Source of the DNA: Escherichia coli
Lineage (GTDB): Bacteria > Pseudomonadota > Gammaproteobacteria > Enterobacterales > Enterobacteriaceae
Reading direction: 5' to 3' (one strand)
DNA length: 64,000 bases
Assembly (NCBI RefSeq): GCF_003334405.1
Contig: NZ_QOWM01000005.1
Part shown: positions 1-64,000 of the stretch, piece after piece
How the letters are laid out: every line of letters starts with the position of its first letter
How positions within the stretch are numbered: position 1 is the stretch's first letter
Program-made: the position numbers and the translations under genes
The notes under the pieces: model-generated
Seen by the model: the letters and a program-made list of their open reading frames with translations, nothing else
Database searches by the model: none
What the model was told of the DNA's origin: nothing

Positions 1-13897: not shown

Positions 13898-14518
13898 TTA
13901 GAGGATTTCCAGCAGTTCGACTTCAAACACCAGGGTGCTGAACGGAGGGATGGATGCGCCTGCGCCGCGCTCGCCATATGCCAGTTCCTGCGGGATAGTC
14001 AGTTCCCATTTAGAACCTACCGGCATCAGAGTCAGTGCTTCAATCCAGCCAGGGATCACGCCATTAACCGGGAATTCAGCGGGTTCACCACGAGCAACGG
14101 AGCTGTCAAACACGGTGCCGTCGATCAGTTTACCGGTGTAATGAACACGAACGCGGTCAGTACGTGCCGGAATTGCGCCTTCACCCTGGTTGATCACGCG
14201 GAATTGCAGGCCAGATTCGGTGCTGTTCACACCTTCTTTTTTGGCATTTTCTTCAAGATATTTCACACCTTCGGCAGCCATCGCCTGGAAACGCTGACGA
14301 CGAACGGCATCGGCGCGTTCGTGGATTTCACGCAGCGCGCGATGCACCACATCAACCGGAACAGCCGGATGTTTGCCTTCCAGCGCATCTGCAATACCAG
14401 CCACCAGCGCCTCCGGCAGCAGCCCTTGCAGGCCAGATTCACTCAGTTGTTGGCCTACCTGTAAACCAATGCCGTAGCTTGCTTGCGCTTCGATGGTGTC
14501 AAAAGTTGGGGTGGTCAT
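13898..14518 (-). CDS. fklB: FKBP-type peptidyl-prolyl cis-trans isomerase FklB
   Basis: Track ORF to 14569; internal ATG (14518-14516) gives [20 protein letters not shown], 206 aa as recalled. Confidence 0.92.
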
Positions 14519-14736
14519 CGTATTTCCTTTCTTAGGGTATAAAAGTAGCGGGCAGCATATCAGCCACACTTCTTTGGGTAAAACTTTGTCGCAGGAATGA
14601 TGACAAATCCCGGGGAAAAAGAAACAATAGCAATATCCCGTATGAATATAATAAAGGCGGGTTTACCACGGACATCATAGCGTTAGCTTATTCATAGGCT
14701 ATGATTGAGGAACAAGACGCGGAGCAGGAGGAAACC

Positions 14737-15375
14737 ATGCCCGGGCGCTTTGAACTAAAACCAACCCTGGAGAAAGTCTGGCACGCGCCGGACAATTTTC
14801 GCTTCATGGACCCGCTGCCGCCGATGCATCGTCGGGGGATCATTATTGCCGCCATTATATTGGTGGTCGGATTTCTGCTTCCATCTGATGATACGCCCAA
14901 CGCGCCGGTGGTGACGCGTGAAGCGCAGTTAGATATTCAGTCGCAATCACAACCGCCGACAGAAGAACAGCTGCGGGCGCAATTAGTCACACCACAAAAT
15001 GATCCTGATCAGGTGGCTCCGGTCGCTCCAGAACCTATACAGGAAGGCCAGCCAGAAGAACAGCCGCAAACTACCCAAACACAACCATTCCAGCCAGATA
15101 GCGGAATTGATAATCAATGGCGCTCTTACCGTGTCGAACCCGGTAAAACGATGGCGCAGCTGTTCCGCGACCACGGACTGCCCGCTACCGATGTCTATGC
15201 AATGGCGCAGGTAGAAGGCGCGGGTAAGCCGCTGAGTAATTTGCAAAACGGGCAAATGGTGAAAATCCGCCAGAACGCCAGCGGCGTGGTGACGGGCTTA
15301 ACCATTGATACGGGGAATAATCAACAGGTCCTGTTCACCCGCCAGCCGGATGGCAGTTTTATTCGTGCGCGGTAG
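14737..15375 (+). CDS. ytfB: OapA/LysM-domain cell-division protein YtfB
   Basis: Track ORF from 14701; ATG 14737 preceded by AGGAGG gives [20 protein letters not shown], 212 aa as recalled; Pro/Gln-rich linker. Confidence 0.9.
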
Positions 15376-16006
15376 ATGAAGGGTCAACCAAAAGCCAGCT
15401 AAGGATTGTCTCTTTGATGACCTTACGTCTGGCTTCCAGTGCCTGGGGGGAAACCATACTGATATGATAAACCAGGCCAAGCGTATGCTGGTTGATCAAA
15501 TAATATCCGCCAAGCGCAGCAATATTAATATTCACCTGCAATGGGTCGATATCTGGCTTAAAAATATTGTGTTTCTTCCCTTCATCCAATAAGGATTCCA
15601 TTAACTGCAAGTGCGCATGGTTAATTTCTAAGAGACGCTGTGATTTTGCATAATGCACACCTTTACTTTGATTTTCACTATGCACAATTTTTAAAAACCA
15701 GGGATTAGCAATATAATAATCCCATGTAAAATCAATAATTTTCTCAATGGCTTTTTGTGGCGGAAGATCTGAGAAATCAAGGGCCTTTTCTTTTTGTCGA
15801 ATATCGTTCCAGGTATATTCCAGTACTTCAATAAATAAATTTTCTTTATTACCAAAGTGATGATAAACCGTCTGTTTACTACACCCCGCAGCCTTAACAA
15901 TATTATCGACCCTGGCCCCTTCATAACCATATTCGGCAAATTCATTAACCGCGCATAACAGCAGCTTTTCCTTCAGGCTCTGTACGTTGCTGGTATCAAG
16001 ATACAT
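15359..16006 (-). CDS. TetR/AcrR-family transcriptional regulator, divergent from the accessory operon
   Basis: N-terminal HTH region ([44 protein letters not shown]) typical of TetR_N; ATG at 16006 with GGGGAAG upstream preferred over the track's TTG at 16030; gene is visibly AT-rich; 3' end overlaps ytfB convergently. Confidence 0.8.
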
Positions 16007-16128
16007 AACGCTTCCCCACGACCTCTTCAAGATAACTATCTTAACCCGATTAATTAGAAGCTCCAGTAAAAAGGATAAAAACTTGTACTTTCATCAAGTT
16101 ATCAAATGTCCTGTGATCACTATCGCAT

Positions 16129-16172
16129 ATCAACCAACCAGATGGTTGATCTTTCTTGCGGCACGTCGCAAG
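16129..16172. promoter_or_regulatory. Candidate operator palindromes in the TetR / operon divergent intergenic region
   Basis: ATCAACCA-N6-TGGTTGAT (16129-16150, 8-bp arms) and CTTGCG-N6-CGCAAG (16155-16172), 47-90 bp upstream of the first operon ATG. Confidence 0.4.
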
Positions 16173-16218
16173 CTAATTGTCACTTAGAAAACAATATTCA
16201 AAAAAAGAGAGCTATTGT

Positions 16219-17010
16219 ATGAAATCCACTCGTCCTGTTGCCGTGATTACCGGAGCCGCTCGTGGTATTGGAAAGGGCTGTGCGCTGGAGCTTGCTCGTG
16301 GCGGATTTAACCTGCTGATTAACGATCTTCCCGATGCCGACAGCGTAGAAAAACTGCATATCACACAACAAGAATGTATAGCTGAAGGCGTGGAAGTGAT
16401 TTGCTTCCCTGCCGATGTCGGCGATCTCTCCTTGCATGAAGAGATGCTCGACGCGGCGCAAAACCTGTGGGGACGTCTGGACTGCCTGCTCAACAACGCA
16501 GGCATTTCAGTGAAAAAACGCGGTGACCTCCTCGACCTCGAACCAGACAGCTTCGATCAAAACATTGCCATTAACACCCGCGCGCCGTTCTTCCTTGCTC
16601 AGGCATTCAGTAAGCGTTTACTGGCACAGCCGAAACCGGAAGCGGAACTGCCGCACCGCTCGATTATTTTCGTCAGTTCCATCAACGCCATCATGCTGGC
16701 GATGAATCGCGGCGAATACACCATTGCCAAAACCGCCGTTTCTGCCGCTGCTCGTCTATTTGCAGCTCGCCTTTGTAATGAACAAATTGGCGTTTATGAA
16801 GTGCGCCCAGGTCTCATCAAAACTGATATGACTATTCCGGCAACGGCTTATTACGACGAACTGATTGCCAAAGGTCTGGTGCCGTGGGGACGTTGGGGTT
16901 ATCCGGCTGATATTGCTTCCACTGTCCGCGCGATGGCGGAAGGTAAACTGATTTACACCTGTGGTCAGGCGGTCGCCATCGACGGCGGCTTAAGTATGCC
17001 GCGCTTCTGA
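16219..17010 (+). CDS. Short-chain dehydrogenase/reductase (SDR) family oxidoreductase
   Basis: Glycine-rich cofactor motif VAVITGAARGIGKG near the N-terminus and catalytic YTIAK (YxxxK); ATG 16219 chosen, track ORF begins upstream at 16177. Confidence 0.8.
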   Translation: MKSTRPVAVITGAARGIGKGCALELARGGFNLLINDLPDADSVEKLHITQQECIAEGVEVICFPADVGDLSLHEEMLDAAQNLWGRLDCLLNNAGISVKKRGDLLDLEPDSFDQNIAINTRAPFFLAQAFSKRLLAQPKPEAELPHRSIIFVSSINAIMLAMNRGEYTIAKTAVSAAARLFAARLCNEQIGVYEVRPGLIKTDMTIPATAYYDELIAKGLVPWGRWGYPADIASTVRAMAEGKLIYTCGQAVAIDGGLSMPRF

Positions 17011-17019
17011 GGCTGAATC

Positions 17020-17862
17020 ATGAGAGATCTGTTACAACGCCCGGATTTATTCAGTATCAATACCGCAACACTGGGCTATAAAACGCCGCTACCCGCCATT
17101 ATTGATGCCTGCGCCGCGCGTGGTATTGGCGCGATTGCTCCCTGGCGCAGGGAGTTGCAAGGTGAAGATCTCCAGCAAATCGCCCACCAGCTTGCCGCCA
17201 GTAACATGAGCGTTTCCGGTTTGTGCCGTAGCACTTACTACACCGCGCCGACACTGGCGGAACGCAAACTGGCGATTGATGATAACCGCCGGGCGCTGGA
17301 CGACGCAGCGGTGCTTAACGCCGCCTGTTATATGCAGGTGGTTGGCGGTCTGCCAACGGGCACTAAAGATCTATATGAAGCGCGAGAACAAGTGAAACAA
17401 GGGATTCGCCAGTTGCTGCCACATTCGAAAGATGTCGGCGTGCCAATTGCGCTGGAGCCACTGCACCCGATGACAGCTGCCGATCGCTCTTGCCTGTGCA
17501 CGTTACGCCAGGCGCTGGACTGGTGTGATGAACTCGATCCCGATGGTGAGTTTGGCCTCGGCGTGGCGGTGGATGTTTATCACGTCTGGTGGGATCCGGA
17601 TCTCGCCAGTCAGATCCTGCGTGCCGGAAAACGCATCCTCGCGTTTCATGTTTCCGACTGGTTAGTGCCGACCACTGATCTGGTCAATGACCGTGGTATG
17701 CCGGGAGATGGCGTCATCAATATTCCGTCAATTCGTCGGCTGGTTGAAAACGCCGGATTTAATGGCGCTATTGAACTGGAAATATTCTCGCCGTACTGGT
17801 GGCAAAAAGATATTAACAGCACGCTGGATATTAGCGTCGATCGCATCGCGCATTATTGTTAA
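17020..17862 (+). CDS. Sugar-phosphate isomerase/epimerase, xylose-isomerase-like TIM-barrel family
   Basis: 280-aa ORF with ATG 17020 10 nt after the SDR stop, GAGG upstream; IALEPLHP-type motif; family assignment from recalled signatures, not a search. Confidence 0.65.
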   Translation: MRDLLQRPDLFSINTATLGYKTPLPAIIDACAARGIGAIAPWRRELQGEDLQQIAHQLAASNMSVSGLCRSTYYTAPTLAERKLAIDDNRRALDDAAVLNAACYMQVVGGLPTGTKDLYEAREQVKQGIRQLLPHSKDVGVPIALEPLHPMTAADRSCLCTLRQALDWCDELDPDGEFGLGVAVDVYHVWWDPDLASQILRAGKRILAFHVSDWLVPTTDLVNDRGMPGDGVINIPSIRRLVENAGFNGAIELEIFSPYWWQKDINSTLDISVDRIAHYC

Positions 17863-17871
17863 GGAATGATC

Positions 17872-18648
17872 ATGAGTGACCAACCCGTTCTGTTCAGCAG
17901 AGCGGCGGCTTCCTGCCGCCTGACATTGAACCGTGAAGATAAATGTCATGCTATTAACGAAGAGATGATCGAATCTCTCGACCATTATTTAAATGAAATT
18001 GAAAACGACACCACATTACGATTAGTCGAATTAACGGCAACCGGCGATAAATTCTTTTGTGCGGGCGGCGATATTAAATCGTGGTCGGCCTATTCGCCAT
18101 TAGATATGGGCAGAAAATGGATTAAACGCGGTAATGACGTTTTTAATCGCCTGCGAAACTTACCCCAATTAACCGTTGCGAATCTCAACGGTCATACCAT
18201 CGGCGGTGGTATTGAACTGGCCTTGTGCTGCGATATTCGTATTGCCCGCCCCGGCGCGAAATTCTCTAACCCGGAAGTGATGCTCGGCATGGTGCCTGGC
18301 TGGATGGGCATTGAACGTGTGCTTAATCAGGTTGGTCCGGTGGTCGGTCGCCAGATGCTGATGCTGGGTAAACGCCTGACGGCGCAGGAAGCCCAGGCGG
18401 CGAATTTAATTGATGAAGTGGTAGAAAAAGAACAGGTGGAAAGCTGGATGGCGAACCAGTTAGCGCAGCTGGAAAAATGCGGCCCGGTGGCACTGGCGCA
18501 TATTAAGCAACTGATTCTGGCACTGGAAAATAAACATGCCGATTACCCGCACCAGCTACTGGCCGGATTAATGTCTGCCACTCAGGATTGCCAGCAGGCG
18601 ACGCGCGCCTTTGCCGAAAAAAGTAGCGTGAGCTTCCATAATCAATAA
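17872..18648 (+). CDS. Enoyl-CoA hydratase/isomerase (crotonase fold)
   Basis: Crotonase signatures FCAGGDI and GHTIGGGIELALCCDIRIA; ATG 17872 has AAGGA 6 nt upstream (track start 17866 is 2 codons earlier). Confidence 0.8.
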   Translation: MSDQPVLFSRAAASCRLTLNREDKCHAINEEMIESLDHYLNEIENDTTLRLVELTATGDKFFCAGGDIKSWSAYSPLDMGRKWIKRGNDVFNRLRNLPQLTVANLNGHTIGGGIELALCCDIRIARPGAKFSNPEVMLGMVPGWMGIERVLNQVGPVVGRQMLMLGKRLTAQEAQAANLIDEVVEKEQVESWMANQLAQLEKCGPVALAHIKQLILALENKHADYPHQLLAGLMSATQDCQQATRAFAEKSSVSFHNQ

Positions 18649-18657
18649 GGAAATTGT

Positions 18658-20199
18658 ATGCGTAAGATAACAACCGCCGAGGCACTGGCGGCGCAAATTC
18701 AGGACGGTGCGACTATTGCTATTAGCGGTAACGGCGGCGGTATGGTGGAAGCCGACCATATTCTGGCTGCTATTGAAGCGCGTTTCCTGCAAACCGGACA
18801 CCCTCGCGACCTGACGCTAATCCACTCGCTGGGTATTGGCGATCGCGACTGCAAAGGCACTAATCGTTTTGCGCACGCAGAGATGCTCAAACGCATTATT
18901 GCCGGGCACTTTACCTGGTCGCCCAAAATGCAGGCGCTGGTAAAAAATAACACGATTGAAGCCTACTGCTTTCCTGGTGGCGTGATTCAGGCACTGCTAC
19001 GGGAGATCGGCGCCGGACGTCCGGGGCTTTTTACCCACGTTGGGCTGGGATCGTTTGTTGATCCACGCAATGGCGGCGGTAAGTCGAATGAATGCACTAC
19101 CGACGAGCTGGTAGAACTGATTGAAATCGACGGTGAAACCAAACTTCGTTATCGCCCTTTCAAAGTGGATTACGCGATTTTGCGTGGCACTTATGCCGAT
19201 CCTCGAGGCAACGTCAGCCTTGAAGAAGAAGCGATTGATATGGATAGCTATTCCATGGCGCTGGCAGCACACAACAGCGGCGGCAAAGTGTTCGTACAGG
19301 TACGCGATGTGCTGGAAGCTGGCGCGATTGAACCACGCCGGGTCAAATTACCGGGCATTCTGGTTGATGGCATCGTTGAACACCGCGAACAACCACAAAC
19401 CTATCTTGGCGGTTACGACCTGACCATCAGCGGCCAACATCGCCGTCTGAGTTCTAACGACGCTATTGAACTGGTTAGTCATCCGGTACGTCGCCTGATT
19501 GCCCGTCGGGCAGCACGCGAACTGGTAGCTGGCGCTTCAACCAACTTTGGCTTTGGTATTCCCGGCGGCATTCCAGGAGTAGCGCTGCGCGAAGGCGTTC
19601 CTTACCAAAGTTTATGGCTGAGCGTCGAGCAAGGCGTACATAACGGCATGATGCTGGATGATGCGTTTTTCGGCTGCGCCCGCAACGCCGATGCCATTAT
19701 TCCATCACTCGATCAATTTGAGTTCTACAGTGGCGGAGGGATCGATATCACCTTCCTCGGCATGGGAGAGATGGATCAGTACGGTAACGTCAACGTCTCC
19801 CATCTCAATGGCAATCTGATTGGCCCCGGCGGATTTCTCGAAATTGCGCAAAATGCCCGTAAAGTGGTGTTCTGCGGCACGTTCGACGCTAAAGGCAGCA
19901 AGATCGATATAACACCAGATGGCTTGCATATCGCCCAGTCAGGTCAAATCCCTAAACTGGTTACCAAGGTGGAAAAAATCACTTTTAGCGCCGCCTACGC
20001 ACAGCAAAGTGGTCAGGAAGTGTTGTATATCACTGAACGCGCAGTATTCCAGTTAACGGCAGAAGGCGTTGAATTAATTGAAATCGCGCCGGGTGTGGAG
20101 ATTGAGCGCGACATTCTGCCGTATATGGCTTTCCGTCCAATTATCAAGCACCCACGCCTGATGGAAAGTAGCCTGTTTACGCCGATGGAGGATGCATGA
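18658..20199 (+). CDS. Family-I CoA-transferase, fused alpha/beta, YdiF-like
   Basis: 513 aa; segments GSFVDPRNGGGK, ITERAVF and IEIAPGV closely resemble recalled E. coli YdiF; AAGGA upstream of ATG 18658. Confidence 0.8.
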   Translation: MRKITTAEALAAQIQDGATIAISGNGGGMVEADHILAAIEARFLQTGHPRDLTLIHSLGIGDRDCKGTNRFAHAEMLKRIIAGHFTWSPKMQALVKNNTIEAYCFPGGVIQALLREIGAGRPGLFTHVGLGSFVDPRNGGGKSNECTTDELVELIEIDGETKLRYRPFKVDYAILRGTYADPRGNVSLEEEAIDMDSYSMALAAHNSGGKVFVQVRDVLEAGAIEPRRVKLPGILVDGIVEHREQPQTYLGGYDLTISGQHRRLSSNDAIELVSHPVRRLIARRAARELVAGASTNFGFGIPGGIPGVALREGVPYQSLWLSVEQGVHNGMMLDDAFFGCARNADAIIPSLDQFEFYSGGGIDITFLGMGEMDQYGNVNVSHLNGNLIGPGGFLEIAQNARKVVFCGTFDAKGSKIDITPDGLHIAQSGQIPKLVTKVEKITFSAAYAQQSGQEVLYITERAVFQLTAEGVELIEIAPGVEIERDILPYMAFRPIIKHPRLMESSLFTPMEDA

Positions 20200-22277
20200 G
20201 TCAGCTTGATGACACCATCCTTGATGCGCTGACGCACGTTACTTTCCCAAAGGGTTTTGCACAGGCAGAGCCCGCATGGGTTGTCACGGTAGACGGTGTT
20301 GATTACCCACTCTGGCAAACAGATGCCCTGGTAGTCGGCAGTGGTGCAGCCGGGCTGCGTGCAGCTGTGGAACTTAAACGCCGCCAGCAAAATGTGCTGA
20401 TCGCCACCGCCGGGTTATATATGGGGACGTCGGCATGTTCTGGTTCCGATAAACAGACACTGTTTACCGCCGCTACCGCGGGCAACGGCGACAACTTCAC
20501 CAAACTGGCAGAGGCACTGGCGAGCGGTGGGGCGATGGATCACGACACCGCTTATGTCGAAGCGGTAGGTTCTCTGCACACTCTTGGCGGGTTGCAATAT
20601 CTTGGTCTGGAATTACCGGAAGATCGCTATGGCGCGATTCTTCGTTATCAAACCGACCATGACGAAGCCGGGCGTGCAACCTCGTGTGGGCCGCGTACCT
20701 CAAGGTTAATGGTGAAAGTGCTGTTGGAAGAAGTACAGCGCCTCGCCATTCCAGTGTTGACCAGTGCAACAGTGATTAAACTGCTGCATCAGCGTGACGA
20801 AAACGGCGAAGACCGTGTTGCGGGGGCAATCCTCGCGACCGGTCATCGCGCCCATAACCCTTGGGGGCTGGCAATTGTGACTGCGCCCAATGTGGTACTG
20901 GCAACAGGAGGGCCTGGCGAGCTTTATCGCGACAGTGTGTACCCACACAAATGTTTTGGCTCGCTGGGGCTGGCGCTGGAGGAAGGCCTGACGCTAACCA
21001 ATCTGACCGAAAGCCAGTTTGGTATAGGCACGCCGCGTAGCACGTTTCCGTGGAATTTATCCGGCACCTATGTACAGGTGATCCCGTATATCTATTCCGT
21101 GGATGCTGAGGGTAACGAGTATAACTTCCTCGCGGATTACTATCGCACCACCCAGGAGCTGGCTTCAAACATTTTCCGTAAAGGCTATCAGTGGCCGTTC
21201 CACGCCACTCGGGTGATGGATTTTGGCTCCAGCTTGTTAGATATGGCAGTAGCGCAAGAGCAGCAATCAGGGCGTCAGGTATTTATGGATTTCAATCGCA
21301 ATCCTGAAGCGGTGCCGGGTGACCTGCCGTTCTCATTAGATCGACTGGACGACGACGTTCGCGCGTATCTGGAAAATAACGACGCTCTGGCACCATCGCC
21401 CATCGAACGGCTGCAACGAATGAATCCGCTGTCTATCTCGCTGTATAAGATGCACGGTTACGATCTCACCACACAGCCTTTGCAGTTTGCCATGAATAAT
21501 CAGCATATGAATGGCGGCATTGAAGTGGATATCTGGGGACAAACCTCCCTGCCCGGCTGTTTCGCCGTGGGGGAAGTTGCTGGCACACACGGCGTCACTC
21601 GCCCTGGTGGTGCAGCATTGAATGCCGGGCAGGTTTTTGCTGTTCGTCTGGCACGTTTTATTGGTTGCACGCAAAAGCGGAATATTGATGGAGATATAGC
21701 ACAGCTGGTAGCTCCTACACTGGCTTCTATAAGAGAGATCATTACTCAGGCGCACGATAACGGGACCGGGATGCCGTTGTCGGTTGTGAGAGAAAAAATT
21801 CAGGCACGAATGTCTGACCATGCGGGATTTATTTGCCATGCCGATAAAGTCCGACGCGCCACTCGCGATGCCCTGCTATTGAGCGAATTTGTCCAACGGC
21901 ATGGATTGGCTATCAAACATGTGGGTGAAGTTGCCGAGCTGTTTATGTGGCGGCATATGGCACTGACTTCTGCCGCCGTATTAACGCAATTAACGCATTA
22001 TATTGACGCAGGTGGTGGTAGTCGGGGAGCACGTATTATTCTCGACAGGGATGGAAATTCTATTCCGCAAACACGAAATGGTTTTTGTGATGCCTGGCGC
22101 TTTCGTTCAGAGCGTACTGAGGATAAAAAAGATAAACTACTTATTCATTATTGCAACGGTATCTTTCACGTCAGAGAAACACCTGTTCGTGAGTTTCCTA
22201 TTATCCGAGGTATTTGGTTTGAAAAAAACTGGCCTGGTTTTCTTAATGGGACAATTTACCAGCCACAGGATGAATGA
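20196..22277 (+). CDS. FAD-binding flavoprotein of the fumarate-reductase/succinate-dehydrogenase/L-aspartate-oxidase superfamily
   Basis: 693 aa; N-terminal dinucleotide fold VVGSGAAGLRAA, mid-region LATGGPGE and C-terminal HGVTRPGGAALNAGQVFAVRLA typical of FAD_binding_2 proteins; ATG 20196 overlaps the upstream stop (ATGA). Confidence 0.78.
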   Translation: MSQLDDTILDALTHVTFPKGFAQAEPAWVVTVDGVDYPLWQTDALVVGSGAAGLRAAVELKRRQQNVLIATAGLYMGTSACSGSDKQTLFTAATAGNGDNFTKLAEALASGGAMDHDTAYVEAVGSLHTLGGLQYLGLELPEDRYGAILRYQTDHDEAGRATSCGPRTSRLMVKVLLEEVQRLAIPVLTSATVIKLLHQRDENGEDRVAGAILATGHRAHNPWGLAIVTAPNVVLATGGPGELYRDSVYPHKCFGSLGLALEEGLTLTNLTESQFGIGTPRSTFPWNLSGTYVQVIPYIYSVDAEGNEYNFLADYYRTTQELASNIFRKGYQWPFHATRVMDFGSSLLDMAVAQEQQSGRQVFMDFNRNPEAVPGDLPFSLDRLDDDVRAYLENNDALAPSPIERLQRMNPLSISLYKMHGYDLTTQPLQFAMNNQHMNGGIEVDIWGQTSLPGCFAVGEVAGTHGVTRPGGAALNAGQVFAVRLARFIGCTQKRNIDGDIAQLVAPTLASIREIITQAHDNGTGMPLSVVREKIQARMSDHAGFICHADKVRRATRDALLLSEFVQRHGLAIKHVGEVAELFMWRHMALTSAAVLTQLTHYIDAGGGSRGARIILDRDGNSIPQTRNGFCDAWRFRSERTEDKKDKLLIHYCNGIFHVRETPVREFPIIRGIWFEKNWPGFLNGTIYQPQDE

Positions 22278-22297
22278 TATTGCAAAGGTTAATCACT

Positions 22298-22774
22298 ATG
22301 CGAAATATAATTAGATCTATTAATGCTCTGCTTGCAGCATTGAACATTACCATTTTGGCGATCATCGTGGCATGTGTGACGTGGCAGGTGGCTGCACGAT
22401 TTATATTTACTAGTCCCAGTATTTTTACAGATGAACTCAGCCGTTTGCTCTTTATTTGTCTTGGACTTTTTGGTGGGGCATACACCGCAGGGCAAAACCG
22501 GCATCTGGCGATTGACCTGCTACCTATGATGCTGAAAGGAAAAGCCCGACGTCATTTATTTTTGTGTATTCAGATTATCGTTATTATCTTCGCAACCATC
22601 ATTATGGTATATGGTGGTGGGCTATTAACGATGGATACATTCGATTCAGGTCAGACCTCGCCCGCTTTAGGCTGGCAAATGGGATATATCTATATGAGCA
22701 TCCCGATTAGTGGTGTACTTATTATTATATACACCATAGATATGGTTTTAACCGAACTTAAACAACCACTCTAA
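22298..22774 (+). CDS. TRAP transporter small permease (DctQ-like)
   Basis: ~160-aa hydrophobic protein with about four predicted TM segments immediately upstream of the large permease; ATG 22298 (AAGG 9 nt upstream) preferred, alternative ATG 22274 overlaps the upstream stop. Confidence 0.75.
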   Translation: MRNIIRSINALLAALNITILAIIVACVTWQVAARFIFTSPSIFTDELSRLLFICLGLFGGAYTAGQNRHLAIDLLPMMLKGKARRHLFLCIQIIVIIFATIIMVYGGGLLTMDTFDSGQTSPALGWQMGYIYMSIPISGVLIIIYTIDMVLTELKQPL

Positions 22775-22816
22775 AGATAACAAACAACAACCAACCATAG
22801 TAGGAATGGAGAAATT

Positions 22817-47506: not shown

Positions 47507-48511
47507 TTAACGCGTTGCGGAAGTCGGCGTCTTCATGTAGCGGAAGAAATCGCTATCCGGGCTCATGACCATCACGTCCTGATTGCCAGAGAAGCTGTTC
47601 TCATAAGCACGCAGGCTACGGATGAATGCGTAGAAGTCCGGATCTTTACTGAATGCATCAGCAAACAGTTTGGCTGCTTCGGCATCGCCTTCACCACGCA
47701 TGATGCGGCCCTGACGCTCAGCTTCTGCCAGCGTTCTGGTCACTTCATAGTCGGCAGTCGCGCGCAGTTTTTCCGCTTCTTCCTGACCTTGTGAACGGTG
47801 ACGACGCGCTACCGCTTCACGCTCGGCGCGCATACGGTTGTAGATCGCTTCAGACACTTCGGTCGGCAGGTTGATCTGCTTGATACGCACATCGACAACT
47901 TCAATACCCAGCGCCGCCATACTGTTCGGGTTGATGACCGGAACTTTGCCCTTCGTCTCAGCCGTTACGCGCTCTGCCGCTTCGGCAATGGCGTTATCTG
48001 CCGCCGGGGTAGTAACTTCATCTTCTGTACCCGCAGAACCGGAGTTCAGCGCGTCACGTACTTCGAGGGTCAGACGACCACGGGAATCGGTGACGATATC
48101 TTTCACGTCCAGGCGACCAATTTCAGAACGCAGACGGTCAGAGAACTTACGTTTCAACAGCACTTCCGCTTGCGAAATGTCGCCACCACCCGTTGCCAGG
48201 TAGTAACGGCTGAAATCGCTGATGCGCCATTTGATGTAAGAGTCGACGATCAGGTCTTTCTTCTCTTTGGTCACAAAGCGGTCGGCCTGGTTGTCCATGG
48301 TCTGAATACGTGCGTCGAGCATTTTCACCGTTTCAATGAACGGTATCTTGAAATGCAGACCCGGCTCATAAACCAGAGGTTTGTTGTCATCGTCACGCAG
48401 TACCTTACCAAAACGCAGCGTAATACCGCGCTCACCTTCTTTGACGACAAAGACAGACATGTAAAGCACTACCAGCACGATGATGATAATCGCGATAACT
48501 GACTTACGCAT
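47507..48511 (-). CDS. hflC: HflC, modulator of FtsH protease (SPFH family)
   Basis: 334-aa ORF MRKSVIAIIIIVLVVLYMSVFVVKEGERGITLRFGKV... Confidence 0.95.
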   Translation of the reverse strand: MRKSVIAIIIIVLVVLYMSVFVVKEGERGITLRFGKVLRDDDNKPLVYEPGLHFKIPFIETVKMLDARIQTMDNQADRFVTKEKKDLIVDSYIKWRISDFSRYYLATGGGDISQAEVLLKRKFSDRLRSEIGRLDVKDIVTDSRGRLTLEVRDALNSGSAGTEDEVTTPAADNAIAEAAERVTAETKGKVPVINPNSMAALGIEVVDVRIKQINLPTEVSEAIYNRMRAEREAVARRHRSQGQEEAEKLRATADYEVTRTLAEAERQGRIMRGEGDAEAAKLFADAFSKDPDFYAFIRSLRAYENSFSGNQDVMVMSPDSDFFRYMKTPTSATR

Positions 48512-48513
48512 CG

Positions 48514-49773
48514 TTATTCCCCCTGACGCTGGTAGTCGTTACGCTGCGCGTTGGCGCGGCGTTGGTCCATAATATCGCCCTGACTGGTGGACGACGTGTT
48601 GCTTGCTCCACTGGTTGTGGAGGAAGAGGCTGGCGGCAGACGCAGCAGATTGCTGGCACCGTTATCGCTCTTCGCCGCAGGGGCGTTACCACCTTTCAGC
48701 ATCTGGTCTAACGGCAGAACCATCAGGTTGCCACCTTTATCGTTAACCAGCACTTTGCGGGTGTTACCCAACACTTTTTCCATCGTCTCGATATACAGAC
48801 GCTCGCGAGTAATTTCCGGCGCGGCTTTATATTCCGGCAGAAGTTTAGCAAAGCGCGCCACTTCACCCTGAGCTTCCAGGATGGTCTGGGCCTTGTACGC
48901 ACGCGCCTCTTCGAGGATACGTTGCGCCTGACCGTTCGCACGCGGCTGAACTTCGTTGGTATACGCTTCTGCTTCACGAATGTATTGCTGTTCGTTTTCA
49001 CGCGCGGCAATCGCATCGTCAAACGCCGCTTTTACTTCTTCCGGCGGACGAGCAGCCTGGAAGTTGACGTCCAGCAGCGTGATACCCATGTCATACGGAC
49101 GAATCGTCTCTTCCAGTTCGCGCTGAGTATCGCTACGAATCACGGTACGACCTTCCGTCAGAATGCGGTCCATGGTGTATTTACCGATAACTCCACGCAG
49201 GGCGCTGTCGGTAGCCTGACGCAGGCTGTCATCCGGGCTGGTCACGCTATACAGATATTTTTCCGGATTGGTGACGCGGTACTGCACGTTCATCTCAACG
49301 CGCACTACGTTCTCGTCCGACGTCAGCATCACACCAGAAGCGGCCAGTTCACGCACGGCTTCCACGTTCACCGGTTTGACTTCGTCGATAAACGTCGGTT
49401 TCCAGTTCAGACCCGGCTCAACCAGATGGCTGAATTTACCAAAGCGTGTTACCACGCCGCGTTCGGCTTCTTTAATGGTATAGAAACCACTGGCCGCCCA
49501 GATAATGACAATCGCTGCCGCTGCGATGGTAACGACACGACCGCCAAGCTGCGGGCGCGGGCCTTGCGATGAACTGCCACCGCCAGATCCGGTGCCTTTA
49601 CCGCCGCCCAGACCACCGAGCTTTTTGCTCAGTTTGCGGAAGATATCATCTAAATCAGGTGGCCCTTGATCGCGACCGCCTTTGTTTCCATTTCCCTCAG
49701 AGTTGCCGCCAGGTTTGCTGCTTCCCCACGGGTCGCGGTCTTGTCCGTTATTACCGGGCTGATTCCACGCCAT
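48514..49773 (-). CDS. hflK: HflK, modulator of FtsH protease (SPFH family)
   Basis: 419-aa ORF MAWNQPGNNGQDRDPWGSSKPGGNSEGNGNKGG...; 2 nt upstream of hflC. Confidence 0.95.
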   Translation of the reverse strand: MAWNQPGNNGQDRDPWGSSKPGGNSEGNGNKGGRDQGPPDLDDIFRKLSKKLGGLGGGKGTGSGGGSSSQGPRPQLGGRVVTIAAAAIVIIWAASGFYTIKEAERGVVTRFGKFSHLVEPGLNWKPTFIDEVKPVNVEAVRELAASGVMLTSDENVVRVEMNVQYRVTNPEKYLYSVTSPDDSLRQATDSALRGVIGKYTMDRILTEGRTVIRSDTQRELEETIRPYDMGITLLDVNFQAARPPEEVKAAFDDAIAARENEQQYIREAEAYTNEVQPRANGQAQRILEEARAYKAQTILEAQGEVARFAKLLPEYKAAPEITRERLYIETMEKVLGNTRKVLVNDKGGNLMVLPLDQMLKGGNAPAAKSDNGASNLLRLPPASSSTTSGASNTSSTSQGDIMDQRRANAQRNDYQRQGE

Positions 49774-49858
49774 GTTTGTGCTCCATATTTGTTATGCGGT
49801 GATCCCTGTTGTCTTTCGACGCCAGAGGATATGACTCCACGCTTCAGACGCTACGCCG

Positions 49859-51139
49859 TTAGATCAGGTAATCGATCAACGCCGGTTCTTGTTTACAGAG
49901 GCGACGCCAGTCAACGATCGGCATACGAACTTGCAGACTTACGCTGCCGTCCTCCTCCATCCACTCTTTTTCTATTGCCTGAAGCTGATAAAAACGACTT
50001 CTCAGACGCCCTTCCTGCGGTGGCAGACGCAATGTATGCTGCGCCACCTCGCCGGAAAGCCGCTCCGTCAAAGCCTGAAAAAGCTGTGGTATCCCCGCTC
50101 CGGTCTGTGCGGAAAGCCAGACACGGATCGGTTTGTTCTCTTCGTCCCGATCAATACGCGGTTCGAAATCTTCCAGCATATCGATCTTGTTCATCACCAG
50201 CAGGGTTGGGATCTCGTGAGCGTCGATCTCTTCAAGAACCGTATTCACCGCTTCGATGTTTTCTTGTACACGCACATCCGCCGCATCAATGACGTGCAGC
50301 AGTAATGTGGCTTGCCGCGTCTCTTGTAACGTGGCTTTAAATGCCGCCACCAGATCGTGCGGCAGGTGGCGAATAAACCCTACGGTATCTGCAAGTACGG
50401 TTTCACCGACATCTGCAACGTCAATACGCCGCAACGTCGGGTCGAGGGTGGCAAACAACTGGTCTGCCGCGTAGACCCGCGCTTCGGTGATGCGATTGAA
50501 AAGGGTAGATTTACCGGCGTTGGTATATCCCACCAGCGAAACAGTAGGAACGTCGGCTTTGATACGCGATTGCCGCCCCTGCTCACGCTGCTTTTCAACT
50601 CTTTCCAGGCGCGACTGTATCTGCACGATGCGATTACGCAACAAACGACGGTCGGTTTCGAGCTGGGTTTCACCCGGACCACGCAAACCTATCCCGCCTT
50701 TCTGTCTTTCAAGGTGGGTCCAGCCACGCACCAGGCGCGTAGCCAGATGGCGCAGCTGCGCCAGCTCAACCTGCAACTTACCCTCATGGGTACGCGCACG
50801 TTGGGCGAAAATATCTAAAATAAGGCCGGTGCGGTCGATAACACGACACTCGCACAAACGCTCCAGGTTACGCTCTTGCGCCGGGCTCAGGGCATGGTCA
50901 AAAAGAACGACCGAAGCACCCGTCGCTTTGACAGCTTCCGCAATTTCAACTGCTTTACCTTCACCTACAAAATACTTTGGGTGCGGCGCTTTACGGCTAC
51001 CGGTAATCACCTGCAATGCTTCGACACCGGCGGAAGAGACCAGAGATTCAAACTCCTGGAGGTCTTCCATATCTTTGTCTTGCGTAAAATAGATGTGTAC
51101 CAGTACCGCCTGCTCACCAGCATCATAACGGTCAAACAA
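49859..51139 (-). CDS. hflX: GTPase HflX
   Basis: 426-aa [33 protein letters not shown]...; G1 motif GYTNAGKST. Confidence 0.95.
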
Positions 51140-51214
51140 GCGTATAACCCTCTAAATAGATCAGCGGGGAACGCAGGATCGCTGGCTCCCCGTGTAAAAA
51201 AACAGCCCGAAACC

Positions 51215-51535
<321 letters not shown>

Positions 51536-51608
51536 TTATATGCTTATTTGTACTTTGAACCTTTCGATTCTGAAAAAATTGCGCACGATACGTCTCAATT
51601 GTACACAT

Positions 51609-52559
51609 TCAGCCTGCGATAGCACCAACAACCTGTAATACTTCGTCACGCGCCTGTTCTGGTTTTTCACTGTCAAGCCAGTGAACCCCTTCCCAACCAC
51701 GCAGCCAGGTTATCTGCCGCTTCGCCAACTGTCTCGTGGCGCAAACACCTCGATAAACCATTTCATCGTATGAGATTTCGCCTTCAAGGTAAGACCACAT
51801 CTGGCGATAACCCACGCAACGAATGGAAGGCAAGTCCGTATGCAAATCTCCTCGGGCAAAAAGCGCCCGGACTTCTGCTTCAAAACCTGAAGCCAACATC
51901 TGATGAAAACGCTGCTCAATGCGTTGATGGAGCAGTTCACGGCTCGCCGGGGCGATGGCGAACTGATGCACCTGATACGGTAGAGCGTCTCCTGACGTTT
52001 GCGTCAGTTCCGTTAAAGTTTTACCCGAAATGAAAAAAACTTCCAGTGCCCGGGAAAGCCTTTGTGGATCATTTGGATGAATCCTTGCTGCCGCAACCGG
52101 ATCTACCTCCTGAAGTTGACGATGCAATGACTCCCAACCTTGCTCTGCCGCCTGTTGCTCAATTCTGGCCCGTACTTCCGGGTCTGCCGACGGTAGCGGC
52201 GACAACCCTTCCAGCAATGCCTTGAAATACAACATCGTACCGCCCACTAACAGTGGGATCCGCCCCGCCGCGGTGATATCGGCCATTTCCGCCAGCGCAT
52301 CGCGGCGAAAATCAGCAGCCGAGTAAGCCTGCGACGGATCGCGAATATCCAGCAATCGGTGCGGCGCGGCGAGTAACTCTTCAGCGTTCGGCTTCGCCGT
52401 CCCGATATCCATCCCTTTGTAAATAAGGGCAGAATCAACGCTTATCAACTCTACTGGTAAAATTTTACGCAGCTCAATGGCTAACGCCGTTTTACCGGAG
52501 GCCGTCGGCCCCATCAAAAAAATCGCCTTAGGCAGGCTCGCCTTACTGATATCACTCAT
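51609..52559 (-). CDS. miaA: tRNA dimethylallyltransferase MiaA
   Basis: 316-aa [35 protein letters not shown]... (P-loop); start overlaps the mutL 3' end. Confidence 0.95.
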
Positions 52560-54399
52560 CTTTCAGGGCTTTTATCGCCGGATGTAAATCAACAGATTGT
52601 AACAGACCACCCGGCGGCGTTTTCACAAGTTGCGGACATAACCGTTCCACGTCCGCCAGCAGGGTTATGGCCTGTGCCATTGACCACTGCGCATGTTCGC
52701 TCATCAGATTTCGTGCAATCCACTGCGCAATATTGCCAGGTTCGAATACGGACTGCTTCGCCAGGTAGCCTATCAGTTCAGGAATCAAGATTTGTAAATT
52801 TTGTTGGCGTAAGGGTAAAGGCACTGCCCTGATGGTCACATGCTGTGCATCTGACTGGAAATCAATACCCAATTCCGCTAGGGCAGACTGCGCTTTTTCT
52901 AATGCCGATTTTTCTTCGGCAGAAACTTTTAGCCGCAACGGAATCAGCAGCGGCTGGGCGCAAACGGGCGCTTCACCCGGCGTCAATTGTGCCTGACGCA
53001 GCCAACGTTCTGCCACTGGCAAGGATAAAAGTGAAATGTTGCCGTCGCGCTCCAGCAACGCACAGTCGGAATGGACGATAGTCAGTACCCGACCAAAACT
53101 CTGACTGTTCGCCGCAAGTGCAGGTTCCTGCGGTTCCGGCGCTTTTAATTTTTGCATCGGCGCGGGCGTTTGCAAAAGCTGGCGATACACTTCACCTTGC
53201 TGTTTCTGGTAGCCTGGCTGCGCATTCGGCCAGGGGGCAGCCGGACGACTGCCTGATGCTGGCGCAGGAGTGTAGCGCGGAGCTACCGGCTCACGAGCTG
53301 CCGGTTCTGCAAAGTGATTGCGCCCCGCCGCCACGCGGTTTTCCGGAATGGAACGCGGTGCAGGTTGGGGTTCATCGTCCAGCGGTAGCGGCGTTTCCAG
53401 TTGCTGTTGTAGCACGCTCAGCACGCCCTGATAGATAAAATCATGCACCAGACGCGACTGATGGAAACGCACTTCGTGTTTGGCGGGGTGCACGTTGACG
53501 TCCACCTGATGTGGGTCGATCTCCAGATACAACACAAATGCCGGTTGCTGATCGGCCCCCAGTTTGTCTTCGCAGGCCTGGCGGATCGCGTGATTGATCA
53601 GGCGATCGCGCATCATGCGACCGTTCACGTAGCAATACTGAATTTCTGCCAGTGCGGGCGTGGTGTGATTTGGATCGGCCACCCAGCCGCGTAGCGTGAG
53701 ATCGCCGTGTTGCCATTCAATCGCCAGCGCTTGTTCAAGAAAAGCGGTGCCGCAAATCGCGCCTAAGCGCCGTTCTTTTTGCCCGCCTTCCGGCACTGCG
53801 CGGTACTGACGCACAATTTTACCGTTATGCGACAGGTTGATCGTGACGTCGAAACGCGCCAGCGCAATGCGGCGGATGATCTCATCAATGTGGTTAAATT
53901 CGGTTTTCTCGGTGCGCAGGAATTTGCGCCGCGCCGGGGTGTTGTAGAACAGATCCAGCACCTCCAGCGTCGTCCCCACAGGATGCGCCGCCGGTTTTAC
54001 CGTCACGTTCATATCGCGCCCTTCGGCATAGGCCTGCCAGGCTTCCTGCTGTTCTGCGGTGCGTGAAGTGAGCGTCAGGCGGGAAACCGAACTGATACTC
54101 GCCAGCGCCTCACCGCGAAAGCCCAGGCTGATAATGGCTTCGAGATCGTCCAGAGAGGCGATTTTACTGGTGGCATGACGAGCCAGCGCCAGCGCCAGCT
54201 CATCTTTTTTGATACCGCAGCCGTTATCACGAATGCGGATAAGTTTCGCCCCACCGCGTTCGATATCAATATCGATACGCGTCGCACCTGCATCGAGGCT
54301 GTTTTCCACTAGTTCTTTGACTACCGACGCAGGTCGCTCGACCACCTCACCTGCGGCAATCTGGTTCGCCAGTTGTGGCGGTAAGACCTGAATTGGCAT
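52552..54399 (-). CDS. mutL: DNA mismatch repair protein MutL
   Basis: ATG (54399-54397) gives [38 protein letters not shown], 615 aa as recalled; track ORF begins one codon upstream at TTG. Confidence 0.95.
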
Positions 54400-54408
54400 C
54401 AATCGTCC

Positions 54409-55746
54409 TTAGTTTGGCAGCGTGCGATCTGGCGTCGTCACCGTACTGGCAGTTTGTGCCGTTGCACCCTGCGGCGCAGATTGCATCGGATGCGCAAGGA
54501 AGTAATTGCGCAGGCCTTTGTAAATGGCTTCTGCCAGCTGTTGTTGGTAATCGTCGCTCGCCAGCAAACGTTCTTCGCTGTTGTTGCTGATAAAACCGGT
54601 TTCGACCAGTACTGATGGGATATCCGGCGAGCGCAGAACGCCAAGGCTGGCGTGTTCTGGTCGACGTTTATGTATTTCGCCAATGCGTTGCAACTGACTG
54701 ATCATACTGGTCGCTACATCATACCCTACCCGCTGGGAATGACCGAACTGTAAATCCAGCACCGCCTGGCTTAAATAGGGGTCAGACTGACTGTTCGCCA
54801 GCACATCACCCGCCCCACCCAGCAGCTCCGACTGTTTCTCGTGCTGCTCCAGCCAGCTGGCCATTTCACTGTTGGCGCGACGGTTAGAGAGCACCCATAC
54901 GGAAGCGCCAGTCGCACTGCGGTTCGGTGCGGCATCAGCGTGAATCGACACGAGGAAATTGGCGTTTTGCTTACGTGCCACATCACTGCGCCCCATCACC
55001 GAGATAAAGTAATCCCCGTCACGGGTTAAAACGCCTTTAAACATCGGATCGTCATTGAGCAAAGTACGCAATTTACGCGCGATGGCGATGGTGACATTTT
55101 TCTCCCGCGTACCACCGGGGCCGATAGCGCCAGGGTCCTGACCGCCGTGTCCGGCATCAATAGCGATGATAATTTTATCGCCAGTGTTAGCCGTCGCGCG
55201 CGCTGCCGGACGCGTTACCGTATTACTGCTGATAACACCCGTAGTGCGGTTACTTTCCGTTTTAAACGGATTGCGCGCCGGTTCGCTGACGCGCGGTGCG
55301 ACAACCGCAGGCGTTTCAACGCGTTTCGCAACCACGGGCGGCGGAGGAGGCGGTGGCGGCACATCGGCGTTAATCGTAAAGACGACAGTGTAATTGCTGC
55401 CATTCTGCCGCTTCACCGCTTCGGTTTTACCGTTTTCGGTAAGATCGACCACCAGCCGTAGCGTTTGTGCATCTTTAGGCGTTCCAGAGCGAATCGCCTT
55501 CACCAGATTATTGCCGCTGAACAACAACGGCAGTCCCTGAATCACGCCCGTTTGTTTGATATCGAGCGCCACGGTGCGTTTGCTTTGATGGCTAAACGCA
55601 TAATCAGGATCGCCAATAAAACTCAACGTTATCCGCGCCTGTTGATTACCGTTAGAAACCTGAATATCAGAGAGCGTCGCGGCACCCACCGGCGTGCACA
55701 GCAGCAGCAGCGTCGCTACCAACCAATTTCTGATGCGATACATCAT
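54409..55746 (-). CDS. amiB: N-acetylmuramoyl-L-alanine amidase AmiB
   Basis: ATG (55746-55744) with AAGGTGG upstream gives [23 protein letters not shown], 445 aa as recalled; contains a poly-Pro linker. Confidence 0.93.
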
Positions 55747-55764
55747 CCCGCCACCTTTCAAAGG

Positions 55765-57743
<1,979 letters not shown>

Positions 57744-57745
<2 letters not shown>

Positions 57746-58883
57746 GTCAGAGCCCCTCGATCTCAATCAGTTAGCGCAAAAAATTAAACAGTGGGGGCTG
57801 GAACTGGGCTTTCAGCAGGTAGGTATTACCGATACCGATCTCAGCGAGTCCGAGCCCAAACTGCAAGCATGGCTGGACAAACAATACCACGGCGAAATGG
57901 ACTGGATGGCACGTCACGGTATGCTGCGCGCTCGCCCTCATGAGTTATTGCCCGGTACGCTGCGCGTGATCAGCGTGCGGATGAATTACCTTCCTGCTAA
58001 CGCCGCATTTGCCAGCACGCTGAAAAACCCCAAACTCGGCTATGTTAGCCGTTATGCGCTGGGCCGTGACTATCACAAACTTCTGCGCAACCGACTCAAA
58101 AAGCTGGGCGAGATGATTCAGCAACATTGTGTTTCGCTGAATTTTAGACCGTTTGTCGATTCTGCGCCTATTCTCGAGCGCCCGTTAGCTGAAAAAGCTG
58201 GGCTCGGCTGGACAGGTAAGCACTCACTTATCCTCAATCGCGAGGCCGGTTCGTTCTTCTTTTTAGGCGAATTGCTGGTCGATATTCCGCTGCCCGTGGA
58301 TCAACCAGTCGAGGAAGGATGCGGCAAATGCGTGGCCTGTATGACGATTTGCCCGACCGGTGCCATCGTCGAGCCATATACCGTCGATGCTCGCCGCTGT
58401 ATCTCTTATCTCACCATCGAACTTGAAGGGGCGATCCCGGAAGAGTTGCGACCGTTAATGGGAAACCGTATTTACGGTTGCGATGACTGCCAGCTTATCT
58501 GCCCGTGGAATCGCTATTCACAACTCACCACAGAAGAGGATTTCAGCCCGCGTAAGCCGCTACACGCACCGGAACTCATTGAGTTATTCGCCTGGAGCGA
58601 AGAGAAGTTTTTAAAAGTCACGGAAGGATCGGCGATTCGTCGTATTGGTCACCTGCGTTGGCTGCGTAATATCGCCGTAGCATTAGGCAATGCCCCTTGG
58701 GATGAAACGATTTTGACAGCGCTGGAAAGTCGTAAAGGTGAGCACCCACTTCTCGATGAGCACATAGCGTGGGCGATTGCGCAGCAAATAGAGAGACGAA
58801 ATGCGTGCATAGTCGAAGTGCAATTGCCGAAAAAACAGCGTCTGGTTCGGGTGATTGAAAAAGGGTTACCGCGTGACGCCTGA
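57744..58883 (+). CDS. queG: Epoxyqueuosine reductase QueG (YjeS)
   Basis: Track ORF from 57636; ATG 57744 gives MSEPLDLNQLAQKIKQWGLELGF, 379 aa as recalled; Cys-rich 4Fe-4S motifs (CGKCVACMTICP, CDDCQLICP). Confidence 0.9.
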
Positions 58884-59152
58884 TTCATCCACAGCTTGTG
58901 AATAAAAATAAAAACGCATTGCAATTCAAGACGAATAAAATCGTCAAGTGATCGACTCGACAAAACGGAATCTTAATTTTTAACTTATCTATCAATAGGT
59001 TAAAAAAATACTATTCACCGTGCGAAGTTTCTTTGAAATTAAGATTACAGCCTGAGGCTGTGGATAACTCTGTTTACAAGAGTTTGTCAGAGACAACAAA
59101 AACCAGCAATAACGCATCGCGTCGCTGTGGATATTTTATTGAGAGAAGAATT

Positions 59153-59228
<76 letters not shown>

Positions 59229-59264
59229 TTGGGTGGTCTGTGCTTTGCAGCACTTTTCAAATTT

Positions 59265-59340
<76 letters not shown>

Positions 59341-59376
59341 TTGGGTGGTCTGTGCTTTGCAGCACTTTTCAAATTT

Positions 59377-59452
<76 letters not shown>

Positions 59453-59508
59453 GTACTACTTAATTTTGCTTTCGTAATTTTCGCATTTCTGCGTCGTTAC
59501 GGGAGGCG

Positions 59509-59536
59509 CATTATACGAGAAATCTTTCCCTCTGCA
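59509..59536 (-). promoter_or_regulatory. Predicted sigma-70 promoter of the tRNA-Gly operon
   Basis: Minus strand reads TTGCAG (-35) - 16 bp - TATAAT (-10) - GCGCC discriminator, with an A/T-rich block upstream (59537-59570) resembling an UP element. Confidence 0.65.
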
Positions 59537-59663
59537 ACCCCCCCAAAAAAGTTTTTTTTGCGTTTTTATCTCAAGTGCTGAAATTATCAGCAAGACGTTC
59601 AATTTAGCGTCAAAATCACGCCGCCGCAAGTGGATTCCGGCGCTTACGTGACCAGGAAAAATT

Positions 59664-60209
59664 TTACAGCTTGATAAAATGCTCGCGGTAGTAAGCCAGC
59701 TCCGCCACCGATTCACGGATATCATCCATCGCCTGATGCGTCCCCTGCTTGGTAAAACCATCCAGAATTTCCGGCTTCCAGCGGCGCGCCAGCTCTTTCA
59801 GGGTGCTGACATCGAGATAACGGTAGTGGAAGTAGGCTTCCAGCTCCGGCATGTATTTAAACAGGAAACGACGGTCCTGACCGATGCTGTTACCGCAAAT
59901 CGGCGATTTTCCCGCAGGCACCCACTGTTTTAAAAATTCGAGCGTTGCCAGTTCAGCTTCCCGATCGCCCATCGTGCTCGCTTTCACGCGCTCTACCAGC
60001 CCGCTGGCGGTATGGGTGCGCACGTTCCAGTCATCCATCAGCGCCAGCTGTTCATCAGACTGGTGTACTGCAATGGTCGGCCCTTCTGCCAGAATATTCA
60101 GGTTGGCATCGGTCACCAGCGTGGCAATCTCAATAATGCGATCGCGCTCGGGATCCAGACCGGTCATCTCAAGATCGATCCAAATCAGGTTGTTTTCATT
60201 GGCACTCAT
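59664..60209 (-). CDS. orn: Oligoribonuclease Orn
   Basis: Track ORF to 60353; ATG (60209-60207) gives [27 protein letters not shown], 181 aa as recalled. Confidence 0.93.
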
Positions 60210-60303
60210 GCTATTTTCCACCCATTCACAGTGACTATATTGATCCACAATTGCGTGTATCATAGATGTTTTGCCCATCAGGGGCGACCAGGAGTCTGTA
60301 CGA

Positions 60304-61356
60304 TTGAGTAAAAATAAACTCTCCAAAGGCCAGCAGCGCCGCGTGAACGCCAATCACCAGCGTCGTCTTAAAACGTCTAAGGAGAAGCCCGACTACGACG
60401 ACAATCTGTTTGGCGAGCCTGATGAAGGTATCGTCATCAGCCGCTTTGGTATGCACGCTGATGTGGAATCCGCCGATGGCGACGTTCACCGCTGCAATAT
60501 TCGCCGTACCATCCGTTCGCTGGTAACCGGCGACCGCGTAGTCTGGCGTCCGGGTAAACCGGCGGCGGAAGGCGTAAATGTCAAAGGGATCGTGGAAGCG
60601 GTGCATGAGCGTACCTCGGTGTTGACGCGTCCGGATTTCTACGACGGCGTAAAACCTATTGCCGCCAACATCGACCAGATTGTCATTGTCTCCGCCATTT
60701 TGCCGGAGCTGTCGCTCAATATTATCGACCGTTACCTGGTGGCCTGCGAAACCTTGCAGATTGAGCCGATTATTGTGCTCAACAAGATAGACCTGCTGGA
60801 CGACGAAGGCATGGCGTTCGTCAACGAGCAGATGGATATCTACCGCAATATCGGTTATCGCGTATTGATGGTTTCCAGCCATACTCAGGATGGGCTAAAA
60901 CCGCTGGAAGAGGCGTTGACCGGGCGCATCAGCATTTTTGCCGGGCAGTCTGGCGTCGGCAAATCCAGCCTGCTGAATGCGTTGCTGGGGCTGCAAAAAG
61001 AGATCCTGACCAACGATATCTCTGACAACTCGGGGCTCGGTCAGCACACCACGACCGCCGCTCGGCTGTATCACTTCCCGCACGGCGGTGATGTGATTGA
61101 CTCCCCAGGAGTGCGTGAGTTCGGCCTCTGGCACCTGGAGCCGGAACAAATCACTCAGGGCTTTGTCGAATTCCATGACTATTTAGGTCTGTGTAAATAT
61201 CGCGATTGCAAACACGATACCGATCCGGGCTGCGCTATCCGGGAAGCGGTTGAGGAAGGGAAAATCGCGGAAACCCGTTTCGAAAACTATCACCGTATTC
61301 TGGAAAGCATGGCGCAGGTAAAAACGCGTAAAAACTTTTCTGATACGGATGACTGA
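60304..61356 (+). CDS. rsgA: Small ribosomal subunit biogenesis GTPase RsgA (YjeQ)
   Basis: Track ORF from 60271; TTG at 60304 with AGGAG 9 nt upstream gives (M)[20 protein letters not shown], 350 aa as recalled; G motifs and C-terminal zinc-finger cysteines. Confidence 0.9.
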
Positions 61357-61452
61357 CAATTAAGCTAACCGTCGTTAGAATCGTCCCCTTTTTTTCAGGA
61401 TCCGGCATGTAGGCCGGATCAGGAACGACAAAACAATGGCCTGGAGGCTACC

Positions 61453-62421
61453 TTGTTAAATTCATTTAAACTTTCGCTACAGTACATTCTGCCGAAACTA
61501 TGGCTTACTCGCCTGGCGGGTTGGGGCGCAAGCAAGCGGGCAGGATGGCTGACAAAACTGGTTATCGATCTGTTCGTTAAATACTACAAGGTCGACATGA
61601 AAGAGGCGCAAAAGCCGGACACCGCCAGCTACCGCACCTTTAACGAATTCTTTGTCCGTCCGCTGCGTGACGAAGTACGCCCAATCGATACCGATCCGAA
61701 TGTACTGGTCATGCCTGCCGATGGCGTTATCAGCCAGTTGGGTAAAATCGAAGAAGATAAAATCCTGCAAGCCAAAGGCCACAACTACAGCCTCGAAGCC
61801 CTGCTGGCAGGCAACTATCTGATGGCGGACCTGTTCCGCAACGGTACGTTTGTGACCACTTACCTCTCCCCGCGTGACTACCACCGCGTACACATGCCGT
61901 GCAACGGTATTCTGCGTGAGATGATCTACGTGCCGGGCGATCTCTTCTCCGTTAACCATCTCACGGCTCAGAACGTGCCGAATCTGTTTGCCCGTAACGA
62001 ACGCGTGATTTGCCTTTTCGATACCGAATTTGGCCCAATGGCGCAGATTCTGGTCGGAGCGACGATTGTTGGCAGCATTGAGACGGTCTGGGCGGGCACC
62101 ATTACGCCGCCGCGCGAAGGTATCATCAAGCGCTGGACCTGGCCTGCCGGGGAAAACGACGGTTCTGTGGCACTGCTGAAAGGCCAGGAAATGGGTCGCT
62201 TTAAACTCGGTTCCACCGTTATCAACCTGTTTGCACCGGGTAAAGTGAATCTGGTTGAGCAACTGGAAAGCCTGTCTGTCACGAAAATTGGCCAGCCGCT
62301 GGCAGTATCTACCGAAACCTTTGTTACGCCAGACGCTGAACCTGCCCCGCTTCCTGCTGAAGAGATCGAAGCAGAACACGACGCCAGCCCATTGGTTGAC
62401 GACAAAAAAGACCAGGTCTAA
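61453..62421 (+). CDS. psd: Phosphatidylserine decarboxylase proenzyme Psd
   Basis: 322-aa [35 protein letters not shown]... starting at TTG 61453 with GGAGG upstream. Confidence 0.93.
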
Positions 62422-62442
62422 TCCATCAAAGGAAACGCTGAC

Positions 62443-64000: not shown

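Follow-up and report, generated by a model that had tools for sequence, protein, structure and literature searches.

Among the inverted repeats in the 212-bp region between ytfA and a divergently transcribed eight-gene operon, we found that one 22-bp palindrome (dyad 1) very probably serves as the operator of the TetR-family regulator YtfA, placed inside the CRP-site promoter of the operon and used for repression. The assignment of dyad 1 as the cognate YtfA operator is predicted from sequence comparison and is well supported by its conservation in orthologous loci and by its co-occurrence with the regulator family. The preliminary description of this region had proposed two adjacent palindromes as a candidate TetR operator. 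For dyad 1, which is invariant in its core, accompanies the regulator family and overlaps the predicted −35 hexamer, this proposal stands, whereas for the second palindrome (dyad 2) it does not. The CRP site in the same promoter is already published, and the YtfA operator is the addition; in the literature searched, there appears to be no description of this operator or of its conservation across Proteobacteria. The result is a specific operator and promoter model for a strain-variable TetR-family regulator.

Genomic setting of ytfA and the divergent operon

The stretch of DNA analysed here (64 kb, referred to as the window) belongs to the E. coli chromosome, and its positions 15300–17100 are 100% identical to ATCC 8739, ML35, VR50, and others. 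The gene starts proposed earlier, an ATG at 16006 on the minus strand for the TetR gene and an ATG at 16219 on the plus strand for the SDR gene, agree with the RefSeq annotation of the identical E. coli sequence, and the 212-bp region is the gap between these two divergent transcription units. The gene name ytfA is taken from PMC6790063 and PMC4287617, and the accession of the protein is WP_001299246.1. The first five operon products are an SDR “3-ketoacyl-ACP reductase”, an AP_endonuc_2 TIM-barrel protein, an enoyl-CoA hydratase (crotonase), a family-I CoA-transferase, and a 693-aa FAD-dependent oxidoreductase, and the last three genes encode the small permease, the large permease, and the binding protein of a TRAP transporter. 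The coordinates of all features are collected in Table 1.

Table 1. Genes and sequence features in and around the ytfA–operon intergenic region (window coordinates)
Feature	Position	Strand	Basis or remark
ytfA, TetR/AcrR-family regulator, 215 aa, Pfam TetR_N + TetR_C_29	15359..16006	-	RefSeq annotation, precomputed Pfam domains
Predicted ytfA −10, TAAGAT	16038..16043	-	TATGAT in most orthologues
CRP site, TGTGATCACTATCGCA	16112..16127		One base upstream of dyad 1; centre 16119.5, ~−61.5 from the predicted start
Dyad 1, ATCAACCAACCAGATGGTTGAT, predicted YtfA operator	16129..16150		Perfect 8-N6-8 inverted repeat, 22 bp
Inner register of dyad 1, ACCAACCA-GA-TGGTTGAT, 18-bp form	16133..16150		Match to family consensus 15/16
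Predicted operon −35, TTGATC	16146..16151	+	Inside the right arm of dyad 1
Dyad 2, CTTGCG-N6-CGCAAG	16155..16172		Spans promoter spacer and −10; 4 bp after dyad 1
Predicted operon −10, CAAGCT	16169..16174	+	17-bp spacing from the −35; CATnnT in other genera
Predicted operon transcription start	16181 (within ~2 nt)	+	Inferred from the −10 position
Eight-gene operon	16219..25142	+	ORFs, RefSeq annotation, NCBIfam

Together, ytfA and the operon form an accessory island that lies between ytfB and rplI, and both are missing from K-12. Of 5426 complete E. coli genomes, 3140 (~58%) contain at least 80% of the test stretch, and the operon, which combines a CoA-dependent pathway with a TRAP transporter, is also spread over many Salmonella and other enterobacteria. 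All orthologous loci keep the regulator gene divergent from the SDR, TIM-barrel, crotonase, and CoA-transferase genes, and the order of the genes beside it is the same throughout the enterobacterial ones.

Our literature searches returned no paper on a target, operator, or ligand of YtfA, with ytfA appearing only in lists as a variable TetR-family gene, and no characterisation of the eight-gene cluster; a search combining the arm sequence of dyad 1 with “TetR” gave only noise. YtfA did not reach the cut-off of any NCBIfam equivalog, and among solved structures the uncharacterised TetR protein 3npi is nearest to it. At E < 1e-10, the PDB contains no relative of the 693-aa FAD enzyme, and the TIM-barrel protein is best matched by “sugar isomerase” entries that are themselves uncharacterised, so that the structure comparisons of these three proteins gave no clue to the substrate of the operon.

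An invariant palindrome in orthologous intergenic regions

The palindrome ATCAACCA-N6-TGGTTGAT is located where the preliminary description had placed it. A second register nested within it, CAACCA-N2-TGGTTG (16135–16148), had been missed. To estimate the chance level of such repeats, the 212-bp region was shuffled with its dinucleotide composition preserved. Dyads with arms of 8 bp and no more than 12 bp between them turned up in 3.5–4% of the shuffles, so dyad 1 is modestly unlikely to have arisen by chance. The region as a whole is rich in dyads, with five distinct ones as against 0.59 expected.

To this we add the evidence from orthologous loci, which were gathered by a genome-collection scan and by exact-protein look-ups (Salmonella and Citrobacter by the latter). 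They represent E. coli E69, E. whittamii, E. albertii, a divergent Escherichia, Klebsiella spallanzanii, Salmonella, Citrobacter, Leminorella, Lelliottia, Entomohabitans, and four metagenomic lineages. The 14 intergenic sequences were aligned; the orthologues are phylogenetically related and hence not independent, and their regulators share 57–99% identity. The mean column identity of the alignment is 60%, and the DNA flanking dyad 1 has diverged. Conservation of the palindromes in orthologous intergenic regions had been named at the outset as a check on the operator proposal, and for dyad 1 the core proved invariant in all 14. The longest invariant block of the alignment lies within dyad 1 and consists of AACCAAC (16132–16138) and GGTTG (16144–16148) together with T16150, which gives an invariant core of 17 nt, AACCAAC-N5-GGTTG.

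The pattern of variation within dyad 1 is informative about its nature. Across the alignment, 91% of the cells are paired, four pairs never vary, and there are no compensatory changes. The changes that occur are one-sided and abolish pairing, and they fall on outer arm positions, with the “loop” and the inner arms invariant. Such one-sided, pairing-breaking variation is the signature of a DNA sequence bound by a protein and not of a hairpin.

A 40-mer around dyad 1 was detectable in 3134 E. coli genomes, in exactly one place in each. A repetitive extragenic element of the REP or IRU type was considered for dyad 1 and ruled out, since all 3134 genomes have just this one copy. No further match to dyad 1 at up to one mismatch was found in the 64-kb window, and no extra operator copies in the operon or elsewhere; matches with two mismatches occur at the chance rate (9 as against 5.0 expected).

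One metagenomic orthologue with 57% identity (L057) carries two operator copies, at 3825–3844 and 3874–3890 of its locus, 46 bp apart. One copy lies over the −35 as in E. coli; the other is placed downstream of the −10 and ahead of the ribosome-binding site. In one metagenomic group, a third register (N4) was found besides the nested N6 and N2 registers. Taken together, these registers are compatible with more than one symmetry or stoichiometry of the site.

The candidate operator motif accompanies the regulator family in alphaproteobacteria

The exact core of dyad 1 was also found beside homologous TetR genes (34–42% identity) in alphaproteobacteria, for example in Belnapia, Sneathiella, Tistrella, Ferrovibrio, Oceanibaculum, and Phreatobacter. 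With up to three mismatches allowed, the motif adjoins this gene in every one of the 19 alphaproteobacterial loci, most of which have one motif site on each side of it. Away from these flanking positions, only 4 sites with up to two mismatches occur in ~155 kb of the same loci, and the loci of more distant TetR proteins have a site in only 1 of 20 cases. The alphaproteobacterial neighbours, an SsuA/NMT1-type ABC transporter and an amidase, differ from the enterobacterial targets. Since the same motif stands beside different neighbours, it tracks the regulator family and not the operon; in other words, the same DNA motif serves another regulon. In the loci numbered L007 to L026, the operators that bracket the TetR genes lie at ~3850–3930 and 4610–4810.

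From the 34 best sites flanking the alphaproteobacterial homologues, we built a family consensus, ATCAACCA-N2-TGGTTGAT. Sites beside the TetR gene score 11–16 of 16 against it; in control windows of 360 bp, the null best score did not exceed 13 and reached 12 or more in only 5 of 360. The window sequence scores 15/16 with the 18-bp N2 model and 16/16 with the N6 model, and the enterobacterial operator thus looks like the family site with four extra bases in its centre (ATCA-ACCA-ACCA). The N6 form is present at some alphaproteobacterial sites as well.

The proteins are conserved in a corresponding manner. In its DNA-reading head, YtfA shares 57% identity with the alphaproteobacterial proteins, as compared to 31% in the remaining part, the ligand domain, and the 10 residues of the recognition helix are identical. 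A conserved head with an identical recognition helix explains the shared motif. Because the motif holds out to the alphaproteobacteria, it can be used for the prediction of regulons across this TetR subfamily.

Predicted promoter of the operon and the CRP site

All −35/−10 pairs of the region were scored across the orthologues with approximate sigma-70 hexamer weights. On this scale, the proposed pair comes first in the window and, in each of the 14 orthologues, takes a rank between 1 and 5 among ~950 candidates, and no other candidate is conserved in position; a strict sigma-70 scan of 15900–16350 returned no promoter. Positions 2 and 6 of the −10 hexamer (A16170 and T16174) are invariant in the 14 orthologues, and the hexamer overlaps the right arm of dyad 2. 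Relative to the predicted start, dyad 1 spans ~−52 to −31.

Directly upstream of dyad 1 lies a CRP-type site that the preliminary description had missed. Its sequence, TGTGA-TCACTA-TCGCA, agrees with TGTGA-N6-TCACA at 9 of the 10 core positions, and the orthologues show little or no variation at the TGA and TC.CA positions. A distance of −61.5 is the classical class I position of CRP, and the placing of the site there depends on the predicted start. On this basis the operon promoter is predicted to be of the CRP class I type, with CRP occupancy in vivo known from PMC4287617. For a ChIP-seq peak between “ETEC-specific/ytfA” in ETEC H10407, that paper gives exactly this 16-mer as the CRP site, and we located the same sequence in the intergenic region of that strain (NC_017633.1). 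The peak coordinates in PMC4287617 are ~190 bp lower than the site sequences in NC_017633.1 at both sites checked (L058 and L059), which looks like a systematic offset; with coordinates shifted by ~190 bp, the centre of the CRP peak falls on the 16-mer.

This module tracks the operon. In Entomohabitans, an insertion of ~215 bp parts ytfA from the module of CRP site, operator, −35, and −10, and the module stays beside the operon; the insertion (~3660–3990 of the Entomohabitans teleogrylli locus, L006) is GC-rich. The predicted −10 of ytfA itself is recognisable by an invariant T, A, and final T (A16038, T16042, and A16043 on the plus strand). As it lies ~90 bp from the operator, autoregulation of ytfA by occlusion is not expected in enterobacteria, and the enterobacterial operator would control the operon and not ytfA.

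Proposed mechanism

The predicted promoter would consist, in order, of CRP at ~−61.5, the operator, a weak −35 (TTGATC) in the right arm of the operator, and a weak −10 (CAAGCT). When the inducer is missing, a YtfA dimer, or two in view of the nested registers, would sit on the operator and cover the −35 as well as the DNA between CRP and RNA polymerase, so that CRP could not recruit the polymerase and the operon would be off. YtfA would be released by a ligand, probably an organic acid imported by the TRAP transporter or a CoA-thioester intermediate. Transcription of the operon would then require the inducer and cAMP-CRP together. The mechanism is conventional, a TetR-family operator within a CRP-site promoter, and its value is the handle that it offers on a regulator and a widespread operon. 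Placed in a ytfA-positive strain, a reporter on the operon promoter would offer a direct way to screen for the inducer and hence for the substrate of the pathway.

A more specific version of this scheme, which taken as a whole we regard as unlikely and put forward tentatively, concerns the origin of the enterobacterial site. The 22-bp site might have been derived from the 18-bp family site by duplication of the 4 bp ACCA, which would have created two overlapping half-site registers with an offset of 4 bp. This would allow a pair of YtfA dimers to occupy separate faces of the helix in a QacR-like manner; being 1 bp from CRP, their main effect might be anti-activation of CRP and not plain occlusion of the −35. 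If this version were true, it would provide a DNA code for the TetR_C_29-type subfamily from alpha- to gammaproteobacteria, as well as a handle on the substrate of an operon present in ~58% of E. coli genomes.

It is also conceivable, if improbable, that YtfA works from dyad 1 as an activator, or as a co-activator with CRP, at a class II-like position. Counted from the predicted start at 16181, the centre of the operator (16139.5) lies at −41.5, a position also used by class II activators, and the weakness of both core hexamers is usual for activator-dependent promoters. However, most TetR-family regulators are repressors, and a −35 hexamer within an operator arm is the usual geometry of occlusion, the start from which −41.5 is counted being itself a prediction. 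The alphaproteobacterial sites, moreover, lie ~10–50 bp upstream of start codons (in L017, the site at 3895–3915 is followed by the ATG at 3926), and the second operator copy of the metagenomic orthologue L057, downstream of the −10, occupies a position able only to repress. We accordingly prefer repression by YtfA to activation.

Comparison with known regulatory systems

Dyad 1 is an inverted repeat within the 15–30 bp usual for TetR operators, and in 14 loci it lies beside the regulator gene in the shared intergenic region. The arrangement resembles TetR/tetO and AcrR/acrAB, in which the regulator gene is likewise divergent from its target and a palindromic operator in the shared intergenic region overlaps the core promoter, a predicted one in the case of YtfA. 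Unlike in those systems, the YtfA operator lies on the promoter of the target only, and a CRP site is added. The predicted promoter also has much in common with CRP class I promoters under a local repressor, of the lac type or with anti-activation of the CytR type: CRP is at ~−61.5, the core hexamers are weak, and a specific repressor is predicted between CRP and RNA polymerase or over the polymerase site. It differs from these in that YtfA is a TetR-family protein and would cover the predicted −35 rather than the start.

QacR and some other members of the TetR family bind as a pair of dimers. The YtfA operator is long, as is QacR IR1, and its half-sites ATCAACCA and ACCAACCA are offset by 4 bp; the alphaproteobacterial 18-bp form, in contrast to QacR, fits a single dimer.

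In the layout of its DNA, dyad 1 also resembles the box TTGACCAnnTGGTCAA of RutR, the TetR-family pyrimidine regulator of E. coli (PMC2475637). Like this box, the N2 register of dyad 1 is a 7-N2-7 palindrome with the centre ACCA-nn-TGGT (PMC2475637), and the N-terminal domain of YtfA is detectably similar to RutR (PDB 3loc, E = 3e-7). The C-terminal domain of YtfA, set against RutR, is Pfam TetR_C_29. The outer half-site of YtfA is TCAACCA, unlike the TTGACCA of RutR, and the enterobacterial YtfA operator has four extra central bases in its 22-bp 8-N6-8 form. YtfA was also considered as a RutR orthologue, which was rejected with 37.8 bits on the NCBIfam RutR model as against a cut-off of 368.

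These similarities raise the question of whether dyad 1 might be bound by another regulator, by cross-recognition by RutR of E. coli or by a global factor, which we consider very improbable. By inspection, the N2 register at 16134–16149 shares 9 of 14 positions with the RutR consensus, among them the key positions 4 and 13, and ChIP targets of RutR did include sites with 9/14 matches (PMC2475637). Nevertheless, with a match of 9/14 to TTGACCAnnTGGTCAA and with YtfA far below the RutR cut-off, dyad 1 does not count as a RutR box, and its invariant CAACC and GGTTG are unlike TTGACC, the half-site of RutR. In alphaproteobacteria the motif stays with the ytfA-family gene beside unrelated targets, and it is nearly absent beside distant TetR proteins, which argues for YtfA itself, and a single copy of dyad 1 per E. 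coli genome is unlike the motif of a global regulator.

The second palindrome and structured-RNA readings

Dyad 2 is present 4 bp from dyad 1, as the preliminary description had reported. That description suggested that the two dyads side by side could reflect cooperative binding or a second regulator, and neither suggestion is supported by the comparison of orthologues. With 6-bp-arm dyads in 44% of the shuffles, dyad 2 alone is unremarkable. Across the orthologues, 35.7% of its cells are paired and no pair is free of variation; compensatory changes occur in 2 of 6 pairs, which is no more than in shuffled controls. Its left arm, which lies in the variable promoter spacer, is CTTTCC in E. coli E69 and E. 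whittamii, is changed further in E. albertii, and is CTTGCA in ETEC H10407, whose intergenic region is otherwise identical to that of the window. The right arm is conserved (GCA...T) because it overlaps the −10 hexamer. As judged from these alignments, dyad 2 is a lineage-specific chance palindrome over the −10, with no predicted part in regulation.

A composite cooperative operator formed by dyads 1 and 2, or a second regulator bound to dyad 2, is accordingly given hardly any credence. The proximity of the dyads is unusual, as an 8-bp dyad with a 6-bp dyad at most 10 bp away arose in only 0.26% of the shuffles, and the pair folds as RNA with a z-score of −2.5. But dyad 2 is broken within E. 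coli itself, the 40-mer around it is detectable in 1559 genomes as compared to 3134 for dyad 1, that is, in only half of the island-bearing genomes, and its conserved positions are accounted for by the −10. A second factor does exist in this promoter; it is CRP, however, and it is found upstream of dyad 1 instead of at dyad 2.

The weakest alternative, to which we give practically no weight, is that dyad 1 acts as a nucleic-acid hairpin (an intrinsic terminator, an attenuator, or a leader RNA structure), as a terminator-like scan that flagged 16129–16150 followed by CTTTCTT and an RNA fold of −16.5 kcal/mol (z-score −2.5) might suggest; the CTTTCTT tail is weak, no gene end upstream on the plus strand needs a terminator here, and a terminator or structured leader was rejected on the ground of the zero compensatory pairs and of a location upstream of the conserved −10, which puts dyad 1 outside the operon transcript.

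Other features of the region

Two more dyads with 6-bp arms had been missed in the intergenic region, at 16029–16042 and 16080–16100. The former is a perfect AAGATA-N2-TATCTT that overlaps the predicted ytfA −10. It is not conserved in the orthologues, which have ATGACTATCATAAC there, and only the −10 positions are conserved. The latter is AACTTG-N9-CAAGTT in the window and AACCTG...CAGGTT in E69, where both arms are changed and complementarity is kept. The blocks TTTCAT and GTTATCAA beside it are conserved among enterobacteria, and this dyad may be the site of another factor or part of the ytfA promoter.

Several observations were made at the borders of the island and within the operon. The genes ytfB (14701–15375, plus strand) and ytfA run towards each other and share 17 bp at their 3′ ends (15359–15375). 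The CoA-transferase of the operon is FadX-like, and its ORF is intact in the window (18658–20199); the gene is annotated as frameshifted in NZ_CP022959.1, a silver-adapted derivative of ATCC 8739 (17359–18899 of locus L001). Between the gene of the TRAP binding protein and rplI, a GC-rich hairpin with a 12-bp stem and with A and T runs beside it occupies 25206–25232 and looks like a bidirectional terminator.

Follow-up and report, generated by a model that had tools for sequence, protein, structure and literature searches.

A conserved enteric operon divergent from ytfA that probably degrades a sugar-acid-like compound

Genes and enzymes of the locus

Within the window, a 64-kb stretch of Escherichia coli DNA, positions 16219–20199 hold four open reading frames and nothing else, encoding an SDR, a xylose-isomerase-like TIM barrel, a crotonase and a YdiF-like CoA-transferase, exactly as placed in the preliminary description. 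Those limits are too short for the unit itself, as they miss an FrdA-like flavoprotein, a TRAP transporter extending to 25142, and the TetR gene ytfA (15359–16006). The four enzyme genes are part of a compact operon of eight genes that has a dedicated repressor and a dedicated acid importer. The full unit comprises ytfA, divergent on the minus strand, and eight co-directional plus-strand genes in the order SDR-TIM-ECH-CoAT-flavoprotein-dctQMP. From the SDR gene to dctP the genes are spaced by 9, 9, 9, −4, 20, 42 and 52 nt, the −4 being the ATGA shared by the CoA-transferase stop and the flavoprotein start, and a Shine-Dalgarno-like ribosome-binding site precedes each gene start. Promoter-like and terminator-like matches inside the operon differ from shuffled sequence by no more than about one standard deviation, which fits a single operon. 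Pattern matching finds a GC-rich hairpin between dctM and dctP (24130–24147, plus strand) and a hairpin with a 12-bp stem between the convergent dctP and rplI genes (25206–25232), which is likely a two-way terminator closing the operon.

The first gene (16219–17010) encodes a classical SDR oxidoreductase of the PRK12745 type (NCBIfam, 417 bits against a cut-off of 250), with the motifs TGAARGIG at residue 11, NNAG at 92 and YTIAK at 167. The second (17020–17862) encodes a xylose-isomerase-like TIM-barrel metalloenzyme (Pfam PF01261, E = 1.8e-37) of the family of Sinorhizobium meliloti SMc04130 (PDB 3QC0 and 3JU2), a structural-genomics 'sugar isomerase'. Among characterised proteins, the closest in structure to the operon's TIM barrel are the inosose isomerase IolI, ketose 3-epimerases, YcjR, IolE and two 3-dehydroshikimate dehydratases, all of which act adjacent to a ketone, and it shows a weak sequence affinity to the 5-keto-L-gluconate epimerase IolO. 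Identity to the myo-inositol catabolic enzymes (IolG dehydrogenase, IolE dehydratase, IolI isomerase) is only 15%, and NCBIfam iol-type models score 26–28 bits on the operon against cut-offs of at least 300. Furthermore, the operon differs from the myo-inositol system in importing an acid and in lacking iolB, iolC, iolD and iolJ. The third gene (17872–18648, with an alternative ATG at 17866) encodes a crotonase-fold enoyl-CoA hydratase/isomerase, matched by crotonase models at up to 151 bits, that retains both hydratase-type glutamates (GGGIE at 111 and PEVMLG at 134).

The fourth gene (18658–20199) encodes a fused family-I CoA-transferase of the YdiF/Pct/FadX-like type. It aligns with K-12 YdiF over the full length at 39% identity and shares its fused alpha/beta architecture, with E324 in the sequence VEQG aligned to the ETG glutamate of YdiF, the catalytic glutamate. 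The protein is a paralogue of YdiF, not its orthologue; the FadX model gives 383 bits against a cut-off of 750, and the enzyme belongs to a subfamily of its own, with members 52–61% identical, that accompanies the SMc04130-type TIM barrel.

The fifth gene (20196–22277) encodes a stand-alone 693-residue flavoprotein of the FrdA/SdhA/NadB fold (Pfam FAD_binding_2, E = 8e-28). Its AF2 model has a pLDDT of 93.6, and Foldseek aligns it with FrdA/SdhA at TM 0.65–0.8 and 15–19% identity. The full four-domain fold and the FAD-binding motifs are shared with the fumarate reductase and succinate dehydrogenase flavoproteins and with L-aspartate oxidase, and the His/Arg pair of the FrdA/SdhA/NadB FAD domain is kept as H437 and R469. 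The highest-scoring family model reaches 126 bits (cut-off 718). At E ≤ 1e-30 the protein's own family comprises 422 representatives, with conservation extending along the entire length. Inspection by eye for the FrdA and NadB motifs found neither the covalent-flavin His, nor the HPT His, nor the RGEG Arg of the capping domain, and the operon contains no Fe-S or membrane partner gene.

Transporter genes and the divergent promoter region

The three distal genes encode a TRAP transporter: the small permease DctQ (22298–22774; RefSeq annotation of the identical locus and NCBIfam search), the large permease DctM (22817–24118; TIGR00786, 458 bits against a cut-off of 268) and the substrate-binding protein DctP, which carries a signal peptide (24171–25142; NF037995, 251 bits). 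In Klebsiella, Salmonella and Nissle-type strains of E. coli, the TRAP transporter is replaced by an MFS carrier of TIGR00893, the D-galactonate transporter subfamily (315 bits), a family that also includes the hexuronate carrier ExuT. Two unrelated transporter types thus serve the same enzymes, which points to a sugar-acid-like substrate; the earlier suggestion of a hydroxy-acid substrate agrees with both types, which point to a hydroxylated or sugar-type acid. The corresponding Brenneria cluster has a PcaK-like aromatic-acid symporter.

Among solved structures, the six nearest to DctP are 4OVR, 4X8R, 4N8Y, 4N15/4N17, 4LN5 and 4N91; identity to 4OVR, 4X8R, 4N8Y and 4N15 is about 45%, a level that does not fix the ligand. 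We take 4OVR to be a hexuronate-binding protein. Structures 4X8R and 4N8Y are glucuronate- and galacturonate-bound, and 4N15 and 4N91 are hexuronate binders (PMC7660916, PMC11668362). Compared with the hexuronate binders (PMC7660916), DctP retains the conserved Arg146, Arg166 and Asn206, but its pocket differs from those solved at several positions, with N31 and Q32 in place of T/V-H, and E72 and D233 in place of D and E. The hexuronate TRAP transporters STM3169-3171 of Salmonella and Bamb_6123 likewise use a DctP-family binding protein and keep the Arg, Arg and Asn. Systems of that type are linked to uxu or uxa or to no enzyme genes (PMC7660916), whereas the transporter described here shares an operon with genes for five enzymes from other families and differs at several pocket positions.

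The divergent gene ytfA (15359–16006, minus strand; RefSeq annotation of the identical locus) encodes a TetR-family repressor (TetR_N + TetR_C_29). NCBIfam gives weak TetR-family matches only to the product from the window, and its orthologues carry Pfam TetR_N and TetR_C_29. A perfect palindrome, ATCAACCA-N6-TGGTTGAT (16129–16150), lies about 70 nt upstream of the SDR start and is a candidate YtfA operator. Its core, CAACCAACYAGATGGTTGAT, is exact in six of six enteric loci (both E. coli alleles, E. albertii, Klebsiella and Salmonella), while the spacer around it has diverged among the same loci. Adjacent to the palindrome is a CRP-like site, TGTGATCACTATCGCA (16112–16127), a consensus match at which CRP may bind; it is the single match to TGTGA-N6-TCRCA in the window, where 0.28 would be expected by chance. 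The CRP-like half-sites are retained in Klebsiella, Salmonella and the E. coli MFS-type allele despite the otherwise diverged spacer. In K-12, ytfA is a 402-bp pseudogene, a remnant of the full-length gene, and ytfA is listed among the TetR regulators found in only some E. coli (PMC6790063).

Distribution and modularity

Of 5426 complete E. coli genomes, 3153 carry the enzyme block at the site flanked by ytfB and rplI, and the block is also found in Klebsiella, Salmonella and E. albertii; at this site K-12 has no island, carrying yjfZ and the ytfA pseudogene instead. Klebsiella oxytoca, Salmonella enterica and E. albertii share both the chromosomal site and the order of the genes, and a Rhodocyclaceae MAG (a betaproteobacterium) also keeps this order, with a MaoC hydratase added. 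This recurrence argues that the grouping is not due to chance and, with the spacing and the overlap, supports the single operon proposed earlier.

Conservation of the set has a limit. Co-occurrence of the four-enzyme set, which the preliminary description had put forward as a check, holds in E. coli, E. albertii, Klebsiella, Salmonella and the Rhodocyclaceae MAG and breaks down elsewhere, as the CoA-transferase and crotonase are missing from the SDR-flavoprotein-TIM-DctPQM clusters of Succinatimonas-type gut contigs, from Brenneria (TetR beside SDR-TIM-FAD-MFS) and from Escherichia sp. ESNIH1 (SDR-GFO-TIM-MFS-FAD). Related loci also include SDR-FAD-OYE and TIM-OYE-FAD-SDR-GFO, and an SDR gene is always adjacent to the flavoprotein relatives in the loci examined. 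SDR, flavoprotein, TIM barrel and transporter are a recurring core. Since the SDR travels with the flavoprotein and TIM barrel even where the CoA-transferase and crotonase are absent, the latter two look like an added module and not the entry step. CoA enzymes could be encoded elsewhere in the Succinatimonas and Brenneria genomes.

We tabulated 84 loci, with neighbours assigned by BLAST on stop-to-stop ORFs, from a biased sample, the best 80 of more than 591 TIM-barrel homologues. In this sample, the commonest company of the TIM barrel is a Gfo/Idh/MocA dehydrogenase and DUF993 with no CoA enzyme (52/84 loci), the SDR accompanies the CoA-transferase in 19 of 20 CoA-transferase loci, and the flavoprotein never occurs alongside DUF993 or an acyl-CoA dehydrogenase (ACAD). 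In rhizobia and Comamonadaceae, the SMc04130-type gene lies beside Gfo/Idh/MocA and DUF993 (PDB 4DNH) without the flavoprotein or CoA enzymes. Clusters of Pseudomonas and Burkholderiaceae have a butyryl/acryloyl-CoA-dehydrogenase-like ACAD (367 bits to AcrC) at the place held by the flavoprotein in enterics, and ACAD-type clusters encode an SDR of the same subfamily (368 bits). Gene content, operon architecture, conservation, family memberships and this modularity across genomes are established directly.

A proposed route and its alternatives

We propose, with a probability of about one half, a substrate-inducible catabolic operon for an imported hydroxylated monocarboxylic acid of the sugar-acid type, with a carbohydrate-type core and an added CoA module. 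Candidates for the substrate are a hexuronate-like acid and a ring-shaped polyhydroxy acid. The acid would be taken up by the TRAP transporter, or by the galactonate-family MFS in other enterics and B2 E. coli; the acid or a derivative would free the conserved palindrome of YtfA, and cAMP-CRP would probably activate transcription. The core would then act on the carbon skeleton: the SDR would interconvert a secondary alcohol and a ketone, on which the metal-dependent TIM barrel would act by enolisation, leading to isomerisation, epimerisation or beta-elimination of water, and the non-covalent FrdA-like flavoprotein would add or remove a C=C bond beside a carboxylate or carbonyl. In enterics, the CoA module would take the resulting acid, with the YdiF-like transferase forming a thioester from acetyl-CoA or succinyl-CoA, the crotonase hydrating or dehydrating it, and housekeeping thiolase and beta-oxidation enzymes completing the route.

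A linear, CoA-dependent route resembling beta-oxidation, near to the earlier proposal but with the flavoprotein included, is a less likely possibility. Here the CoA-transferase would form the thioester, the flavoprotein would desaturate it in the role of an acyl-CoA dehydrogenase, the crotonase would hydrate it and the SDR would oxidise it, passing a 3-ketoacyl-CoA to the TIM barrel or a housekeeping thiolase. The co-occurrence of SDR and CoA-transferase and the overlap of the CoA-transferase and flavoprotein genes fit such a single CoA-level pathway equally well, and the mutual exclusion of ACAD and flavoprotein at one position and the MaoC hydratase of the Rhodocyclaceae copy also favour it. 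However, the operon encodes no thiolase, clusters of SDR, flavoprotein, TIM barrel and transporter exist without CoA-transferase or crotonase, the TIM barrel mostly keeps company with no CoA enzyme, and we know of no FrdA/NadB-family enzyme that uses CoA thioesters; the earlier proposal of CoA transfer, hydration and oxidation as the backbone is unsupported in the form given. A narrower reading, which we consider unlikely, has the operon act on a hexuronate-type sugar acid outside the Uxa/Uxu/Kdu routes (L-iduronate, mannuronate, guluronate, or a keto-deoxy-uronate that other gut bacteria release), with the SDR as reductase, the TIM barrel as isomerase or epimerase, and CoA activation making the proton beside the carboxylate removable. 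The stated hexuronate binders among the DctP relatives (4X8R, 4N8Y, 4N15, 4N91), the TIGR00893 carrier and the weak affinity to IolO all speak for it, but the DctP pocket departs from those binders at several positions, Brenneria uses an aromatic-acid-type symporter and the flavoprotein is left without an explained role.

Slightly more doubtful is a hydroaromatic or cyclitol-carboxylate route for quinate-, shikimate- or dihydroshikimate-like acids, either aromatising or reductive; in the reductive case a ketone and an alcohol would be exchanged, water removed and a C=C bond reduced as an electron sink. FrdA-type enzymes work on alpha,beta-unsaturated carboxylates, of which shikimate is one, and K-12 ydiN-ydiB-aroD-ydiF-ydiO combines the same kinds of function: a transporter, a dehydrogenase, a dehydratase, a CoA-transferase and a flavoenzyme. 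In addition, the TIM-barrel relatives include inosose isomerase, inosose dehydratase and the 3-dehydroshikimate dehydratases, partner dehydrogenases in other clusters are inositol-dehydrogenase-like, the Brenneria transporter is PcaK-like, and a Shikimate_dh_N gene lies beside one distant cluster. Such a route would match the alicyclic substrate raised speculatively in the preliminary description, for which all support is circumstantial. Neither transporter family, TRAP or MFS, is known to carry shikimate, both being of sugar-acid type, the operon lacks a dehydroquinase, an AroE-like gene and an aromatic-ring pathway, and a literature search found no gene-level work on such a route. Insertions of IS1, IS3 and IS5 at the locus in some strains, and the missing island in K-12, would suit adjacent but unrelated genes that are transcribed separately, a remnant in decay, or a non-metabolic (defence or biosynthetic) island. 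This is highly improbable, being largely refuted by the tight spacing and 4-nt overlap, the order kept in Escherichia, Klebsiella, Salmonella and a betaproteobacterium, and genes intact in about 3100 genomes; moreover, PADLOC and Rfam gave no matches on the locus, and the transporter is an uptake-type system.

CoA-transfer-initiated acid pathways include the carnitine pathway of E. coli (caiABCD), the acrylate pathway of Clostridium propionicum and the cyclohexanecarboxylate (bad/ali) pathway of Rhodopseudomonas, which, to our knowledge, all lack both the xylose-isomerase-like TIM barrel and the FrdA-like flavoprotein; CaiB is a transferase of type III, whereas the operon enzyme belongs to family I. 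These pathways and the deoxyribonate route of Klebsiella michiganensis resemble the operon in that an organic acid is converted to its CoA thioester, on which a crotonase, a flavoenzyme and a dehydrogenase then act. The deoxyribonate route, unlike the operon, also lacks the TIM barrel and the FrdA-like flavoprotein. It demonstrates that sugar-acid CoA esters exist, and its cluster has a CoA synthetase, a thiolase and a glycerate kinase, all absent from the operon (PMC6365646). The mixture of carbohydrate-type and CoA-type enzymes noted previously is real, and full-text literature searches found no description of the operon. The operon probably degrades a sugar-acid-like compound by a route not previously described.

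The ytfB–rplI island and its predicted control

The window covers the E. coli chromosome around ytfB, rplI and ula, with a 9.8-kb island between ytfB (14701-15375) and rplI. The island carries a TetR-family regulator gene, ytfA (15359-16006, minus strand), and eight genes on the plus strand. These encode an SDR (16219-17010), a xylose-isomerase-like TIM barrel (17020-17862), a crotonase (17872-18648), a fused family-I CoA-transferase (18658-20199), a 693-aa flavoprotein (20196-22277), and the TRAP transporter proteins DctQ (22298-22774), DctM (22817-24118) and DctP (24171-25142). For the first four genes, the coordinates and family assignments of the preliminary description both stand.

The plus-strand genes are spaced by 9, 9, 9, −4, 20, 42 and 52 nt, and each is preceded by a Shine-Dalgarno-like sequence. 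Promoter-like and terminator-like matches within the block lie no more than about 1 standard deviation from shuffled sequence, and a strong hairpin (25206-25232) is located between dctP and the convergent rplI. The eight genes are predicted to be one operon; the earlier proposal that the four enzymes share an operon is borne out by their tight spacing, the 4-nt overlap and the shuffled-sequence level of internal signals. dctM and dctP are separated by a GC-rich hairpin, TGGCGGCACCTGCCGCCA (24130-24147), with a T-rich run after it; this hairpin could set how much binding protein is made relative to the membrane subunits. Two antisense ORFs unannotated in RefSeq, one of 167 aa against the flavoprotein gene (21336-21839, minus strand) and one of 188 aa against rplI (25164-25730, plus strand), are most likely spurious. 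In addition, E. coli database proteins of 973-1078 aa (P0122, P0154 and P0206; 18658-22277 in the window) join CoA_trans and FAD_binding_2 and probably result from a frameshift or deletion that fuses the two genes at their ATGA overlap (20196-20199).

The spacer between ytfA and the SDR gene is 212 nt long and contains a perfect palindrome, ATCAACCA-N6-TGGTTGAT, at 16129-16150. Its 20-nt core is identical in all enteric loci compared (both E. coli alleles, E. albertii, Klebsiella and Salmonella), while the spacer outside the core has diverged among the same loci. Directly upstream of the palindrome lies TGTGATCACTATCGCA (16112-16127), the sole match to TGTGA-N6-TCRCA in the 64 kb, with 0.28 expected, and its half-sites are retained in other genera. 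We infer that the palindrome is a candidate YtfA operator and TGTGATCACTATCGCA a candidate CRP site. The arrangement is that of a TetR-regulated divergent operon, in which a TetR_N regulator sits beside its target and a palindromic candidate operator lies in the shared promoter region; no convincing placement of −35 and −10 hexamers was found.

Enzymes and transporter

Each operon protein is a clear superfamily member, and none falls in a characterised subfamily; fold searches likewise returned no specific function past the superfamily level. The SDR has the features of a classical SDR, namely TGAARGIG at 11, NNAG at 92, SSI at 153 and YTIAK at 167, and scores 417 bits against PRK12745 (cut-off 250). 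Its RefSeq product name, FabG 3-ketoacyl-ACP reductase, is rejected by the TIGR01830 score of 122 bits, below the cut-off of 298, and by context, a catabolic operon rather than a fab cluster. The TIM barrel shows a PF01261 profile match, a (beta/alpha)8 fold and the conserved Glu/Asp/His/Glu metal site. UlaE, IolE/IolI/IolO, hydroxypyruvate isomerase and 3-dehydroshikimate dehydratase were all rejected for it, none scoring above its curated cut-off; the best subfamily scores are 28 bits for IolO (against 300) and 26 bits for hydroxypyruvate isomerase (against 353), and identity to the UlaE of the same window is 21%.

The crotonase matches models at up to 151 bits, every one under its equivalog cut-off, and can be placed in the superfamily only. 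It retains both hydratase glutamates, E115 in GGGIE and E135 in PEVMLG, and its orthologues contain Pfam ECH_1. The CoA-transferase is a fusion of A and B halves, matching both pcaI/scoA-type and pcaJ/scoB-type models. As the preliminary description had it, the protein is YdiF-like, with 39% identity to YdiF and its E324, the predicted family-I catalytic Glu, aligned with the glutamate of the YdiF ETG motif. Orthology to YdiF is rejected on the same 39% identity and on a locus and neighbours that differ from ydiB-aroD-ydiF-ydiO.

The flavoprotein belongs to the FrdA/SdhA/NadB superfamily, with a FAD_binding_2 profile, GSGAAG at 48 and a four-domain fold. Its predicted model (pLDDT 93.6) has the complete FrdA/SdhA fold, with TM values of 0.65-0.8 at 15-19% identity, and the His/Arg pair of the FAD domain is retained as H437 and R469. 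The capping-domain HPT His, the RGEG Arg and the covalent-flavin His, which are general hallmarks for FrdA and NadB, were not found by eye in phmmer alignments and the sequence, nor was any Fe-S partner gene found in the operon. Fumarate reductase, succinate dehydrogenase and L-aspartate oxidase proper are rejected on the absent motifs and Fe-S subunit gene and on a best score of 126 bits against a cut-off of 718. The family comprises 422 representatives at E≤1e-30 with end-to-end conservation. We lean towards a reductive role because the flavin appears non-covalent and the family occurs in a strict anaerobe.

The transporter is of the TRAP (DctPQM) type: DctM scores 458 bits (against 268), DctP scores 251 bits (against 50), and DctQ gives a weak YiaM match. 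DctP is about 45% identical to 4OVR, 4X8R, 4N8Y and 4N15, and the ligand of 4OVR is presumably a hexuronate. Arg146, Arg166 and Asn206 are conserved with hexuronate binders, and other pocket positions differ. R166, within VRVQ, is conserved with solved binders and is the predicted carboxylate-binding Arg; N31, Q32 and D233 fit the STM3169 residue list through a constant numbering offset rather than an alignment. Published work describes 4X8R and 4N8Y as structures with bound glucuronate and galacturonate, and used 4N15 (Bamb_6123) as the template for homology modelling when glucuronate-binding proteins were compared (PMC11668362, PMC7660916). In an alternative allele of the operon, the transporter is an MFS protein of the D-galactonate transporter subfamily (315 bits), and the Brenneria cluster has a PcaK-like aromatic-acid symporter. 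The two unrelated carriers of sugar-acid families, together with the Brenneria symporter, argue for a hydroxylated monocarboxylate as the predicted substrate class.

Relatives, alleles and decay

We tallied 84 loci, comprising 79 genome loci with TIM homologues (the best 80 of more than 591) and earlier loci, with neighbours identified by BLAST. The TIM barrel accompanies a Gfo/Idh/MocA dehydrogenase and DUF993 in 52 of the 84. In 13 it occurs with CoA-transferase, acyl-CoA dehydrogenase (ACAD), SDR and DUF993, with or without Gfo; in five, from enterics and Rhodocyclaceae, with CoA-transferase, crotonase, flavoprotein and SDR; and in two (Brenneria and Escherichia sp. ESNIH1) with flavoprotein and SDR, with or without Gfo, and no CoA enzymes. 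The other 12 have different or partial arrangements. Within this set, limited to the best 80 of more than 591 TIM homologues plus the earlier loci, no locus has the flavoprotein together with DUF993 or ACAD, or the crotonase together with ACAD, and the SDR is present at 19 of the 20 loci that have a CoA-transferase.

For a second survey, the seeds were remote homologues of the flavoprotein, at 36-46% identity. In Succinatimonas-type gut contigs, a TetR gene is divergent from SDR-flavoprotein-TIM-DctP-DctQ-DctM, without CoA enzymes, and further contigs carry TetR divergent from SDR-flavoprotein, SDR-flavoprotein-OYE, or TIM-OYE-flavoprotein-SDR-Gfo. Together, the two surveys make the SDR-flavoprotein pair the tightest link. 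From gene content, transporter, SDR, flavoprotein and TIM barrel appear to be a self-sufficient unit in some organisms, and CoA-transferase plus crotonase a putative module of enterics and one betaproteobacterium.

Several recurrent neighbourhoods were also observed. Very common in beta- and alpha-proteobacteria (among loci L016-L086, e.g. L020 and L046) is a three-gene unit, in the region some 2.5 kb upstream of each TIM homologue, of a 381-aa Gfo/Idh/MocA dehydrogenase, DUF993 (4DNH) and an SMc04130-type TIM barrel (3QC0), usually with a TetR_C_29 regulator; 4DNH and 3QC0 are structural-genomics orphans. Neighbour-ORF clustering in the 79 loci was swamped by high-GC shadow ORFs, and the only nameable extra neighbours were a GMC oxidoreductase, an aldehyde dehydrogenase, a ribose/allose-type binding protein and a ThDP enzyme, the last beside some Comamonadaceae clusters. 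The first three, a choline-dehydrogenase-like GMC oxidoreductase, the aldehyde dehydrogenase and an ABC binding protein, recur some 7-9 kb upstream of the gene for the TIM barrel in the ACAD-type clusters that Pseudomonas, Caballeronia and Paraburkholderia carry (L012-L028, L050 and L082), where together they could supply the pathway with its acid by oxidising a neutral sugar or a polyol. A low-GC metagenomic contig (L092, 5382-11537 and 14548-15294) has consecutive genes for TIM, OYE, a flavoprotein homologue (36%), SDR and Gfo/Idh/MocA, flanked by large proteins without Pfam matches, and a Shikimate_dh_N gene nearby on the opposite strand.

The enzyme block is present in 3153 of 5426 complete E. 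coli genomes (58%), essentially always on the chromosome at the ytfB-rplI site and with identities from 100% to about 94%, a pattern that fits vertical inheritance. A plasmid or mobile origin is rejected: full-length 'plasmid' matches are confined to very large E. coli records (0.37-4.8 Mb) predicted to be non-mobilizable, presumably chromosomal pieces. A defence island or RNA element is also rejected, PADLOC and Rfam each giving zero matches. Carriers include the probiotic Nissle 1917 lineage, ST131, Klebsiella oxytoca-group strains and many Salmonella. In K-12 (4426628-4428095, L088), yjfZ (DUF2686) stands in place of the operon and the greater part of ytfA; what persists of ytfA is a 402-bp pseudogene, so the K-12 name 'ytfA' denotes a remnant of the operon's repressor.

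In Klebsiella oxytoca and Salmonella, the regulator and five enzymes are located at ytfB-rplI with a 425-aa MFS protein in place of TRAP. Both alleles occur within E. coli, the TRAP type in 1446 genomes at a coverage of at least 80%. The MFS type is found in the Nissle derivative SYNB1934 (L098, 10643-13826), where a hipA-like toxin gene with a frameshift and an HTH gene come next; the copy of strain 23AR1101 (L087, 7541-9592) has been reduced by IS1 to the SDR and a truncated TIM barrel, and its MFS gene is a pseudogene. GC content is 41-45% in the TRAP genes, 50-55% in the enzyme genes and 39.5% in ytfA. Against a Rhodocyclaceae MAG (L002, 15545-18637), identity is 65-85% for the TRAP proteins and just 40-61% for the enzymes, which suggests horizontal movement of the transporter genes, as a cassette, between distantly related lineages. 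In several E. coli loci that show no other difference (matches H1-H3 and H41-H43; window 14000-25142), IS1, IS3 or IS5 has inserted inside the region, TRAP genes included, a sign that the region is decaying in some lineages.

Proposed pathway and significance

Our preferred reading, to which we give a probability of about 0.5, is a TetR- and CRP-controlled catabolic operon with sugar-acid-like import, a carbohydrate-type core, a CoA module and housekeeping thiolysis. An imported sugar-acid-like compound would induce the operon; the SDR would exchange alcohol and ketone, the TIM barrel would perform enolisation chemistry, and the flavoprotein would carry out C=C redox. The CoA module would then form a thioester on the resulting acid, followed by hydration or dehydration, and housekeeping enzymes would complete thiolysis.

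The preliminary description had instead made CoA transfer, hydration and oxidation the backbone. This is not supported in that form: no thiolase was found in the operon or its flanks, leaving the gene set short of a complete beta-oxidation cycle, and related SDR-flavoprotein-TIM clusters lack CoA enzymes. The chief alternative, in which a single CoA-level, beta-oxidation-like line uses the flavoprotein in place of ACAD, draws on the mutual exclusion of ACAD and flavoprotein among loci, the linkage of SDR to CoA-transferase and the overlap of the CoA-transferase and flavoprotein genes; the CoA-free clusters count against it, and we consider it rather unlikely. With regard to the substrate, an unusual hexuronate is improbable, and a hydroaromatic acid (quinate or shikimate, for instance) slightly more so; the latter would accord with the K-12 ydiN-ydiB-aroD-ydiF-ydiO cluster (1772512-1778347, L097), which encodes a transporter, quinate/shikimate dehydrogenase, dehydroquinase, CoA-transferase and acyl-CoA dehydrogenase and has the same functional grammar, in parts that are non-homologous except for the CoA-transferase. 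A broader conjecture, which we hold to be a long shot, is that SDR, SMc04130-type TIM and stand-alone FrdA-like flavoprotein form an unrecognised module, widely spread from gut anaerobes to enterics, that removes or rearranges the hydroxyls of a carboxylic acid, either ring-shaped or of sugar type, through ketone formation, enolisation/dehydration and C=C reduction, and is coupled to CoA thioesters in E. coli, Klebsiella and Salmonella.

Full-text literature searches found no published cluster or pathway with the same gene set, in agreement with the earlier remark that this enzyme mix matches no E. coli pathway that could be named. The Klebsiella michiganensis deoxyribonate acyl-CoA pathway is rejected as the same system, because its cluster, unlike the operon studied here, has a CoA synthetase, a thiolase and a glycerate kinase (PMC6365646). 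The operon, predicted to be an inducible acid-catabolic one of known folds, probably encodes undescribed chemistry; it is one among many orphan metabolic clusters. That K-12 lacks it probably explains why no one has studied it.

It is an old observation that gut bacteria turn dietary quinate and shikimate into cyclohexanecarboxylate or benzoate precursors. If the proposal is true and the substrate is hydroaromatic, the operon would provide a genetic basis for this conversion and would suggest a role for the unexplained K-12 ydi cluster. The operon is common among enterobacteria of clinical and commercial relevance, and its repressor-operator pair, binding protein and five soluble enzymes are readily testable. 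It could give functions to the SMc04130 TIM barrels, DUF993 and the flavoprotein family (about 420 clusters), three orphan families with crystal structures or large memberships, and makes a case for finding a nutrient or electron acceptor of gut and urinary-tract enterobacteria.

Follow-up and report, generated by a model that had tools for sequence, protein, structure and literature searches.

The mutL locus and its hexanucleotide tract

The window (the whole stretch of 64,000 nucleotides of Escherichia coli that we analyzed) carries a mutL gene on the minus strand at positions 52552-54399 (ORF 52555-54399 without the stop codon). The gene is intact and in the three-copy state, and encodes 615 amino acids followed by a stop codon. 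Its product matches the NCBIfam equivalog model NF000948 over residues 1-613 with a score of 1018.7 bits (cut-off 701), and three Pfam domains were recognized: HATPase_c_3 at residues 24-120 (E = 1.4e-13), DNA_mis_repair at residues 214-330 and MutL_C at residues 440-564. The N-terminal 349 amino acids are 100% identical to the crystallized N-terminal fragment of E. coli MutL (1BKN/1B62). Based on the ORF list and on the RefSeq annotation of E. coli loci, mutL is flanked by hflX, hfq and miaA on one side and by amiB, tsaE and nnr on the other, and the gene order miaA-mutL-amiB-tsaE was found in the E. coli genomes whose loci were fetched. Judged by its sequence matches, this gene is a true mutL orthologue. 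The neighboring AmiB (54409-55761, minus strand) contains a run of eight prolines (PPPPPPPP), and the amiB CDS is 1338 nt long in most of the fetched loci and 1332 nt long in strain 377323_2f.

Within mutL, the plus strand reads GCCAGCGCCAGCGCCAGC at positions 54182-54199. This corresponds to three copies of GCCAGC, or (GCTGGC)x3 on the coding strand, and the original prediction was exact on this point. Tandem Repeats Finder (TRF) reports a period of 6, 3.0 copies and 100% matches. On the plus strand, the first GCCAGC is preceded by acga and the last one is followed by tcat, which makes extension impossible on either side. This perfect and slippage-prone repeat is the sole perfect tandem repeat of the 64 kb window with at least three copies of a unit of 4-9 nt, and a hexamer repeated three times was found in none of 300 dinucleotide-preserving shuffles of the window sequence. 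When the tract is considered as raw sequence, chance is excluded by a wide margin. Over the 78 nt that surround the repeat, the sequence does not differ from that of K-12 MG1655.

Read in frame from the ATG at 54399, the tract corresponds to codons 68-73 on the minus strand (54181-54198), with an offset of 1 nt relative to the repeat as written. L68, L70 and L72 are all encoded by CTG, A69 and A71 by GCG, and A73 by GCT; these codons are preceded by GAT (D66) and GAG (E67) and followed by CGT (R74) and CAT (H75). This frame was supported by protein alignment and by DNA alignment with the two- and four-copy alleles described below. The tract had been predicted to encode LALALA in the ATPase domain of MutL within an intact reading frame, and both statements hold: L68-A73 lie inside the Bergerat fold of the GHKL ATPase domain (HATPase_c_3, 54040-54330, minus strand), and the match to NF000948 is full length.

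On the coding strand, a run of six adenines (54205-54210, minus strand; AAA AAA, K64 and K65) precedes the repeat by 5 nt. In Salmonella, the equivalent A6 run of mutL was considered a second candidate slippage site, and an allele locked at 'AAAAAA 190-195' is listed by Chen 2010 in Table 2 (PMC2955026). A slip of 1 bp in this run would cause a frameshift in mutL. In addition, the repeat search of the window identified a lone copy of the 10-nt motif CGCCAGCGCC at 54100-54109 (minus strand), which encodes A98, L99 and A100. This copy is located 81-87 nt from the hexanucleotide repeat and is in frame with it, and recombination between the two would remove the ATP lid in frame. The 9-mer CGCCAGCGC (GCG CTG GCG, Ala-Leu-Ala) is present in four copies in mutL, at positions 53722, 53857, 54100 and 54187 of the window.

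Other roles of the site were considered and rejected. DNA folding of each strand yielded z-scores of -0.59 and -1.20 for a hairpin at the tract, which is no better than shuffled sequences and rules out hairpin-assisted slippage. An RNA element was ruled out since Rfam matches only three tRNA-Gly genes located 5 kb away, and an alternative feature was ruled out by the plus strand, which has no credible ORF across the site. The three tRNA-Gly(GCC) genes (59153-59452, minus strand) are identical tandem copies with a spacing of 112 nt (TRF period 112, 2.7 copies, 100% matches), and this trio looks like the glyV-glyX-glyY cluster of E. coli.

Structural setting and effect of gaining or losing one unit

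An AlphaFold model of MutL built from the single sequence reached a pLDDT of 32 and was discarded; an AlphaFold2 model based on an alignment of 63 sequences was used instead (mean pLDDT 85, pTM 0.84). In this model, residues 65-73 form a helix and LALALA constitutes its last two turns. Directly after this helix, residues 76-94 (54118-54174, minus strand) present a pLDDT below 50. We read this segment of the model as the flexible ATP lid, also on the basis of Table 2 of Chen 2010 (PMC2955026), where the repeat is described as sitting in the region that forms the lid over the ATP pocket. In the set of 63 diverse MutL proteins, no variation occurs at L68, at A69 or at any residue from A71 through I80 (a stretch that includes the RHATSKI motif), and L70 is conserved in at least 90% of them. 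This conservation is partly obtained by construction because these proteins were chosen for carrying the LALALA motif.

These observations are consistent with the following mechanism. During replication, the three identical 6-bp units could mispair out of register, and one unit would then be gained or lost in frame, yielding LALALALA or LALA. Helix 65-73 appears to be followed directly by the flexible ATP lid and by the RHATSK motif, which is invariant, and a change of two residues in this helix would therefore displace the lid and impair the binding and hydrolysis of ATP. We infer that a helix longer or shorter by two residues turns and displaces the whole downstream part of the protein, thereby misplacing both the lid and the RHATSK motif. 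Mismatch repair would be lost, the mutation rate would rise approximately 100-fold and the cell would become a mutator. Because the mutator change is itself a change in repeat length, a second slip could bring back three copies, so that the state would be reversible. Our analysis shows the tract with its frame, domain and place in the structure, as well as the two- and four-copy alleles of natural and collection isolates; the mutator phenotype, the ATP-lid defect and the reversion come from the literature.

This literature is extensive. A mutator phenotype has been reported for both the gain and the loss of one unit (PMC5793043, PMC9376063, PMC7523724, PMC3477136). The primary paper on the mutL repeat is that of Shaver & Sniegowski 2003, as described in PMC3477136 and also cited in PMC2955026 and PMC5793043. 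In the long-term evolution experiment (LTEE), population Ara-2 went from three to four copies of (TGGCGC) at 2,250 generations, and the reversion to three copies, which was fixed at 42,250 generations, brought back a near-ancestral mutation rate; population Ara-4 went from three to two copies at 7,250 generations (PMC7523724). In evolution lines of K-12, LALALA became LALA twice independently within ~100 generations, and the rate of mutation to rifampicin resistance was increased 83-fold as the mean of four candidate mutL/mutS hypermutator alleles (PMC9376063). According to Wei 2022 (PMC9376063), which refers to Pillon 2013 on this point, one LA more or less impairs ATP binding. All collection isolates of NCTC86, Escherich's strain, carry L68_A69del and are mutators, and their mutational spectrum is of the mismatch-repair type (PMC5793043). 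Finally, the 6bp-delta-mutL allele, its reversion and the corresponding 'locked' alleles have been described in Salmonella LT7 (PMC2955026). The original prediction had stated that this motif was reported as a source of mutator alleles, and these studies are of precisely that kind.

The closest known system is mutL of E. coli B in the LTEE, whose repeat is written as (CTGGCG or TGGCGC)3 (Shaver & Sniegowski 2003; Maddamsetti & Grant 2020). The gene, codons 68-73, the unit (in another phase) and the three-copy wild type are all matched in the window, and the Ara-4 and Ara-2 alleles match the two- and four-copy alleles that we found in genomes. The only difference is that the tract of the window is 18 nt long, with GCT at A73, whereas it is 20 nt long in E. 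coli B, B2 and O157. In the mutL/6bp-delta-mutL 'genetic switch' of Salmonella Typhimurium (Gong 2007; Chen 2010), the orthologous position, GCTGGC x3 and LALALA are shared with the window, and one unit is lost reversibly by slipped-strand mispairing; the species is different. In-frame changes in repeats also alter protein function in ahpC (TCT4->5) and in the repeat tract of tolA in E. coli (PMC3477136). Those changes alter or tune the function of the protein, whereas a change in either direction abolishes that of MutL.

Three copies had been taken to represent the functional state, in agreement with the intact 615-aa MutL and with the wild-type number of the published systems. The mutL gene of the window is an ordinary functional allele. 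Since its count is three, the strain is predicted from its sequence to be repair-proficient. The interpretation of the repeat as a slippage hotspot is correct and has already been published in full. The mutL repeat is among the best-documented mutator routes in E. coli and Salmonella, and mutators of this kind adapt faster, including to antibiotics.

Copy number across E. coli genomes

As queries against 5,426 complete E. coli genomes, we used synthetic two- and four-copy loci with flanks of 40 nt, for which the identity bands separate cleanly. The four-copy query matched one genome with at least 99% identity, 5,418 genomes with 90-95% identity (three-copy length, with a gap of 6 nt) and seven genomes with 80-90% identity. 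Reciprocally, the two-copy query yielded seven, 5,418 and one genomes in the same three bands. The three-copy length is thus found in 5,418 genomes, two copies in 7 records and four copies in 1. Alleles with one or five copies would add members to the 80-90% band, and none was found among the 5,426 genomes. An invariant copy number across isolates had been named as evidence against the original prediction; eight genomes deviate, so that this objection fails.

The variant alleles were checked base by base in the fetched loci, where the annotated MutL is 613 aa long with two copies and 617 aa long with four copies. The four-copy allele, (GCTGGC)4, belongs to strain ST648, isolated from a pleural effusion in Beijing (NZ_CP008697.1; 617-aa MutL). 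NCTC86 carries (GCTGGC)2 with a 613-aa MutL, and assemblies of its lineage account for five of the seven two-copy records (CP019778, LR217818, OZ489144, LT601384 and B-2207, the last of which has a miaA variant in common with CP019778). The remaining two, both with (GCTGGC)2 and a 613-aa MutL, are 377323_2f from human faeces (NZ_CP039404.1), whose mutL background allele is unlike that of NCTC86, and W137 from urine in Kunming (NZ_CP163067.1), which differs from NCTC86 by its genome size and its nnr gene. The variants represent four independent lineages (the NCTC86 group, W137, 377323_2f and ST648), with three contractions and one expansion. The natural frequency of variants is roughly 0.1%, i.e., four lineages in 5,426 complete genomes. 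Scans of metagenome contigs for alleles identical to the two- and four-copy ones of E. coli gave no match, a negative result that carries little weight.

From the allele alone, ST648, 377323_2f and W137 are predicted to be mutators, and we found no report of this in the literature searched. Their proteins are annotated in RefSeq as normal MutL. At the level of annotation, a count of two or four copies would serve as a flag predicting a mismatch-repair-deficient strain.

One could argue that these copy-number variants are tolerated polymorphisms with a fully functional MutL. The alleles are indeed in frame, their products are annotated as ordinary proteins, and the three strains are clinical or faecal isolates that are evidently viable. 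However, the published genetics and biochemistry give mutator phenotypes in both directions, the NCTC86 isolates bear the mutational signature of mismatch-repair deficiency, the residues involved are invariant or nearly so in the motif-selected set of 63 MutL proteins, and a frequency of only ~0.1% fits counter-selection. We consider harmless variation to be extremely improbable. It is also very unlikely that the variants reflect errors of sequencing or assembly at the repeat. Short repeats are prone to miscalls, particularly in long-read assemblies, but the deletion of NCTC86 is found in five independently made assemblies and in an independent report (PMC5793043), a clean in-frame change of 6 bp is unlike the typical homopolymer error, and PCR with Sanger sequencing has validated the same events in experimentally evolved lines (PMC9376063).

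The sequence around the repeat is itself polymorphic. When the 78-nt query was used, 2,778 genomes (approximately half of E. coli) presented 1-3 mismatches, and these differences are located in the flanks; 13 divergent genomes were left unlocated by this query, of which 7 are extra members of the 90-95% band and 6 had no match. The perfect tract extends to 20 nt, with GCG encoding A73, in representatives of B2, O157:H7 and one further lineage. The window carries the 18-nt allele of the K-12 type, with GCT at A73, and about half of E. coli carries the 20-nt tract with GCG. None of the E. coli lineages sampled shows a change at the five internal wobble positions, whereas the wobble positions of I54, C61, D66 and A73 vary. 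Eight records on which mutL-amiB was found are labeled as plasmids. These replicons are 0.37-4.9 Mb in size and non-mobilizable, which argues against a plasmid-borne mutL, and they are probably mislabeled or split chromosomes.

Codon usage and the perfection of the tract

The repeat has been viewed by Chen 2010 as a 'genetic switch', i.e., an evolved contingency locus kept perfect by second-order selection for a few reversible mutators. In the reading that we favor, its perfection mostly follows from a conserved LALALA peptide being spelled with a locally preferred CTG-GCG string, and is a by-product rather than an adaptation for switching. A scan of the genome collection with a degenerate peptide pattern yielded at least 120 species with a LALALA-containing peptide. 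Among the matches listed, the tract is perfect with a period of 6 over 18 nt or more in 29 of 120 species; these include many genera of Enterobacteriaceae, other Enterobacterales (Edwardsiella, Pantoea and Acerihabitans), and unrelated lineages of Beta- and Gammaproteobacteria (Noviherbaspirillum, Sulfuricella, and Burkholderiaceae and Chromatiales MAGs). The recurrence of perfect tracts in such distant lineages that share the peptide favors the by-product reading. The exact repeat was said by Chen 2010 to occur only in Salmonella, Escherichia and Shigella (PMC2955026). Our results contradict this statement, since perfect tracts of at least 18 nt are also found in Enterobacter, Citrobacter, Kluyvera, Cedecea, Pluralibacter, Siccibacter, Edwardsiella, Pantoea, Noviherbaspirillum and Sulfuricella. 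Together with the frequency estimated in our survey, this wider range leaves the overall picture unchanged.

We then compared the number of perfect tracts to several expectations. Based on the mutL-wide usage of Leu and Ala codons in each species, 3.95 +/- 1.94 perfect tracts are expected vs 29 observed in the 120 species listed, an apparent sevenfold excess over simple codon usage. A null that preserves phylogeny, built from other conserved Leu/Ala columns with similar codon bias, yields 17.3 +/- 4.5 vs 31 observed among the matches listed. At the six LALALA columns, CTG and GCG have frequencies of 0.54-0.65, values that are also spanned by the remaining conserved Leu/Ala columns. In E. coli, CTG-GCG represents 30% of Leu-Ala pairs vs 19% expected. 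In the genes of the window, GCGCTGGCG encodes 7 of 21 ALA tripeptides and CTGGCGCTG encodes 5 of 17 LAL tripeptides, when ~7-10% would be expected from single-codon usage. Outside the tract, mutL itself uses GCGCTGGCG for three of its six ALA tripeptides (positions 98, 179 and 224), which shows that GCG-CTG-GCG is the usual mutL spelling of Ala-Leu-Ala. This codon-context bias raises the expected number of perfect tracts ~3-10-fold, and it may or may not cover all of the residual excess. Once the peptide is fixed, a perfect tract is not very improbable in E. coli: chained frequencies from small samples put its probability at roughly 5-20%. We conclude that the peptide and its codon context appear to suffice for the tract and that a selected switch is not needed. 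Overall, we are highly confident that the tract is the classic hexanucleotide repeat of E. coli mutL, with three copies as the wild-type functional number, a slippage mechanism, and a perfection that is probably for the most part a by-product of codon use.

Several lines of evidence nevertheless point toward selection for switching. The reversible 3->4->3 dynamics of Ara-2 have been termed phase variation (PMC7523724), synonymous 'locking' of the repeat lowers the mutability of Salmonella populations (PMC2955026), perfect tracts exceed expectation even with matched columns, and the internal wobble sites are invariant in the sampled E. coli lineages next to variable flanking ones. The repeat also resembles the classical contingency loci of Haemophilus, Neisseria and Campylobacter in being an intragenic repeat whose change in length toggles function reversibly through polymerase slippage. 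These loci, however, typically possess many units, and the mutL tract (3.0 units, 18 nt) is too short for high-frequency switching; its switching is orders of magnitude rarer, and in non-mutator strains Chen 2010 went through more than 10^4 colonies without detecting any (PMC2955026). Unlike in the classical loci, the change is in frame and damages the fold rather than causing a frameshift, and mutL is a housekeeping repair gene rather than a surface antigen, without clear evidence of selection for the repeat. Moreover, variants were limited to 8 of 5,426 genomes, five of which are one culture-collection strain, codon frequencies at the six columns are ordinary, and the same string spells 29-33% of ALA and LAL in E. 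coli, which makes the chance expectation several-fold higher. We therefore regard an evolved contingency locus as unlikely.

A related idea is that the perfect tract is actively maintained, either by selection for evolvability or by homogenizing cycles of 3->2->3 and 3->4->3. If this were true, a conserved switch of the mutation rate, and not an accident of codon usage, would have left its trace in the wide occurrence of the tract across Enterobacterales and, separately, in some Betaproteobacteria. Unit 1 is identical to unit 2 in 44 species and to unit 3 in 28, and unit 2 is identical to unit 3 in 26, where 13 would be expected; these counts are confounded by the context of A73 and by phylogeny. 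Identity is in general excess, but the non-adjacent units (28) equal the adjacent units 2 and 3 (26), so that the comparison, under the same confounding, yields no adjacency-specific signal and no clear signature of homogenization, which also weighs against a contingency locus. Active maintenance by either route appears quite improbable to us, and codon use remains the preferred explanation of the perfect tract. Two MAGs of Hydrogenophilales and Burkholderiales (L091 and L100) carry TTGGCC, TTGGCC and TTGGCG in one case and TTGGCT, TTGGCT and TTGGCG in the other. In units 1 and 2, these two species use different Ala codons, but each keeps one codon for both units, a pattern that could hint at unit homogenization or be a coincidence.

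Follow-up and report, generated by a model that had tools for sequence, protein, structure and literature searches.

Why does AmiB, a cell-separation amidase of Escherichia coli, contain eight prolines in a row, and is the run there for the sake of the DNA, of translation or of the protein? The run is encoded on the minus strand at positions 55336-55359 of the window, by which we mean the whole 64,000-nucleotide stretch of DNA that was analysed. The plus strand reads GGGCGGCGGAGGAGGCGGTGGCGG over this interval, and its reverse complement, CCG CCA CCG CCT CCT CCG CCG CCC, gives PPPPPPPP in the frame of the minus-strand open reading frame 54409..55746, corresponding to Pro130-Pro137 of AmiB. Sequence and in-frame translation therefore agree with the original prediction that an eight-proline tract of AmiB is encoded here. 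The tract was also described as a GC-rich near-repeat and as a homo-codon run. The former description stands, with 87.5% G+C and a (CCN)8 near-repeat of 3-nt periodicity, but the latter does not, since the tract uses all four synonymous proline codons (CCG four times, CCT twice, CCA and CCC once each) and is not called by Tandem Repeats Finder, even at the lowest threshold (minimum score 30). The longest perfect tandem sub-repeat inside the tract has 2 units, and other repeat finders report nothing there either. Because the repeat finders are silent, a description of the tract as a true microsatellite was dropped.

The tract is far above what is expected by chance. The pattern (CCN)7CC has 1 match in the 64-kb window, to be compared with 0.00 expected from 100 dinucleotide-preserving shuffles, and across all six reading frames the window has no other run of more than four prolines. 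Analytically, about 2e-5 runs of eight prolines are expected per 1.35-Mb-residue proteome with 4.4% proline.

The surrounding gene, amiB (54409..55746, minus strand), encodes 445 amino acids plus a stop, and is identified from the list of open reading frames, an NCBIfam equivalog and its identity to K-12. The mechanical open reading frame reaches 55761, and the annotated start is the ATG of MMYRIRNW. Residues 1-445 align with positions 1-445 of the AmiB equivalog profile NF007751 at 977.4 bits (cutoff 532), and the DNA of the window is 100% identical to the amiB gene annotated in E. coli K-12 genomes. At its N-terminus AmiB carries a signal peptide that lacks a twin-arginine motif, and Sec exports the protein in the unfolded state. 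The neighbourhood tsaE - amiB - mutL is present, with the MutL reading frame downstream and, upstream, a P-loop reading frame that we take from its sequence to be TsaE/YjeE. Only 9 nt (TAAGGACGATTGATG; window 54399-54411) separate the stop codon of amiB from the ATG of mutL, and with so small a gap the translation of the two genes may be coupled. Elsewhere in the window there is a tandem array of three identical tRNA-Gly(GCC) genes that recur every 112 nt (59153-59452, minus strand), and Rfam matches above the gathering score are obtained for an RpsF leader (26691-26775, minus), the ES239 sRNA (6770-6892, minus) and the STnc450 sRNA (3361-3418, plus), with the ES036 (CssrF) sRNA (3239-3281, plus) barely past its threshold (39.3 versus 37.6 bits).

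Consider first the case where the nucleotides themselves matter. The tract could then be a contingency (phase-variable) repeat or an element acting at the nucleic-acid level, either as a G-rich structure of the template strand or through the antisense reading frame 55147-55461 (plus strand). Its base composition and periodicity are of the right kind, on the plus strand it is (GGN)8 with GGAGGAGG inside, and a mechanical antisense frame of 104 amino acids spans it. However, the (GGN)8 reading is a mechanical by-product of (CCN)8, and so is the antisense frame, which is what (CCN)n read backwards is expected to give: the plus-strand tract yields GGGGGGGG or an Arg-rich frame, with no evidence of a gene. 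A scan of positions 54300-55900 finds zero promoter-like sites, and in the same interval there is 1 weak terminator-like site, located upstream of amiB and below the shuffle expectation. The tract is without a regulatory DNA element. What remains to be considered for a contingency repeat is how the tract varies in length.

Length variation was part of the original prediction, and the tract is indeed not invariant: complete E. coli genomes have 5, 6, 7, 8 or 11 codons. The sample consists of 5,426 complete genomes, and a query of 200 nt with the tract at its centre matches every one of them. This fragment occurs at 5,429 places; two of these places are in plasmid records, and one genome or more carries the fragment twice. 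Alleles were counted with allele-specific queries of 191-209 nt in a band of at least 99% identity, which over about 200 nt excludes any 3-nt indel. The eight-codon run of this window is shared with K-12 and with O157-like strains, and occurs in about 4,520 genomes (about 83% of the 5,426), namely 3,478 of K-12 type and 482 of O157 type at 99% identity or above and some 560 that were assigned by subtraction only. Six codons occur in about 16% of the genomes, mostly in the Ser-interrupted form PPSPPP, which is seen as APPSPPPM in CFT073, ST131 EC958 and Nissle 1917 (691 genomes in the 99% band), while the plain form, APPPPPPV in SCU-301 and AF16, is found in 44 genomes, and about 110 six-codon genomes were again assigned by subtraction only. 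There are two seven-codon alleles, VPPPPPPPV in the AR_0369 group and APPPPPPPV in O145:H28, counted in 30 and 10 genomes and hence in at least 40; both are without the same first CCG codon, yet they lie in two different flanking backgrounds. The five-codon allele, VPPPPPV in E2348/69 and DCE7, occurs in at least 19 genomes, and the eleven-codon allele in 1, EC42405. The 864 genomes (16%) that are less than 95% identical to the K-12 allele are essentially the 5-, 6- and 11-codon classes. No allele of 9 or 10 codons appears in 160 evenly spread rows, which still allows a frequency below about 2%, and with the eleven-codon query no such allele scores above the eight-codon alleles. A genome recorded as E. 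coli O157:H7 TR01 (NZ_CP033605.1) carries the five-codon allele of E2348/69 type (99.5% over 191 nt) and not the eight-codon allele of O157 type, which suggests either recombination at the amiB locus or a labelling issue.

The alleles thus have tracts of 15, 18, 21, 24 and 33 nt, all of them in frame, amiB is annotated as intact in each allele retrieved, and every length variant retains at least PPP. The eleven-codon allele differs from the eight-codon allele of R32_14_1F, in the same background, by a clean 9-nt tandem duplication of CCGCCACCG. In this gain and loss of short units amiB resembles coding simple sequence repeats and contingency loci, but it differs from them in that the repeat is imperfect and escapes detection as a repeat, and in that its changes are slow, bound to lineages and never shift the frame, so that on/off switching of expression is absent. 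Judging from the genomes compared, the variation is a slow, lineage-bound population polymorphism and not a rapid repeat instability.

The conservation of the tract beyond E. coli tells apart constraints on nucleotides from constraints on amino acids. Within the 120 protein clusters that are closest, eight prolines are found in Shigella and in most Citrobacter, and the variants include P9, P7, P6AP and single interruptions by Leu or Ala. For a wider view, a degenerate DNA pattern for the end of the AMIN domain, YTVVFTI[NKD]AD, which demands no proline, was used as an anchor in a set with one genome per species. It matches 109 loci, whose record titles, a few of them unclassified or mislabelled, name more than 20 genera of Enterobacteriaceae, among them Escherichia, Citrobacter, Enterobacter, Klebsiella, Raoultella, Kluyvera, Buttiauxella, Kosakonia, Phytobacter, Cedecea, Siccibacter, Franconibacter, Lelliottia, Atlantibacter, Yokenella, Trabulsiella, Pluralibacter and Superficieibacter. 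Salmonella is not among the 109 matches, which, with an anchor that requires the exact peptide, is uninformative about its tract. Two of the matches are enterobacterial amiB genes in records with other names, one on a 1,060-nt contig of a 'Collinsella sp.' metagenome-assembled genome, with the PPSPPPM allele of E. coli B2 type, and one in 'Chryseobacterium sp. 18061'; in both cases the contig was most likely mis-binned or is a contaminant.

In essentially all 109 loci the anchor is followed by a run of prolines or by a segment rich in proline. The first uninterrupted run ranges from 1 to 11 prolines, with median 7 and mode 8 (35/109); it is 6-8 in 82/109 and at least 5 in 103/109. All four proline codons are mixed across these loci, and the longest run of a single codon is mostly 2-3. 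Codons are exchanged for synonyms and proline stays, from which it follows that what is constrained is the amino acid. Farther away the run is missing. Among representatives of clusters at 50% identity, 136/140 have a run of at most 3 prolines before the catalytic domain, and only the four closest have 4 or more. The run is absent from a Yersiniaceae AmiB (68% identity), from a Sodalis AmiB and from the more distant AmiB homologues examined, and in an alignment of 46 sequences the distant AMIN-domain amidases have, at the position of the tract, an unconserved linker rich in Pro, Ala and Ser. By these comparisons the polyproline run is specific to enterobacterial AmiB, and appears as a family-level trait of the Enterobacteriaceae that persists in the amino acids and not in the nucleotides, which drift. 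With prolines conserved and nucleotides not, and with length changes in frame only, a contingency locus or an element at the DNA or RNA level appears effectively excluded, and we assign such explanations almost no probability.

The same data bear on the possibility that the run is a low-complexity expansion without function, produced by slippage in a disordered linker, drifting in length and with nothing depending on it. Such neutrality would account for a run length that goes from 5 to 11 in E. coli and from 1 to 11 among species, for the absence of the run outside Enterobacteriaceae, and for the deletions of 25-31 amino acids and the duplication of 9 amino acids that the adjacent linker tolerates in natural isolates. 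It does not account for the fact that 109 species genomes share the position of the run and that its lengths have a peaked distribution, nor for codons that turn over freely among synonyms with proline kept. Furthermore, a motif that is costly to translate should erode when nothing depends on it, and overall selection against such motifs has been reported (PMC5811046). We consider neutral drift to be quite improbable.

The position of the run within the protein is given by the domains on its two sides. The AMIN domain (about residues 24-127; 55366..55677, minus strand) is an N-terminal beta-sandwich, delimited by Pfam, an AlphaFold2 model and the alignment of 46 homologues. The Pfam match (PF11741, residues 27-112, E=7.9e-4) stops after 88/101 model positions, and the true end of the domain is therefore further on. 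In the AlphaFold2 model, built with the 46 homologues, the AMIN strands extend from E24-32 through E118-127 at a pLDDT of about 90, and the tract begins three residues after the last of them, 118-127, which contains YTVVFTINA. At residues 131-140 the confidence of the model is falling and regular secondary structure is absent, across residues 136-188 the pLDDT is below 50, and from residue 192 the catalytic domain is again confident. This domain, Amidase_3 (residues 194-413; 54508..55167, minus strand), is found by Pfam (PF01520, E=4.3e-48) and by similarity to the structure 8c0j (E=5e-143), the sole solved structure of AmiB, which spans residues 190-422 only. The order of domains in the model is thus AMIN followed by Amidase_3, both confident, with a low-confidence linker between them. 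The linker (residues 128-191; 55174..55365, minus strand) contains 20% proline and is predicted to be disordered. That the tract lies between the N-terminal and the catalytic domain, as first proposed, is supported by Pfam and AlphaFold2 alike, but it does not constitute the linker as a whole: it is its first part, the first 8 of about 64 residues, or one eighth.

The remainder of the linker varies too. Rare AmiB proteins of 420 or 414 amino acids (P0006-P0017) in E. coli, Shigella sonnei and Shigella flexneri keep the eight prolines and miss 25 or 31 linker residues downstream of them (within 55174-55335), the sequence VVAP[RVSEP] being joined straight to [A]RATANTGDK. These losses apparently make up a second, larger length polymorphism of the linker, and from their occurrence follows that the geometry of the linker is not tightly fixed. 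In Escherichia whittamii the segment after a run of eight prolines is duplicated in tandem, an in-frame expansion of the same linker.

What do eight prolines mean for the ribosome that translates them? Three or more consecutive proline codons suffice to define a stall site that depends on EF-P, and the tract has eight. Early proteomic studies and in-vitro work reportedly counted AmiB among the proteins that depend on EF-P. In wild-type data the ribosome footprints have a peak at the eight prolines of AmiB, the longest proline run in E. coli (PMC4402525). The asymmetry score, given for each PPP window of amiB, is 1.0-1.24 in wild type and 1.0-2.9 in ΔefpL, and it is 6.7-10.5 in Δefp and 3.8-6.7 in Δefp overexpressing EfpL (PMC11611912 Supplementary Data 3B). 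Published profiling thus confirms the predicted EF-P-dependent stalling at the tract: the asymmetry increases 6- to 10-fold in Δefp and is partially rescued by overexpression of EfpL (PMC11611912), so that the stall is strong in the absence of EF-P and nearly resolved in its presence. There is no difference in kind between amiB, itself a published example, and other polyproline stall motifs (PPP/PPX); its run is simply the longest in K-12 (PMC4402525), and the amiB allele of the B2 lineage is shorter and interrupted (PPSPPP). We found no published ribosome profiling of this B2-lineage allele. The proline run of AmiB and its EF-P-dependent stalling are, in summary, already known, and the literature already uses the run as the extreme proline stall site of E. 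coli. In this respect the tract is ordinary and largely explained, and the present analysis adds little beyond confirmation.

When a stall is this strong, the run may have been selected for the pause itself, providing time for export targeting or for the handling of domains, or tying the output of AmiB to EF-P. This is the main rival to a role of the prolines in the protein. Polyproline motifs in E. coli are enriched just after the ends of domains, from -2 to +9 residues (PMC5811046), and the tract is at +3; the footprint peak in wild type (PMC4402525), the strong dependence on EF-P (PMC11611912) and the conservation of the run across Enterobacteriaceae are likewise what a programmed translational pause predicts. 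On the other hand, a wild-type asymmetry score of about 1.0-1.2 means that there is little net hold-up with EF-P present. Since three prolines suffice to stall a ribosome, a pause leaves the mode of eight unexplained, and distant AmiB homologues do without the run. An aid to the folding of AMIN in the cytoplasm is, furthermore, not to be expected for a protein with a signal peptide that lacks the twin-arginine motif and that passes unfolded through Sec. All in all, selection for the pause is an unlikely explanation.

The best explanation, and a probable one, is that the run is a polyproline spacer at the level of the protein, that the need for EF-P follows from its composition, and that the in-frame shifts in length stay within a tolerated range. 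The prolines would then most likely be kept for their role in AmiB, where the run lies right after AMIN, the domain that targets this periplasmic amidase to the septum, at the opening of a disordered linker. Eight residues of a polyproline-II segment at 3.1 Å each would make a stiff spacer of about 2.5 nm, which may keep the catalytic domain and its flexible linker at a distance from the AMIN domain; the stiffness is here inferred from the general chemistry of polyproline II. As the prolines are consecutive, the translation of the tract unavoidably needs EF-P. The imperfect (CCN)n tract would occasionally gain or lose 3-9 nt in frame, by slippage or by short tandem duplication, and selection would hold the run at about 5-9 prolines across Enterobacteriaceae. 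The start of the tract at +3 after the last AMIN strand, where the low-confidence linker opens, was counted in favour of this explanation, as were the conserved prolines, the in-frame alleles and the EF-P dependence. Counted against it were the homologues at 68% identity or less without the run, the tolerance in natural E. coli of lengths from 5 to 11 and of a Ser interruption, and the loss of 25-31 linker residues in rare E. coli and Shigella.

Proline-rich spacers are known from other proteins of the periplasm, such as the Glu-Pro/Lys-Pro region of TonB and the Ala-Pro hinge of OmpA, where proline alternates with another residue and the sequence is less prone to stalling. By analogy, the run of AmiB may be likened to them as an extended proline-rich segment between two modules of an envelope protein, with a length that varies between species. 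It differs from their alternating X-Pro pattern in that it is a pure homopolymer of about 8 prolines, followed by about 55 more disordered residues. The paralogue AmiC (PDB 4BIN) has the same order of domains, AMIN, linker and Amidase_3, and a homologous catalytic domain (E=7.5e-49); it is matched with AmiB over the catalytic domain only, and in one published motif table its sole diproline motif is PPA. At the position of the tract, the polyproline run is absent also from the distant AMIN-domain amidases of the 46-sequence alignment.

With a spacer as the preferred reading, the alleles may still differ in what they demand of the ribosome. According to one study, EF-P maintains the coupling between transcription and translation (PMC5021804). 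The stop codon of amiB lies 9 nt before mutL in the cluster amiB-mutL-miaA-hfq, and polarity from a stall in amiB is therefore conceivable. Run length and Ser interruption could then act as a tuning knob, with different alleles setting different degrees of EF-P dependence for amiB and, through stall polarity, affecting mutL, miaA and hfq. If this were true, a strong stall under EF-P limitation would uncouple transcription from translation and, by polarity, lower the expression of mutL, miaA and hfq. The cluster has internal promoters, which would blunt such polarity, and we regard the tuning knob as very improbable.

What is new concerns the natural history of the run. About one in six E. coli genomes, mainly of the B2/ExPEC lineage, has a shorter allele that in most cases is interrupted by Ser, and the alleles with 5, 6, 7, 8 and 11 proline codons form a natural series that can be used to relate the length of the run to its EF-P dependence or to the function of AmiB. 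Across the Enterobacteriaceae, the position of the run is conserved and its preferred length is close to 8, which argues that the prolines serve the protein and are no accident.
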